Origin: Candidatus Micrarchaeota archaeon
GTDB taxonomy: Archaea > Micrarchaeota > Micrarchaeia > Micrarchaeales > CABMGC01
Length of the DNA stretch: 64,000 nt
Direction of reading: 5' to 3'
NCBI GenBank assembly: GCA_046536795.1
Contig: JAWDMB010000001.1
Location: 186,900-250,899 of the forward strand
The notes beneath the pieces were generated by a model. The model was not told where the DNA came from, ran no database searches, and saw only the letters and a program-made list of their open reading frames with translations. A program made the position numbers and the translations under genes. How positions within the stretch are numbered: the stretch's first letter is position 1; every line of letters starts with the position of its first letter. Of this stretch, positions 1 to 64,000 are shown one piece after another.

Positions 1-1
1 A

Positions 2-523
2 ATTTACCTTATATTCCACTTCCTACCAATACTCTCACTGCAGCTTGTTCTGCTTATATTTACAAATGACTTAATAAACATCTCTATAGCAACAGACAAT
101 GTGGGCTATTCTAAGAGGCCTGCTGAATGGAATGTAAAGTCGATCACATATGCATCATCGGTGTTCGGTGTGCTTCTAGTGCTTCAGGCACTTGTGCTTT
201 CATATATAAACACAAGCATACTTCACCTGAGCGTTGCTGAATTCCAGACTGCGATATTCCTGATGTTTGTAATTACAGACAAGCTGGTGCTTTTCAATAT
301 AAGAACAAGAGATGTACCCACGTGGCGTATCAGGCCAAGTAATGCGTTAATGTTAGCAGCATTAAGCGGCATAATAGCGGGGCTACTGCTTTCCTATTAT
401 GGCATACTAATGGTGAGCATAAATGCATATACTGTGCTTACTGTAGTGATGCTTGCGCTTGCATTCTTCTTGATAACAGAATATATCAAGCCATCAATTT
501 TCAAGAAGTTCAACATATCATAA
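2..523 (+). CDS. P-type ATPase (type III, H+/Mg2+-like), C-terminal part; truncated by window start
   Basis: Frame is open from position 2. It reads LPILSLQLVLLIFTNDLINISIATDNV..SKRP..W, the M6 'ND...I..D' signature, followed by several TM helices. Confidence 0.8.
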   Translation: MYLIFHFLPILSLQLVLLIFTNDLINISIATDNVGYSKRPAEWNVKSITYASSVFGVLLVLQALVLSYINTSILHLSVAEFQTAIFLMFVITDKLVLFNIRTRDVPTWRIRPSNALMLAALSGIIAGLLLSYYGILMVSINAYTVLTVVMLALAFFLITEYIKPSIFKKFNIS

Positions 524-918
524 CTAAATGTTTCATAAGTTTTTCAAGCTCATGATAGTTCGGTTGTGAAGCCCACCATTACTCAAAGTTTTAATGGTTC
601 AGACGCGTATCAATCTGTTGCAAAAGCTTTAAATAAATTTACATTGTCATATGGCTATGACAAGAGTGACCAAAATGGACGAGGGAAAAGATAAAAAGCA
701 GCCCAAGAAGAAATAAATATATGAAGATTTAAGTATTGAGGGTGGGGGATCCGTTGGGGATGAGCCCACCAAATTTACTTACTTATATCGAATACGCTAA
801 TTTGCTTTTTCTTTTTTGTCGTCTTTGCTAAGCGGTTGGTACTTTTCTCTTCTTCACCATAGTTTTTTGCTTCCATCAAGAACATAATAGAAAAAAGTGT
901 TATAAGAAACTAAAACGG

Positions 919-2424
919 CTAGAATAGAAGCTCTTTGTTTACCTTATCTGTGTTCCTTTTTTCAACTCTTGAATATGTTTGCTCATCTCTATTTGCAAAA
1001 ATCTTTGCTACTTTTATTATATTCGGATATTTTTCAGAAAGTCTATTTAGCATCGCCAGAGCAATGCGCCTATACTCTGGATGTGCTTCCTTTGTAGACC
1101 TGTTCTCTATAATGTAAATCGCTTCACCAAGCCCCATGTGCATTCTCATTTTTGCGCTAGTTGCAAGAGGCATTAGGAGTTTTGCCTCATCTGTGAAACC
1201 CATTTCGCTAAGCTTTCTTCTTGCATCTGCAACTTCGCTTAAAGTTTGCATTATAGATTCAAACAGTTTACTTGTGATTATCTCTTTCGGCAGGTAAATA
1301 ATACTATCATCTATGAAGTAATTTTTAATTGTATCGCGGTGCCTCTGTAAATCCCTTAGTGAACCTACGCTTATATCAAAATCAAATAAAATAGAACCAA
1401 TGCCAAAGACTGTGCTGTTCAAAGCATCATATTTGCCTTGTCTTTCGCTCGTTAAACGTTCAATGTAATTTAATACATTTTCCTTGCTTATATTGGCGAT
1501 ATGTGCTATTTCTTCAAGGAGTGTGTCTTCGTTGATGCCATAAATTTCAACCCTCTCTTCGTCAAAGCTCTTTATTATAGGCTTTCTGAACGTTTGGTTT
1601 ACCTTTCTAGTATTATTAAAATACGCGGTCTCGAATGGGTCCGGGTCAAGATGCCTTGAAATAGAAGGCAGGTTTTCAGATATAACCTGCTTTAAGCCTT
1701 TTCCCATTATGTTGCAAGTTCTGTCATTCTCTGCTAGGAGTTTCTTTGTTATATTCTCAAGAGTTTTTGCATTAGTTGAAAGAAAAACAACCGTTTCCAT
1801 ACCCATTGGAAGAAGGCCACGAACAAGATCCCTTGCGGTGGGCTCTATTACTGTTTTAATATATTCGCTATCGGGTTCATTTTTATTCTCTTTTGTGTAC
1901 TGCTCCTTTAATATTTCCACCATTTCATTGAATGCTGATTTATAAATATTCAAGAGTTTGTTAGCCGCACTTATAAAGGTAGACAGCGCTTCTTCGTTTT
2001 CTTTAATACTTTCTGGTATATAAAGCTCGCTAAACTCAACGTACCTTGTTGACCTCTCTTGTGAAGCTAAAAATCGCTCATCATGTATACGAAGTGCAAC
2101 CCATATGGGTGCAACTATAGCTATAAGTGTATGAACCTGCTCAAGTACGTTGTTGTGGCCTAATTGATTGACTATTTCATCAAGCGCCTGTCTCGCCTTT
2201 TCAATTAGGTTCTCGTTACTTAGATAGCTATCACTTTTTCTAATAACTCTTTTGAGAAGGGTCTCTCCTTCTTTCGGATTTATCCTGCTAGCATTGCTTA
2301 TCTCGACGAATGCTTGGCTTTCGGGCTCAGGCTCTATCTTATAATAAATTATTGCTAACCCACCATACTCATAAAGCCTATAATGCTCTCCTTCACTCAA
2401 TTTAAAAAGGATATCCCCCTGCAT
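919..2424 (-). CDS. thyX: FAD-dependent thymidylate synthase, tandem two-domain type
   Basis: QERSTRY, ARDLVRGLLP, RDLQRHR and AHPEYR motifs; about twice the length of single-domain ThyX. Confidence 0.8.
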   Translation of the reverse strand: MQGDILFKLSEGEHYRLYEYGGLAIIYYKIEPEPESQAFVEISNASRINPKEGETLLKRVIRKSDSYLSNENLIEKARQALDEIVNQLGHNNVLEQVHTLIAIVAPIWVALRIHDERFLASQERSTRYVEFSELYIPESIKENEEALSTFISAANKLLNIYKSAFNEMVEILKEQYTKENKNEPDSEYIKTVIEPTARDLVRGLLPMGMETVVFLSTNAKTLENITKKLLAENDRTCNIMGKGLKQVISENLPSISRHLDPDPFETAYFNNTRKVNQTFRKPIIKSFDEERVEIYGINEDTLLEEIAHIANISKENVLNYIERLTSERQGKYDALNSTVFGIGSILFDFDISVGSLRDLQRHRDTIKNYFIDDSIIYLPKEIITSKLFESIMQTLSEVADARRKLSEMGFTDEAKLLMPLATSAKMRMHMGLGEAIYIIENRSTKEAHPEYRRIALAMLNRLSEKYPNIIKVAKIFANRDEQTYSRVEKRNTDKVNKELLF

Positions 2425-2603
2425 ATAAGCAAATTTTAAGTTTTATTTTAAATAGTTTGCCTTATAAAATGCGGAAAGCTAGTAATAGACTTATAGTGCT
2501 AAAGTAAAGCTTTTGCTATATGCAAAGAAGGGGAAGGGAAAAGAAAGAAATAAATATATTAATATAGGATAAATAACCTATATCTATCAAATCCTGGGAT
2601 TAC

Positions 2604-3173
2604 ATGAAAGTAGAATTTATTGAAAATACTCCAACAGCGATAAGATTTAATATAAGTGGCGTGGATGTAGATTTCGTCAATACGCTAAGGCGTATTATAA
2701 TAAGTAGAGTAAAGACATTTGCTATTGACAAAGTTACTTTTTATATTAATACAAGCTCCATGTTCGACGAATATATAGCACACAGGATAGGCCTTATACC
2801 ATTAATAACGCCAACCGAGGGCTATGATGAGAAAGACGAGATATTATTTAATCTTGATATGGAAGGTCCAGGAACAGTTTACTCAAAAGACCTTATAAGC
2901 ACTGATAAGAACGTAAAGGTTGCATTCGATGACATACCAATAATAAAGCTTGCAGAAGGTCAAAGGATAAAGCTTGATGGCAAGGCTGTTATGGGAAACG
3001 GTTCAAAAAGTGCAAAATTCCAGCCCGGCCTAGCAACATACGAAAAGAAAGATGAGCAAAATTATGAGTTTTATATTGAGACATTTGGTCAAATGAGTGC
3101 AAGGGAAATTTTAAATAAAGCATTGGAGATAATAGAAGAGGATTTAAAAGCTACGGAAAAAGAATTAAAATGA
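2604..3173 (+). CDS. rpoD: RNA polymerase subunit D (Rpo3), short form
   Basis: FVNTLRR, NTSSMFDEYIAHRIGLIPL, AKFQP; sits upstream of tRNA-Leu and rpl18e. Confidence 0.95.
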   Translation: MKVEFIENTPTAIRFNISGVDVDFVNTLRRIIISRVKTFAIDKVTFYINTSSMFDEYIAHRIGLIPLITPTEGYDEKDEILFNLDMEGPGTVYSKDLISTDKNVKVAFDDIPIIKLAEGQRIKLDGKAVMGNGSKSAKFQPGLATYEKKDEQNYEFYIETFGQMSAREILNKALEIIEEDLKATEKELK

Positions 3174-3176
3174 TGC

Positions 3177-3275
3177 GCGGGGGTGGCGGAGCCTGGTCAA
3201 ACGCGCAGGACTGAGGATTTTATCAGAACTCCTGTAGCTTTAGAGCTTGCGTGAGTTCAAATCTCACCCCCCGCA
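3177..3275 (+). tRNA. tRNA-Leu(GAG) with 12-nt intron at 37/38 (3217-3228)
   Basis: Acceptor GCGGGGG/CCCCCGC-A; anticodon stem CAGGA/TCCTG; long variable arm; BHB helix CTGA/TCAG. Confidence 0.93.
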
Positions 3276-3287
3276 TAGGTGGTGTTT

Positions 3288-3641
3288 ATGAAAAGTTACA
3301 TAGAGAAAGATCAAATAAACGAGTGGCTTTCAAAAATAGACAAAGCCTTTGCTGCTGGAGCTAAGAGCAAAGGCTTTATAGAGCATCTGAGAGAGCTTTC
3401 TAGTCTGCCTAGAAGGAAGAGGATAAAGGTAAACATTAGAAAGCTTGATAAGGTTGCAAAAGATGGCGATTATATTATTGTGCCTGGCAAAGTTCTTGGC
3501 GTGGGCAATACAAATAAGAAGTTTAATATAGCAGCTATAGAGTATTCATCTTCCGCAGCTGAAAAGCTTAAAAAGGGAGGATGTAATATTATTAACATAG
3601 AAGAGGCTTTAAAGGCAAAGGAGCCTAAAATTATAATATAA
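3288..3641 (+). CDS. rpl18e: Ribosomal protein eL18
   Basis: PRRKRIKVN, IIVPGKVLG, SSAAEKL; operon context. Confidence 0.93.
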   Translation: MKSYIEKDQINEWLSKIDKAFAAGAKSKGFIEHLRELSSLPRRKRIKVNIRKLDKVAKDGDYIIVPGKVLGVGNTNKKFNIAAIEYSSSAAEKLKKGGCNIINIEEALKAKEPKIII

Positions 3642-3653
3642 TGTTTGATTTTT

Positions 3654-4085
3654 ATGACTGAGAGAATTATCGATGGAGAAGGTACAATCCTTGGAAGAGC
3701 AGCAAGCAAGATAGCCAAGATGCTGCTTAACGGCGATAACGTTGTTTTGCTTAATGCTGAGAAAATGCTTATTAGCGGGCATGAGAGGAACATAATAGAT
3801 AACTACAAGCATAAGCTTAATCTTAAGGATAAGGCAAATCCAGAGCATTCGCCATACTGGTCAAGAAAGCCGGATCTGTTTGTAAAGAGAGTTATAAGGG
3901 GCATGCTCCCTTATAAAAAAGCAAAGGGAAAAAAGGCCTACAAGCGACTTAGAGTTTATGTTGGTGTTCCAGAAAGCTATAAAAATAAGAAGCCCGAAGA
4001 GATAGAGAAGAAAGATATTAAAAAGATGTTTGAAAATGTAATAAGCGTTAAGGAGCTTTCTGAAAAGCTCGGATACAAGGCTTAA
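3654..4085 (+). CDS. rpl13: Ribosomal protein uL13
   Basis: IDGEGTILGRAAS, KRVIRGMLPYK, RLRVYVGVP. Confidence 0.96.
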   Translation: MTERIIDGEGTILGRAASKIAKMLLNGDNVVLLNAEKMLISGHERNIIDNYKHKLNLKDKANPEHSPYWSRKPDLFVKRVIRGMLPYKKAKGKKAYKRLRVYVGVPESYKNKKPEEIEKKDIKKMFENVISVKELSEKLGYKA

Positions 4086-4097
4086 TAGCGTGATTAC

Positions 4098-4619
4098 TTG
4101 GAACAGAATCAAAACATAGAAAACTTAAACAAAGAGCTTGGTTCGCTTTCACCTCAAGCACAGGCTGAAGGAGCAAAGAAAGTAGCAAAAACTAGGAGGA
4201 AAGCGCCTAAGCAAAAGGTGATTCTGGTAAAGAGTAAGAGGAAGGAGGCGGTAGCGAGAGCAAAGCTTGTAAAGGGAAATGGCATAATAAAGATAAATGG
4301 CGTTAGCATAGAGCTTATTAAGCCCGTTGAGGCAAGAGAGCTTATTCTAGAGCCTGTTAATTTTTCAAACCTCACTAAAGAGATAGCAAGCTCATCGAAT
4401 ATATATGTAAATGTTAAGGGTGGTGGAGCTAGCGGTCAAGCACAGGCTGCAAGGAATGCAATAGCAAAAGCGATAGCAGCCGCAGCAAACAGTGATATTG
4501 TGAGAAAGGCTTATATGAGATATGACAGAACACTTTTGATCGATGATGTTAGACAGGTTGAGCCTAAGAAGTTCCTTGGACCTAAAGCGAGGGCGAGATT
4601 CCAGACATCATATAGGTGA
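4098..4619 (+). CDS. rps9: Ribosomal protein uS9 (TTG start, N-terminal extension)
   Basis: KRKEAVARA, VKGGG.SGQA.AAR, EPKKFLGPKARARFQTSYR. Confidence 0.96.
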   Translation: MEQNQNIENLNKELGSLSPQAQAEGAKKVAKTRRKAPKQKVILVKSKRKEAVARAKLVKGNGIIKINGVSIELIKPVEARELILEPVNFSNLTKEIASSSNIYVNVKGGGASGQAQAARNAIAKAIAAAANSDIVRKAYMRYDRTLLIDDVRQVEPKKFLGPKARARFQTSYR

Positions 4620-4628
4620 GGTGAGAAT

Positions 4629-4826
4629 ATGATGATACCAGTGAGATGTTTCTCATGTGGTCAGGTAATTGGCAACAAATGGGAAAAATTTAAAGCAAGA
4701 GTGGATAACGGAGAAGACCCAGAGAAGGTATTAGATGACCTCGGAGTGAAGAGATATTGTTGCAGGCGCATGCTAATATCGCATGTTGACCTAATAGATG
4801 AGATAATCGATTATGGTAGGAAATGA
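4629..4826 (+). CDS. rpoN: RNA polymerase subunit N (Rpo10)
   Basis: IPVRCFSCG and RYCCRRML motifs. Confidence 0.97.
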
Positions 4827-4871
4827 AAAGCGATAAAGATAAAAAATAATAGAGACAAAATATTGAATGTC

Positions 4872-4971
4872 GGGGTCGTCTGCTAGCCTGGTTAGGCTCT
4901 GTGCTTAGGGGGCACATGACCCGAGATTAAACGGGAATTCAAAATGTCTCATGAAAATCTCGGCGACCCCG
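4872..4971 (+). tRNA. tRNA-Pro with anticodon AGG and two introns (53/54: 4926-4937; 59/60: 4944-4957)
   Basis: Acceptor GGGGTCG/CGACCCC; anticodon arm TGTGC-TTAGGGG-GCACA; T stem CCGAG/CTCGG. Removing two BHB-like introns restores the TTCAAAT loop. Occupies the usual archaeal tRNA-Pro slot after rpoN. Confidence 0.85.
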
Positions 4972-4987
4972 AAAAAAAGGTGTATAA

Positions 4988-5602
4988 ATGGCGGATGAAT
5001 TGCTTATAGACCAAGCAACCTATCTAGAAGCTGGAGTACACATAGGTACAAAGGTAAAGACGCCCGGAATGAAAAGATTTATTTACAAGATTAGGGAAGA
5101 TGGTCTTTATCTTCTAGACCTGCCAGAGATAGATAGAAGAATAAGGCTTGCGGCTAAGATGCTTGCTAGATATGATGAGAAGGAAATTGTTGTTACCGCA
5201 TCAAGAATTTATGCTATAGCAGCAGCTTCAAAGTTTGCCGAGATAACTAAAACAAGACTTTTGCAAGGTAGAATCATGCCGGGGGTGTTTACAAATCCAA
5301 ACAGAGATGACTTTATAGAGCCGGCTATCGTGCTTGTTAGCGATACGAGAAACGAAAAGCAGGCTGTAAAAGAGGCAAGCAAGACAAACATACCTGTTAT
5401 AGCTCTTTGTGATACTGATAATTGGATAAAGTTTGTCGATCTTATAATACCATGCAACAACAAAGGAAGGCGCTCTCTAGCTGTAGTATATTATTTGCTA
5501 GCAAGGGAATTCTTAAAGGAGAAAGGTATAATAAAATCTAATGATGAGTTTAATTATAAGATCTCAGATTTCGAGGCAAAGGTGGAGATGAAGACTAAAT
5601 AG
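4988..5602 (+). CDS. rps2: Ribosomal protein uS2
   Basis: YLEAGVHIGTK, IPVIALCDTDN, DLIIPCNNKGRRSL. Confidence 0.97.
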   Translation: MADELLIDQATYLEAGVHIGTKVKTPGMKRFIYKIREDGLYLLDLPEIDRRIRLAAKMLARYDEKEIVVTASRIYAIAAASKFAEITKTRLLQGRIMPGVFTNPNRDDFIEPAIVLVSDTRNEKQAVKEASKTNIPVIALCDTDNWIKFVDLIIPCNNKGRRSLAVVYYLLAREFLKEKGIIKSNDEFNYKISDFEAKVEMKTK

Positions 5603-6142
5603 ATGATGGGCTTGAAGCTCCAAGCTGCCGTTGATTTTTTAATGTCTTATGGAATAGCTCTTATAATAATTATAATCGCTGTTGCTGTTATATATAAAGT
5701 TGGTGTGCTTAATCCTACAGCCGCGCCGGTTGTATGTGTGCCTTCTCCTGGTTTTGCGTGCGGACTTTTTGCTATAAATAGAACTGGAAGTCTTACCATA
5801 TACCTATCTCAAGCAACAGGTGGGCCAATAATTGTTCATGGAATTGCCTGCTCTTCAGCAATTAATGGAAGCAACAACAATCCCGCTTTTGGAAATATAT
5901 ATGTAACAGCAAACTCAGTATATTATCCTTACAATGCATATCCCAACAATGCATTGCTGAACGGAATAACAATATATAGTGGTAGCGGCTATAACTTCAA
6001 GGCAAATTGCTACAACAATGTTGGCGTAGCCTCTGGTGCACTAGGAAATGTGTTTACAGGGTATGTTTGGCTTAACTATACAATACCTGGCTACGCCTCT
6101 ACAATACAGGAAGTAGCCGCAATAAGCTTAAAGTATACTTAG
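5603..6142 (+). CDS. Pilin-like surface protein with class III-type signal peptide
   Basis: KL/QAAVDFLMSYG followed by a hydrophobic helix, then a Cys/Asn/Gly-rich globular part with N-x-S/T sequons. Confidence 0.7.
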   Translation: MMGLKLQAAVDFLMSYGIALIIIIIAVAVIYKVGVLNPTAAPVVCVPSPGFACGLFAINRTGSLTIYLSQATGGPIIVHGIACSSAINGSNNNPAFGNIYVTANSVYYPYNAYPNNALLNGITIYSGSGYNFKANCYNNVGVASGALGNVFTGYVWLNYTIPGYASTIQEVAAISLKYT

Positions 6143-7806
6143 CCCCCGTATTTCTTAAATTTCTCTATTTCTTCTTCACCTATCTTTTTAAATAATGGCT
6201 GGGGTTTATTTATGTTTAGTTTTGAACCGCTTCTTAAATTGCTTTCCAGGCAGCTTGCATGTGGTGAACTCTCGTTAAAGAATGCAAGAATTTTGGAGCT
6301 TGTCTCCGGAACAAAAGGGTAAAGCATGTTTCCGAGCTTGAAAACAGTATCAAGCAAAATGTATACAATGTTGCTGAGCTTCTGCTTTGACTTTTCATCA
6401 TCTTTTTTTGCAAGAGCCCAAGGCTCTGTATTGCTTATAAAGCTATTCCCTATAGAAGCAATCTCTAAAATATTTTTAAGCGCTTCTCTTATCTTAATAG
6501 ATTTGAAGTTCTTAAAGTATTCCTTCACTTTATTCTCTATTTCTTTTATTGTCTTTTTCTCCTCACGGCCTAGCAGATCCTCATTTAGCAATGGAACTTC
6601 ATTTCCAAAATTTGAAACAGCAAGGACAAGTGACCTGTGAATAAAATTGCCAAGCAAATTGTTAAGGTCGTTGTTTACTATTTCTACTATCCTTTCTATT
6701 GATAGCTCAACATCAGCCCCTTCAGGCAATAGCTCAGCCAATATAAAACGCCAGTAATCTGCAGGCAGTATCTCAAGTGCATTCTCTATATTAAGCCCTA
6801 TCCCTTTGCTTTTTGAGAATTTAAGCCCGTGCGCAAGAAGGTATTCATAAGCATAGATTGTATAAGGTAATACAAAACCCTTCTTTGAGCCTATAAGTAT
6901 GCCTGGCCACATAAGGGTATGAAATTCAATATTGTCCTTACCCATGAACTGAATAAGCCTTGACTTGCCTAGCCAGTAATCCTTCCATTTCTCATTGCTC
7001 CACTCTTTTGTTATTCCAATATAACCTATAACAGCATCAAACCAAACATAAAATACCTTATCTTCAAAGCCCTTTAATGGTACAGGGAATCCCCACTTTA
7101 GGTCCCTTGTTATTTCTCTTGCCTCAAGTCCGCGGCTTATATAATTAAGCGAATGATTTATCGCATTCTTGCTCCAGTTGTGTTTTGAATTCTTCTCGAT
7201 AAATGCTCTTATCTCGTTTTCAAGTGCTTTCATGTCAAATGCAAGATTTGTTGTTTCCTTAAAAACAATATCACTCTTTCCGCATATCGTGCAATATGGC
7301 TTTATTAATTCGTGTGGAGTTAGGAGCCTGCCACAATTTTCGCATTGGTCACCACGTGCATGCTCATAGCCACAATAAGGGCATGTGCCTTCTATTAGCC
7401 TATCTGTCAAGAAACGCTTGTCAACATTACAATAAGGTAGTTCAGACTTAACCTCCTTTATGTAACCATTATTGTAAAGCGCATTGAATATATCATATAC
7501 TGTTTCCTTGTTTTCTTCAGTATCTGTTTTGCCGTAGTATGTGAATGTGCATTCAAATTTTTCTAATGCCTCTTTTATCTTATTGTGCATTGTGTCAGCA
7601 AGCTCTTTTGGAGTAGTTCCTTTTTTAATTGCCTGCAACTCTATAGGTGTGCCGTGCTGGTCGCTACCACATATGAATATAGCATCCTCTCCGTGCATCT
7701 TCATAAACTTAAAATAAATATCTGCAGGCAAGATAGAGCCCACTAAATTGCCAAGATGCGGCATGCCTTCGGCATATGGAAGTGCGGATGTTATTATATA
7801 CTTCAT
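6139..7806 (-). CDS. metG: Methionyl-tRNA synthetase
   Basis: TSALPY..HLGN, Zn-knuckle cysteines, YVWFDA, KFSKS. Confidence 0.96.
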   Translation of the reverse strand: MKYIITSALPYAEGMPHLGNLVGSILPADIYFKFMKMHGEDAIFICGSDQHGTPIELQAIKKGTTPKELADTMHNKIKEALEKFECTFTYYGKTDTEENKETVYDIFNALYNNGYIKEVKSELPYCNVDKRFLTDRLIEGTCPYCGYEHARGDQCENCGRLLTPHELIKPYCTICGKSDIVFKETTNLAFDMKALENEIRAFIEKNSKHNWSKNAINHSLNYISRGLEAREITRDLKWGFPVPLKGFEDKVFYVWFDAVIGYIGITKEWSNEKWKDYWLGKSRLIQFMGKDNIEFHTLMWPGILIGSKKGFVLPYTIYAYEYLLAHGLKFSKSKGIGLNIENALEILPADYWRFILAELLPEGADVELSIERIVEIVNNDLNNLLGNFIHRSLVLAVSNFGNEVPLLNEDLLGREEKKTIKEIENKVKEYFKNFKSIKIREALKNILEIASIGNSFISNTEPWALAKKDDEKSKQKLSNIVYILLDTVFKLGNMLYPFVPETSSKILAFFNESSPHASCLESNLRSGSKLNINKPQPLFKKIGEEEIEKFKKYGG

Positions 7807-7904
7807 GAAACAACCAATCAAAGTAACTTGTAAATATCTTTTATAATATACATTTTTTATTGTTTTTGATTATATTGTTTATTGTTTTCTTATCAGGGGG
7901 TATT

Positions 7905-9965
7905 ATGGATTCTATAAAGGCTGAGGAATACAAAAATAAATTCATCGAATTTTATAATGCTTACTATATTAACCAGATCAATGAGATGTTTATCAGCTAT
8001 CCTAAGAAGAGGAGCGTACTTATTGATGTAAAAGACTTGGAAAAATTTGATAGCGAAATAGCAAGCGAGCTAATAAATCAACCCGATAGCATACTACCTA
8101 TTGCTAACGCTGCACTTGCCGCAATGAATCCAAACCCTGAAGCAAAAGAACCTGTTTATGCAAGATTTTTCGGGGCAAGTGGCGAAGATTTGCTAATACA
8201 AGACCTTGGTTCAGAGCAAATTGGCAAGCTACTGACGTTGGATGCACTGGTTGTAAAAAGGTCAGAGATAACGCCAAAGGTACATATAGGTACATTCAAA
8301 TGTTCATATTGCGGCACTGTGTTAAAAGTAAATGTAGAGAAAGAAAATGTTCCTGAATTCTGTCCGCAGTGTAAAAGAAGATCTCTTAAACAGGTAGATG
8401 AAGAATCTGAATTCATAAACTTGCAGAGAATTGCTGTACAAGATCCTTTGGAAAGGCTAAAAGGAAGCACGCCTACATGGCAGCTAGAGGTATGGCTCGA
8501 AGATGATCTGGTAAACAGCGTCATACCTGGAGATAGAGTAGATATAACAGGCATACTCAGAATAAGGCCTAGAAGAAACGCAAAAGGCAAGGAAGAAAAG
8601 ACTGTATTTACAATGCTATTTGATGCCGTATCTATTAAGCCGAGGCAAAAAGAGTTTATAGAAATAGAGGTAACGCCAGAGGAGGAGCAAAAAATAAAGG
8701 AGCTCGCAAAAGATCCGCACATATTTGAAAAGATAGCAAAGTCTATAGCCCCATCAATTTATGGCTATGATGAAATTAAAAAGGCACTCGCCCTTCAATT
8801 ATTTGGCGGCACACCAGACAAAAAACTTGTGGATGGTGGCCCGATAAGAAGCGACATACATATACTTCTTATAGGTGATCCAGGATCTGCTAAAACAAGG
8901 CTTTTGCAAGCTGTAACATCAATAGTGCCAAAGGGAATTTATGTTAGCGGAAAGAGTACAAGCTCTGCTGGTCTTACAGCTGCCGCAGAGAGGGATGAAT
9001 TTGCTGAGGGGGGCTGGACTCTTAAGGCCGGAGCACTTGTTTTAGGATCTGGTGGCGAGGTTAGCATAGATGAATTTGACAAGATAAGTGATGAAGACAA
9101 GTCTGCACTACTGGAAGCATTAGAATCACAAACAATAAGCATAGCAAAAGCAGGTATAGTTGCTAAATTCAATGCAAAGGCGTCTGTGCTTGCTGCCGCA
9201 AATCCAAAGTATGGTAGGTTTGACAAGAATCAGTATCCCGCTGAACAGTTTGATATACCTCCTGCTTTGCTTTCAAGGTTTGATTTAATCTTTCCAATGA
9301 TAGATGTTTTAGATGAAGAGCAGGATAAGAAGATCGCAAGGCATATACTTGTGCAGCATCAGGCTGCAGGTGCACAGCTAGCTCAAATCGAAGAGTATGA
9401 GCAGGTAGAAGCGCCACCGATAGAACCTGAGCTGCTTAGAAAATATATTGCTTATGCAAGACAGCACGTAAGGCCTGTGCTAAGCCCAGAGGCAAGCAAC
9501 AGAATACAAGAATTTTACGTAGAGCTTAGAAAGCTTGGCATTAAGCAAGGAGCGGTGCCTATAACACCAAGACAGATAGAAGGGCTTGTAAGGCTTGCAG
9601 AGGCTAGTGCTAAGTCAAGGCTTTCAGATAAGATAGAGCTTAGAGATGCTGAGCTTGCAATCTCGCTGTTTGATTATATGCTAACCACACTTGCAGTAGA
9701 CAGGGGAGGTAGAAAAGATATCGATACGCTTCTCACAGGCATGCCAAGAGAGAAAGTTACAAAGATAAATACACTCATGGAGATCATAGCTAAGCTTGAT
9801 GAAGGAGGCCAAGGAGCTAAGATAGTAGCAGTATTAGAAGAAGCAGAGAAAGCAGGCATAGATAGGGCTACAACAACAAAGTATATAGGTGAGCTCGAGA
9901 GAAATGGCGACATATACACGCCAAAACCGGGCTTTATAAAGATAGTAAAGAGGGAAGAAGAATAA
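7905..9965 (+). CDS. mcm: Replicative helicase MCM
   Basis: C4 Zn finger, GDPGSAKT Walker A, IDEFDK Walker B, LLSRFDL arginine finger; ATG follows a GGGGG ribosome-binding site. Confidence 0.97.
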   Translation: MDSIKAEEYKNKFIEFYNAYYINQINEMFISYPKKRSVLIDVKDLEKFDSEIASELINQPDSILPIANAALAAMNPNPEAKEPVYARFFGASGEDLLIQDLGSEQIGKLLTLDALVVKRSEITPKVHIGTFKCSYCGTVLKVNVEKENVPEFCPQCKRRSLKQVDEESEFINLQRIAVQDPLERLKGSTPTWQLEVWLEDDLVNSVIPGDRVDITGILRIRPRRNAKGKEEKTVFTMLFDAVSIKPRQKEFIEIEVTPEEEQKIKELAKDPHIFEKIAKSIAPSIYGYDEIKKALALQLFGGTPDKKLVDGGPIRSDIHILLIGDPGSAKTRLLQAVTSIVPKGIYVSGKSTSSAGLTAAAERDEFAEGGWTLKAGALVLGSGGEVSIDEFDKISDEDKSALLEALESQTISIAKAGIVAKFNAKASVLAAANPKYGRFDKNQYPAEQFDIPPALLSRFDLIFPMIDVLDEEQDKKIARHILVQHQAAGAQLAQIEEYEQVEAPPIEPELLRKYIAYARQHVRPVLSPEASNRIQEFYVELRKLGIKQGAVPITPRQIEGLVRLAEASAKSRLSDKIELRDAELAISLFDYMLTTLAVDRGGRKDIDTLLTGMPREKVTKINTLMEIIAKLDEGGQGAKIVAVLEEAEKAGIDRATTTKYIGELERNGDIYTPKPGFIKIVKREEE

Positions 9966-10071
9966 AATCTAACTTAGTCAACAAAAAATGTATCATTGTG
10001 ATGTGTTTTGTTCAATTTTTATTAACTTATAGAACTTTAATAAAACTTTAATCTTTCCTTATTTTAATACT

Positions 10072-11001
10072 TCATGGTGGTGTATAACCATTATACCAGT
10101 TGCTTACAAAGTTTACATTGCTTATTTGACCGTTATTGCCATTACCGCTGTAGTCATTTGCATTACCATTAAGCGGCCACCATGCAACAAGATGTTGCAA
10201 ATCAATAGGTGCACCGCCTATGCCTTCTAGGTAAAGCGCTTGAATCTGGCCTGATGTTAGGTTTGTTGAATACGCTTGTACATTCGCTATAAGACTGTTA
10301 TAGTAACTGTTTACACCACTAGGTTTTGTACCACTTATATAAGTTGTCCAGTAGTCAGTGGTGCCTGATGGGCTATATTGGCCAGATGCGCTGCCAACAA
10401 GTTGCCCATTAACATAAAAATCTTCAGTCCCAGATCCGGATGTATTATAGGTTATTGCTAGCATATACCACCCGGCGTATGGCACATTATAGCTTATCGG
10501 GTTGTTTGAGTTGACTCCCCATATCCAACCAAAAACTGTAAGACCGTCCTCACTTAGGAAGGGCATATTCCAACAGCCGCCTGGCGGACAGCTAGTTACT
10601 CCAAATATTGGTCCATTTCCGCTGGGTGATATATAGGCCCAAGCTACAGCAGTCAATGGATTATTGTTACCAAAATAACTTGTAAGACTTCCGTAAATAT
10701 AGCCCTGCCCATTAAACTGTGCCACATATTGCGGCAACTCGCCACTGCATACACCTTCAAGGTTTATGAAAGAGGTTGTGTAAGGTCCATTTGGCCTGAA
10801 GACCTGGCATGCACCAGGTGGTGCTTTAGGAGCAAATGTCATTGGATTAAAAACACCGAGCTGAAAAAGTGCTGCAAGAACAACACTAATAATTAGTATA
10901 GCCCAGCCATATGTCATCAAGTATTCCATCGCGCTTTGCGCTTTGGCTGAAGCCTTTTCCAAAGGCTTCTTTTTGATAAAACTTTTTCTAAAAGTGTTCA
11001 T
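10072..11001 (-). CDS. Class III signal-peptide protein with LamG/concanavalin-like domain
   Basis: KA/QSAMEYLMTYGW; W.MLAITY, FYVNGQLV, IANVQAY, WWPLNGNANDYSG. Confidence 0.8.
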   Translation of the reverse strand: MNTFRKSFIKKKPLEKASAKAQSAMEYLMTYGWAILIISVVLAALFQLGVFNPMTFAPKAPPGACQVFRPNGPYTTSFINLEGVCSGELPQYVAQFNGQGYIYGSLTSYFGNNNPLTAVAWAYISPSGNGPIFGVTSCPPGGCWNMPFLSEDGLTVFGWIWGVNSNNPISYNVPYAGWYMLAITYNTSGSGTEDFYVNGQLVGSASGQYSPSGTTDYWTTYISGTKPSGVNSYYNSLIANVQAYSTNLTSGQIQALYLEGIGGAPIDLQHLVAWWPLNGNANDYSGNGNNGQISNVNFVSNWYNGYTPP

Positions 11002-11148
11002 ATCCTCATTTATTACTATTATATTAAAACAATAAAAATTATCAACTTCTAAATTAGACTGTTTGCATAATGTGTCTGATAATTTTTGTTTGAGAATAAA
11101 GCAACTAAAGATAGAAAGTTTAGCTAATAAAAGTTATAAATTAGTGCT

Positions 11149-12234
11149 GTGAAAATACTTATTGGTGTGTGCTTGATCAGACGCATTGAGTTTAGACAAC
11201 AATTCAATATACTTGTCTTATTTATGATAGTGCAGTTTGGAGGCTTACTTATAGCAAGCCTCGTTTATACTACAACACCTGTTAGCTATATAACAAGCCA
11301 AAGCCCAAGTAGCGGCCAAGTTAACACACCACAGCAAGCACTTTGGTTCTTTGTATATTTGATTATTGCAACTCTTGCAATCTTGCTTGTCTTCAAAATT
11401 TATCATGGTGATTTACTCTTCTCCCTTTTTGAAGGCTTTGTAATAGTTACTGCTTCTTTTTTTGTCTTTGCTACAATAATTGGTTACTTTATGCCCAAAT
11501 TAAGCGTCGGCGCTGTTTCTATTGCATCGTTGCTGATTGCTATAGCCCTTGTGTTAATAAAGAACAAATATCACATATTAAGAAACACCGTAGCGATAAT
11601 AGCGAGCATAGGTGTTGGATTAGTTCTTGGTATTGATTTTGGTTTTGCTGTAGCATATTTTTTGGTTCTCATAATTGCTGCTTATGATTACATTGCTGTT
11701 TTTGTTACAAAGCATATGCTCACACTCGCTAAGGCGTTATCAAGTAGGAACCTAGCATTTCTAATAGGCTCAACAGATGTGGAGGTAATACCAAAAAACT
11801 TCTTTAACAAAAAAGAGTTTAAAGAATATGAAAAATATAAGAAAGAGATTGCAAAAATAAAGAATCCTATTATAAAGAAGCTAATAAAGCAGGGCAAGAT
11901 GCCATTGATAAGCCAGGTACAGCTTGGTGCAGGCGATCTGGGCTTGCCTCTTATGCTTGCTATAAGCTCTTACAAGCTTTCTTTCAACTACTTTATACCT
12001 ATTAGTGTAATCATAGGTAGCACAGTAGGTATGCTCTTTACCATGTATATACAGAAAAAATACCTTATACCCCTTCCAGCGATACCCCCACTTTTCTCAT
12101 TTATGAGCATTGCATTAGGCCTTGCTTTACTTACTATTAGTTGGCAGAGCATATACCTTGCATTTGTAGGATTAGTGGTTTTGCTTATCTTCGTTTATGG
12201 CGCAAAAAGAAGCGCGAAAAACAGAAGTAGCTAA
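11149..12234 (+). CDS. Presenilin-family intramembrane aspartyl protease (true start probably a little downstream)
   Basis: YD (AAYDYIAV), GxGD (LGAGDL) and PAL-like (LPAIP) motifs; many TM helices. Confidence 0.9.
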
Positions 12235-13355
12235 AATGGCCACCTCCTCTTCTCCTGCCTGTCATCGTCGCCATGCAATTCCTTAAATCTCATAAGAAGC
12301 TCTTCTTCTTCTTTTGAGATTGATTTGGGTATAGCTATATTTACTATAACTATTTCGTCACCAATGCCTCTTGGCGTTCTAATGCCTGCACCTTTTATTA
12401 CTATTTTATCTCCCTGCTGAGTCCCTCTAGGAATCTCAATTTCTCTTTCACCATCGAGAGTAGGAACCTTTACCTTACCGCCTAAAATTGCGGTATAGAA
12501 TGGTATGCTTAGATTTACATAAATATCATTGCCTTCTCTCTTGAATATCTTGTGCTCTAGTACGTGCACCTCTACAAAAAGGTCACCAGTACCACCTTTT
12601 GCATAATCGCCCATGCCCCTAAGTCTTAAACGTGTGCCATCGGTTATGCCAGGAGGTATTTTTACAACAACTTTTTCTTCACTTACTACCCCGCCAGTGC
12701 CATTGCAAACCCTGCACGGCTTGTCATATATTTTACCAGAGCCGCCGCACCTCGGGCATACTGTAGAGGTTTGAATCCTGCCAAAGAAGGTATTTCTAGT
12801 TGTTACAATAAAACCTCTTCCATTACATTCAGGACACTTTATTAGCTTTGCATTAGGTTCGGCACCGGTTCCATTGCAGTGTGGACATTTTTTAACATGT
12901 CTAAACTTAATCTCTTTCTCTGTGCCCTTAGCTGCTTCTTCAAATGTTATATCAAGCCTATATAGTATGCTCTGGCCTACATTTGCATTTGCTCTTCCTC
13001 TTCCGCCTTGTCCAAAAACATTAAAGAAGGGCTCTTCGCCAAAATCAGAAAAACCAAAATCAAAGTCGAGCCCCAAATCTTTAAAAATATCCTCAAAATT
13101 AAATCCACGGAATATATCTTCTTCACTGTACCTCTGCTCAAAGCCTGCTGGACCATACATATCATATTGCCTTCTTTTCTCAGGGTCGCTTAGTACTGCG
13201 TATGCCTCGTTTATCTCCTTGAATTTTTCTTCCGCTTCTTTGGACTTGTTTCTGTCGGGGTGATACTTCAGTGCTAGTTCCCTGTAGGCTTTTTTGATCT
13301 CTTCCTGAGTAGCATTGTGCGGAACACCCAATATATCATAGTAGTCCTTTGTCAT
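12231..13355 (-). CDS. dnaJ: Chaperone DnaJ
   Basis: J domain with HPD, G/F-rich region, four CxxCxGxG repeats. Confidence 0.97.
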
Positions 13356-13365
13356 TTAGGTCATT

Positions 13366-15234
13366 TTATTTTTCAACCCTAAAGTCCGCATCTGTTGTAT
13401 TGCCTTGGTTATCTGGTCCGCTACCGAAGCTAGAACTAGGGCCAAAGCCAGGTCCACCGCCGCTTGCTCCTCCCTGTGCTTGGCCCTGCCCCTTGTAAAG
13501 CTCTTCTCCTAACTTTTCAAGTGCACTCTTTAGTGATTCCATCTTTGAGCTTATCTCATCTTTATCCTCTTTCTTTATAGCTTCTTGTAGCTCGTTCTTT
13601 GCTTTTTCCACTTCGTCTGCGGTCTCTTTTGATATTTTGTCTTTGCTATCTTTGAGTGTTCTCTCTGCAGTGTATATTAATGACTCTGCTGTGTTTTTAA
13701 GCTCTATAAATTCCCTTATCTTCCTATCTTCTTCTGCATATTTCTCAGCTTCTTTCATCTTTTGCTCTATCTCCTCTCTTGACATCTTGTTAGGAGCAAC
13801 TATTTTCATACTCTGCTCTTTGCCTGTTGCTTTATCTTTTGCTGTAACGTGCAAAATTCCGTTTGCATCTATATCAAATGTAACTTCTATTTGTGGCACT
13901 CCTCTTGGTGCTGGAGGTATTCCTGTAAGCGTAAACCTGCCAAGTGAGACATTATCTTTTGCAAGTGCTCTCTCACCTTGCAGAACGTGGATCTCTACCG
14001 ATGTTTGCATATCCTCGGCTGTGGTGAATATCTGCGATTTTCTTATAGGTATAGTTGTATTCCTCTCTATAATCTTCGTCATGACTCCGCCAAGTGTTTC
14101 TATACCCAAAGAAAGTGGGGTTACATCAAGTAAGACAACATCCTTTACCTCTCCTGTAAGAACACCCGCCTGTATTGCTGCACCAAATGCAACTGCTTCC
14201 ATAGGGTCTACTCCGCGCTCTATCTTCTTTCCAAGAAGCTGCTCCACATATCTTTGTACTATAGGCATTCTTGTAGGTCCACCAATTAGTATTACCTTGT
14301 CTATATCCTTTGGTTCAAGCTTTGCATCTTTGAGTGCCTGCATTACCGGTTTTGTTGTCCTCTCAACTATTGGCAAAACAATCTCTTCTAGCTTTGCTCT
14401 TGTTAGTGTATAGGTAAAGTGAACAGGCGTATTTCCAGGGCCTACTGTAAGGAATGGCAGGTTTATCTCTGTTTGCAATGTTGTAGAAAGTTCTATCTTT
14501 GCCTTCTCTGCAGCTTCTCTAAGCCTCTGCATAGCCTGCTTATCGTTTGAAACGTCAACACCAGTAGAAGTTTTTATCTCCTTTAGCAAAAAGTCTACTA
14601 GTGCATTATCCATGTCTGTGCCGCCAAGTTGTGTATCACCACTCGTTGCCTTTACTTCAAATACACCATTTCCAAATTCCATTATCGTAACATCAAGTGT
14701 TCCACCACCGAAATCGTATACAAGTATTTTCATCTCTTTGTTGAGCTTGTCTATGCCATAAGCCAAGCATGCAGCTGTTGGCTCGTTTACTAGCCTAACT
14801 ACCTCTAAGCCAGCTATCTCGCCAGCGTCCTTTGTTGCTTGCCTCTGGTTATCATTAAAGTAAGCTGGGACTGTTATCACCGCTTGCTTTACTTCCTCTC
14901 CTAGATAAGCCTCTGCATCACGCTTTATCTTTTGAAGCAGTATCGCTGAAAGTTCTTGTGGTGTATATTCCTTGCCGAAGATCTTGTACTTGTAATCTGT
15001 TCCCATCTTTCTCTTAAAACCTGTTACAGTTCCTTCCGGATTTGCTATTGCTTGTCTTCTTGCTGGTTCTCCAACGAGTATCTGGCCATCTTTAGTAAAT
15101 GCCACATAACTCGGAAAAGCCTTTCCATATAGAGTAATTCCTTCAGCACTTGGTATTAGAACAGGCCTACCGCCCTCTAATACTGCAGCCGCAGAATTTG
15201 AAGTTCCCAAATCTATTCCTATTATTTTAGCCAT
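13366..15234 (-). CDS. dnaK: Chaperone DnaK (Hsp70)
   Basis: [40 protein letters not shown]. Confidence 0.98.
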
Positions 15235-15251
15235 AAAACCACCTTTTTATT

Positions 15252-15839
15252 TTATTTTTTATTTTTGCCTTCAGCTTCACCGCTAGGCTCGCTCTTGGCC
15301 TTAGCAACTATAACAGTTGCAGGCCTGAGCAAAATGCCATTAAGCATATACCCCTTTCTTACAACCTCTAGTATTGAGCCCTCTTCCTTGTCGCTTTCCT
15401 TTGTAAGTATAATTTCGTGCTTGTATGGATCATATTTTCCATTTGTTTCTATAACTTCTAAACCCTCAGATTTTAATGCATCTAACAGGTTAGAGAAGAT
15501 CATCTCAAAACCTTTTATCTCCTTGTTTTCTTTTGAACTTACTGAAAGTGCAAGTTCAAATTCATCTAGTGTTGGGAGAAGCTTTCTCATGAGCTCTGCC
15601 TTGCCAAGCAGTTTTGCATTCTCGTTTTCTTTTGCTGTGCGCTTTTTGTAATTGTCAAACTCTGCCGCAAGTCTTAAAAGTCTGTCCTTGAGTTCCAAGT
15701 ACTCTTTCTCACTTACTAGCTTCTCCTCTTCCTTGCTTTCCTTACCTTCTTCCGCACTGCTTTGTTTAGCTTCTTTTGCTGCTTGGTCCTGTTTGCTCTC
15801 AGTGTTCTCTTTCTTTTGGTCTTTTGCTTCCTCTACCAT
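15252..15839 (-). CDS. grpE: Nucleotide exchange factor GrpE
   Basis: RLAAEFDNYKKR, RKGY.L...LLRPA.V; directly upstream of dnaK. Confidence 0.95.
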   Translation of the reverse strand: MVEEAKDQKKENTESKQDQAAKEAKQSSAEEGKESKEEEKLVSEKEYLELKDRLLRLAAEFDNYKKRTAKENENAKLLGKAELMRKLLPTLDEFELALSVSSKENKEIKGFEMIFSNLLDALKSEGLEVIETNGKYDPYKHEIILTKESDKEEGSILEVVRKGYMLNGILLRPATVIVAKAKSEPSGEAEGKNKK

Positions 15840-16233
15840 AAATCTCACGCGATATAAGTTCATCAAATTTTTCTGCAAACTCTATAAGCCTGTTAAACTC
15901 CCTGAGCATATCTTCTTGGAGCTCTGCTATGGTGTCTTCGAGACTCATTGATCTCAAAAAGTATTTCCTGCCCTTTCTGACTACCAGACCTGTGCTTATT
16001 AGCCTATTGAGATGATAGATTATTGTACTTCTTGACATCTTCATTTTCTTATAAAGTTCTAGGCTTGTTACTCCCTCGCCTGAGATACTTTTCCTTATTA
16101 CCTCTCTTAATATCTCTGGCTCTGACTCTTCCTCGAGATCAAACACCTTGCAGAACCACCGTGCAAGCTCATCTGAGGTCTCATTCGATGGTCTTGAAAG
16201 GGGCTTAATTACTAGCTTTTCTTCACTAGGCAT
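15799..16233 (-). CDS. Winged-helix transcription regulator heading the grpE-dnaK-dnaJ operon
   Basis: HTH-wing pattern TSLELYKKMKMSRSTIIYHLNRLISTGLV; overlaps the grpE start. Confidence 0.8.
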   Translation of the reverse strand: MPSEEKLVIKPLSRPSNETSDELARWFCKVFDLEEESEPEILREVIRKSISGEGVTSLELYKKMKMSRSTIIYHLNRLISTGLVVRKGRKYFLRSMSLEDTIAELQEDMLREFNRLIEFAEKFDELISREIYGRGSKRPKEREH

Positions 16234-16357
16234 ATTTATAATTATATGCAGAAATATTTAAAAATCTTTGTTTTTTTCAAGAAAAAGTTGAAAAATTCTA
16301 ATTTATTTTGTTTTTATTTGGTTCGTTGCTTTTAAGCTGTTCAAGGGCAGCAATTAC

Positions 16358-16460
16358 TTTCCCTATGGAGCGTAGGGGAGACGCTCGCAGATGAAGCGAG
16401 AAGCCCCGAACAAGCAGATGTGACTCAAGAAGCCCCATCCGTAAGGATAGGGTAGTTAAC
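16358..16460 (+). mobile_element. IS200/IS605 right-end / TnpB omega-RNA-like remnant with no ORF
   Basis: GC-rich island with hairpins CCCTATG-GAG-CGTAGGG and GAAG-CCCCATCC-GTA-AGGATAGGG-TAGTTAAC, resembling archaeal tnpB 3' ends (...GGGTAGTTCAC). Confidence 0.65.
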
Positions 16461-16481
16461 AGTAAAAAATAGATAATGATG

Positions 16482-16569
16482 TGGACTCCGCGGGATTTTC
16501 GAAAAGAAGTATTCGAACCCGCAACCTCCTGCATGCCATGCAGGCGCGCTACCATTGCGCCAGGAGCCC
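16482..16569 (-). tRNA. tRNA-Ala(GGC) with 16-nt intron at 59/60 (16496-16511)
   Basis: Acceptor GGGCTCC/GGAGTCC-A with G3:U70; anticodon arm CCTGC-ATGGCAT-GCAGG; BHB helix TTCG/CGAA. Confidence 0.93.
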
Positions 16570-16574
16570 ACTAT

Positions 16575-16814
16575 TCACATCACAGGGGATATAAATAGGA
16601 TATTGCCGCCCCTCAAAAGTATAGTGCCTAGTTTTGCTTTTAAGTTACCATCCTCTAATTCTTCTGCATTCTCCAGCACTATGTTCATATGCACGTCAAA
16701 CGATGTAACCACGCCTCTTATTTCTGTGTTGTTTTTAAGTCTCACTAAAATCTGCTGCCCAATAGATTTATTGAGCAAATCGAAAGGTCTTTCTTGCACC
16801 ATTTCTTTCACCAA
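16575..16814 (-). CDS. Sm-like protein (Lsm/SmAP)
   Basis: RPFDLL, G...SFDVHMNIVL, ILLRGGNI. Confidence 0.95.
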   Translation of the reverse strand: MVKEMVQERPFDLLNKSIGQQILVRLKNNTEIRGVVTSFDVHMNIVLENAEELEDGNLKAKLGTILLRGGNILFISPVM

Positions 16815-16873
16815 ATCAAATAAAAATTATCTTCTATAAATTTATTTATCTTTCACTATCTTTCCATACATTG

Positions 16874-17923
16874 CTATTCTTTGCTCTTCTTACTTATTTT
16901 AGCTAGATCCTCTTTCTTTATCGCAAGCTTAACTCTTCCAGTGCCAAGCGCTATCTGTTTACCTACAAGTATGCTTTCTGTAACCCCTTTCATCATGTCA
17001 ACTTCACCGAAAGCTGCCGCATTTATTAGATGCTTTACTGTTTCTTCGTATGCTGCTCTTGCAAAAACGGATTTCTTTTCGCCAGTTAATCCATGCCTAC
17101 CAACATTTTTTATTTCGCCGTCATATGTCATTGCATCTGCAAGCAGAAGTATGTGCCTAGGGCTCACTGAAATGCCTTGTTGCGAAAGTGTCAAGAGGAT
17201 CTCATTTGCTAATGTATTTCTTGCTGCTTCTATACCAAAAACTCTATACATCTCAAATATGTCATTAGTATAAAGTCTACTTTTATCAATTTCATCTATT
17301 TCCAGAAATGGACTTAGGTTGCTCTTATCTGTCAAAATATAATATTCGCCTGTCTTCTCATCCTGTTGTAATACACATGTACCTGCGCCTTCAACGCCGC
17401 TTATTGTAAGGTTCATTATCTTCATAGCCATTTCTCTTATGAATTTTATATCTCTCTTGTGGAAATTTACTATTATCTTCTTTTCGTTTGATTCTGTATC
17501 TACCTTAAGTAACTTGCTTATCTTCGATTCAACATCTTTTACTGTAAGATCATAAGCTTCTAACCTTTGTACATCTAATATTATTACAATGCTGCCTTTT
17601 CCAAAATTCTCTATTACATGTTTTGTTATGTTTGACATCTTTACTTCGTTTAGCTTTCTTGCAAGTTCGCTTGCTTTTTCGAAATTATTTTTTATACTAG
17701 CTTTTAGATATACGCTAGTTAAAGGAGATGCTGGCTTCTTCCTAGCGTCGATTAGCTCTATCATCCTCGGTAAACCGGCTGTAGCCATTTGAGAAGCCAT
17801 ACCTGCCAAGTGGAAAGAACTTATAATCATTTGCGTTCCTGGCTCTCCTATAGACTGTGCAGCAATAACGCCGACAGGCTCACCAGCATGAACAATATTT
17901 GGATCTTTATTCTCCTTCACCAT
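16874..17923 (-). CDS. rpoA2: RNA polymerase subunit A'' (Rpo1C)
   Basis: [44 protein letters not shown]. Confidence 0.96.
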
Positions 17924-20467
17924 TTACTCACTCTGCATCTCTTTTATAACCTCTTTTACTGGGTCTATACCATCGCCACCATATATTGTTTGAAGCAGCT
18001 TTCCATGAACATCTCTAACTGTAAGATCATAATCAACATAGTAATCTTGTAATGCATTATTTATTCTTCTATAAAGATAACCGCTTCTAGCGGTAAGCAG
18101 CGCTTTGTATACCTCCGAACCTCTTGAACCGATTGCATGCATATAGAAGTCTATAGGTGTTAAGCCGTGGAAGTAGTTTGATACTACAAAACCTCTTGCT
18201 GGAGGTGTTATATCATTTGGCTTTATATGTGGCAAAACTCTATTTGTTGCATATCCACGTTTTATTCTGCCACCAGATAGGGTTGCTTGCTGGCCCAGCA
18301 GCATATTCATCTGCACAACGTTCTTTTCACTACCTCTTGAACCTGCAAAAGCCATAAGTACAACGTCATTATCCTTTTCGCTGTGTGTTACAACATACTT
18401 TGCCGCAGCTGCTCTAGCAAGATCAAGCTCTGCGATTATCATTCTCTCTAAGGATTGCTTAAGCGTATAGCCGACAAGCGGCTCGAGCGTTTTCTTTTTG
18501 TAGCTCTCTATAAGCTCGTTTACCTTCTTAAATGTTCTTTCAATTATTGCAAGCCTCTCCCTTTCTACATCTTCATTTATCATATATTCTTTTATTCCGA
18601 CTGTTATACCAGCAAGCGTAACGAATGCGTCTGCAAGTCTTGATGATCTGTTAAGAAAATCGCTTACTGCTTCCATGCCAAAATCTGCTGCAATCTTTGC
18701 GAGTAGCCTGCTTCCTCTGCCATAAGTTTCTTTTGTAAGAACACCTTCTACAAGTTTGCCATTTACAATCTTTACTGTTTGGCCTCTTACCTTTTGTTCA
18801 AAATTAAGTTTTGGTGGAAGGAGCATCGAGAATATATCTTTTCCAGCATATAAGCCATCTTTTCCAGGTTTTGGAAGTTCATATATACCAGCAAGCGCAA
18901 GCAGATAGCTAGCTTCTTTTTTTGTAAGCCTTGTTGTGTCTTCTGTTAGCAAATACATTCCCGTTACGCCGTCTTCATTGTTGGTAATTATAGCATCGCC
19001 CGTTCTTGGCGAGAATATTTGGTTGTTTACCCACATCAAATACTTTGCCTCTGCCTGTGCTTCTAATGTTTGTGGAACGTGCAAATTCATTTCGTCTCCG
19101 TCGAAGTCTGCACCATATGGGTGTGTTGCATCGAAATTGAGCCTAAACGTTTTTCCAGGCAATACCCTTACCTTATGGGCCATTATATTTATTCTGTGTA
19201 ATGAAGGCTGCCTGTTAAATATTACAATATCGCCATCGATAAGCTGCCTCTCTAGTATATCGCCAGGTGCTATACTTTTAATAATTTCTTCCCTTGCACT
19301 TTCTACTATTCTCTTCCTCTTGCCGTCTTTTGTTATTATGTCAACAACCATCGGATATTCTGTTCTTGAAAGCCACTCTTTGGCTTTTTCCATATTCCAT
19401 TCTGTTACATAGAATGGAACTGTGAGCTTCTTTGCAACCTCGTAAGGGACACCAACTTCATCGATGTCGATGTAAGGGTCTACAGATATTACAGTTCTAG
19501 CCGAGAAATTAACCCTTTTACCACTTAAGTTATATCTAAACCTACCCTCCTTTCCCTTTAATCTTTGTGCAAGCGTCTTAAGTGCTCTTCCACTTCTGTG
19601 CCTTGCTGGTGGTATACCAGGTGATTCGTTGTTGAAATAGGTTGTAACGTGATACTGAAGAAGTTCCCACAGATCATCTATAATTATTTGTGGAGCGCCA
19701 GCGTTTATGTTTTGTTCAAGCCTCTGGTTTATACGCATTATCTCTACTAGCTTATGTGTTAAATCATCTTCGCTCCTTTCTCCAGATTCTAGCGTTATTG
19801 AAGGCCTTACATTTACTGGCGGTACAAGAAGGTTTGTAAGCACAAGCCATTCGGGCCTGCTTGTTGTAGGATCTATGCCGAGAAGCCTCAGATCATCGTC
19901 GCTTATCTTGCTGAGCCTATCTCTTATCTCGTCAGGCTTAATCCTTCTATCTCCAATATAAAAGAATGTTGGGGGTTCAAACTTTATTTTTTGCTGAACA
20001 GCACCGCAGTGTGGACACTTCTTTATGCTTCTAAGTTTCTTTAATATTTGATTTTTCTCATTTATCTTATCAATGTCTGTTGCTTCTTCGCCTTCACTTA
20101 CAACAATTTGTCTCATTGTTTCCTTTAGATCAGATATCTGCTCCTCATTAAGCAAAACCCTACCACATTCCTGGCATGTTGACTGAAGGAGCATATATAT
20201 TATTTTAGCAAATTCAGAATGTATAACTGGTCTTACAAGCTCTATGTGGCCAAAGTGGCCAGGGCACACCTTGGCTCTTGCACCGCATGTTTTGCAAACA
20301 AGACCAGGGTCGATAACCCCAAGCCTCTGATCTACAAGGCCGCCATCAATTGGGTAGCCGTCTTCATTGTATGTATCTGGCACGGTAAGCTTTGCCACGC
20401 TAAGCTTTCTTATCTGCTCCGGTGAAAGTATACCAAACTTTATATAATCTATAGATTCAGCTTGCAT
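17924..20467 (-). CDS. rpoA1: RNA polymerase subunit A' (Rpo1N)
   Basis: CPGHFGHIEL, RLKGKEGRFR.NL.GKRV, NRQPSLH, ADFDGDEM. Confidence 0.97.
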   Translation of the reverse strand: MQAESIDYIKFGILSPEQIRKLSVAKLTVPDTYNEDGYPIDGGLVDQRLGVIDPGLVCKTCGARAKVCPGHFGHIELVRPVIHSEFAKIIYMLLQSTCQECGRVLLNEEQISDLKETMRQIVVSEGEEATDIDKINEKNQILKKLRSIKKCPHCGAVQQKIKFEPPTFFYIGDRRIKPDEIRDRLSKISDDDLRLLGIDPTTSRPEWLVLTNLLVPPVNVRPSITLESGERSEDDLTHKLVEIMRINQRLEQNINAGAPQIIIDDLWELLQYHVTTYFNNESPGIPPARHRSGRALKTLAQRLKGKEGRFRYNLSGKRVNFSARTVISVDPYIDIDEVGVPYEVAKKLTVPFYVTEWNMEKAKEWLSRTEYPMVVDIITKDGKRKRIVESAREEIIKSIAPGDILERQLIDGDIVIFNRQPSLHRINIMAHKVRVLPGKTFRLNFDATHPYGADFDGDEMNLHVPQTLEAQAEAKYLMWVNNQIFSPRTGDAIITNNEDGVTGMYLLTEDTTRLTKKEASYLLALAGIYELPKPGKDGLYAGKDIFSMLLPPKLNFEQKVRGQTVKIVNGKLVEGVLTKETYGRGSRLLAKIAADFGMEAVSDFLNRSSRLADAFVTLAGITVGIKEYMINEDVERERLAIIERTFKKVNELIESYKKKTLEPLVGYTLKQSLERMIIAELDLARAAAAKYVVTHSEKDNDVVLMAFAGSRGSEKNVVQMNMLLGQQATLSGGRIKRGYATNRVLPHIKPNDITPPARGFVVSNYFHGLTPIDFYMHAIGSRGSEVYKALLTARSGYLYRRINNALQDYYVDYDLTVRDVHGKLLQTIYGGDGIDPVKEVIKEMQSE

Positions 20468-20473
20468 AAAATA

Positions 20474-22303
20474 TCACTCCTTCAGTTTTATTTTAGGGAA
20501 GATATGCAAAGACTTAATCTCATCGAGGAGAAGCTTGAAAGCGTAGCTTATCTCAACCTCCTCTAGATTGTTGCTCCCACATATCGGACAAACATCAACC
20601 TTCTTTATATAATCATGATAACCTATATTGCCGCATTCCTTGCACACAAGAACCTTTGTTTTGTCGCTCTGGTCAAGAAGTCTTTCCTTGAGCAGCAAGC
20701 TTGCACCATAACCTACTAATACATCTCTTTCCATCTCTCCAAACCTAAGACCACCCTGTCTTGCCTTTCCTTCTGTAGGCTGGTGTGTTAATATTTGTAC
20801 AGGACCTCTGCTTCTTACCTGTAGTTTGTTGCTAACCATATGGTAAAGCCTGTTGTAATAGGCTATTCCAATAAAGAGCTCAGACTTAAATGGTTCACCT
20901 GTTATACCATCATATAATATCTCTTCACCATATCTATCGAAGCCATGTTGCTCAATTATCTTTGCATACTCTTCAATTCTTTTATCACCCTCCTCAGCAA
21001 ACGGCGTGCCATCTATTTGCTTTCCTGTAAATGCTGCAGCCTTGCCAGCAAGCTCCTCTAGCAAATGACCAAATGTAAGTCTTGAAGGTATACTGTGCGG
21101 GTTAAGTAGAAGATCAGGCACTATACCATCTTTTGTAAAAGGCATATCTTCAGGCGGAACAATGAGTGCAACAACTCCCTTCTGCCCATGCCTGCTTGCA
21201 AACTTATCTCCTTTCTCAGGTATTCTCAAACTTCTAACCCTTACTTTTACTATCTTTGTCTTGCCTGTTGTCTCTGAAATGATTACGCTGTCTACTACAC
21301 CATGTTCACCAGACTTTAGGGCTATTGAGTCATCTCTTATCTTTTCTTCCAATCCGGTCGCACCCAGATTTTCTTCTAAGAATCTTGGTGGTGCCACCTT
21401 TCCTATTAGAACGTCACCTTCATCTACTTCTGTTTCGGGTTCTACAATACCATCATCGCTCAGCTTTGAATAAGCACTTTCTCCCATATAGCCTTCTGCT
21501 GTTGGGGGTGGAATCATAAAAGTATCCTTCTGGCCACTTGAGTATCTTCTCTCTTCATCAGCATAGGTTTTATAAAACATGCTTCTTCCCAAACCTCTGT
21601 CTACAGCAGCTTTGTTTAATACTACAGCATCAGCCATATTATAGCCGTAGTATGATGCAAGTGCTACAACGAAGTTCTGGCCACTAGGATGTGTTTCTAT
21701 CTTAGCCGCCTTATAAGGAACCGTTGTTATCAGAGGAACTTGTGGATAAAAAAGTATATAGGATCTTGAATCAAATCTTAAATTGAAGTTTGTAGCATAT
21801 AGACCTTCGCTCTGTTTTATAAAGTTTGCGCTCATTGCATGCCTTGCTGCGCTATTGTGCTCTTGATATGGGCTTGAACCAAGAGTAAAGCCGAAGATAG
21901 AATCCAAGTCTACTTCCAAATGCGTTGTTTCGTTTGTTATCTTGCTTTCATCCAACGCAACAAGTATATTTTCTTCCTCTTCAGCATCAAGATATTCTAT
22001 AATGCCATGCCTTACAAGATAGTTGAAATCTATCTCTTTCTTCTTCAGCTTTTCAAGAAGATCAGGAGTTAACTTTGATTTACCATTCTCAACAATAATA
22101 TATGGCTTTCTTACTCTTCCAACATCTGTGTTTACATGAACCACATTTTCCTTGCTAAGGTAGGCAACATTTACTTCACCAGAGATAATGCCGTTCCTTC
22201 TAGCACGCCTAATCTCATTTGCATATTCTTCTCCATTTTCTACGTAGCCTATAATCCTGCCGTTTAGATAAACGTAACATTTTTCGTTTATTTTCTTAAC
22301 CAA
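20474..22303 (-). CDS. rpoB1: RNA polymerase subunit B' (Rpo2 C-terminal part)
   Basis: GDKFASRHGQKG, NPHSIPSR, GGLRFGEMERD, C-terminal Zn finger. Confidence 0.96.
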   Translation of the reverse strand: MVKKINEKCYVYLNGRIIGYVENGEEYANEIRRARRNGIISGEVNVAYLSKENVVHVNTDVGRVRKPYIIVENGKSKLTPDLLEKLKKKEIDFNYLVRHGIIEYLDAEEEENILVALDESKITNETTHLEVDLDSIFGFTLGSSPYQEHNSAARHAMSANFIKQSEGLYATNFNLRFDSRSYILFYPQVPLITTVPYKAAKIETHPSGQNFVVALASYYGYNMADAVVLNKAAVDRGLGRSMFYKTYADEERRYSSGQKDTFMIPPPTAEGYMGESAYSKLSDDGIVEPETEVDEGDVLIGKVAPPRFLEENLGATGLEEKIRDDSIALKSGEHGVVDSVIISETTGKTKIVKVRVRSLRIPEKGDKFASRHGQKGVVALIVPPEDMPFTKDGIVPDLLLNPHSIPSRLTFGHLLEELAGKAAAFTGKQIDGTPFAEEGDKRIEEYAKIIEQHGFDRYGEEILYDGITGEPFKSELFIGIAYYNRLYHMVSNKLQVRSRGPVQILTHQPTEGKARQGGLRFGEMERDVLVGYGASLLLKERLLDQSDKTKVLVCKECGNIGYHDYIKKVDVCPICGSNNLEEVEISYAFKLLLDEIKSLHIFPKIKLKE

Positions 22304-22314
22304 AACACCACCTA

Positions 22315-23784
22315 TTAATCCTTCTTCAATCCGAGCTCCTTTAGCTTCTCTTCGGTGAACTTCTCATCAGCACCTATTGTTACCTTTGCCATCATTGCAA
22401 GATATTTTGTGAGTCCTACCTCTTGGCCCTCTGGAGATTCAGAAGGGCATATCTTGCCCCACTGTGTTCCATGGACGTCTCTAGCTCTAAAGTGGGGGTG
22501 CTTTTTTGCAAGTGGCGACTTTACACGCCTTAAATGAGCATATGTGCTCATAATATTTGTTCTGTCAAGAACCTGCGATACACCAGTCTGGCCTGCAACC
22601 CACGTGCCCGTGCCCATTGCATATAAGATTTTTTCAGTTAGCGTGTCTGAGCTCACTATAGTTTGTATGCTCATTTTTCTTCCACGTGCACTTGTTCTTT
22701 CGATCTGGTACTTGACATCTTTTACGAAAAACTTGAACGCATAAGCAAAAAGCTCTTCCATTAGGTCGCCAGCAAGCTTGAGCCTTTTGTTTGCATAATG
22801 ATCTTTGTCATCTTGTTTAAGATATTTATTAGCAACGAGCGAAGCTCTTTTTGCTGCTTCGATAAGATATTTTCCTTTTTCCTTTCTATCCTCTGGGGTG
22901 ATGCCTATATGTGGGAGCAAGTAGTTGTCTAATACTGTTTCTGCGCGCTTCCTCTGATAGTCTTCTGCTTGTCCTGGCGCTATCTCCTTTCCTATCTTTA
23001 GTATAGCTTCTGATGGGCCAATATCGTTTGCTTCGCTGCCCTCTATATTGTAGATAAAATCATTCTTAACAGCCTGTATAGATTCGATCTGCTTAATTAT
23101 ATCATTTACTGTAAGGCCAAGAGCCCTTAGTAAAAGTATAAGCTCTGTATTCTTAGGCCCGTTCGGGAAGTTTACAACAAATGAGCCGCGCTGATTTCTT
23201 GATACTGCGCACCTTGCCCTAAATGTACCTACTGTAGAAAAGATCTTGCTTGTAACCTCTGTGCCACCTTTTTCTTTTGCTGTAATTATCCTGTTTGGTG
23301 CAAGATCTTCTAAGCCTATAAGAACACGTTCTGTACCTTTTATTATGAAATAACCACCAGGATCGTCAGGGTCTTCTCCACTCTTTATAAGCTGGTCCCT
23401 TGACATATTCTTCATATGGCATAGATTGCTTCTTACCATCACAGGCAGCTCTCCTATGAAAACTTCGCCATACGATGCCTCTTTCTCTATGCCTCTTATA
23501 ACAGGTATAAACTCTAGGAATATTGGTGCTGCATATGTAAGGTTTCTTAGCCTTGCCTCATTAGGCATTATACTGCGTCTTGAACTGTCTGCTTCTATTA
23601 TTGAAGGTTTCTCAAGCCTGACTCTGCCCAGCTTAAGTGAGAAATCTTCTATGTTTGGTTGTATCGAACCTTGCTTTGCTATAACGCGCTGAATACCAAA
23701 ATCTAAAAATCTGTTAAAGCTCTCTATCTGCTGCTGGACTAGAGAAGTTGAGCTCAAATATGCTTCGAGTATCTCGTCTGCCAT
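22315..23784 (-). CDS. rpoB2: RNA polymerase subunit B'' (Rpo2 N-terminal part)
   Basis: PNEARLRNLTY, DPGGYFII.G.ERV, DDKDHYANKRL, GVSQVLDR. Confidence 0.96.
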   Translation of the reverse strand: MADEILEAYLSSTSLVQQQIESFNRFLDFGIQRVIAKQGSIQPNIEDFSLKLGRVRLEKPSIIEADSSRRSIMPNEARLRNLTYAAPIFLEFIPVIRGIEKEASYGEVFIGELPVMVRSNLCHMKNMSRDQLIKSGEDPDDPGGYFIIKGTERVLIGLEDLAPNRIITAKEKGGTEVTSKIFSTVGTFRARCAVSRNQRGSFVVNFPNGPKNTELILLLRALGLTVNDIIKQIESIQAVKNDFIYNIEGSEANDIGPSEAILKIGKEIAPGQAEDYQRKRAETVLDNYLLPHIGITPEDRKEKGKYLIEAAKRASLVANKYLKQDDKDHYANKRLKLAGDLMEELFAYAFKFFVKDVKYQIERTSARGRKMSIQTIVSSDTLTEKILYAMGTGTWVAGQTGVSQVLDRTNIMSTYAHLRRVKSPLAKKHPHFRARDVHGTQWGKICPSESPEGQEVGLTKYLAMMAKVTIGADEKFTEEKLKELGLKKD

Positions 23785-23787
23785 AAA

Positions 23788-24039
23788 TCAACCCTTTACA
23801 ACAAGCCTGTAGTATACATATTTATTTTTACCTTGAAAGGGTGGATCTTTTCTATATATTTTTATAATCTGACCAGGTTTAGCACCTAATTTTTTTGCTT
23901 GTGGGTCGCTCTCGAATATTTTAGGTAGGTCTTCTTTATTTACATGCAACTCTTCTAAAACTTTCTTAGCCTCTGCATCTGTTAATAACTCATGAACTGG
24001 TACTAATATGTGCCCTGTTTCTTCTACCAAGACATCCAC
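23788..24039 (-). CDS. rpoH: RNA polymerase subunit H (Rpo5)
   Basis: HILVPVHELL, LPKI..SDP, YYRLV. Confidence 0.95.
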   Translation of the reverse strand: MDVLVEETGHILVPVHELLTDAEAKKVLEELHVNKEDLPKIFESDPQAKKLGAKPGQIIKIYRKDPPFQGKNKYVYYRLVVKG

Positions 24040-24288
24040 CTAAAATGAGCGCTCACTGAGAATACACATACAGGCTCTATTTATATTGCGCAATAACATT
24101 TATAAATATTTATATCAAATTTAATACCTACTTTATGCACCATTTATGCGTTAGGCAAAGTGCTATTTGTTTCTCTTTTCATCGCTTTTCTCGTTTTTGG
24201 TCTTCTATATAGCACTTCATTTATTTCTAAAAGTTCACAAAACTTGCTACTCAGCAAGCTTTTAAATTTTGAATTTAAAGATACTAAC

Positions 24289-25263
24289 ATGCTTGTAATG
24301 GGTATAGAAAGCAGCGCGCATACTTTGGGAGTTGGTATAGTAAAAAACGGCGAGATACTTGCGAATGAAAAGATCTCTTATAATGTAGGAAGCGGAGGCA
24401 TGATACCTTCTAAAGTGGCTGAATTCCATATAGAGAATGTTAGCAAGGTTATAGAGTCTTCTTTGAAGAAAGCCGGTATAAGCTTAAAGCAAATAGAAGG
24501 TATAGGTTATACGCGTGGACCAGGTATGGGGCCTTGCCTTCAAGTTGGTGAGCTAGCTGCAAAGACAATAGCAAATAAGCTTGGCATACCAATAACACAA
24601 GTGAACCACGGGGTAGGGCATATCGAGATAACTAAGCATGTCGCAGGTTTAAATGATCCACTCGCACTTTATGTTAGTGGTGGTAATTCACAAATATTAA
24701 AGCTTGTTGATAAGCCATATAGACACTACCATGTTCTTGGAGAAACGCTTGATATAGGCATTGGAAACATGCTTGATTCGTTCGCAAGGGAGCTCAAGCT
24801 TGTTCCTGCGTGGGGCTCTAGCGTTGAGAAAGAAGCAGAAGGTGGAAAATATATAGAAATGCCTTATACTGTAAAGGGTATGGACTTTGCATTTACAGGC
24901 CTTCTGACTTATGCGAAAAAGCTTATAGGAAAAGTAAGCAATAAAGATCTTTGTTACTCTCTTCAAGAGACCGCTTTTAGTATGATATGCGAAGCCACAG
25001 AGAGGGCTCTTTTACTTACAAAAAGCAGAGAGCTTTGCGTTTGCGGCGGTGTTGCGCAAAGTACAAGGCTTAAGGAGATGCTAAGCAATATAGCAAAAGA
25101 GCATAATGTGAAGTTCGGCTTTGCACCAAACGAGTTCAACGGAGATAATGGGGCAATGATTGCATATGTGGCTGAAAGACTTATTAAGAGCGGTTATACT
25201 AGCAAAATAGAAGAATGTGGAATAGAGCAAAGGTATAGGATTGAAAAGGCGGTGGTTCCTTGA
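24289..25263 (+). CDS. kae1: KEOPS t6A synthase Kae1
   Basis: GIESSAH, GPGMGP.L, VNH..GHIE, LYVSGGN, DNGAMIA. Confidence 0.95.
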   Translation: MLVMGIESSAHTLGVGIVKNGEILANEKISYNVGSGGMIPSKVAEFHIENVSKVIESSLKKAGISLKQIEGIGYTRGPGMGPCLQVGELAAKTIANKLGIPITQVNHGVGHIEITKHVAGLNDPLALYVSGGNSQILKLVDKPYRHYHVLGETLDIGIGNMLDSFARELKLVPAWGSSVEKEAEGGKYIEMPYTVKGMDFAFTGLLTYAKKLIGKVSNKDLCYSLQETAFSMICEATERALLLTKSRELCVCGGVAQSTRLKEMLSNIAKEHNVKFGFAPNEFNGDNGAMIAYVAERLIKSGYTSKIEECGIEQRYRIEKAVVP

Positions 25264-25847
25264 AGCTATTGAGTGAGGGAGCAGAGGCAAGAATATATAT
25301 GCAAGAAATATTCGGCGAGCGAGTAGTGGTAAAAGAGAGGATTAAAAAAGAATATAGGGTGGCAAGCTTAGATGAAAAGCTTAGGCTTGCAAGAACTAAG
25401 AATGAAGCCAGGATTTTGTATAGGGCGTTTAAAGCCGGAGTTAAAACACCAAGGCTTATTGGTGTTGGAAGGTTCTCAATCTATATGAGCTATCTTGAAG
25501 GAAAACTGCTACGTGATGTAAAGAAGAGCTCATATCTACTAAGGCAAGCCGGCCTTCTTCTTGCTAAGATGCACAATGCTGATATTGCACATGGCGATTT
25601 TACCCCTGCAAACATAGTGGTAAGCAAAAACAGTGTCTATGTTATAGATTTTGGATTAGCAGAGATAAGCAAAAGTATAGAGGAAAAGGCGATAGACCTG
25701 CTTTTGATGAAGCGCTCCCTCAACGAGAAGCAATATAAGGTGCTTGCAGATTCATATGCAAAAGCCTATAAGGAATCGAGTAATATATTCAGAAAGCTTG
25801 CTGAAATAGAGAAGCGCGGCAGATACCAGATAAGAACACTTGCTTAG
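25260..25847 (+). CDS. bud32: KEOPS kinase Bud32
   Basis: GAEA, RTKNEAR, HGDFT..N, IDFGL. Confidence 0.93.
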   Translation: MKLLSEGAEARIYMQEIFGERVVVKERIKKEYRVASLDEKLRLARTKNEARILYRAFKAGVKTPRLIGVGRFSIYMSYLEGKLLRDVKKSSYLLRQAGLLLAKMHNADIAHGDFTPANIVVSKNSVYVIDFGLAEISKSIEEKAIDLLLMKRSLNEKQYKVLADSYAKAYKESSNIFRKLAEIEKRGRYQIRTLA

Positions 25848-26034
25848 TTCTTCTCTAATTTTAAAGCCGGCAAGTTTCTTTTGCACCATTTCTCTGCATT
25901 CAAGAGACTTGCCTCTTTTCTTGAGGGGGCTCAGAAAATTAGAACTCAGTGCAAGTATTTCTTTTATCTAATTACACCTTTATTCAAAAATAAAAAGTCA
26001 TCTTCCCTGCTCGAGCTGTTCTGCTTTCAAAAAT

Positions 26035-26084
26035 TTACAGAATGCATAGCAGAAGGCCCACGAATTTATTCGTGGGGGTGTCAG
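26035..26084 (+). repeat. Miniature IS200/IS605-like hairpin element, copy 1
   Basis: TTAC-AGAATGCATAGCAG-AAGG-CCCACGAATTTATTCGTGGG-GGTG-TCAG; similar copies at 38838 and 45234. Confidence 0.75.
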
Positions 26085-26198
26085 TTAGAGCTCACCAACC
26101 CTTCTCTTCTGCGCCCTCTTTAATCTTCTTCTTCTTTTCTTTACCCACTTCCAGCGCATTCTTCCTTTCTTTTTCCATTTTCTAGGTATACTTCCCAT
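26085..26198 (-). CDS. rpl41e: Ribosomal protein eL41 (37 aa, absent from the ORF track)
   Basis: Translated by hand: [37 protein letters not shown]; GGTG ribosome-binding site upstream. Confidence 0.9.
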
Positions 26199-26281
26199 TA
26201 AAACACCATACAAATTATCGCAAGAATATTTAGTATATAAGATTTTTATATGTTGATAACTAAATCTATTTGGTGCTTTAT

Positions 26282-27052
26282 ATGCATAAAGGGGCCATAG
26301 CCTATTTAGTAATAGGCATTTTTCTTCTAATAATCTTCCTACTTTGGTATGTGCACATAGGAGCTAGCAAGCACATAACAACAATTACTACAATAGCATC
26401 AACAACTTCCTCCCTGACTACTACCATTATTAATAAAAATTTAACTAACACTACGACAACAACGACAATACCTCCTGTAGGTAGCTGCTTGTCACCAAAT
26501 AAAACATTGGCCTTGGAAAACGGCAATTTCTCTACAGGCACATATGAGGATTGGAACTTAACAGGCTATGGTTTTGGGAGCGCACCACTAAATATTACAT
26601 GGGCTAACAATAATTCATGCTATTATAACACAACATGGATGGGCTACAATGGCAATTTCTTTGCAACAACATATCATTGCGGCCTTGTCCTACAAGTAGG
26701 AAATCTTACCTCAAAGCCATTTGAAGTAGTGCTGCCTTATCTTAACTTCAAAATAATCTCACCTTATGATGCACAGCTATATGTTGAGATAATAAAGGAC
26801 GGCAAGCCTGTAATAATAACACATTATAATACCTACAATGCGCCAGGCAATCTTTATCCGACAAGCCAATTCGAGAATGCAAGCATACCTATTGCAATGT
26901 TTATGTGCCAGAATGTAAGCGTTAGAGTAGTTGCAAATGTGGTTGGCACTGTTGTAAACAGGCTTGACTATATAGCAGTGGGCGACTTTTATCAGAGTGC
27001 AGTGCCAATACAAACACCCGGCATCGTTGTAAACCAGCAGATAGTAAGTTGA
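26282..27052 (+). CDS. Membrane-anchored extracellular protein with Thr-rich linker
   Basis: N-terminal TM helix, Thr/Ser-rich stalk, ENGNFSTG..W carbohydrate-binding-like motif, many sequons. Confidence 0.7.
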
Positions 27053-27053
27053 T

Positions 27054-28505
27054 ATGATGGTTCTTAAGTTATATAACACACTTGGGCGCAAAATACAGCC
27101 TTTTAGAAGCATAAAGAAAGGAAGCGTTGGAATGTATACATGCGGCCCTACAGTATACTGGTTTGCACATATAGGTAACATGCGCACATATGTACAAGAG
27201 GATATTTTGAAGAGGACACTGCTTCACAATGGTTATAAAGTAAAGCATGTTATGAATATAACAGATGTGGGCCATCTTGTTGGAGATTCAAACATAGGCG
27301 AGGATAAAATAAAACTAGAGGCGAGAAAGGAGCATAAGAGCGCATATGAGGTTGCAAGATTTTACGAAGAGGCTTTTGTAAGAGATATAAAGAGGCTCAA
27401 TATAATAATGCCAGATATTATGCCGAGGGCTACCGAGCACATAAATGAGATGCTTGCCCTTATAAAAAAGCTTGATGAGAAAGGCTACTTATACAAGGTT
27501 TCTACAGGCATTTACTATGATACCTCTAAGTTTAAAGATTATGGTAAGCTTACAGGCATGAGCTTTGAGGAACTTAACAAGTATCTTAAGGCCGGCGCAA
27601 GGGTTGAGAGAGCTGCAGGCATAAGGAATACAACAGACTTTGCGGTATGGCGCTTTGCAAAAGCTGATGAAAAGGAGATGGTATGGGATTCCGAATGGGG
27701 GCGCGGCTTTCCGGGCTGGCATATCGAGTGCAGTGCAATGAGTATGAAGTACCTCGGTGAGCATTTCGACATTCATTGCGGTGGCATAGATCATATACCA
27801 ATACACCACACAAACGAGATAGCCCAGTCAGAGGCAGCAACCGGCAAGAAGTTTGTAAATTATTGGTTGCATGTTTCTTTCCTAACAGTAAACAACATGA
27901 AGATGGCAAAGTCGCTCGGAAACATATACACAGTGCAAGATATAATAGACAAAGGTTATTCACCACTCTCGCTAAGATTTTTCCTGCTATCTAGCCACTA
28001 CAGAAGCCAGCAAAACTTCACTTTTGAAGCCCTTGAAAATGCAGATAAAACGCTCAAGAGCATTTATAATTTCATAAGGGAGATGAATGCAGTAAAGGAA
28101 GAAAAGGAGTTTGATAAAGGTGTTGAAAAGGAGCTAGAGAAATTCCACACGCAGTTCTTCGAAGAGTTAAACAACGATTTGAACACGCCAAACGCGCTTA
28201 AAGAAATGCACGCACTTATAAGCTATGAAAACAAGAGGCTAAGCGAAGGAAAGGTTGGGGCAAGCGAAGCAAAGCGGGTCATAGAGATAATGCTTGATTT
28301 TGATACAATACTTGGTCTTGACCTCAAAAAGGAGCTAGAGGAGAAGAAGCTGCCAGATGAAGTGGAAAAGCTTATAGAAGAGCGAGAAAGAGCGAGAAAA
28401 GAAAAAGATTTTGATAAAGCAGACCGCATAAGAAAGGAGATAGAAGAAAAATACAATATAATAATAGAAGATACAAAGACGGGCGTTAAGTGGCATTATA
28501 AGTAG
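27054..28505 (+). CDS. cysS: Cysteinyl-tRNA synthetase
   Basis: YTCGPTVY..AHIGN, GFPGWHIECSAM, HHTNEIAQ, KMAKSLGN. Confidence 0.97.
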   Translation: MMVLKLYNTLGRKIQPFRSIKKGSVGMYTCGPTVYWFAHIGNMRTYVQEDILKRTLLHNGYKVKHVMNITDVGHLVGDSNIGEDKIKLEARKEHKSAYEVARFYEEAFVRDIKRLNIIMPDIMPRATEHINEMLALIKKLDEKGYLYKVSTGIYYDTSKFKDYGKLTGMSFEELNKYLKAGARVERAAGIRNTTDFAVWRFAKADEKEMVWDSEWGRGFPGWHIECSAMSMKYLGEHFDIHCGGIDHIPIHHTNEIAQSEAATGKKFVNYWLHVSFLTVNNMKMAKSLGNIYTVQDIIDKGYSPLSLRFFLLSSHYRSQQNFTFEALENADKTLKSIYNFIREMNAVKEEKEFDKGVEKELEKFHTQFFEELNNDLNTPNALKEMHALISYENKRLSEGKVGASEAKRVIEIMLDFDTILGLDLKKELEEKKLPDEVEKLIEERERARKEKDFDKADRIRKEIEEKYNIIIEDTKTGVKWHYK

Positions 28506-29009
28506 CTACTGGTCTGTCTTATCCTCATAAGTTGATGTGTTTGTATCTTGCTCTTCATTTGTAGAATCGCTTGGCTTGCTTTCTTCCTGAATATTATCAT
28601 TCTCTAACGCTTTCTTACCGCCTCTCTTTTTCTGCTTCTCTGTTTTGGCATTTGCAAAAAGTGTGTCAACATCCTCTATATTCTGCGAATCAATCCACGC
28701 TTTTATATAAGTAGCAATGTTCCTCAGCGGCTTTGAATATCTGTCTGTAAATGAATAAGCGTTGTTCTCATGCTTCAATATACCAACATTAACACCAAAG
28801 TCAAGATATCGCTTCCATGTAGCGAGCGGTAGTTCTTTACCGCAATCCTTAAGCCTAAGCTCGCCGTGCTTCTTCACTTCAATAAGTGCTTTAGCAAACC
28901 TATACGCCTTTGTCTCATTTTCAAAATATATTTTAGCAAGCTCCCTAACATTAGGGTTCTTTAGCTTTTCCTTTAATGGTGCGTCTTCAAATTCCCAATA
29001 TTTTATCAT
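28506..29009 (-). CDS. Hypothetical protein, possible winged-helix fold with acidic tail
   Basis: Clean ORF. LPLATWKRYLDFGVNVGILKHENNAYSFT resembles a recognition helix plus wing. Confidence 0.55.
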   Translation of the reverse strand: MIKYWEFEDAPLKEKLKNPNVRELAKIYFENETKAYRFAKALIEVKKHGELRLKDCGKELPLATWKRYLDFGVNVGILKHENNAYSFTDRYSKPLRNIATYIKAWIDSQNIEDVDTLFANAKTEKQKKRGGKKALENDNIQEESKPSDSTNEEQDTNTSTYEDKTDQ

Positions 29010-29195
29010 CTAAATCAATATTGTATGTGATATAAATTATAAAAATACTTTCGATTTTAAATTGACTTTGGGGTGTGGCGTAAGATGAATATACGCAATG
29101 AGCATTAACACAAGGAATTGGACATGCAAATTAGGAAAGTGTGCTAAATTATTAAAAATTAGCGGATAAATAGAAATAAAAGAAAAACTGATTCT

Positions 29196-30362
29196 ATGGA
29201 TAAGCTTAAGATCGCATTTTATACCGATACATACCTGCCCGCTGTCGATGGTGTGGTTACATCTATGCTTGGCTTTAAGAAAGAGCTTGAGAGGAGAGGG
29301 CATGATGTGTATATTTTTGCAAGTGGTGACGCTAAATCTAAAAAAATATATTCAAATAGCCATGTGTATATAGTCTCTGGAATAAGCTTCAAACCATATC
29401 CTCAATATAAGCTGGCCTTCTTCCCTTATCATACTGTATTGAAGCTACAAAAAGAGAAGATAGATATAATGCATGCCCAAACACCGTTCTTTATGGGTTT
29501 TACAGCTCTTACAATAGCGAGGGTGATGAAGCTACCTATAGTTGGTTCTTTTCACACATTTATAAACAATAGAAAGATTCTTGATGAGTATTATCCTAAA
29601 AACAGGCTTCTCAAAAAATTTACAAGCAGGTACTTATGGAAGTATACAAAATTCTTTTATAGAAAATGTGATGTTACAACAGCCCCTTCAAATACAGTAA
29701 AAGAAATATTGGAAAAAAACAAGATACCAAACGTCGTTGTTGTGCCTAACGGAGTTGATGTGACTAAATTCAACACTAAGGTAGATGGCGAAGCTATAAA
29801 GAAAAAACATAATCTTAAGGAACACGTTGTTCTTTATGTAGGAAGAATAAGTAAGGAAAAGAGAATAGAGACTATGCTTAAGGCTGCAAAGCTTCTCTCA
29901 AAAAAGAGAAGTGATATATCCTATCTTATTGTTGGGCATGGTCCTGCGATGGATCATTACAAAATGCTTGCGGTAAGGTTAGGCATTGCAGATAAAATAA
30001 AATTTGTTGGTTTTGTGCCTGATCAAGAGCTGCCAAGCTATTATGCTGCCTCTGATATGCTTTGCATGCCTTCTACATTTGAGACACAGGGGGTTGTAGC
30101 GATAGAAGCAATGGCCTGTGGCAAACCTGTTGTTGGCGCAAACTTTCTCGCATTAAAGGAGATAATTAAGAACGGTAAAACAGGAGAGAAATTCAAACCA
30201 AATGATTACCAAGCATGTGCAAGAAAAATAGAAAAGGTTTTAAATAATTCCGAAGCATATAAGAGAAATACTGTTGCTCTGGCAAAAGAGTTTTCTATAC
30301 CTAATGCAACAGATAAGTTATTGAATGTTTATAATAAACTGTTAGAAAAGGCGATTTACTGA
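29196..30362 (+). CDS. GT4 glycosyltransferase (diacylglycerol glucosyltransferase-like)
   Basis: FYTDTYLP.VDGV, YVGRISKEK, PSTFETQGVVAIEAMACG. Confidence 0.9.
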   Translation: MDKLKIAFYTDTYLPAVDGVVTSMLGFKKELERRGHDVYIFASGDAKSKKIYSNSHVYIVSGISFKPYPQYKLAFFPYHTVLKLQKEKIDIMHAQTPFFMGFTALTIARVMKLPIVGSFHTFINNRKILDEYYPKNRLLKKFTSRYLWKYTKFFYRKCDVTTAPSNTVKEILEKNKIPNVVVVPNGVDVTKFNTKVDGEAIKKKHNLKEHVVLYVGRISKEKRIETMLKAAKLLSKKRSDISYLIVGHGPAMDHYKMLAVRLGIADKIKFVGFVPDQELPSYYAASDMLCMPSTFETQGVVAIEAMACGKPVVGANFLALKEIIKNGKTGEKFKPNDYQACARKIEKVLNNSEAYKRNTVALAKEFSIPNATDKLLNVYNKLLEKAIY

Positions 30363-30394
30363 AAAGTGATGAAGTTAATTCCAGTAACGGAGAG

Positions 30395-31084
30395 GTGAAT
30401 AACCTGAACACAACCAAGCATGAAGATACAGCTCAGCCAAGCGTAGGCAGTGTTGAGAATGCAACGAACAGCGTCGAAAATGCAGTGAAAGAAGAACCAA
30501 AAGATCCTAGGGTAGAAGAGATTAAAAAGAATATAGAGGAGGAGAGGAAGAAGAGGTTTGGCATAATAGATGAGCTAAAGAAGCTTAGGAAGAAAGTCGG
30601 TTTTAAGAAGGCAGAGCAGTCTGCAATACTAAAGCTGCTTGAGAATAATAAGGAAGAAAAGAAGATAGGCTATCTGCTTAGGCTAAAGGAAAAGCTCGAG
30701 TTTAAGATATCTACAGAGGCTTCCACCCTTGAAGCAGAGAAGGAGCTGATAAGGCGAATAAATGAAGTGAATGAGGAGCTCGATAGAGCTATAAAGAACA
30801 AAAGGCTAAAAAGGCGCGCAGAGCTTTTGAGCTCAGATATAGAACAGCTTAACAAAGAAATAGAAGAGAAGGAAAAGCTCGTTAAGGAATCAGAGAAGAA
30901 GCTTGATGAGTTGTATGATAATTTAAGAACCCTCCTTGGCAAGAAGAAGCAAAGGCCTAAGGAAAGAAGAAATCCTCCTAAGCAGCAGGAGATCAGCTTG
31001 GCAGATGTTGCAATAATAAAAGATAAAACTAACAAGAACGGCAAGCCCAATACTGATGAGACCGAAGATATAGAAAGCAATTAA
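30395..31084 (+). CDS. Archaeal coiled-coil protein
   Basis: E/K-rich heptads; LEFKISTE..TLEAEKELI. Confidence 0.7.
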   Translation: MNNLNTTKHEDTAQPSVGSVENATNSVENAVKEEPKDPRVEEIKKNIEEERKKRFGIIDELKKLRKKVGFKKAEQSAILKLLENNKEEKKIGYLLRLKEKLEFKISTEASTLEAEKELIRRINEVNEELDRAIKNKRLKRRAELLSSDIEQLNKEIEEKEKLVKESEKKLDELYDNLRTLLGKKKQRPKERRNPPKQQEISLADVAIIKDKTNKNGKPNTDETEDIESN

Positions 31085-31094
31085 AGGTGTTTTT

Positions 31095-32405
31095 TTGAAG
31101 ATCAAATTTTTTGGTGCTGCGCGCGAGGTAGGGCGCAGCTGCATACTTGTAGAAAGCTCAAATACGAAGATCCTTCTTGATTGTGGTGTTAAGCTCGGTG
31201 AGAAGGAAGAATATCCTATAATAAAAGATGATGAATTAAATGATATTGATGCAATAATAGTAACACATGCACATCTTGACCACGTTGGTTACCTGCCACA
31301 CGTATTCTCAACTGGTTGGAAAGGTTTTGTATATGCTACTAAACCAACATTCGAGCTTTCTAATGTTCTTATAAGTGATTATCTAAGAATATCTAACCCA
31401 AGCAATATAACAAAGGATGGTTTAGCAAGAATGCAGAGAGGTTTTAAGCTTGTAGAATATCATAAAGAGTTTCCTATAAAAGATTTAAAGCTAAGATTTA
31501 TTCCAGCGGGCCATATTTTAGGAAGTGGGCTCGTAGAGATAAGTGGAGAAGGCAAAAAGCTTTTGTATACCGGCGATATAAACCTGAGGAAGACAAGGCT
31601 TCTTGATGCGGCGCATGTTGAGCACTTGCATGCTGATATCTTGCTAACAGAGAGCACATATGGTGGCGATAATGATATATTTCCATCGGAGAAAGAGCTA
31701 CTTAGTAGTATGTTAAAGAGCATAAAAGAAACGATACAGAAAGGCGGGAAGATAATAATACCAAGCTTCGCCGTTGGCAGAGCACAAGAGATCCTTTTCA
31801 TACTTGATGATTACATAAGATCCGGCCTTTTGCCGAAGGTGCCTATATATGTAGATGGTATGATCAACAAGGCAATGCGTATACATAGGCACAATGTAAT
31901 TTACTGCAGGGAAGAGCTTCAAAAAAGGATCTTGATGAGCGATGATGATCCTTTCAAAAGCAAAAATTTCCACATAATTGATACAAAAGGCAGCAGAAGC
32001 AGAGCGATACATGAGGATGAAGCAGGGATTATAGTTACAACTAGCGGTATGATGACGGGTGGGCCAGTACTAAAGTATGTAGAAAAGCTGGCAGGCAACG
32101 AGTTAAACAAGCTTATCCTTGTCGGATACCAAGCAGAGGGCACGCCAGGAAGAAAGCTTGCTGATGGTGCAAAGGAACTTGAGATAAATGGAAGAAAGGT
32201 AAACATTAAAATGGCTGTAGAGTTTTACCATCTTTCTGCTCATGCTGATAGGCCGCAGCTCCAAAAGCTTGTAAGCGATTTAGAAGGCTTAAAAAAGGTT
32301 TTCGTTATTCATGGCGAAGAGAATAAGAGCGAAGAGTTTGCCAGGTATCTTTCAAAAAGATATGAGGCACATGTTCCAAAGCTTGGTGAAGAATACATTG
32401 TATAA
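31095..32405 (+). CDS. MBL/beta-CASP ribonuclease without KH domains
   Basis: GAAREVGRS, THAHLDH, AGHILGS, YTGD, ESTYG, SAHAD, HGE. Confidence 0.92.
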   Translation: MKIKFFGAAREVGRSCILVESSNTKILLDCGVKLGEKEEYPIIKDDELNDIDAIIVTHAHLDHVGYLPHVFSTGWKGFVYATKPTFELSNVLISDYLRISNPSNITKDGLARMQRGFKLVEYHKEFPIKDLKLRFIPAGHILGSGLVEISGEGKKLLYTGDINLRKTRLLDAAHVEHLHADILLTESTYGGDNDIFPSEKELLSSMLKSIKETIQKGGKIIIPSFAVGRAQEILFILDDYIRSGLLPKVPIYVDGMINKAMRIHRHNVIYCREELQKRILMSDDDPFKSKNFHIIDTKGSRSRAIHEDEAGIIVTTSGMMTGGPVLKYVEKLAGNELNKLILVGYQAEGTPGRKLADGAKELEINGRKVNIKMAVEFYHLSAHADRPQLQKLVSDLEGLKKVFVIHGEENKSEEFARYLSKRYEAHVPKLGEEYIV

Positions 32406-32509
32406 TCACTTTGAGAGCAGCGAGATAAGTTTTTATATATTTGTCTTCATAATATCTTAAGCTCAGGCTTGTTTTCCCGCAAGCACTGCAGTTTTGCAGG
32501 AGGGATTTT

Positions 32510-33145
32510 ATGCTAGAAGATAAATTTGATCAGTTTTCAAAGTTCCTAGCTGAGGAGAAGGGTAAAAGAAAGTTTAAGCAGAGCGTTGAGCTTGCAATAA
32601 ATTTTAAAGGTATAGATTTCTCAAAGCAGGATAATAGGCTAAACATGGAAATAATATTGCCCTACAGCAAGGGCAAGGTCGGAAAAGCAGCAATCTTTGC
32701 AACCGATAGAAACCTTATCTCAAAGGCTCAGCAGCTGGGTGTTGAGGTAATAGATGGAACAAAGATAGATTCAATAGCAAATGATAAGGAAAAGCTTAAC
32801 TCTTTACTTAACTATGAACTTCTTGCTCAGCCAAACCTTATGCCTGAGATTGCTAAGAAGCTTGGCCAGTTCTTGGGGCCTAGAAATAAAATGCCGAAAC
32901 CTTTATTTGATCCAAACGACCTTGAAAAGTTTGTTTCAAACATATCAAAAAGGATAGTCATAAAAAGCAAAGGTAGGTTCCTGCCTACTGTTCACACAGT
33001 TGTGGGTAGCGAAGATATGAAGCCTGAAGAGATATTTGAAAACATAAAAGAGGTAATAAATAATATTGCAAAGAAGGTTGGGCAAACGCACATTAAATCA
33101 ATATTTGTCAAGTTAAGCATGAGCAAGCCTCTAAAGCTGTTGTAG
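32510..33145 (+). CDS. rpl1: Ribosomal protein uL1
   Basis: KRKFKQSVELAIN, LGPRNKMPKP, VKLSM. Confidence 0.95.
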   Translation: MLEDKFDQFSKFLAEEKGKRKFKQSVELAINFKGIDFSKQDNRLNMEIILPYSKGKVGKAAIFATDRNLISKAQQLGVEVIDGTKIDSIANDKEKLNSLLNYELLAQPNLMPEIAKKLGQFLGPRNKMPKPLFDPNDLEKFVSNISKRIVIKSKGRFLPTVHTVVGSEDMKPEEIFENIKEVINNIAKKVGQTHIKSIFVKLSMSKPLKLL

Positions 33146-33153
33146 TGATCTTT

Positions 33154-33993
33154 ATGCCTATGCTAAAAAAAGATAAGATAGAACTTGTAAACAAGCTAAG
33201 AGAAGAGGTTAAAAATTACAAGACAGTAGGGGTTATGCCTATAAATGCAATACCAGATAGACTATTGCAAAAAGTGAGGAATTCTTTAAGAAATGATACA
33301 AAAATTGTTTTTGCAAGAAAGAACCTTCTAATTAAAACACTTGAATCTGATCCAAATCTTTCAAAGCTTTCTCAGTTTATCGACAAGAACAGTGTGCTTG
33401 TCTTGTCTAATAAAGATCCTATAGAGCTTTATAACGTGCTGAAGTCAAACAAGTTAAAACTTGCCGCAAAGCCAAACCAGATTGCACCAAGCGACATATT
33501 GATAGAAGCGGGTGAGACAAGTATACCTCCAGGTCAAGGGGTAACAGATCTTAAGGCGGCAGGCATAGATGTGCAGATACAAAAAGGTAAGGTGGTAATA
33601 GCAAAGAGCAAAGTCCTTGTGCCAAAGGGCGGGAAGATAACCCTCGCAGTTTCAAAGGCACTAAGAATGCTCGATATATATCCATTTGAAGTTGCACCAG
33701 AGCTTGCGGGGGCCGTTTCCAATAATATATTATTTACAAAAGAGGTATTCAGCATAACAAAGGAAAGCGTAACAAATGATATAGCTGTTGCATTTATGAG
33801 GGCGTATAACCTAACTATAGAAGCGGGCTATGTAACCGAATACAACGTAGAAGCATTGATAAGAAAGGCGTATCTTTCAGCATTTGGCTTGGGCTTAGCC
33901 GCAAACATATACGAGCCTGAAATAGTAGAGAAGCTTCTTGCAAAAGCGGTTGCAGAAGCTCTAAATATCAAGTTGAGTGCTAATATTGAATAA
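33154..33993 (+). CDS. rpl10: Ribosomal protein uL10 (P0)
   Basis: AKPNQIAPSDI.I.AG.T...PG; L1-L10-L12 gene order. Confidence 0.93.
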   Translation: MPMLKKDKIELVNKLREEVKNYKTVGVMPINAIPDRLLQKVRNSLRNDTKIVFARKNLLIKTLESDPNLSKLSQFIDKNSVLVLSNKDPIELYNVLKSNKLKLAAKPNQIAPSDILIEAGETSIPPGQGVTDLKAAGIDVQIQKGKVVIAKSKVLVPKGGKITLAVSKALRMLDIYPFEVAPELAGAVSNNILFTKEVFSITKESVTNDIAVAFMRAYNLTIEAGYVTEYNVEALIRKAYLSAFGLGLAANIYEPEIVEKLLAKAVAEALNIKLSANIE

Positions 33994-34014
33994 TATTTTA
34001 TGGGGTGAAAAGAG

Positions 34015-34314
34015 ATGGAATATATATATGCTGCACTTTTGCTTGACGCAGCTGGAAAAGAGATAAACGAAAAAGATCTCATGAAGATAGTTGAAGCCGC
34101 AGGGTTTCAGCCAGACGAAGCAAAAGCAAAGGCTGTGGTAGCGTCACTAAAAGGCATAAATATAAAGGAAGTGATTAAGAACGTACAGAATATACAGACA
34201 ACGCAAGCTGCAGCTCCTCAGCAGGAAGCAAAGAAGGAGGAAAAGAAAGAAGAGAAAGAGGAAAAGAAGAGTGAAGAAGAAGCAGCTGGTGGTCTGGCTA
34301 GCCTGTTTGGCTAA
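34015..34314 (+). CDS. rpl12: Ribosomal stalk protein P1 (aL12)
   Basis: [10 protein letters not shown]...[13 protein letters not shown]. Confidence 0.97.
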
Positions 34315-34330
34315 CCACAATTAAACCTGT

Positions 34331-34354
34331 GGGAGATCGCATATGCAATCTCCC
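34331..34354 (+). terminator. Stem-loop after rpl12 (possible terminator or stability hairpin)
   Basis: GGGAGAT-CGCATATGCA-ATCTCCC followed by a pyrimidine-rich tract. Confidence 0.4.
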
Positions 34355-34496
34355 CTAACTTCCTTTGTTTAAAGAGACGCTTTGATTTTGTAGAAGCTTA
34401 TATTTTCGTGCAAAGCCTGGTTGTAGAGAATGTAAATGTTTTTGACAGATAGTTTTTATATTTAAATGGTTTGTAAAACTTGGTTATGGTGGTTTT

Positions 34497-34853
34497 GTGA
34501 AGGTTTGGGTTGATAAAACAAAGTGCACCGGATGTGCGCACTGTCATGATGTATGCCCTGTGGCTGTTTACGAGATGAAAGATAGAAATGCAAGCGATGT
34601 GAATAGTGATCCAGCACCACCAGAACAGCAGTGGAAAGGGAAAACAAACGAGGAGGTATACAATAAATGGAAAGATGTTCAGGATGGACATCGCCACTTT
34701 GCAGAGAAGTATGAAAATGGAAGTGGTGGTATTTCTGTTGCGGTTAATGGCGATGCATGCATACTCTGCCAAGCTTGCCTAATAGAATGTGAAGGAGAAT
34801 GTATAACAATAATAGATGATTCGGGCGCAGAGTATCATTCAATCTATAAGTAA
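34497..34853 (+). CDS. Dicluster ferredoxin with long insertion
   Basis: CTGCAHCHDVCP and CILCQACLIEC motifs. Confidence 0.88.
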   Translation: MKVWVDKTKCTGCAHCHDVCPVAVYEMKDRNASDVNSDPAPPEQQWKGKTNEEVYNKWKDVQDGHRHFAEKYENGSGGISVAVNGDACILCQACLIECEGECITIIDDSGAEYHSIYK

Positions 34854-34883
34854 AAAGGATCGATTTACTTTTTCTATTTTTCA

Positions 34884-35582
34884 TTACTTTTTCTGCACCA
34901 AATTCTTGTTTTGCTCAAATCCATTTATGAATATATCTGATGATAGTTTAAATCTGGAAATGCTGTGCAATATCACGTTGCCCTTTCCCTCAAATTTTGC
35001 AAGAAAGAGACCTACACCTCCAAACAAGGCTGTTCTTATATTATCAACAAACTTTATCCTATAATTAAGTGTAGCCGAAAAACCAGCTATGTGTCCAGGA
35101 TCAACTTCGAGTGCCTTTGTTCCATCAAGCTCATATTCTATAATATCACCTACAGTGTGTATAAAAACAACTCCTGGTCCTTCAAATTTCTGAAGTATAA
35201 GACCCGCACCGCCAAAGAACGCGGCACCCAAACTTACTGTCTGTATAGTAAACTTTACAGAATCTTCTGCGGCGAGAAAGGCGTAATGCTCTGCAACAAA
35301 AGATTCGCCTTCTCCTAGCTCTATCGCTTTTATTTTGCCTGGCATTATGCCAGACATCGAAACAACCCCCGGCGTATCTTTCGGAGAAAACTCTGTGAGC
35401 ATAGCTGTTGCACCAGTTATTTTTCTCTCTATAGCGCCCACCAGGCCACCAACAAGCCTTGGCACCATAACCACATTTTCGCTTTTGCTTACAAGCTTTC
35501 CAGAATCGCCATAAATCTTCTCTCCTTCCTCAAGCTCTATATCTAAGCTTTGCATCGAGTTGCCTACTATACTATACTTCAT
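34884..35582 (-). CDS. AIM24 (DUF124) family protein
   Basis: Y.I.G..MQ.L.I.L..GE, PGKI..I.L, FFGG.G..LQK..G.G, VDPGH. Confidence 0.85.
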   Translation of the reverse strand: MKYSIVGNSMQSLDIELEEGEKIYGDSGKLVSKSENVVMVPRLVGGLVGAIERKITGATAMLTEFSPKDTPGVVSMSGIMPGKIKAIELGEGESFVAEHYAFLAAEDSVKFTIQTVSLGAAFFGGAGLILQKFEGPGVVFIHTVGDIIEYELDGTKALEVDPGHIAGFSATLNYRIKFVDNIRTALFGGVGLFLAKFEGKGNVILHSISRFKLSSDIFINGFEQNKNLVQKK

Positions 35583-37444
35583 TTATCCACCTTCAATAAA
35601 GTATCAACAATATTGTTTAGCTCTTCACCGTCTACATTAAGTCTGTACCTTGACATTATATTACTTACAATTAAGCCCTTTTGTTTAGTTCCTTTCTCAA
35701 TTTCATTTCTTACAAGTTCTACAAGTTTGTCTCCCGAAATGCGAATGAGTTTTTGCTCCTCTATTATTTTGTCTACATCAGCGCAACTTTTAGGAATAGC
35801 ACTTATTATTGGTTCAAAAGCTTGCTTTGTTATTATCCTGTCATTATACCTTTTAAAAATACACACAAGCGTATCGTTGCTAACTTTTTCAACTTCTTTG
35901 CCAAGCCTCTTGAGCTCCTTCATTTTTTGGAGAAGCGTAATGGCTATTAGCTGGTAATCATCTTTTATTTTTTCTGCTATGTAAAAATAATCTTGAAGTT
36001 TTGGTGACCTAATAAGCTCCTCAACTATCTGTTTATTACCAATCTCATTCATAAGTCTGCTCTCTATCTTTTCTATGCTTGGCACATTCTTTTTTATTTC
36101 TTCGTAGTGCTTGTGATCTACTAGTATGGGCCTTTCATCTGTCTCTGGATACATCCTCGCCCCTCCAGGAAGTGGTCTTAAGAATTTGGTTGTATTCTTT
36201 TTTGAGTCTATACCTCTTGTTTCTGGCGGCACGCCTTTTATTGCATGCTCTGCCCTATAGCGCGCAAGTGAGATTGCTTTTTCAGCCTTCTCCTTCTCTC
36301 CTGCGATGATGATAAAAGCATCATTTTCTTTAATCCCTAGCTTGTTACAAAGATTATTTATCTCTTCCTCGGAAATACCATAGCCATTTAAGTCCTCATC
36401 GCTGTGTATTATACCCCCTACTCCAGCAATCTTTGCATAATCGCTTATCTCACTACCTAATCTTCTATCAGGATTTATCTCCATACCTATTAAACCTTTG
36501 AATCCACTAAGCTTCGCGGCAAGCACAATTCCATTTTTCTCTATAGCACTCTTTATTATTTTTGTATTAGTTTTTGAGAAAATATCTGTGACATCAATCG
36601 CCTCCCCTACCTCTGCTTTTCTCTCTTTAAGTTTTTTGCTAATTTCAATAAGCTTCTGCTGTCTTTCTATCTCGTTATCTATAATTTCATCCATTACTTC
36701 GAGTTCTTGGAAGCCTTTAATTTCTATCCTTGCACCTCCCTTTATCGATACATTGACGTCTTGCCTTATGGTGCCTATTCCTCTTTGGACCTTTCCCGTT
36801 AACCTTAGAAGTGTTCCTATACGCATCGCTACTTCTTTGGCTTCGTCCGGGCTCCTAATTTCAGGACCTGTATCTATCTCAATTAGCGGTATACCAAGCC
36901 TGTTTACATTATAAATAACAACTTCGCTGTCAGAGCTCTCTATCCCGCACGACTCTTCCTCTAAAAATATAGAAGGTATACTTATCTTCCTTTCATTAAG
37001 CTCAAGAAAACCATCATAGCCTATAAGCATTGTCCTTTGGAATGCGCTTGGGTCGCTGCCATCAACAACCTCTTTTCTCATAACCTCTATTTCATCAGGC
37101 AAGCTGGCGTTGAATGTTGCCGCTATAAGGTATGCAATCTCTAGCGCTTCTTTGTTTACTTCATGTGGTGGCTCTTCATCTATTTCCACAAGACATGAAG
37201 TATCTTTGTATGTGTTATATATAAAGTGCCTACCCTTCATGCTTTCAAATCCTGTTGCCTTGTCTATCTCGCCAAGTTCACCAACAACCGCTCTTTGTGT
37301 TCTTTCTATTTTTATTGGTAACCTCTCACCCTCTTTATCTGCGCTGCAGGAGCAGAAAAGCTTCTCGCTTGTAAGGAGTCTTTGGTGTATCTCCAAGCCG
37401 CATTTGAACCCTATTTTCTGATAATAATCTTTTTCTTGCTTCAT
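35579..37444 (-). CDS. gatE: Glu-tRNA(Gln) amidotransferase subunit E
   Basis: GLEIHQ, DEEPPH, VDGSD.SAFQRT, GTIRQDVNVSI, RPLPG.ARMYPETD. Confidence 0.96.
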   Translation of the reverse strand: MKQEKDYYQKIGFKCGLEIHQRLLTSEKLFCSCSADKEGERLPIKIERTQRAVVGELGEIDKATGFESMKGRHFIYNTYKDTSCLVEIDEEPPHEVNKEALEIAYLIAATFNASLPDEIEVMRKEVVDGSDPSAFQRTMLIGYDGFLELNERKISIPSIFLEEESCGIESSDSEVVIYNVNRLGIPLIEIDTGPEIRSPDEAKEVAMRIGTLLRLTGKVQRGIGTIRQDVNVSIKGGARIEIKGFQELEVMDEIIDNEIERQQKLIEISKKLKERKAEVGEAIDVTDIFSKTNTKIIKSAIEKNGIVLAAKLSGFKGLIGMEINPDRRLGSEISDYAKIAGVGGIIHSDEDLNGYGISEEEINNLCNKLGIKENDAFIIIAGEKEKAEKAISLARYRAEHAIKGVPPETRGIDSKKNTTKFLRPLPGGARMYPETDERPILVDHKHYEEIKKNVPSIEKIESRLMNEIGNKQIVEELIRSPKLQDYFYIAEKIKDDYQLIAITLLQKMKELKRLGKEVEKVSNDTLVCIFKRYNDRIITKQAFEPIISAIPKSCADVDKIIEEQKLIRISGDKLVELVRNEIEKGTKQKGLIVSNIMSRYRLNVDGEELNNIVDTLLKVDK

Positions 37445-38775
37445 ATAAACCAGTCTATTTCGCTTCTCTTTGTGATCTCGCCCGCAATATTTACATTTAG
37501 CAATTTCTCCGCTTCTTCTTTCTTGTAGTTTCCAAGTAGAAAGCCTAACTTGACATAAGCCACCTCTGGAAGCATATCTTCACAGTATATAGCGCCAGCA
37601 TTGCTTAAGAGCCTTAGATTCCTATATACATTTGGATTAACCCTGCCGTAAAGGCATTGCGAGGTAATACCTATTATCATTCCAGAATCAATAGCATTTT
37701 TAATATGCTCTAGCCAAGAGTACTCTTTGTGAAGCGTAGAGACAGGTGTATGCCCAAGGCCTGTGCCTTCTATTATAATGCCTTTAAAGCCTTTTGATAG
37801 ATAATAATCAATTATCTCTGGCTGGGAATTAGGATAAGCTTTTACAAGTGCAACCTTTGGCTCGTAGCCTGTAAGCAGCCTTAGCTTATTATTGCTATCC
37901 TCTTTAATCTTATTGTATTCGCTAATATACGCAATCTCTCCTGTTCTGGAGATCCTTGCAATTGGCTTGTTGTTTATAGGTTTAAAAGCATCTCTTCTTG
38001 ATGTATGCATCTTTCTCGCCTTTGTGCCTCTGATAATGCTACAGTATGTATCTGATGAGCTTTCATGCATACAGATCGTCACCTCTGCAATGTCGCTTTT
38101 TGCTGCAGCGTGCATAGAACAAATAAGGTTCATAAATGCGTCGCTCGACCCCCTATCGCTGCTCCTTTGCGATCCTGTGAGAATAACGGGTGCATTAAGT
38201 CCATTAAGCATAAAGCTTAAAGCAGCAGAGGTGTAATGCATTGTATCGGTCCCGTGTGTTATAACTACACCCCTATCTTTCTTCAATGCATCCGCAACCG
38301 CCTTTGCTATTTTCTGCCATTCCATGTATGTCATGTCTTCGCTCGCTATGCTCATCAATGGATTTACTTCTATATTTGCAATATTTTCTAATTCTGGTAC
38401 ATCAGCAAGGAGCTCTTCCGGCTTTGTTAGCATATATACGCCTCCACTTCTATAGTCTATCTTGCTTCCAATCGTGCCGCCAGTATATATCAGGCTAATC
38501 TCTGGCAAGCCACTTTTTATCTTGGTATTAAACTTTACCTCTTCCTTCTTTTTAACCTCCTTGCTTTCAATCTTTTCAATCCTTGAGCCTTTCTCAAACC
38601 TTATACCAACATTATATCCGTTATCAAGTTTTATCACTAGTATATTGTTGTCACCAAGCTCTGGTCGTTCCATTAGTATGCCCTTAAACTCACCTTTTGG
38701 AGAAATAAGCTTAATCTTATCTCCTACCTCTATCTTCTCTTTTTTAAGCACTTTCTCTATTTCCTCAGAGTACAT
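37441..38775 (-). CDS. gatD: Glu-tRNA(Gln) amidotransferase subunit D
   Basis: KLDNGYNVG, TGGTI, HGTDTMHYT, GSQRSSDR, KMHTSRRDAF. Confidence 0.96.
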   Translation of the reverse strand: MYSEEIEKVLKKEKIEVGDKIKLISPKGEFKGILMERPELGDNNILVIKLDNGYNVGIRFEKGSRIEKIESKEVKKKEEVKFNTKIKSGLPEISLIYTGGTIGSKIDYRSGGVYMLTKPEELLADVPELENIANIEVNPLMSIASEDMTYMEWQKIAKAVADALKKDRGVVITHGTDTMHYTSAALSFMLNGLNAPVILTGSQRSSDRGSSDAFMNLICSMHAAAKSDIAEVTICMHESSSDTYCSIIRGTKARKMHTSRRDAFKPINNKPIARISRTGEIAYISEYNKIKEDSNNKLRLLTGYEPKVALVKAYPNSQPEIIDYYLSKGFKGIIIEGTGLGHTPVSTLHKEYSWLEHIKNAIDSGMIIGITSQCLYGRVNPNVYRNLRLLSNAGAIYCEDMLPEVAYVKLGFLLGNYKKEEAEKLLNVNIAGEITKRSEIDWFI

Positions 38776-38837
38776 AAATAAAAATAGAGTAATGAGATTT
38801 AAATTACTTATCTAAAAATAACTTAATAAATTATGAC

Positions 38838-38889
38838 TTACAGAATGCATAGCAGAAAGCCCACGCATTCATTCATGGGAAGATTTCAG
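38838..38889 (+). repeat. Miniature IS200/IS605-like hairpin element, copy 2
   Basis: TTAC-AGAATGCATAGCAG-AAAG-CCCACGCATTCATTCATGGG-AAGATT-TCAG; overlaps the 3' end of the methylthiotransferase gene. Confidence 0.75.
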
Positions 38890-40155
38890 TGGTATACCAA
38901 CAAAACACGCTGGGGAGTTTCCAGTTATCTCAACTTCAACACTCTCACCAAGGTTAACTTGGCCGAGTACTGCGATCTCATTATATGCATCATCTCTTCC
39001 TGTATAAGATTTTCTGTTTTTCTCCGTTATTAATACTTTTCTTCTTTCCCCAATATGCTTATTTCTTTCATTGAATTCAATCTCTCTTACAATTCTTGAA
39101 AGAATTATGCTCCTATCTTTAATGGTCTTGTCGCTAAGTTGCTTAAGCCTGCTTGCAGGTGCATGCGGTCTAGCACCAAACTTAGATATATTTACCACCT
39201 CTGGTTTTATCTCTTTTATAAGTTCTATACTCTTTTCGAAGTCCTCTTCGCTTTCTGTTGGGTAGCCGACAATAATGTCTGTTGCAATTGAAGCATTGAG
39301 TTTCTTCCTTATCTCGCCAACATAATTTATGAAATCTTCTACTGTATACCTTCTGTTCATATCTCTTAGCACCTTGTTGCTTCCAGATTGTACAGGCAGA
39401 TGGAAGAACTTGTAAACTTTGTCGCTTCTATATGCTTCTAAAAGTTCATCAAAATATTTGTGCAAGTGCTCTGGGTTGAGCATGCCAACTCTTACCTTAA
39501 ATGATCCCTCTATTTCAACAACCTTTTTGAGAAGCTCTGCTATGTTTGTTTTTCTATCAGCACCATATGCTCCTACGTCCTGCGCAGTAAGCTCTATTTC
39601 CTTAGAACCTTGCTCTACAGCATTCTTTACAGCTCTTAATATAAGCTCTTCTGAGAAGCTGTTTAAAGGGCCTCTAGCAAATTTGGTCTCGCAGAACGAA
39701 CAATTGCTTAAGCAACCTTCGCTTATTGGTATTCTTGCAATTATAGAACTATTTTCTAAGCCATATTGTAGCTTGTCTATCCTATTGTATGAATCGATTA
39801 TAACATTTTTGCCTAATTCTATAAACTTCAATACATCTGCGATCTTGTTTACATTGCTTGTTGTTATTATACTTGCATCCGGAACAACATTTATAACTTT
39901 TTGAGTATCAGCACTAGCTAAGCAGCCCGCAACTATAAGCTTTTTTCCAAGTCCTTTAAGCTGGCGTAGCCTGTAGATTATCTTATTTTCTGTTGGGCTC
40001 TTAACAGTGCATGTGTTTACAATTAAATAATCCGCATTTCCTTCATATCTACCATACTCTACCTCATATCCATTCTCCTTCAATATATAGCCCATGATTC
40101 TACTATCTGCCTGGTTTAATGTACAGCCATAGGTTTCGATGACTACCTTTGCCAT
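38869..40155 (-). CDS. tRNA methylthiotransferase (MiaB/MtaB-like radical SAM)
   Basis: ETYGC.LN, NTCTVK, CLSNCSFC, HLPVQSGS, TDIIVGYP.E, C-terminal TRAM domain. Confidence 0.93.
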   Translation of the reverse strand: MAKVVIETYGCTLNQADSRIMGYILKENGYEVEYGRYEGNADYLIVNTCTVKSPTENKIIYRLRQLKGLGKKLIVAGCLASADTQKVINVVPDASIITTSNVNKIADVLKFIELGKNVIIDSYNRIDKLQYGLENSSIIARIPISEGCLSNCSFCETKFARGPLNSFSEELILRAVKNAVEQGSKEIELTAQDVGAYGADRKTNIAELLKKVVEIEGSFKVRVGMLNPEHLHKYFDELLEAYRSDKVYKFFHLPVQSGSNKVLRDMNRRYTVEDFINYVGEIRKKLNASIATDIIVGYPTESEEDFEKSIELIKEIKPEVVNISKFGARPHAPASRLKQLSDKTIKDRSIILSRIVREIEFNERNKHIGERRKVLITEKNRKSYTGRDDAYNEIAVLGQVNLGESVEVEITGNSPACFVGIPLKSSHE

Positions 40156-40213
40156 AGTATCAACTTTTTATATCTTGCTTTTTATAAATAAATATCTATT
40201 ACTTAGTGATTTC

Positions 40214-40408
40214 ATGATATGTGAGAGATGCGGAGCAGAAATATACAAATACAGCACATGCAGGTATTGCCATAGGAAGATATGCAACGACTGCGTAAAA
40301 AGTTCAAAGAAGGTAAGTAAGACCGTGAGAATAGTAATATGCAAGGATTGCTGGACAAATATTAATTATAGAAAGGCATTCAAGAGCGCAAATGCAGACA
40401 ACTATTAA
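40214..40408 (+). CDS. Small Cys-rich zinc-finger protein (64 aa)
   Basis: Four CxxC pairs (CERC, CRYC, CNDC, CKDC); GTGA ribosome-binding site and TATA box upstream. Confidence 0.75.
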   Translation: MICERCGAEIYKYSTCRYCHRKICNDCVKSSKKVSKTVRIVICKDCWTNINYRKAFKSANADNY

Positions 40409-43400
40409 CCGGTTTTCTTGATCTCTATTTCTATCTCCTGGTCTACAATCTCAAACTTTTTGCCAGCCAATTCATTCTTCTCTTCAATTTTTGCTGCATT
40501 TACCTCCTTCATGAGGTCCTTTTTCTTATCATTTATAATCTTTTCCATTTCTCCTGAGGTTCTGTAATAAACTTCTATCTTATCTTTTTTCTTAAGGCCC
40601 AACTCTTTCCTCATTAACTGTATGCGTCTTGCAAGTTCCCTATAGAGTGCTTCGTTCATAAGCTCGCTGCTGAGTGTTGGGTCTACATACGCTATACCAT
40701 ATTCAAACTTTGCAGCATCACTCTCCACATTGCGCTCTATAATAGTAAAGTGTTCGGCCCTTATATTAAATGCACCTCTTTCAGTATGGAGCTGATAGTA
40801 GCCTTTTTCGCTTATTTCTCTTTCAACTTCATCTGGATTTGCGTTTTGCAATGCATAAGCTATCGCTGTCGAATCGTTCTTGAATTCAGGCCCGATCTTC
40901 TGGAAAAGTGGCTTTATAACTTTCTCTACGCCACTTATTCTCTTGAGCTCAAGCTTCTTTACATTTGTATAATCTTCAATTAGGTCTGAGAGTTTTTCAA
41001 GAGCTTCAAGCGCTTTATCATCCTTTACTTCGAGAACCGCTTTGCTGAGAGGCCACCTTAACTTGACCTTTGCTTTTTCTCTGCTGTTCAGTATTGCTGT
41101 TATTGCATCGAGCGCTATATTAAACGATTCCTCTAATTCTTTGTTGACAAGCCTCTTCTTGTATTTTGGCCAGTCATCGAGGAATATACTCTCTTTGCGC
41201 GCAAAATTATCTAAATATAGCTTCTCCGCAGTGAATGGTGCAAAAGGTGAAACCAAAACAAGAACATTATAAAATACAAATCTCATAGTATCTATTGTGT
41301 TGTGTGCAATTCTTGCATTTCCATATATCACCTTCTTTTTAGCCATTTTTAGATAAAACCTACTAAAGTCATCTAGAATAAACTCTCTTAGCGCTCTGTT
41401 TGCTCTTTCAACATCATAATCATCAAGTGCATCATTCTCTTCTTTAATCAATGTATTGAGCCTTGAGATTATCCAAGCGTTTATCTTATCTTTTGTATCT
41501 GCTCTTATCTTATCACTTTTGTAGCCTATTGCATCAGAATAGTCATTGATGAGCTTTGCTATGTTTTGTAATACAATTATTATTTTCTCTGCCTCCTTTA
41601 GCTCTGATCTATTGAATGGAATGTCAAGCCATTGGGTGTGGCTAGACACCCAAAGTCTATAACCATCAGCACTTGTCATCTTTAGCAGCTCTCCAAGAGA
41701 AATATAATTGCCGAGGTGTTTGTGCATCTCTCTTCCATCTTCTGCAAGGAGCATTCCGTCAACTACAACCTCCTTATATGGTGCCTTGCCATAAAGCATA
41801 ACGCTGCTCTTAAGCAAGCTTGAGAACCAGCCCCTTAGTTGATCTATACCTTCCAATATTAAGTCGGCAGGGAAGAGTCTTTTAAATTCTTCATCGCTAA
41901 GGCTTGCCTCGAACGCTATGCTTGAGTCAAACCATACATCAAAAACATCGCTTATCCTATGCATCTCTCCGCCGCATTTGCTGCATTTCAATACAACATT
42001 GTCTATATAAGGCCTATGTAAATCATCAAGCTTTTCTACATACTCTTTGTTAATTGCTTTTTCTTTAAGTTCCTTTAACGAACCTATCACTTCAAAGTTG
42101 CCACATTTATCGCATTTCCAGATTGGTATAGGTATGCCCCAGAATCTCTGTCTTGATATACACCAATCGGGCGAGTTGCTAAGCACATTTGCATGCCACT
42201 CTTTAGCCTCTTTCGGGTGCCATACTATCTTTTTATTTGCAGCTAGCAGCTTCTTTTTCACTTTTCCTATATTAAAGAACCATTGGTCTGTCGACTTATA
42301 TATTAGCTTGCTTCCGCATCTCCAGCAATGAGGATAACTATGCACCACAACCCCTTTGTCTAACAATACCCCTAGCTTATCTAAGTCATCGAGCACTGCC
42401 TTGTTTGCTTCATCTGGAATAAGTAAGCCTTTATATATACCTGCTTCTTCTGTGTATCGCGCATGTTCATCTATAGGAGAAAAGATTGGTATCTTATTGC
42501 GCTTTCCAAGTTTATAATCGTCAGGTCCATGTCCTGGTGCTATGTGCACAATTCCAGAACCTTCATCCATGCTTACCATAGTATCTGATAAGAGGACCTT
42601 GTGGTATTTCCTGAACTTTTTCTGTATCGGCACTTTTTCTTCAAGAGGGTTAATATAATATATGCCTTCAAGCTCGCTACCATAAAATTCTGCTTCAACA
42701 ACAGCATTTGCGTTCAAGCTTGAGACAACAGCATCAAGCCTCTTCTTTCCAAGAATAAGTTTCTTGCCATTTATATTAGCCTTTACATATAGCTCCTTTG
42801 GATTTACTGCAACTGACATATTTGCCGGCAAGGTCCATGGTGTTGTTGTCCATATGAGCAGATAAGTATCTTCATCAATTTCTATTTTTGGTTTTGATCT
42901 TTGTGTATCTACTTTAAATATAACGAAAATTGAAGGGTCTTTTTCATCGCTGTACTCAACTTCCAAGGTGCCTTGTGCAAGAACAGTCTCACAGCTTGGG
43001 CAGTAAGTAAGTGGTTTGCCTTCTTTATAAAGTAAACCTTTTTCGCTGAGCCTTTTTATTATATCCCAAGCCTTTTCTATGTATTGGCTCTTGTAAGGTA
43101 CATAAGCATTTTCAAAATCTAGCGAAGCGCCGAACCTAATAAAATCTCTATTCATTTTCGGAATAAGTGAATCAGCATATTCTCTGCAAGCTTTTGTAAA
43201 CTTATCTACGCTTATCTTTGATTCAAGCTCAAGCTTTGATTTTATGCCCATAGATTTTTCAACTGCATGCTCTACAGGCAAGCCGTGAACATCGTAGCCA
43301 GCCCTATCATGAACGTCATAGCCACGCATGCGCTTGTATCTTAAGAGAATATCTTTTACATCCTTTACCCATATCTGACCTGGATGCAGCTCACCACTAA

Positions 43401-43521
43401 CATAAGGTGGGCCATCTAGGAAGTAAAAAGGTTTATTGCCTTTATTCTTCGCGCGCCACTTTTCTAATATTTTATGCTCTTGCCAATACTTTAGAATTTC
43501 TTCTTCATAATTTGCTTCCAT
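40405..43521 (-). CDS. ileS: Isoleucyl-tRNA synthetase
   Basis: FLDGPPY, D.HGLPVE, WTTTPWTLP.N, DWCISRQR.WG.P.P, DQLRGWF. Confidence 0.95.
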   Translation of the reverse strand: MEANYEEEILKYWQEHKILEKWRAKNKGNKPFYFLDGPPYVSGELHPGQIWVKDVKDILLRYKRMRGYDVHDRAGYDVHGLPVEHAVEKSMGIKSKLELESKISVDKFTKACREYADSLIPKMNRDFIRFGASLDFENAYVPYKSQYIEKAWDIIKRLSEKGLLYKEGKPLTYCPSCETVLAQGTLEVEYSDEKDPSIFVIFKVDTQRSKPKIEIDEDTYLLIWTTTPWTLPANMSVAVNPKELYVKANINGKKLILGKKRLDAVVSSLNANAVVEAEFYGSELEGIYYINPLEEKVPIQKKFRKYHKVLLSDTMVSMDEGSGIVHIAPGHGPDDYKLGKRNKIPIFSPIDEHARYTEEAGIYKGLLIPDEANKAVLDDLDKLGVLLDKGVVVHSYPHCWRCGSKLIYKSTDQWFFNIGKVKKKLLAANKKIVWHPKEAKEWHANVLSNSPDWCISRQRFWGIPIPIWKCDKCGNFEVIGSLKELKEKAINKEYVEKLDDLHRPYIDNVVLKCSKCGGEMHRISDVFDVWFDSSIAFEASLSDEEFKRLFPADLILEGIDQLRGWFSSLLKSSVMLYGKAPYKEVVVDGMLLAEDGREMHKHLGNYISLGELLKMTSADGYRLWVSSHTQWLDIPFNRSELKEAEKIIIVLQNIAKLINDYSDAIGYKSDKIRADTKDKINAWIISRLNTLIKEENDALDDYDVERANRALREFILDDFSRFYLKMAKKKVIYGNARIAHNTIDTMRFVFYNVLVLVSPFAPFTAEKLYLDNFARKESIFLDDWPKYKKRLVNKELEESFNIALDAITAILNSREKAKVKLRWPLSKAVLEVKDDKALEALEKLSDLIEDYTNVKKLELKRISGVEKVIKPLFQKIGPEFKNDSTAIAYALQNANPDEVEREISEKGYYQLHTERGAFNIRAEHFTIIERNVESDAAKFEYGIAYVDPTLSSELMNEALYRELARRIQLMRKELGLKKKDKIEVYYRTSGEMEKIINDKKKDLMKEVNAAKIEEKNELAGKKFEIVDQEIEIEIKKTG

Positions 43522-43601
43522 AAAATCAAGGCTAAAAGATTATATAGATAGATTTAGTAATCAAATATTAAATCTTTCTGTTTAAATTTATTTGTGGTTG
43601 A

Positions 43602-44237
43602 ATGCGAAGTGCAGACGCAGCTACGCTCATAAGAACCTTCATGGTTTTTTTAGTAGTCTATATGCTTTTTCTGAAGATTAACCCATGGATTACAATCTTT
43701 GTTATACTTATAATGTATCTACTTGATGGGTTTGATGGCTATCTAGCAATAAGAAGTGCAAGCAGAGGTGCAATAAGCTTTTCTTCTTACTTAAAGGCCG
43801 CTCTTTCAAAAGACGAAAAAGAAAAGGAGAAAATGGCGCATTTCAAGCATATAGCAAAAAGAGAAGCAAAGTTCGGACCAAGAATAGATATAGCGGGAGA
43901 CAGGGTAATTGAATACACATTTTGGATAGTCTTTACCTACTTAAGGCTTATTCCTCTTTTTGTTGTATTTATAATAATTTTTAGACACGCGTTTGTTGAT
44001 GCTCTTATGGCTTCAAGAGGAACATCATCAAAGCCAAGAACCAGGTTTGCAAAGATCATATACTCTTCGAATATTGGAAGAGGGGGCATTAATGTTGTTA
44101 AATTCTTCGCATTCGCATACTTAGTACTGGTTTATGTGTCAAATTATCCTCTTTGGATAGGGCTTGTGCTTGTAGCAATACTTGTAATTTATATAGTTCT
44201 AAGAGGAATAGCAGAGGCATATGATGTGCTTGCTTAG
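43602..44237 (+). CDS. CDP-alcohol phosphatidyltransferase family protein
   Basis: DGFDGYLA ... FG.RID..GDR motif; TM helices. Confidence 0.8.
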   Translation: MRSADAATLIRTFMVFLVVYMLFLKINPWITIFVILIMYLLDGFDGYLAIRSASRGAISFSSYLKAALSKDEKEKEKMAHFKHIAKREAKFGPRIDIAGDRVIEYTFWIVFTYLRLIPLFVVFIIIFRHAFVDALMASRGTSSKPRTRFAKIIYSSNIGRGGINVVKFFAFAYLVLVYVSNYPLWIGLVLVAILVIYIVLRGIAEAYDVLA

Positions 44238-44273
44238 ATATTTATATTTTGTAAGGTAATAATATCTGATTAA

Positions 44274-45236
44274 ATGGAGGTTCTTGATTTATCTTGGACA
44301 GAAAAATACAGGCCTTCAAAGTTAAGCGAGATTATAGGCCAAACAGCAATAGTGGAAAGGCTAAAGGCGTTTGTAAAGACAAGAAACTTTCCAAATATGA
44401 TTTTTGCTGGACCTGCGGGCGTAGGAAAAACAACAAGTGCTATTGCTATGGCTAAGGAACTCTATGGTGATAAGATAAATGAAGCATTTTTAGAGCTAAA
44501 TGCAAGCGATACAAGAGGGATAGATGTAATAAGAGGTAAGGTGAAGGAGTTTGCAAAAACATTACCTTTGGAAGAAGGGCTTGTAAAGATAATATTTCTT
44601 GATGAAGCAGATGCACTTACACCAGAGGCACAGCATGCGCTTAGGAGGACAATGGAAAAGTATGCTTCTACAACAAGGTTTATACTTAGTGCAAATTATG
44701 CTAGCAAGATAATAGAACCCATACAGAGTAGGTGTGTTGTTCTTAGGTTCAAGCCCCTTAGTGTAGATGATATGAAGAAATTTATAGAAAGGATAGCGAA
44801 GGGCGAGTCATTAGAGATAGACGAAAAGGCTATAGAAGCGTTAATATACGTTAGTGAAGGTGATTTAAGAAAATTAACAAATATACTACAAAGTGCAGCC
44901 ATATTAGATAAGCGAATAACAGAAAAGAGCATATATGATATAGCAGCGAGGGCAAGGCCAAAGGAAATAGTTTCTATGCTTAAATATGCTTTGAGCGGTG
45001 ATTTTCTCAAAGCAAGAGAGGAGCTTAACACACTTATTTTTGTATATGGCATGAGTGGCGAGGATATACTAATGCAGTGCTATAGGGAAGTACCGAACAT
45101 GCAAATAGACGATAAAGCAAAGCTTGAGATAATGGATAAGATCGGTGAATGCAATTTTAGAATAGTTGAGGGGGCAAATGAAAGAATACAGTTAGAGGCT
45201 ATGCTTGCAAATATTGCATTGGCGTCAAAGAAATGA
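44274..45236 (+). CDS. rfcS: Replication factor C small subunit
   Basis: WTEKYRP, GPAGVGKTT, ELNASD.RG, LDEAD, IQSRC. Confidence 0.97.
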   Translation: MEVLDLSWTEKYRPSKLSEIIGQTAIVERLKAFVKTRNFPNMIFAGPAGVGKTTSAIAMAKELYGDKINEAFLELNASDTRGIDVIRGKVKEFAKTLPLEEGLVKIIFLDEADALTPEAQHALRRTMEKYASTTRFILSANYASKIIEPIQSRCVVLRFKPLSVDDMKKFIERIAKGESLEIDEKAIEALIYVSEGDLRKLTNILQSAAILDKRITEKSIYDIAARARPKEIVSMLKYALSGDFLKAREELNTLIFVYGMSGEDILMQCYREVPNMQIDDKAKLEIMDKIGECNFRIVEGANERIQLEAMLANIALASKK

Positions 45237-45277
45237 ATTCCCTACGAATAAATTTGTGGGCTTTCTCCTATCTGTAA
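45234..45277 (-). repeat. Miniature IS200/IS605-like hairpin element, copy 3 (degenerate)
   Basis: Reverse complement reads TTAC-AGATAGGAG-AAAG-CCCACAAATTTATTCGTAGGG-AAT-TCA. Confidence 0.65.
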
Positions 45278-45339
45278 AAAATTGTTAGAAATTCTTTTTG
45301 CAAAGCAATTAAAATAATGGCCTGTCTAAGCTAATCAAG

Positions 45340-45912
45340 CTAAGCATATGGCTTTCTTGCAAATGTTAAATATCCAGTGTGCCATATGCCTTTGTTTGTT
45401 GGTCTCATTCCCTCTTCTCTAACAAGATAATCCCTTACAATCACCTCTACAACATGTATATCGCTGAACTTTAACGCGTTTAGCTTTTTCACGTATTTGC
45501 TTACTTGCTCTGTATGTGGCAAAAAGCTTACCACATAGCCGCCTGGCTTCAAAGCTTTTTTAACATTTCTTAGCGCTTTTTCAGGATTGGGCATATCTAA
45601 CGTTATTATATCAACATCTTTTTCGTATATCTTCTTTGTTATATCAGCATTTCTAAATGTTATATTGTTTAAGCCAAGCAACTCAGCATTCTTTTCTCCT
45701 ATCTTGATAAAATCCTCTCTAATGTCATATGAATACACGTGCTTTGCTATTCGAGCAAGAGCTATAGTAAGCCATCCGCTTCCGGTGCCAGCATCGATGC
45801 ATATACTTTCTTTGTCTATGCATGTGTATGCAAGCAGAATGCCTATATCCTTTGGGAGCATAACCTGTGGCCCCCTTTTAAGCTTCCTATAGATGTGCGG
45901 ATATATGAACAT
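45340..45912 (-). CDS. trmI: tRNA m1A57/58 methyltransferase (TrmI/Gcd14-like), short form
   Basis: RGPQV..PKD, DAGTGSG, YDIRED, LDMP.P, HTGYLTFARK. Confidence 0.88.
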   Translation of the reverse strand: MFIYPHIYRKLKRGPQVMLPKDIGILLAYTCIDKESICIDAGTGSGWLTIALARIAKHVYSYDIREDFIKIGEKNAELLGLNNITFRNADITKKIYEKDVDIITLDMPNPEKALRNVKKALKPGGYVVSFLPHTEQVSKYVKKLNALKFSDIHVVEVIVRDYLVREEGMRPTNKGIWHTGYLTFARKPYA

Positions 45913-45920
45913 TTTATCAC

Positions 45921-48026
45921 TTATTTTTTGCTTTTTATCCTTTCCTTCTTATTTACCTTTTCATTTATTTCTTCCTCATTTTTATTCCAATCTTTTTTAG
46001 TTGGGCATGTCGGATCTAAGCACATCTCAAAAACCTTCTTTCCCCTCCTGAATATTTTAACTATTGGTGTATGACAATAAGGGCATATCTTCCCTGTTGG
46101 CAAAACCTTTGCGGCTTGTGGTAGCGGATATGTTACATTGCACTGAGGCCAGTTTGTGCAGCCCACGAAGCTCTTGCCGTTTTTAGAATGCTTAATTATT
46201 AAATCTCCGCCACATTTGCACTTTCCCAATACCTCTCCTTTCGAGGTTTCTTCCAAGCCTTCTTTAAGGCTCTTGCCTATCTCTTCTTCTTTGCTTTTAA
46301 ATTTGCTAATTATCCTTTCTATTATCTTTTTACCCTCTTCTATGACATCTTCTTTTCTTGCCTTTCCATGCATGATATTATTCATATCCTCTTCTAATTT
46401 TCTTGTTAGCTCCTCGTCTAGGATCTCTTTACAATTCTCCTTAAGTGCATTATATACACTCATTCCAAAATTAGTAACCTTTATGTTGATAACTTGTATA
46501 TAGTTTATCTTGAAGAGCGTATCTATAATTTCGGCTCTTGTTGCTTTTGTTCCTAAGTTTTTCTTTTCCAATAAACTTATTAGACTTGCTTTTGTGAACC
46601 TTTTTGGTGGTGTTGTTTTCAGTTCTTTTTCGAAAACTCTATCTATCTTTATTTTTTCGCCTTCATTCAACTCTGGCATAGGCTTATTCTGAGCTTCAAT
46701 GTACGGAGCATAAAACCTTAGCCAGCCTTCCTTCTTTATTATTTCGCCATTAGCTCTATAGAGTTCACCATTAGCATCTAATGTTACTTCTGTTTTTTCT
46801 ATCGTAGCATAATCTGCAAAGCAGGCAAGAAATCTCTTAACAATAAGGTCATATATCTTTTCTTCATCACTTTCTAAGCTTTTTGGTAATATACCTGTAG
46901 GAAAGATTGCCGGGTGTGCTTCATCCTCTTTCTTTCCCTCTGCAGGCCTAAAGCGTTTTTCTTTGATTAAGTTATTTGCAAGCTCACTATACTTTTTGTT
47001 CTTGCTGAGTTCTGATATTATCCTCGGTAGATTAAGCGAATAAGGCAGCTTCTGTGATGATGTTCTTGGATAAGAAATATAGGCCCTTTCGTAAAGAGAT
47101 TGAGCTATTGCGAGTGTTCTAGAAGGATCAATATTAAATACTCTGCTAGCTTCAAGCTGGAGCGTTGTTAAATCGAAAGGTGGAAGCGGCCTTTCTAAGA
47201 TCTCTTTGCTCTCTACTTTTTTGACGAGTGCTTCTTTTACCCTACTTCTTTCAAGCGCTTCATCAGCGACCTTCTTGTCAAAAATATCCCCTTTTGTGTT
47301 TTCAAATTCAATACCTTTTGCTACAATATATATTTTCCAGTAGGGCTTAGGTGTAAAGGTGTTTATCTCCATCTCTCTTTTTGCGAGTATTGCAAGTGTG
47401 GGTCCTTGGACTCTTCCTATGCTTACAGTCTTCTTTACACCATTTGCATATAGAGAGCGCATAAGCGCTCTACTCATATTTATGCCCCACATCCAGTCTA
47501 TAATGTGCCTCGTTTCACCAGCATTGAAGTTGTTTTCATCAAAAGGATTGATGTTTTTATATGCATTTACCAAATCCTCTTTTGTTGTTGTAGAAAACTT
47601 CATTCTGAGTGCAACGCTCTTCTCAACATCGCTATTCACATTGCCATGTGTTATAAATCTAATAATATTTGTTCCTATTACTGTTCCTTCTATATCATAG
47701 TCGCAGGCGTTTATGAAAAGATTGCACCTTCTACCTATCTCCACTATAGTGTCAAGATACTTCTTTGTAAAGTAGGCCTTTTTATTAGCTAAGTATGATG
47801 GAACCCACTCTACATCAAAAATAGGGAAACCTTTACTTCCTTCCTTCTGCCTTATTGTAAATAAATGGCCTGCTGCAGCAACAACATATAAAATATCATC
47901 CCCATTTCTCAATTCATAATAACTTATTCCGCCAAACGAATATCTCTTATACTCCCCCTCCGCTAAAGAGCTCGCTAGCCTTAAGGCTACGCTTGGTTTT
48001 TCAGCTATAATTAACTTGTTCATCAA
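45921..48026 (-). CDS. topA: DNA topoisomerase IA
   Basis: IAEKPSVA, ACDYD.EG, GRVQ.PTL, ISYPRT (catalytic Tyr), C-terminal Zn ribbons. Confidence 0.96.
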   Translation of the reverse strand: MMNKLIIAEKPSVALRLASSLAEGEYKRYSFGGISYYELRNGDDILYVVAAAGHLFTIRQKEGSKGFPIFDVEWVPSYLANKKAYFTKKYLDTIVEIGRRCNLFINACDYDIEGTVIGTNIIRFITHGNVNSDVEKSVALRMKFSTTTKEDLVNAYKNINPFDENNFNAGETRHIIDWMWGINMSRALMRSLYANGVKKTVSIGRVQGPTLAILAKREMEINTFTPKPYWKIYIVAKGIEFENTKGDIFDKKVADEALERSRVKEALVKKVESKEILERPLPPFDLTTLQLEASRVFNIDPSRTLAIAQSLYERAYISYPRTSSQKLPYSLNLPRIISELSKNKKYSELANNLIKEKRFRPAEGKKEDEAHPAIFPTGILPKSLESDEEKIYDLIVKRFLACFADYATIEKTEVTLDANGELYRANGEIIKKEGWLRFYAPYIEAQNKPMPELNEGEKIKIDRVFEKELKTTPPKRFTKASLISLLEKKNLGTKATRAEIIDTLFKINYIQVINIKVTNFGMSVYNALKENCKEILDEELTRKLEEDMNNIMHGKARKEDVIEEGKKIIERIISKFKSKEEEIGKSLKEGLEETSKGEVLGKCKCGGDLIIKHSKNGKSFVGCTNWPQCNVTYPLPQAAKVLPTGKICPYCHTPIVKIFRRGKKVFEMCLDPTCPTKKDWNKNEEEINEKVNKKERIKSKK

Positions 48027-48031
48027 ATCAG

Positions 48032-48265
48032 TTACTTACCTTTCTTTTTTGTTTTTTGTTTTGGCTTTGTTGCTATGGCATTAATTTTAGAACCATAGTA
48101 TGACATGTAGAATCCAATTGCGATTGTTATTAGTGCTACTGCATAGAAAATGTAGCTCCCACCCGAATATATAAATACTATTATTGCGAGAATAGTAAGT
48201 ACTATGACTGTTATTGCAAGGTAGAACAAATGTTTCTCATCATATGTGGGTTCCATCAAGACCAC
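48032..48265 (-). CDS. Small two-TM membrane protein
   Basis: Two hydrophobic helices and a Lys-rich tail. Confidence 0.6.
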   Translation of the reverse strand: MVLMEPTYDEKHLFYLAITVIVLTILAIIVFIYSGGSYIFYAVALITIAIGFYMSYYGSKINAIATKPKQKTKKKGK

Positions 48266-48324
48266 ATTCTTTAAATCTACATTTATATTTAAATATCATA
48301 CATATATTACGTTTGGTAGTTTTT

Positions 48325-48684
48325 ATGTATGGTGCTCTGTTAATAATAGGAATTACGGTTCTCTCTGCATTTATTGCATCAATAGCCCAGTATATCTTCA
48401 AGAAAAATCTTCCAAGATTCGGGGCAAACATAAGAGAACTAATTCGTGTATTTAAAAATAAATGGATACTACTCGGTGCATTTATATATATAATTGCACT
48501 GCCAATTTATCTCTTTGCCCTAGAAAATGGTGCGCTCTCTTTTGTTTATCCAACCTTTGCAAGCTCATTTATATTTGTGCTTCTATTTTCAAAATTCGGC
48601 CTTGGCGAAAAGATTGGTCTTGTAAGAATAATGGGCGTATTGCTCGTGGTGGTTGGAATAGCAATAGTTGCACTGACCTTCTAG
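48325..48684 (+). CDS. Small DMT/EamA (SMR/ArnE-like) membrane protein
   Basis: Four TM helices; LSFVYP and LGEKI...R..G motifs. Confidence 0.78.
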   Translation: MYGALLIIGITVLSAFIASIAQYIFKKNLPRFGANIRELIRVFKNKWILLGAFIYIIALPIYLFALENGALSFVYPTFASSFIFVLLFSKFGLGEKIGLVRIMGVLLVVVGIAIVALTF

Positions 48685-48691
48685 TGATGCT

Positions 48692-49033
48692 ATGGAACAA
48701 CAACAAACAAGAAAAGCGATTATTGCAATGGTTCTTGTAGCAAGTACTTTTCTTGGTGGCTTTGGCCAATTTCTCTTCAAACTAGGGCTAAGCAGCCATA
48801 GCCACATAATTTTTGTTTTGCTTATATTCTTTGGCATTCTTTCTTACCTTATCTCTACTGCATTCTATTTTTTTGCGCTTAGCAGAGCAAGTCTAAGCTG
48901 GGTTTACAGCTTTGGTGGTCTTTCATATATTTTTGCAACTCTGCTTGCGATGCTTATCGAGCCAATCCCAACATTTAGGTGGATTGGAGTAATAACCATA
49001 GCAGTTGGCACAGCACTGATAGGTATTAGCTAA
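48692..49033 (+). CDS. Small DMT/EamA (SMR/ArnF-like) membrane protein
   Basis: GQFLFK, ALSRASLSWVY, E.....RWIG. Confidence 0.78.
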   Translation: MEQQQTRKAIIAMVLVASTFLGGFGQFLFKLGLSSHSHIIFVLLIFFGILSYLISTAFYFFALSRASLSWVYSFGGLSYIFATLLAMLIEPIPTFRWIGVITIAVGTALIGIS

Positions 49034-49336
49034 TCACTTCTCTTCTTTATTCTTGCTTTCTTTGATTAGCTTTACGCCAAGATCTGCAAATTTATAGCCT
49101 ATGCTGGCAAAAAGAAATAGAATAAGTATCTGCAAGAAAATAAAACCTGTCTCTTTTGCAGTTGTGGCAAGGGTGTTTGTTAGGGTGGAGATAGAACTAT
49201 TTATGCTAGGCTGATTTGGCAAAGGTGTATAACCTTCTGAATTCAAACTTGCATATAAGCCATATCCGATGAAGAAAGTTGCAAGTAATATTATCACTCC
49301 TAAAGCAATCAGGGTATATCCTAAGATTGAAGCCAT
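49034..49336 (-). CDS. Two-TM hypothetical membrane protein
   Basis: Hydrophobic helices flanking a Ser/Thr-rich loop. Confidence 0.6.
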   Translation of the reverse strand: MASILGYTLIALGVIILLATFFIGYGLYASLNSEGYTPLPNQPSINSSISTLTNTLATTAKETGFIFLQILILFLFASIGYKFADLGVKLIKESKNKEEK

Positions 49337-49358
49337 AAAAATCGCACTTAAATAAATA

Positions 49359-50135
49359 TCAAGACAATATAAATCTTTCTCTGTCAAAGAACTTTTCACT
49401 TAAATATAAAACGGCAGAGCTCGTTATTATGAGAACAATTAGTAAAATAACGAAGAAACGTAGATTTAGTTTGGCGAGGTTGAAGATAGAAGCGAATGGT
49501 ATTACAAGCAGTGGCAATATAAGAAGAGTACTTATTTGCTGTGCCTCTTTTATTCCTCTAACTTTTGTAGAAATCAGAACAACAAGTCCAATAGTTGTGA
49601 GCGCAAGAAAAGGTGCATTTAAGAGCATCATATACCAAGCAATATTTGGAAATATAGCTATTCCGAAAGAGCTTAGCGAGAGATAATCAGTTATCGAGGC
49701 ATATATTAGAAATACTGCAATTGTAAGTATAACTGCGGGTATAAGTGAAGCAAATATTTTTCCTATCAGCAGTTCTCCGTTTGTTGTGGGTGTGTTAAGC
49801 AGAGCTTCTGCAGTCTTCCTTTCTTTCTCTCCAGCAAAACTGTCTGCAGCAAGAACAGATGCTGTTATTATCGGCATTGTCATGAAAATGGGCCCAAGGA
49901 TATTTATAGAAAAGAATTCAACGAAATAAAAATTTCCAAATGACTGTGGAACAGAAATTCCAGCTATCTGTGGCAGTATAGTACTGCCAGCATACCTTGC
50001 AATATAAAATGTGAAGAAGGGAAGCAGCACAGCAAAGAATATAGGTATGCCTATCATGGGCCCTGAGATCGAAAGGCTGCTAAACGCTTCTTTCATATCT
50101 TTCCTACTTATAGCCCATATTTTATTCCATTTTAT
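49359..50135 (-). CDS. ABC-2 type permease (probable ATA start at 50135)
   Basis: ADSFAGEKERKT.E.LL..P and GKI motifs. The frame extends upstream of the ATG at 50096 as IKWNKIWAISRKD. Confidence 0.88.
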   Translation of the reverse strand: MKWNKIWAISRKDMKEAFSSLSISGPMIGIPIFFAVLLPFFTFYIARYAGSTILPQIAGISVPQSFGNFYFVEFFSINILGPIFMTMPIITASVLAADSFAGEKERKTAEALLNTPTTNGELLIGKIFASLIPAVILTIAVFLIYASITDYLSLSSFGIAIFPNIAWYMMLLNAPFLALTTIGLVVLISTKVRGIKEAQQISTLLILPLLVIPFASIFNLAKLNLRFFVILLIVLIITSSAVLYLSEKFFDRERFILS

Positions 50136-51010
50136 TTTATCACCTGTTCATTGCCTATACTCTCTCTAAGATAACTTACACTCAATATTTTTCCACCCTC
50201 CTTTACTATCTCTTCAACAAGCTCTGGCACCTCACTCGCACTTCCGAGCTTTGCATTTATTTTATTCCCCTTTTGTGTAAAGTTCCATCCTCTAAGCAAG
50301 AGCTTCTTTTCATTTAAAAGGTATACCTCAACATTTATCTCTTTTATAGATGAAAGAATTTGTTCAAGCGAGCCATAAGCGGTCTTTTTACCATGATCAA
50401 GAAGCATGATCTTACCTTTTATTTTGTGCAATTCATCAAATCTTTGTGTAGCATAAACTATCGTAGCATCTAATCCTTCTATTATGTTATGCAACTCATC
50501 TGTAGCATGTGGATCCAAGAATGCTGTTGGTTCGTCAAGAAGTAAGACTTTTGGATTGTTTAATAATGCCCTACAAATTGCTATCTTTTGCTTTGTACCT
50601 CTGCTTAGCTCTCCAACCTTTCTATTAATAAACTCGATTGCATTTAATCTTGAAAGTATCTCTTTAGCTCTTTCAATGATCTCTTCTTTTCTAATCTCAT
50701 AAAGTGTTCCAAAGAAAATAAGATTATCAATTACACTAAGATTATCATAAAGGGCATAATTCTCTCCTAAGAAAGAAACATATCTGTTTATATCGCTGTT
50801 GTATGGTACTGTTTTATTTCCTAAAATCTCTATATAGCCTTTATCTGGCCTTAATATTCCTGAGAGCAACCTAAGTAGGGTGCTCTTACCAGCACCGTTT
50901 GGCCCAAGCAGTATTAACCTTTCACCTTCTTCTAGTGAGAAACTTATATTCTCTACCGCTTTTGTATCAGAAAAATACTTCGATACATTTTTTGCAACTA
51001 TGTAATGCAC
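50132..51010 (-). CDS. ABC transporter ATP-binding protein
   Basis: GPNGAGKST, LSRGTKQK, LLLDEPT. Confidence 0.93.
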   Translation of the reverse strand: MHYIVAKNVSKYFSDTKAVENISFSLEEGERLILLGPNGAGKSTLLRLLSGILRPDKGYIEILGNKTVPYNSDINRYVSFLGENYALYDNLSVIDNLIFFGTLYEIRKEEIIERAKEILSRLNAIEFINRKVGELSRGTKQKIAICRALLNNPKVLLLDEPTAFLDPHATDELHNIIEGLDATIVYATQRFDELHKIKGKIMLLDHGKKTAYGSLEQILSSIKEINVEVYLLNEKKLLLRGWNFTQKGNKINAKLGSASEVPELVEEIVKEGGKILSVSYLRESIGNEQVIK

Positions 51011-51038
51011 ATTTATACCTGCCAAACTTATCTGTGAT

Positions 51039-51141
51039 TGCAGGGGGAGAGATTTGAACTCTCGAAGGCGCTAAGCCACAGGATCTTAAGTCCTGCGCAT
51101 TTTTCTGTGGCTAAAGCCAGACCAGACTCTGCCACCCCTGC
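51039..51141 (-). tRNA. tRNA-Leu(TAA) with 19-nt D-loop intron at about 20/21 (51102-51120)
   Basis: Acceptor GCAGGGG/CCCCTGC-A; anticodon arm CAGGA-CTTAAGA-TCCTG; BHB helix TCTG/CAGA; intron hairpin TGGCT-TT-AGCCA. Confidence 0.92.
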
Positions 51142-51148
51142 AGAAGTT

Positions 51149-51889
51149 TCAAGCATACATAGATGGGCCTGCTTCTTCAGTATCTGTCGCCTTCTTATAG
51201 CTTTCATGTGAGATCTTTGCCTTCTTTACCATCTGCTTGATCTTTGCCTCTACAATTTTGGTCTCTTTCTCAAGCTCGCTTAAGTCTATATCTAAGTTAA
51301 TTACTTTTTTCAAGCTTGAGAGTGCGATCTCAGCATACTTCGGATCTGTTATCTCTGGATTTACTTCAACAAGTAAGTCTATTATAGGTATATCTAGTAC
51401 GGAGCTGTTTGCAAGCAGAACCGCGCTAACTCCAGCTACAACACCGTCTTCTATAGGCTTTAGTCCTGCAGCAATAGCGTTCTTAAGTATATTTTCATTT
51501 GTGCTTACTATAAAAGCATCGTCGCTAGGCTTCTCAGAAGGTATACCCCCTATCGAAACAATCTCCTTTATGCCTGTTTTCCTTACAAAATCAATAAGCT
51601 CGTAGCCAAGCTCATGTACAAGCTCTGTCTGTATTGTAAACTCTGATATCATTGCAAGAATCTTTCTCTCTTTGTCAGCGTATATCCTTACCGGAAACAT
51701 TGGAACTGCATTATGTATAACAGCTATCGGCGGGAATGATTCGCTATCTATATAGCCAACGTATTTCATACCAAGCTTCTCTATCATGTAGCTATTTGCC
51801 ATAGCGCCCACTAGTCCTGCTCCCGGAAATCCCTCTATTAGTATATAGCCATTTAGATTTATCTCTTCAAAAAATTTTATTGCTATCAT
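51149..51889 (-). CDS. PAC2 family proteasome assembly chaperone
   Basis: IEGFPG.GLVG, P.RIY, PKYA, C-terminal HbYX-like MYA. Confidence 0.88.
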   Translation of the reverse strand: MIAIKFFEEINLNGYILIEGFPGAGLVGAMANSYMIEKLGMKYVGYIDSESFPPIAVIHNAVPMFPVRIYADKERKILAMISEFTIQTELVHELGYELIDFVRKTGIKEIVSIGGIPSEKPSDDAFIVSTNENILKNAIAAGLKPIEDGVVAGVSAVLLANSSVLDIPIIDLLVEVNPEITDPKYAEIALSSLKKVINLDIDLSELEKETKIVEAKIKQMVKKAKISHESYKKATDTEEAGPSMYA

Positions 51890-52025
51890 AAAATCAATTA
51901 AGTTTTGCTCTTAAAGGCTAAATATCTTTGTTTAAAGTGGGTTGGTTTTTCCATATATTTTTATCTCGATTTCACGACGATAAATTTATAAATATATCAC
52001 TCTCATTAATAATCGGGGTGAATGA

Positions 52026-52250
52026 ATGGCTGAAAGAATAGGAAAAGAGAAGATTGAAAGAGAAGACGGTTACCTATACTATATAGGAAAGGACGGCTAC
52101 GTATGGAGAACACCTATGAAGACAAACCCGAAAGGAAAGAAGAGCAGGGTCGGAACAGAGAAGATTGAAAGAGAAGAGGGCTATCTATACTTTATAGACA
52201 AGAACGGCTACGTAGCAAGAGCAAAGATGAACAGAAAGGGCAGAAAGTAA
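52026..52250 (+). CDS. Small basic protein made of two internal repeats
   Basis: EKIERE.GYLY.I.K.GYV occurs twice; strong TATA box, GGGGTGA ribosome-binding site, downstream T-tract. Confidence 0.85.
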   Translation: MAERIGKEKIEREDGYLYYIGKDGYVWRTPMKTNPKGKKSRVGTEKIEREEGYLYFIDKNGYVARAKMNRKGRK

Positions 52251-52325
52251 ATTTTTGTTTTTAGGTTTTGTTTTTCTAATTTTTCCTTTTTATTAATCTG
52301 CTTTTGGCTTAGAATTTAGTATGAG

Positions 52326-52400
52326 CGGGCATAGCGGGATTTGAACCCGCAACCAACAGCTCCGCAAGCTGCCGTGCTATCCAAGTTACACCATATGCCC
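52326..52400 (-). tRNA. tRNA-Arg(GCG), no intron
   Basis: Acceptor GGGCATA/TATGCCC-G; anticodon arm GCAGC-TTGCGGA-GCTGT. Confidence 0.95.
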
Positions 52401-52463
52401 ACATCTATATTTTTATATGTTTTCATTTTAAAAGTATATATCTTTGTTTTCAAAGGTGGTTTT

Positions 52464-52631
52464 ATAGCAGCTCTAGTAGGTAAAGTCTGTACATCATGCG
52501 GAAAGCTTTCTAATAAATATGTTGAATTCAAGTGCCCAAACTGCGGTGAAGCCACGATAGTGAGATGCGAGCACTGCAGAGAGGCTTATGTGAGCTATAA
52601 ATGTCCAAAATGCGGATTTGAGGGACCATAA
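52464..52631 (+). CDS. Zn-ribbon protein (DUF1610 type), probable ATA start
   Basis: [30 protein letters not shown]; conserved position upstream of EF-1beta. Confidence 0.88.
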
Positions 52632-52876
52632 TGGGTAAGGTTGGAGTTGTATTCAAAGTATATCCTGAAAATGGTGAAGAAGAAAAAGTAAGTAAGAGGA
52701 TAGCAGAAGCACTTAAGCCAAACGGCATACAGCTAGAGGATATAGCATTTGGTATTAAGGTGATAAAGGTTCTTTTTATACATGAGGATACAGAAGGAAG
52801 CTCTGTATTTGAAGAGAAGCTTAAAAATATCGAGGGTGTTAAAGAGGTTGAAGTCGAGGAAGAGAGCCTTCTATGA
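52631..52876 (+). CDS. ef1b: Translation elongation factor 1-beta
   Basis: [26 protein letters not shown]. Confidence 0.92.
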   Translation: MGKVGVVFKVYPENGEEEKVSKRIAEALKPNGIQLEDIAFGIKVIKVLFIHEDTEGSSVFEEKLKNIEGVKEVEVEEESLL

Positions 52877-53350
52877 TAAGCTAATCTTTCTTTCTAATGC
52901 TTCAACTCTCTTGTATCTTTCTTTTATCCTTTTCCAATGCGTTCCTCTCCAATATATCTTTCCGCACTTGCTGCATTTATAAAAGTTTTTGTGCAAAGCA
53001 TAGACTTTTTTCGGTACTAAATCCTTTACGCTACTTTTACTTACCTTCTTAAGCTTGCCATTGCAGACAGGGCATATCATACTAGGTAGCTTTGGCTTTA
53101 GGTTAAGTGCTCTTATAACATAAGCTAGCTGCTTATCTAGACTGGTATCATTTATAAGAAGAACATCGAAGCCCCTTCTTCTCGACCTTCTAGCAAGCTG
53201 CTTGTCTGAAGTCAAAAGTAGCGCCTTTTTCCTCTTTACAAAGCTTATTATTTTGTTGTCAACAGTATATGGTGCATTTTCTACGCTTATTCCACCTAGC
53301 CTTAGCCAACGTGCAAGCTTAACAAGCATGTTGTCTGCTACAATCCTCAT
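52871..53350 (-). CDS. Mut7-C RNase domain protein
   Basis: D.ML.KLARWLR..G, LLTSD..L, CPVCNG, CSKCGKIYWRGTH. Confidence 0.92.
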   Translation of the reverse strand: MRIVADNMLVKLARWLRLGGISVENAPYTVDNKIISFVKRKKALLLTSDKQLARRSRRRGFDVLLINDTSLDKQLAYVIRALNLKPKLPSMICPVCNGKLKKVSKSSVKDLVPKKVYALHKNFYKCSKCGKIYWRGTHWKRIKERYKRVEALERKISLS

Positions 53351-55306
53351 TTACTTAAGCCTTATAGAATCTAAGTTCATCGGAGCCCTAGCCTCTACCC
53401 TAAGCCTGTTGCCTAATGTTCTTGCAAGGTCTTCGCATTTGTTTTCTTCACCATGCATCGTAAAGATTTTCTTGGGCCCTGGCTTGATATTCTGCGTGAA
53501 GTTTATAAGCTGTTTTCTATCGCTATGGCCTGAAAAGCCTTCTACAGTTACAACCTGCATGTTTATGTTTTTGTGTACAAGCCTGCCATCTTCATCAGGC
53601 ACGGTAAGCTCCTTTAGGCCATTCTGTATTCTTCTTCCAAGTGAGCCGACGCTGTTATAGCCTACAAAGATAAGCATGTTCTTCGGATCTTCAGCCATCT
53701 CTAATAAGTAATCAAGGCTTGTACCACCATTGAGCATGCCTCCGCTTGCTAATATAACAGATGGGCCTTTTTCTAGCACTTCATCTTTTTCTCCTTTTGC
53801 AACTTCAAATATCTCACTCTCAAAAGGCGACCTATTGCTAAGTATTCTATGCTGCAAGCTTGTCTTTAAGTATTCTGGATAAGCGGTGTGTATAGCACTA
53901 GCCTCGAGTATCATACCATCAAGATATATAGGTGCTTCTATCTTATACTTAGGATTATTGTTTAGATAGGCTTCTAAAACAAGCATGATCTCCTGGCTTC
54001 TTCCTACAGAGAATAATGGTATGAGCACTTTACCTCCATTATCAATTGTCCTCTTAATGTTATCCATAAGCATGGTTTCAGATTCTTGCCTATTTGGCAT
54101 AACATCCGATGCTGCCCCATAAGTACTTTCTATAAAAAGTGCATCTATCCTTGGATATTTTACATCTGCAGGATCTAGCAATCTAGTATAACCAAACTTC
54201 ATGTCGCCTGTGTGCACTATATTATACATACCTTCTCCTATATGCAAATGCACTATAGCACTTCCAAGTATGTGCCCAGCATTGTGGTATGTAAGCTTTA
54301 TCTCGTCTGTAACATTTGTTACCTCTCCGTACTCTCTTGTTATCGTATGCGTAAGCATCTTCCTTATATCCTTCTCATCGTATAAAGGCGTTCCACCGCT
54401 TCTATGAACAAGCTTAATGTAATCATACAATAGTAAAGCCATCAAATCTCTTGTTGGTGGCGTGCAGTAGACAGGGCCATCATAGCCATATTTAAACAGG
54501 TAAGGCAAAAATCCTATGTGGTCCATATGCGCATGGGTTATTATTATTGCATCAAGGTCGTTTATGGTTATATTTGCACTATCAAGATAAGGATACGCTT
54601 TATTCTCGCCGTTATTGTTTGCATCAGCACCTTTTACTCCTGGTTCTGGGGCAATTCCGCAATCTATTAATATCTTCGAGTGATTTGTTTCAAGAAGAAG
54701 GCTACTTCTTCCGACTTCTCTAAAACCACCAAGGGCTGTAGCTTTTAGCCATTCTGTCTTCATTATTGGTGTGCTTATCTTTTTTCCAACGCTCGTTAGA
54801 AACTTTTTCCTGAACTCGCTTTCTTTGAATAGTAGCTGCCTTACTCCATTTATAACATCACTATTCATAGTAGGTATCCTTAGCACCTTAGGTACCCATT
54901 TTGTCTCATATATTATACTCTTAAGCGTTGAGCCCCCTTTTCCTATTACTAACCCTGGCTTAAGCGCTTCTATATAAACCTCGCCGAAATCAGGCACAAA
55001 TCTTATGTTGCCTACCTCTGCTTCTTTTGGAATAAGCTCCAATATCTTTTCTTTTGCCTTCTCCGGATCTAATAGCTTTGAAGGATCACTTCTTATGATA
55101 AGCTTTCTTTTTATCATCGAAGAGAGGTTCTTGACGAGCGATTCGTCATCGTATACCGCTTCTATATTGCTTACATATACTGCTATATCTGGCCCTTCAT
55201 ACTCTGCCTTTACGAGCCCTATATTTTTAGGCAGTACCTCTTTCAATGTTTCTATCAAATCCTTTTCTTTTGTCTCCTGTTTGCTATTGTCATTTTCTGT
55301 ATCCAA
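53351..55306 (-). CDS. fttA: aCPSF1/FttA KH-beta-CASP ribonuclease
   Basis: KH domains (YEGP, PGLVIGKGG), THAHMDH, FSGHSDR, APMNLDSIRL; adjacent to psmB. Confidence 0.95.
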   Translation of the reverse strand: MDTENDNSKQETKEKDLIETLKEVLPKNIGLVKAEYEGPDIAVYVSNIEAVYDDESLVKNLSSMIKRKLIIRSDPSKLLDPEKAKEKILELIPKEAEVGNIRFVPDFGEVYIEALKPGLVIGKGGSTLKSIIYETKWVPKVLRIPTMNSDVINGVRQLLFKESEFRKKFLTSVGKKISTPIMKTEWLKATALGGFREVGRSSLLLETNHSKILIDCGIAPEPGVKGADANNNGENKAYPYLDSANITINDLDAIIITHAHMDHIGFLPYLFKYGYDGPVYCTPPTRDLMALLLYDYIKLVHRSGGTPLYDEKDIRKMLTHTITREYGEVTNVTDEIKLTYHNAGHILGSAIVHLHIGEGMYNIVHTGDMKFGYTRLLDPADVKYPRIDALFIESTYGAASDVMPNRQESETMLMDNIKRTIDNGGKVLIPLFSVGRSQEIMLVLEAYLNNNPKYKIEAPIYLDGMILEASAIHTAYPEYLKTSLQHRILSNRSPFESEIFEVAKGEKDEVLEKGPSVILASGGMLNGGTSLDYLLEMAEDPKNMLIFVGYNSVGSLGRRIQNGLKELTVPDEDGRLVHKNINMQVVTVEGFSGHSDRKQLINFTQNIKPGPKKIFTMHGEENKCEDLARTLGNRLRVEARAPMNLDSIRLK

Positions 55307-55399
55307 ACAACCGCCTCACTGCTTTTGCTGGCGCAAATGCAAAAAATTAAAGGAAAGGGAAGATAAATATCAAAACAAAAGTAAACAGAAATTATAAGA

Positions 55400-56035
55400 T
55401 TATTTTAGAAGCTTCTCTATCTCCTCTTGTGAAAGCTCCTTGTAACCATTTTTAGTTATTGTAACTATATTTGTTCTATCCCCTGTGGCAGCGTCTCTCT
55501 TCATAGCTATCTTCAGTGCTTTTGCAACAACCTTTGCAGCTTCTTGCACTGTAATATCCTTTCTATATACCTCTTCTAAGTAGCCGAGTGCTGTTAGCGA
55601 GCCAGATCCTGTAGATGCAAACTTAGATTCTTTAGTATAACCTCCAATCGCATCAATGCTATAGAGCTCTGGCGTCTCTTTGTTGAGGCCTCCTACAAGA
55701 AGCTGCACCAGAAATGGAAACATCTTGTTCTCCTGCAGTATTATATGTAGTATTGAGGTTGCAGAAGTCGGATTAAGCGGAACCTTCTCCTCCATCATAT
55801 AACTATCATTCTGCACTTTCAATAGTTTTGCAAGATATTCGGCACCCCCGACTTCTCCAGCTACAGTAAGACCAAGCTTATCATTAATTTTATAAATTTT
55901 TATTGCCTCAGAGCTTGCAATAAATGTATCCATCGTAGCTCTTGAATCAGCGCCCATCACAATTCCATCGCTGCATACTATGCCAATTGTTGTGGTACCT
56001 TTCATTGCCTTCTCTGCTATTTCCCTATAATTCAT
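55400..56035 (-). CDS. psmB: Proteasome beta subunit
   Basis: KG/TTTIG, ADSRAT, STGSGS, RDAATGD. Confidence 0.96.
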   Translation of the reverse strand: MNYREIAEKAMKGTTTIGIVCSDGIVMGADSRATMDTFIASSEAIKIYKINDKLGLTVAGEVGGAEYLAKLLKVQNDSYMMEEKVPLNPTSATSILHIILQENKMFPFLVQLLVGGLNKETPELYSIDAIGGYTKESKFASTGSGSLTALGYLEEVYRKDITVQEAAKVVAKALKIAMKRDAATGDRTNIVTITKNGYKELSQEEIEKLLK

Positions 56036-56089
56036 AAAATCTACCTTATTAAATAAAAATGCAGAATCAAGTAAAATATTCGTAAGGCT

Positions 56090-56335
56090 TCAAATTATTA
56101 ATGTTCCATTACCTATAAAATACTTATTACTTTCGTTTCTTTCTATGGGTTCTGCATATGCAAAAGTTCTATAGACTTTTGTTATTCTAACTTTATATAC
56201 TTTTCCTATTTTTGTTTTTGCGTTTCTTATAAAGATTACAAAGTTGTTTAGTCTGCCTATTCCTTCTCCATTTGGGTTCTTCGCGTCAACCTTTACTTCA
56301 TATAGTTCGCCCTCAGCCACACTTCCCTCTGCCAT
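56090..56335 (-). CDS. Single TRAM-domain protein
   Basis: GE.YEV, GEGIGR...FVIF, KVRITKV..TFAYAE. Confidence 0.88.
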   Translation of the reverse strand: MAEGSVAEGELYEVKVDAKNPNGEGIGRLNNFVIFIRNAKTKIGKVYKVRITKVYRTFAYAEPIERNESNKYFIGNGTLII

Positions 56336-56506
56336 ACTCCCACTCCACAAACATTATATCTAATATACTGGTGCCCACTCCGGATTTAAATTAGCGCCTA
56401 ATTTATATAAATCTTTTGTGCAAATTCGTTATCTGCTTATAATTTTTATACAAAAGGAAAGCGAGAAGAATTAAAAATTCTCTTTTCTTATTCTGTTTTA
56501 GTTTTT

Positions 56507-58057
56507 ATGAAGAATGAAAGTATAGGAAGGAGGAGCGTAAGAACATTATCCTCGTTACTTGTAGGGAGGGCTGGTGGTGTTATATTCAATGTAATCACAT
56601 TCATAATAGTCGCAAGGCTTCTTGGTCCATCCAACTATGGTATTTACACATTAGCTATAGGTATATATTCATTCATAGGGGCTGTCGGCCATCTCGGAAT
56701 AGGCACATATTTCAATAAGCACATATCTGAATACATATACAAAGAAAAATATGAAAAGCTAAACGGGGTCTTATCAACAGGATACTCTATTCTATTTCCC
56801 GTTGCATTTTTATTAATGCTAGTTGGTATTGTCTCAAGCGGACTGATTGTATCTTACTTTCGTTCCCAGTCACTGCATGTATTGACTGTAATTATTGCTT
56901 CAATTGTTTTATTCTTCTCCATGACTTACGGTGCTTTATATCCTGCACTTGTTAGCTTTGGGAGGGGCAAATGGGCTGCACATAGCATAATAATAGTACA
57001 GGTCGTTAATCTGGCAGGAAGTGTATTGTTCGTACTTCTTGGGCTAAGCTACAATGGTGCGCTTCTTGGGTCGCTGTTGGCTTACCTCGTTGGCTTGCTT
57101 TTGACAGCCTATTACATTAAAAGGGCGATGGAGCCCTTTGGTGGCCTAAGGTTTGTTAGACCTAGTTTTAGCAAAATTAAAAACGTGCTTTCTTTTTCTC
57201 TTCCTATAGCTGCCAACAACTTTGTAAACAACGGAATACTAAATTTTGGAATAATGATGTTGGGCGTATATGCCTCATCTGTCATACTTGGTAACTATGG
57301 TGCAGCAATGAAGGGGTTTAACCTTATTCAGATTTTCTATGGTACAACTTCGGTGGTGCTACTTTCTACATTTGCTGCTATAGTTGCAAGGGGTAAAAAA
57401 ATAGAAAGATCTTACAACAAGGTGATCTCATACTCTTTATTGGTAAGTCTCCCAGTAATAATATATATAGGCATATTTGCAAAGCCCCTATTCTACATAT
57501 TAGTTACTGATAAATATAATCTTGCTCCTTTATACTTGCTATTTATCTCTATTGGTGTTGCTATTGGCTTGCCTGCTTTGTATACATCAAGCTTCATAGT
57601 AAGTAAAGGTTATGTTACAAAAGTGCTAAAATACAATACAATTTCGGTAATCGTGCAATTAATGGCGCTTCTTTTATTAATTCCTTACTTAAAGGCTATG
57701 GGTGTAATATTGAGCCTCTTTATAATAGGGGGTTTAGTAAACGACTTTTTATTTATACGAGGGGTTGAAAATCTTTTCAACATAAGGCCCGCAATAATGC
57801 ATATAGCAAAGATATTTTTTGCAAATCTTATATTTGCGCTTATAATATTGCCTTTCCTTCTTTTGCATAATGTTTGGCTTATCTTAATCGTAGGATCAAT
57901 TATTGGCTTACTTGCATATCCTATAATCATTGGACTAATGCATTTGATAGGAAATGAGTTTATTAGAGATTTAAGAAATTTTTCTAAAGGCCTACCTTTA
58001 ATAGAAGGGCTTATTAATATTATAATTGATTATGTTAAACATTTCGTTAAATATTAG
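56507..58057 (+). CDS. MOP-family (Wzx-like) flippase
   Basis: ARLLGP..YG.Y and ..FSLP motifs; about 14 TM helices. Confidence 0.88.
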   Translation: MKNESIGRRSVRTLSSLLVGRAGGVIFNVITFIIVARLLGPSNYGIYTLAIGIYSFIGAVGHLGIGTYFNKHISEYIYKEKYEKLNGVLSTGYSILFPVAFLLMLVGIVSSGLIVSYFRSQSLHVLTVIIASIVLFFSMTYGALYPALVSFGRGKWAAHSIIIVQVVNLAGSVLFVLLGLSYNGALLGSLLAYLVGLLLTAYYIKRAMEPFGGLRFVRPSFSKIKNVLSFSLPIAANNFVNNGILNFGIMMLGVYASSVILGNYGAAMKGFNLIQIFYGTTSVVLLSTFAAIVARGKKIERSYNKVISYSLLVSLPVIIYIGIFAKPLFYILVTDKYNLAPLYLLFISIGVAIGLPALYTSSFIVSKGYVTKVLKYNTISVIVQLMALLLLIPYLKAMGVILSLFIIGGLVNDFLFIRGVENLFNIRPAIMHIAKIFFANLIFALIILPFLLLHNVWLILIVGSIIGLLAYPIIIGLMHLIGNEFIRDLRNFSKGLPLIEGLINIIIDYVKHFVKY

Positions 58058-58065
58058 GTTATATA

Positions 58066-59646
58066 ATGCCCGGATATGAAGGTAGCAATGCGACAGAGCT
58101 TGGCGTTAACAGCGCTAGCGTTGCTACTTTTATCGTTTTTAGCAAGGCTTTCTCAATAATAGTTGGTGGTTTAACATTCATAATAGTCGCAAGGCTTCTT
58201 GGTCCATCTGGCTACGGCATTTATACAATTGCAATGGGCATGGCCGGATTTATAGGTGCTTTTGGTAGCATAAGCATAGGTCAATACCTAAATAAATACA
58301 TACCAGAGCTCTCACTAAAAGGCGAGAAAGAAAGAATAAAAAATATGCTCGGCGTAGCGCTCTTAATAACACTAATAATAATCTTGGCTGTTGTTCTTGT
58401 AAGCTCCCTATTCATAAAGCAAATTCTCTACTACTTTTTCCACAGCACAGTAACTGATTCGGTGGTATACTTCTCAATGATATACCTTATATTCTCCACT
58501 CTTTTCGGTCTTGGTGGAAATATACTAATTAGCTTTGCTGATGGTAAAGGTAGTGCAATTGCGCAAGTAATAAATATATCGTTCCAAGCAGCTTTTAGCA
58601 TTTCTTTGGTTCTTCTTGGTTATGGTGCGCTCGGTGCAATCGTTGGATGCATGCTCGGCCTATTTTTCGGCTTTATATATCAGATCTTGAGAATTACAAA
58701 GCACAGTAGCATAAGATTTAGCAATGTAATTGGTGAAGCAAAAAGGATGCTAAGCTTTTCCATACCTTTAACAACCTCTAGCATAGTGGGTAGCCTTGTA
58801 AACAACTTTAGCGTGCTTTACCTTAGTATTTTCTTCCTTCCAAGTGTTGTTGGCCTTTATGGTGTTGCTTCCAAGATTGGTACATATATAGATCTTGTAA
58901 CAGGTTCTATAAGCGCTATATTAATACCTATGTTCTCAGCTGTTATAGCTAATAAAGAGATAAAAGAGAGGCTAGGTAAATTTTATAATTACTCAATCTA
59001 CTTTGGCCTACTTTTTGCAATACCTATAGTTATCTATATAGTAGTATTTTCAAACGCACTTGTAATCTCTGTTTTTACGAGCACATACAAGGGCACTTCA
59101 CTATATATGGCACTTATAGGTTTCGGCATACTTCTTGGTCTTTTGGCATCTTACGCATCTTTACTTGCTGTCAGCGCAGGTTATATTAAAAAAGTGTTTG
59201 AATACGGTATAGCAACAAGTGTGATTGAGTTAATATCTCTTCTAATACTAGTCCCGTTTCTTAGTGTAACCGGATTGATAATAGCGCTATATTATATTGG
59301 CGGCATTGTTGCTGATATTCTTTATCTCAATTTTATAAGGCGTGTTCTTAAAATAAAGATTCAGTTCAACTTCGTGGGCATAGTGGTTGCAAATCTCATC
59401 CTAGCAATTCTTTTCATACCTATTGTGCTTCTTGATATCAAAGCAACATACCAGCTGCTCCTTGGATTAATAGCGATTATATTTATCTATCCTATCCTTT
59501 TGGGTTTGTTTAATGCAATAAGCACGAAGGAGCTTGAACTTCTGAGAAAGGTTCTATATAAGCTTCCTGTAATAGGCCTTTGGCTTAGTGCAATTATAAT
59601 ATATGCCGAGCTTTTCCAGCGTGATAAGAATGAAAGAAAGTTTTGA
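58066..59646 (+). CDS. MOP-family (Wzx-like) flippase, tandem paralog
   Basis: ARLLGP.GYG.Y, LSFSIPL, VGLYGVA; about 14 TM helices. Confidence 0.88.
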   Translation: MPGYEGSNATELGVNSASVATFIVFSKAFSIIVGGLTFIIVARLLGPSGYGIYTIAMGMAGFIGAFGSISIGQYLNKYIPELSLKGEKERIKNMLGVALLITLIIILAVVLVSSLFIKQILYYFFHSTVTDSVVYFSMIYLIFSTLFGLGGNILISFADGKGSAIAQVINISFQAAFSISLVLLGYGALGAIVGCMLGLFFGFIYQILRITKHSSIRFSNVIGEAKRMLSFSIPLTTSSIVGSLVNNFSVLYLSIFFLPSVVGLYGVASKIGTYIDLVTGSISAILIPMFSAVIANKEIKERLGKFYNYSIYFGLLFAIPIVIYIVVFSNALVISVFTSTYKGTSLYMALIGFGILLGLLASYASLLAVSAGYIKKVFEYGIATSVIELISLLILVPFLSVTGLIIALYYIGGIVADILYLNFIRRVLKIKIQFNFVGIVVANLILAILFIPIVLLDIKATYQLLLGLIAIIFIYPILLGLFNAISTKELELLRKVLYKLPVIGLWLSAIIIYAELFQRDKNERKF

Positions 59647-60334
59647 GGAGATCACAGTCGTTCTTCCAACGCTTAACGAAAAAGGGACTATAGAAAAGCT
59701 CATAAATGCAATACTAAAGAATTATCCTAAAATAAAAATAATAGTTGCTGATGACAACTCAACCGACGGAACTATAGACATTGTTAAAAGGATAAGCTCA
59801 AAAAATAGGAATGTTAAGCTTTTAGAGCGAAAAGGAAGAAAGAAGGGTCTTACAGCAAGCGTGATCGATGGCATATTGGCTAGTAAAACTAAATATGTTA
59901 TAGTAATGGATGCCGACATGCAGCACCCATTTGAGGTTATAAAAGAGATAAAGAGGAAGTTTGATGAAGGCTATAATCTTGTTGTGGCCACAAGGGCAAG
60001 CGTAAAAAACTGGGCTTTGTATAGAAAGGTAATCTCGCGCTTACTTATATATGTTGGTTATCTTGTGCTTTATTTGAAAGGAAGTGCGCGGTGCAATGAC
60101 ATATTCTCCGGCTATTTTGGTATAAAGAAAGAGCTCTTTGAAAACGTATACAGAGCAAACGAGAGAAGGTTTGTTGGTGAAGGCTATAAAATCCTTTTCG
60201 ATTTCTTAAAGTGCATAAAGAGTGAAGATTTGAAAATTGCCGAAGTTCCTTATATATTTCATGTAAGAAGTGCTGGTTCATCAAAAGCGGGGTTAAAGCA
60301 AGGTATAGCTTTATTCAAGTCTTTCTTCTCATGA
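59630..60334 (+). CDS. GT2 polyprenol-phosphate glycosyltransferase (DPM1-like)
   Basis: VLPTLNE, DDNSTDGT, MDADMQHP, D..SG, R.AGSSK. Confidence 0.9.
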   Translation: MKESFEEITVVLPTLNEKGTIEKLINAILKNYPKIKIIVADDNSTDGTIDIVKRISSKNRNVKLLERKGRKKGLTASVIDGILASKTKYVIVMDADMQHPFEVIKEIKRKFDEGYNLVVATRASVKNWALYRKVISRLLIYVGYLVLYLKGSARCNDIFSGYFGIKKELFENVYRANERRFVGEGYKILFDFLKCIKSEDLKIAEVPYIFHVRSAGSSKAGLKQGIALFKSFFS

Positions 60335-61920
60335 TCGCCGCGTTTAGAAAACTCACAAAGAGTGGCGCGGGTTTTTCAACCTTCGATTTGAGTTCAGGAT
60401 GCGCTTGTGTACCTATTCCAAAGCTATCTTTCCATTCTACAATTTCAACAAGCTTATTGTCTGGCGTTAGGCCAGATATTACAAGTCCGTTCTTTTCAAG
60501 GATTCTTTTATAAGCATTATTTACCTCATACCTATGCCTATGCCTTTCCGATATTAACGTTTTATTATATGCTCTATATGCGATCGAATCCTTCTTTACT
60601 ATCTTACACTTCCAAGCGCCGAGCCTCATTGTTGCTCCTTTCATCTTTATTTTTCTCTGAGAGGGTATAAGGTCTACAACATTATACTTCGTTTTCTTGT
60701 TAAATTCTGTCGAGTTTGCGCCTTCTAAGCCGCACACATTTCTTGCATACTCTACAACCATGAGCTGCATGCCAAGGCAAAGGCCTAAGTAAGGTATTTT
60801 GTTCTCTCTCGCAAACCTTATCGCATTTATCTTACCCTCTATGCCTCTACTCCCAAAGCCACCTGGCACAATTATTCCTTCAACTCCTTCTAGCTTGCTT
60901 AAATCACCTTTTTCTAAATCACTTGATTCGATCCATCTTATATTAACTCCAGCATTAACAGCCGCACCCGCATGCACAAGTGCTTCCTTTACGCTAATAT
61001 AAGCATCTTTAAGCTCTGTATATTTGCCTACGATTGCTACCTCAACTTTCTTTTCTGGATTCTTTATTCTCTCAACAATCTCGCTCCACCTCTTGACCTT
61101 TTCTTTATCTAAGCTTCTTTTTTCTAAGCCAAGGTCGTTTATCAATAGCTTGTCAAAATTTTGCTTCATTAGGTGGAGAGGTAATTCATATATAGTTGCA
61201 AGGTCTGAATCATCTATTATTCTCTCAGGCTCCAGATTTGTATACATAGAGATCTTGTTTTTTTGTCTTTTCTGTAATCTGTTCCTCTGATCTGCAGAAT
61301 ATATAATCTGGAATTATACCACTTCCCATTATGGTTTTGAAAGCATACTGTGTGGGCTTTGTTTTTTGTTCCCCAACTACACCCAGCTTAGGTACATAAG
61401 TAACATTTACAAAGATTGTTTTATGCTTGAGTGCAAGCTGCCTCATTGCTTCAATAAAGTAGCTATTTTCAATATCTCCAACAGTTCCACCAACTTCTAT
61501 AACAAGCACATCAGGCTTATACTTTTTTGCAACATTCTCTACCTTTTCTATGATGAGGTTTGTAAGGTGTGGTATTATCTGTACATCCATACCTAGATAA
61601 TCCCCGCGCCTCTCCTTTGCTATTATCTCGCTGAAGAGCTTACCACCCGTTATAGAGAGATCGCCATTAAGATTTTTTCCCAGGAAGCGCTCATACATAC
61701 CAAAGTCCATGTCCACTTCGCTTTTGTCATCAAGAACGAAGACTTCGCCGTGTCTGTATGGATTCATTGTTCCGCAATCATAATTGAGATAGCCGTCAAA
61801 CTTAATCGGAATTACCTTATAGCCATAGAATGAGAGAACCTTCATTATAGAAGAAGTTGCGACACCTTTACCTAGGCCGCTCATCACGCTTCCAAGTACA
61901 ACAATAAATTTGGTTTGCAC
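60315..61920 (-). pseudogene. pyrG: CTP synthase split by a single frameshift at an A7 run (61258-61264); may be a sequencing error
   Basis: Synthetase half has G.VMSGLGKG, GTMNPY.HGEVFV and KTKPTQ. Glutaminase half has PGGFG.RG, GLCLGMQ, ERHRHRYEVN and HPE. The halves join if one A is removed. Confidence 0.9.
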
Positions 61921-62032
61921 ATAAATATTTCTATACAAAGTATAAAAATCTTTATCTGTCTTTTTGTTTCAATTTATACAACCTTTAAGAGATTTTTAGA
62001 AATCTTATTAATGTTTTGCTGAGCAATATACT

Positions 62033-62312
62033 TGCAGCAGGAAGGCGGGAAGCTAGGGGTTTCCCTTACCGCAAATCCCCTTAGGCGGGCCGAAAGCCGG
62101 CAGCGTAGTATATAGGTGCATAGGGCCTAGGCCGAAGCTATGAAGCTTTGCCTCTAGTGGTGGCCCTATATATGAACCGGGCCAGGCCGGAAGGAGCAAC
62201 CCTAAGTATATAGCGCAAGCGTACAAAGGGCTATGCTCTGGAGATACAGAGCAGAGCGGAAGCCTAGTAAACCTTATGCACTTATATATTTGCAAAGCCG
62301 GCTCCTGCTGCA
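62033..62312 (+). ncRNA. ffs: Signal recognition particle (7S) RNA
   Basis: Helix-8 motif GGGCCAGGCC-GGAA-GGAGCAACCC; terminal helix TGCAGCAGGA/TCCTGCTGCA; long helix 5; linked to tRNA-Ser. Confidence 0.9.
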
Positions 62313-62313
62313 T

Positions 62314-62415
62314 GCTGGGGTCGCCTAGTGGTAGGCCATTCCCACTAAAGGGCGGCAGCCTGCTAAGCTGTTTGGCCAGAAATGGCCTCCGTGGGTTCGA
62401 TTCCCACCCCCAGCG
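62314..62415 (+). tRNA. tRNA-Ser(GCT) with 16-nt D-loop intron at 20/21 (62333-62348)
   Basis: Acceptor GCTGGGG/CCCCAGC-G; anticodon arm GCAGC-CTGCTAA-GCTGT; long variable arm; BHB helix AGTG/CACT. Confidence 0.92.
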
Positions 62416-62588
62416 TTCAATTTTTGAACTTTTAAGCTAATGTAACTTGAAATACTATGGAATAGAAAATAAAGGAAAGTGGGCACTGAATTGCTGTGAT
62501 ACAATTAGAATATTGAAAAAGGCGTCTATAGATAATTTTAAATATGTAAGAGTACCTAATAGAAATTATAAGCTTTGCAGGCTACTAA

Positions 62589-64000
62589 ATGATTGACAAA
62601 ATATCTGCTTATAAAGGCTTTAAAAGGGGCAGAAAAGGCCAATCTACCTTAGAATACTTTCTTGTATATGGGTGGGCATTACTCCTTGCCTTGATCGTTG
62701 CAGTACTTCTCTATATATTTATATTTGCGCCGTCTGCAATTGCTCCAAATTCATGTTCCTTTGCATATGGTGCTTATTGCCAAGACATGATCCTTGGTTC
62801 AAACTCTATTTCTTCTAAAATCGCATTGTTTCTTACAAATACGCAGCAATACCCTATAATAAATCCGCAGGTTAGCATTAACATAAGCAATATAGGCACT
62901 GTAAATGGGAAGTGCCTGCCAAGCTATGTATTGCCAGGTGGAGCGATTATATGCAATGTAACAATGCCAATAAAAGCAATATCAACAGGCACACTGGTTT
63001 CTGGAAAACTTTATCTAAGTGCGATTCCATGCCCAAGCGGCAATATAACAACATGCACCTCCGGGCAAAGGCAAACATATGTTGGCAATTTCAATTCGCA
63101 CGCTGCTCCTTTGCTTGCTAGTACAACGCTTAGTATTAGTATAAGTGCAGCAAACTCAACAGCAACAATCGGCATACCTGATGAGCTAATTGCTACCGTT
63201 AAGCTCCTCGGCTACCCTATAAGCGGCGCTACAGTTAATTTTACTGCAAACAAGACAGTAAAGTTTAATCCTAGCGTAGCAACAACCGATAGCAGTGGCG
63301 ATGCCTCTACACAGCTTACAAGTCTTCAGCAAGGCAAGATAAAGGTCTATGCCTCATTCGGCAATGTATCTGCAAACACAACAATAAACTTCCTACAACC
63401 AGTATATATTACATTCAACACAAGCAAAATGTATAATACAGCACAAACAGTCTTAGTTGTCGATGGATCTCAGTATAGCTACATTAATCTTCCTGTTACC
63501 TTTGCATATGCTCAGAATAGCAAACATACATACGCTTTTTATTCACCAATCCAGCAGGGCAGTGCTGGCAATGCAAGATATGTTTATTATTCTATTTCAG
63601 GATGTGGTTTACATGCTCAGAAAGGTGTGCTGATAGCAAGATATAATTGCACAGTAACAGCAACATATAAACCGCAGTATTTTCTTTCAATAGTTGTAAA
63701 TCCAAGTGGTGCAGGCTTTACAATTCCTCCACCGTGGGGAAACAATTGGTATTACCCTAGTAGTTTGGTCTATATAATTGCACTGCCAGCGCATGAATAT
63801 ATTTTCCAGGGTTGGGCGGGCACAGGTAATGGTAGTTACACAGGAAACCGTATAATAGCAACAGTTGTAATGAATAGTCCGATAACAGAACAGGCCAACT
63901 TCTACTCTACCACATCAACAACCTCGACAACGACCTCTTCAATATCAACGACAAAGAGAACAACTTCTGTAACAACATCTAAGACGACATCATTAACATC
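62589..64000 (+). CDS. Large class III signal-peptide surface protein with Ig-like modules and Thr-rich region; truncated by window end and absent from the ORF track
   Basis: MIDKISAYKGFKRGRKG/QSTLEYFLVYGW; Big_1-like GYPISGATVNFT..ATTDSSGDA; B-repeat-like YIFQGWAGTGNGSYTG; T/S-rich end. Confidence 0.8.
   Translation, partial: MIDKISAYKGFKRGRKGQSTLEYFLVYGWALLLALIVAVLLYIFIFAPSAIAPNSCSFAYGAYCQDMILGSNSISSKIALFLTNTQQYPIINPQVSINISNIGTVNGKCLPSYVLPGGAIICNVTMPIKAISTGTLVSGKLYLSAIPCPSGNITTCTSGQRQTYVGNFNSHAAPLLASTTLSISISAANSTATIGIPDELIATVKLLGYPISGATVNFTANKTVKFNPSVATTDSSGDASTQLTSLQQGKIKVYASFGNVSANTTINFLQPVYITFNTSKMYNTAQTVLVVDGSQYSYINLPVTFAYAQNSKHTYAFYSPIQQGSAGNARYVYYSISGCGLHAQKGVLIARYNCTVTATYKPQYFLSIVVNPSGAGFTIPPPWGNNWYYPSSLVYIIALPAHEYIFQGWAGTGNGSYTGNRIIATVVMNSPITEQANFYSTTSTTSTTTSSISTTKRTTSVTTSKTTSLT

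What the first reader, a model, noticed from the sequence alone, without database searches (positions are those of the whole stretch)
4900..4916. Archaeal tRNA-Pro with an A34 anticodon (AGG)
Seen: perfect stem TGTGC/GCACA closing the 7-nt loop TT-AGG-GG, in the conserved tRNA-Pro position after rpoN. Established: archaea almost never use A34 tRNAs and lack known TadA/ADAT2-3 wobble deaminases; GGG is expected for CCU/CCC. Inference: either unmodified A34 wobbling or an unrecognised A34-to-I activity. The D-arm is also odd (C9, U10-U25, C26), so this tRNA deviates in several places.
Basis: partly seen in the sequence, partly recalled or inferred. Interest (0 to 1): 0.72.

Follow-up and report, generated by a model that had tools for sequence, protein, structure and literature searches.

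The report
Family-wide A-wobble archaeal proline tRNA
This is a real, two-intron proline tRNA gene of a tiny archaeon whose anticodon starts with A instead of the usual G, a swap fixed across one whole family; it likely works without conversion to inosine, and the same oddity was reported in 2011 in other ultrasmall archaea.

Summary
Confirmed. The 94%-complete genome has Pro(UGG) and Pro(CGG), no Pro(GGG); this is its only A34 tRNA of 45. An AGG pattern matches 105 of 118 genomes of its Micrarchaeales family and 0 of 129 in the sister family; the GGG pattern matches 0 of 118 and 101 of 129. G34 is likely ancestral. No TadA/CDA-, ADAR- or amidohydrolase-type deaminase was found in the genome, and none tracks the swap. 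CCC use is unchanged. Position 38 changes with the anticodon. Best reading: unmodified A34 reads CCU and CCC, as shown for engineered Pro(AGG) in bacteria; the modification state is untested. The odd D-arm is shared with G34 relatives. Pro(AGG) replacing GGG was published for ARMAN-4/-5 (2011), and this scan noted it several times on other genomes. New member of a known kind.

The parts
4872..4925 (+). tRNA-Pro exon 1 (positions 1-53): acceptor 5' strand, D-arm with C9, U10.U25, C26, anticodon arm, variable loop, T-stem 5' strand
   Evidence: boundaries from relatives lacking the first intron
4907..4909 (+). Anticodon AGG (A34 G35 G36), then G37 (4910) and G38 (4911); U32 at 4905
   Evidence: no other letter listed in DNA or RNA contigs
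4926..4937 (+). Intron 1 at 53/54 (12 nt); predicted bulge-helix-bulge, central helix 4920-4923 with 4932-4935
   Evidence: sequence; central helix fully paired in 31 of 33 family copies with this intron
4938..4943 (+). Exon 2, T-loop positions 54-59
4944..4957 (+). Intron 2 at 59/60 (14 nt); predicted bulge-helix-bulge, central helix 4938-4941 with 4952-4955
   Evidence: sequence; central helix fully paired in 92 of 92 family copies with this intron
4958..4971 (+). Exon 3 (positions 60-73): T-stem and acceptor 3' strands, G73; CCA not encoded
4629..4826 (+). rpoN (RNA polymerase subunit N), upstream neighbour that marks the conserved locus
   Evidence: PF01194, E 8.7e-34
4988..5602 (+). rps2 (ribosomal protein S2), downstream neighbour
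   Evidence: PF00318, E 3.9e-23

Best explanation
The gene is the family's orthologue of the rpoN-linked tRNA-Pro(GGG) with G34 replaced by A34, and its spliced product likely keeps an unmodified adenosine that would read both CCU and CCC. Shown: the gene, its locus, the family-wide swap, no Pro(GGG) found, no recognisable wobble deaminase, normal CCC use. Inferred: the two introns are cut one after the other at bulge-helix-bulge motifs (both use exon 2) by the encoded endonuclease; the tRNA is charged with proline because G35/G36, not base 34, are the main anticodon identity (recalled, not tested); two strong G-C pairs at codon positions 1-2 tolerate an A34.C mismatch; the change at 38 retunes the loop; Pro(UGG), probably under-modified because Elp3 is missing, may give back-up.
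For: AGG pattern in 105 of 118 family genomes, GGG pattern in 0 of 118; sister family 0 of 129 and 101 of 129. All 18 matches among 172 genomes of other orders are GGG. G000: no PF00383, PF14437, PF02137 or PF01979 hit and no HxE...PCxxC protein among 2608 ORFs. PF00383 is patchy, 9 of 24 against 9 of 15 genomes; of 7 such proteins classified none reached the TadA cut-off (best 73.8 bits of 150). G000 uses 597 CCC and 2723 CCU, with no proline-specific shift between 20 + 20 windows (logit -0.66 against -0.55, p = 0.31). In E. coli an orthogonal tRNA(AGG) without inosine read CCU at 12.9% and CCC at 10.3%, and the paper cites the same for a Salmonella A34 proline tRNA (PMC11066159, passages); E. 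coli proL-AGG grew like wild type (bioRxiv 10.64898/2026.05.15.725136, passages). Splicing endonuclease PF01974 present.
Against: No mature tRNA was seen. RNA-library contigs covering 4907 (3 of 4 runs) keep both introns, so they are precursor or DNA and say nothing on modification. Unchanged CCC use fits inosine equally well. The functional precedents are bacterial. The genome is about 6% incomplete. Archaea do have a tRNA adenosine deaminase whose gene a 2021 review lists as unidentified (m1A57 to m1I57; PMC7912444, passages), so a missing Pfam hit does not prove a missing activity.
Confidence: 0.62

Rival explanations
1. Division of labour: unmodified A34 reads mainly CCU, and CCC is read chiefly by tRNA-Pro(UGG) with an unmodified, superwobbling U34.
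For: Elp3 (TIGR01211) reaches its cut-off in 0 of 25 family and 0 of 15 sister-family genomes, but in the 1 genome of a third family. A review states that A34/G34 tRNAs can be lost when U34 stays unmodified (PMC5041475, passage).
Against: Elp3 is missing in the GGG-keeping sister family too, so it is permissive at most. All three Pro tRNAs are kept. Bacterial tests show A34 Pro reads CCC nearly as well as CCU. Other U34 enzymes were not searched.
Confidence: 0.2
2. A34 is converted to inosine by an enzyme outside the TadA/ADAT, ADAR and amidohydrolase families, giving eukaryote-like I34 decoding.
For: The clean replacement of G34 by A34 resembles the eukaryotic pattern, as Fujishima 2011 remarked. 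CCC is not depleted. An archaeal tRNA deaminase was still unidentified in 2021.
Against: Only 1 of 45 tRNAs would be its substrate. Of 56 proteins shared with one family genome and weak or absent in about 1.5 sister genomes, none bears a deaminase motif; the 4 tested more widely also occur in the sister family (14, 13, 6 and 14 of 15). The known archaeal route acts on m1A and yields m1I, which would block pairing (inference).
Confidence: 0.15
3. The gene is an assembly error, or a silent copy beside an unassembled Pro(GGG).
For: The genome is a 94%-complete assembly; standard tRNA finders miss the gene; no spliced product was seen.
Against: Same base in 105 of 118 genomes, GGG in 0 of 118; contigs of 4 DNA runs agree; stems and splice helices are conserved while intron letters vary.
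Confidence: 0.03

Closest known systems
tRNA-Pro(AGG) and tRNA-Leu(AAG) of ARMAN-4 and ARMAN-5 (Fujishima et al. 2011, PMC3239211; passages read, supplement not)
   Same: Ultrasmall archaea with A34 tRNA-Pro and no G34 synonym; Ile(UAU) without TiaS, as here.
   Different: A different lineage and two genomes there; here fixed in at least 105 genomes of a Micrarchaeales family, with Leu still GAG and two T-arm introns. Likely an independent origin.
[quoted passage not shown] 1C legend)
   Same: Same intron positions; the same paper describes a weak D-arm in Pro(CGG) and Pro(UGG).
   Different: G34 instead of A34; the sister-family copies examined have U38 in 20 of 20.
Engineered unmodified tRNA(AGG): orthogonal tRNA in E. 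coli (PMC11066159), E. coli proL G34A (bioRxiv 10.64898/2026.05.15.725136), Salmonella mutant (Chen et al. 2002, seen only as cited there)
   Same: A34 in the proline box without inosine, reading CCU and CCC, no growth cost.
   Different: Laboratory constructs in bacteria; this is a natural, fixed state whose modification is untested.
Eukaryotic tRNA-Pro(IGG) made by ADAT2/3; bacterial tRNA-Arg(ICG) made by TadA
   Same: Gene encodes A34 and the G34 isoacceptor is absent.
   Different: No CDA-fold enzyme found in this genome, a single A34 tRNA, and Arg is read by GCG.

Membership tests
tRNA-Pro | Cloverleaf with paired acceptor, anticodon and T stems and an NGG anticodon in a 7-nt loop | tested here: met
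   ARAGORN calls tRNA-Pro(agg) on the spliced form
tRNA-Pro | Charged with proline and used in translation | not testable with these tools
   A ProRS-like ORF was spotted by motif only (C2:53290-54744); no charging data
Archaeal tRNA with non-canonical BHB introns | Introns absent in some relatives, with 4-bp central helix and 3-nt bulges | tested here: met
   Among 100 family-type loci 26 have both introns, 66 only 59/60, 8 only 53/54; helices paired in 31 of 33 and 92 of 92
Archaeal tRNA with non-canonical BHB introns | Splicing endonuclease encoded and splicing observed | tested here: inconclusive
   PF01974 in a 392-aa frame; no spliced joint in 4 RNA runs
ARMAN-4/-5-type A34 replacement | A34 tRNA present and G34 synonym absent | tested here: met
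TadA/ADAT I34 system | CDA-fold tRNA deaminase (HxE...PCxxC) in the genome | tested here: not met
   genome 93.87% complete
TadA/ADAT I34 system | Inosine at position 34 of the mature tRNA | tested here: inconclusive
   Only unspliced contigs cover the site, all with A

The most novel reading that the evidence does not exclude
A whole family of DPANN archaea, and several other lineages independently, make I34 on tRNA-Pro with a wobble deaminase unrelated to TadA/ADAT, overturning the rule that archaea lack wobble inosine.
Probability: 0.13. Interest if true: 0.85.

Novelty: new member of a known kind. Interest (0 to 1): 0.42.

Why it matters
Reviews still state that archaea have no A34 tRNA genes (PMC11066159, PMC4959769), and GtRNAdb holds 3 among 10,517 archaeal tRNAs. 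A fixed swap in over 100 genomes, beside a sister family that kept G34, is a natural experiment on why A34 tRNAs are rare. It suggests A34 is tolerated long-term in the proline box with no change in codon use, with a coupled change at position 38. One tRNA-seq run on a family member would settle the mechanism. The phenomenon itself was published in 2011, which caps the surprise.

Tried and rejected
ARAGORN on the window and Rfam on 4700-5100 and on the genome missed the gene; relaxed genome-wide ARAGORN gave mostly noise. A hidden intron in the anticodon arm that would restore GGG: rejected, the arm is a perfect 5-bp stem with a 7-nt loop and is colinear with sister-family GGG copies. D-arm oddity as linked to A34: rejected. 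Codon-usage signature: none; family effect on CCC against CCU -0.16 +/- 0.12, like other boxes; CCC-C is under-used alike in all 4 genomes (0.63-0.87 of expected). Kin are not independent, so this is one evolutionary contrast. RNA runs: 3 of 4 cover the site, unspliced, uninformative. Gene-content profiling for a family-specific enzyme: 56 candidates from G000 against one family contig (772 kb), one whole sister genome and 440 kb of another; 8 scanned in Pfam, 4 searched in 41 genomes, none family-specific; 52 were not tested more widely, and a second family genome was not compared, so this test is incomplete. The sigma-70 promoter scan does not suit archaea. PMC13520502 and PMC8784108 (passages) hold nothing on A34 tRNAs.

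Full report
Observation. The sequence at 4900-4916 is as described: TGTGC, TT-AGG-GG, GCACA, with A34 at 4907. It belongs to a tRNA gene at 4872-4971 (+), between rpoN and rps2 in the rpoD-rpl18e-rpl13-rps9-rpoN-rps2 cluster. The genome (G000) has 759,833 bases in 5 contigs and is rated 93.87% complete. Records bearing the same tRNA type are mostly labelled Micrarchaeota by their depositors.

Anatomy. The gene escapes ARAGORN and Rfam because 33 nt lie where the 7-nt T-loop should be. Relatives lacking one or other insert fix the boundaries: intron 1 at 53/54 (4926-4937), exon 2 TTCAAA (4938-4943), intron 2 at 59/60 (4944-4957). Each can form a bulge-helix-bulge motif. Among 100 family-type loci the central helix is fully paired in 31 of 33 copies of intron 1 and 92 of 92 of intron 2. 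Both motifs use exon 2, so splicing is inferred to be sequential. With the introns removed in a script, ARAGORN calls tRNA-Pro(agg). A splicing endonuclease is encoded. The same two intron positions were described for ARMAN-2 Pro(GGG) (PMC3239211, passages).

Is A34 real? Contigs of 4 of 4 DNA runs cover the site and list no other letter at 4907. At the same locus 22 of 29 readable loci had AGG (all own family, G000 included) and 7 had GGG (all sister family); 1 of 30 loci did not hold the tRNA. Across the order, an AGG pattern matched G000 and 104 of 117 other family genomes, 0 of 1 in a third family and 0 of 129 in the sister family. The same pattern with G34 matched 0 of 118, 0 of 1 and 101 of 129. 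In 172 genomes of other orders a pattern open to both letters matched 18, all GGG; the other 154 were missed by the pattern and tell nothing. G34 is therefore likely ancestral and A34 a single fixed change at the base of this family.

tRNA set. Reading anticodons by eye from the Rfam hits and a motif scan gives 45 tRNA genes (42 of 45 Rfam matches, this gene, Ser(CGA) and Arg(CCU)). Proline has UGG (C3:39021), CGG (C2:63112, minus) and AGG; no GGG stem-loop in a tRNA context was found. This is the only A34 gene. Arg(CCG) was not found.

D-arm. C9/U10 stands in 17 of 20 family and 17 of 20 sister-family copies and in this genome's Pro(CGG); a weak D-arm in ARMAN-2 proline tRNAs was published. 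It is a lineage trait, unrelated to A34. What does change with A34 is base 38: U38 in 20 of 20 sister GGG copies, against A38 in 80, C38 in 11, G38 in 9 and U38 in 0 of 100 family-type AGG copies; this genome has G38. In 17 scorable AGG copies from other lineages A38 is in 12 and U38 in 2 (2 of 19 not scored). The 32-38 pair is known to tune strong-box tRNAs (PMC5041475, passage); that this change compensates for A34 is my inference.

Enzymes. G000 has no hit to PF00383, PF14437, PF02137 or PF01979 and no deaminase motif among 2608 ORFs. PF00383 occurs in 9 of 24 family and 9 of 15 sister genomes; 7 of these proteins classified as cytidine deaminases, a ComEB-like protein, or weak TadA-like matches at half the cut-off, one in each family. 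A limited gene-content comparison gave 56 candidates; the 4 tested widely are shared with the sister family. Trm5 is present in 5 of 5. Elp3 reaches its cut-off in 1 of 41 genomes, that of the third family, so U34 is probably under-modified in both families. Against over-reading these absences: an archaeal m1A57 deaminase was listed as unidentified in 2021 (PMC7912444, passages).

Codon use. G000 has CCU 2723, CCC 597, CCA 3457, CCG 882 in 577 ORFs; the C share of 0.18 lies within the range of other four-codon boxes (Val 0.14, Ser 0.15, Leu 0.21, Ala 0.23). In 21 family and 20 sister windows around rpoN the family effect on CCC against CCU was -0.16 +/- 0.12, like Thr and Val; a second measure on 20 + 20 windows gave p = 0.31. 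CCC is therefore read well enough by something. This does not separate A from I.

Direct evidence on modification is lacking. RNA-library contigs from 3 of 4 runs span the anticodon with A, but keep the introns and may be precursor or DNA.

Mechanism. I favour unmodified A34 reading CCU and CCC (0.62). An orthogonal tRNA(AGG) without inosine read CCU at 12.9% and CCC at 10.3% in E. coli, which its authors link to two G-C pairs at codon positions 1-2 (PMC11066159, passages), and an E. coli proL G34A strain grew normally (bioRxiv 10.64898/2026.05.15.725136, passages). Rivals: CCC left to a superwobbling Pro(UGG) (0.20), an unknown deaminase (0.15), artefact (0.03).

Wider spread. Of 5 such genomes checked, 3 small ones showed AGG without GGG and 2 larger ones showed both, so some are extra copies or misbinned contigs.

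Known status. Fujishima et al. 2011 reported tRNA-Pro(AGG) and tRNA-Leu(AAG) replacing their G34 forms in ARMAN-4 and -5 (the supplement was not read and may list more). Four literature searches showed no paper on the family-wide swap in Micrarchaeales, but the library lacks most subscription journals. This scan has noted the same feature on at least five other windows; my counts were made before that look-up. Verdict: real, a new member of a known kind, interest 0.42.

Noticed in passing
window 3177-3275 (+) (G000:C1:190076-190174): tRNA-Leu(GAG) with an intron after the anticodon, upstream of rpl18e; missed by ARAGORN on the window. It keeps G34, unlike ARMAN-4/-5.
   Followed up: partly
G000:C1:153720-153809 (-): tRNA-Ile(UAU) with no TiaS domain (PF08489) in 5 of 5 genomes, as published for ARMAN lineages.
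   Followed up: partly
G000 genome-wide: tRNA-Arg(CCG) not found; CGG is the rarest Arg codon (87 of 210,670 codons). May be unassembled, multi-intron or lost.
   Followed up: partly
41 genomes of the order: Elp3 is below cut-off in both large families (0 of 40) but present in the third family: U34 tRNAs may be under-modified while C34 isoacceptors are kept.
   Followed up: partly
window 4971; G000:C3:39021 and C2:63112: All three proline tRNAs have G, not A, after C72 as discriminator.
   Followed up: no
window 919-2424 (-): 501-aa ThyX-like protein with two Thy1 (PF02511) stretches, about twice the usual length (usual length recalled).
   Followed up: no
G000:C1:184130-184810 (+), just upstream of the window: 226-aa protein with no Pfam family, found in 35 of 41 genomes of the order.
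   Followed up: partly
L062, L152, L147: Records labelled as bacteria carry the Micrarchaeales-type tRNA-Pro(AGG), and one labelled Methanosarcinales has the same tRNA as a Woesearchaeota record (L144): likely misbinned contigs.
   Followed up: no
L059 (G422), L094 (G423): Two larger archaeal genomes hold Pro(AGG) beside Pro(GGG); the L094 copy has a poorly paired acceptor stem.
   Followed up: partly
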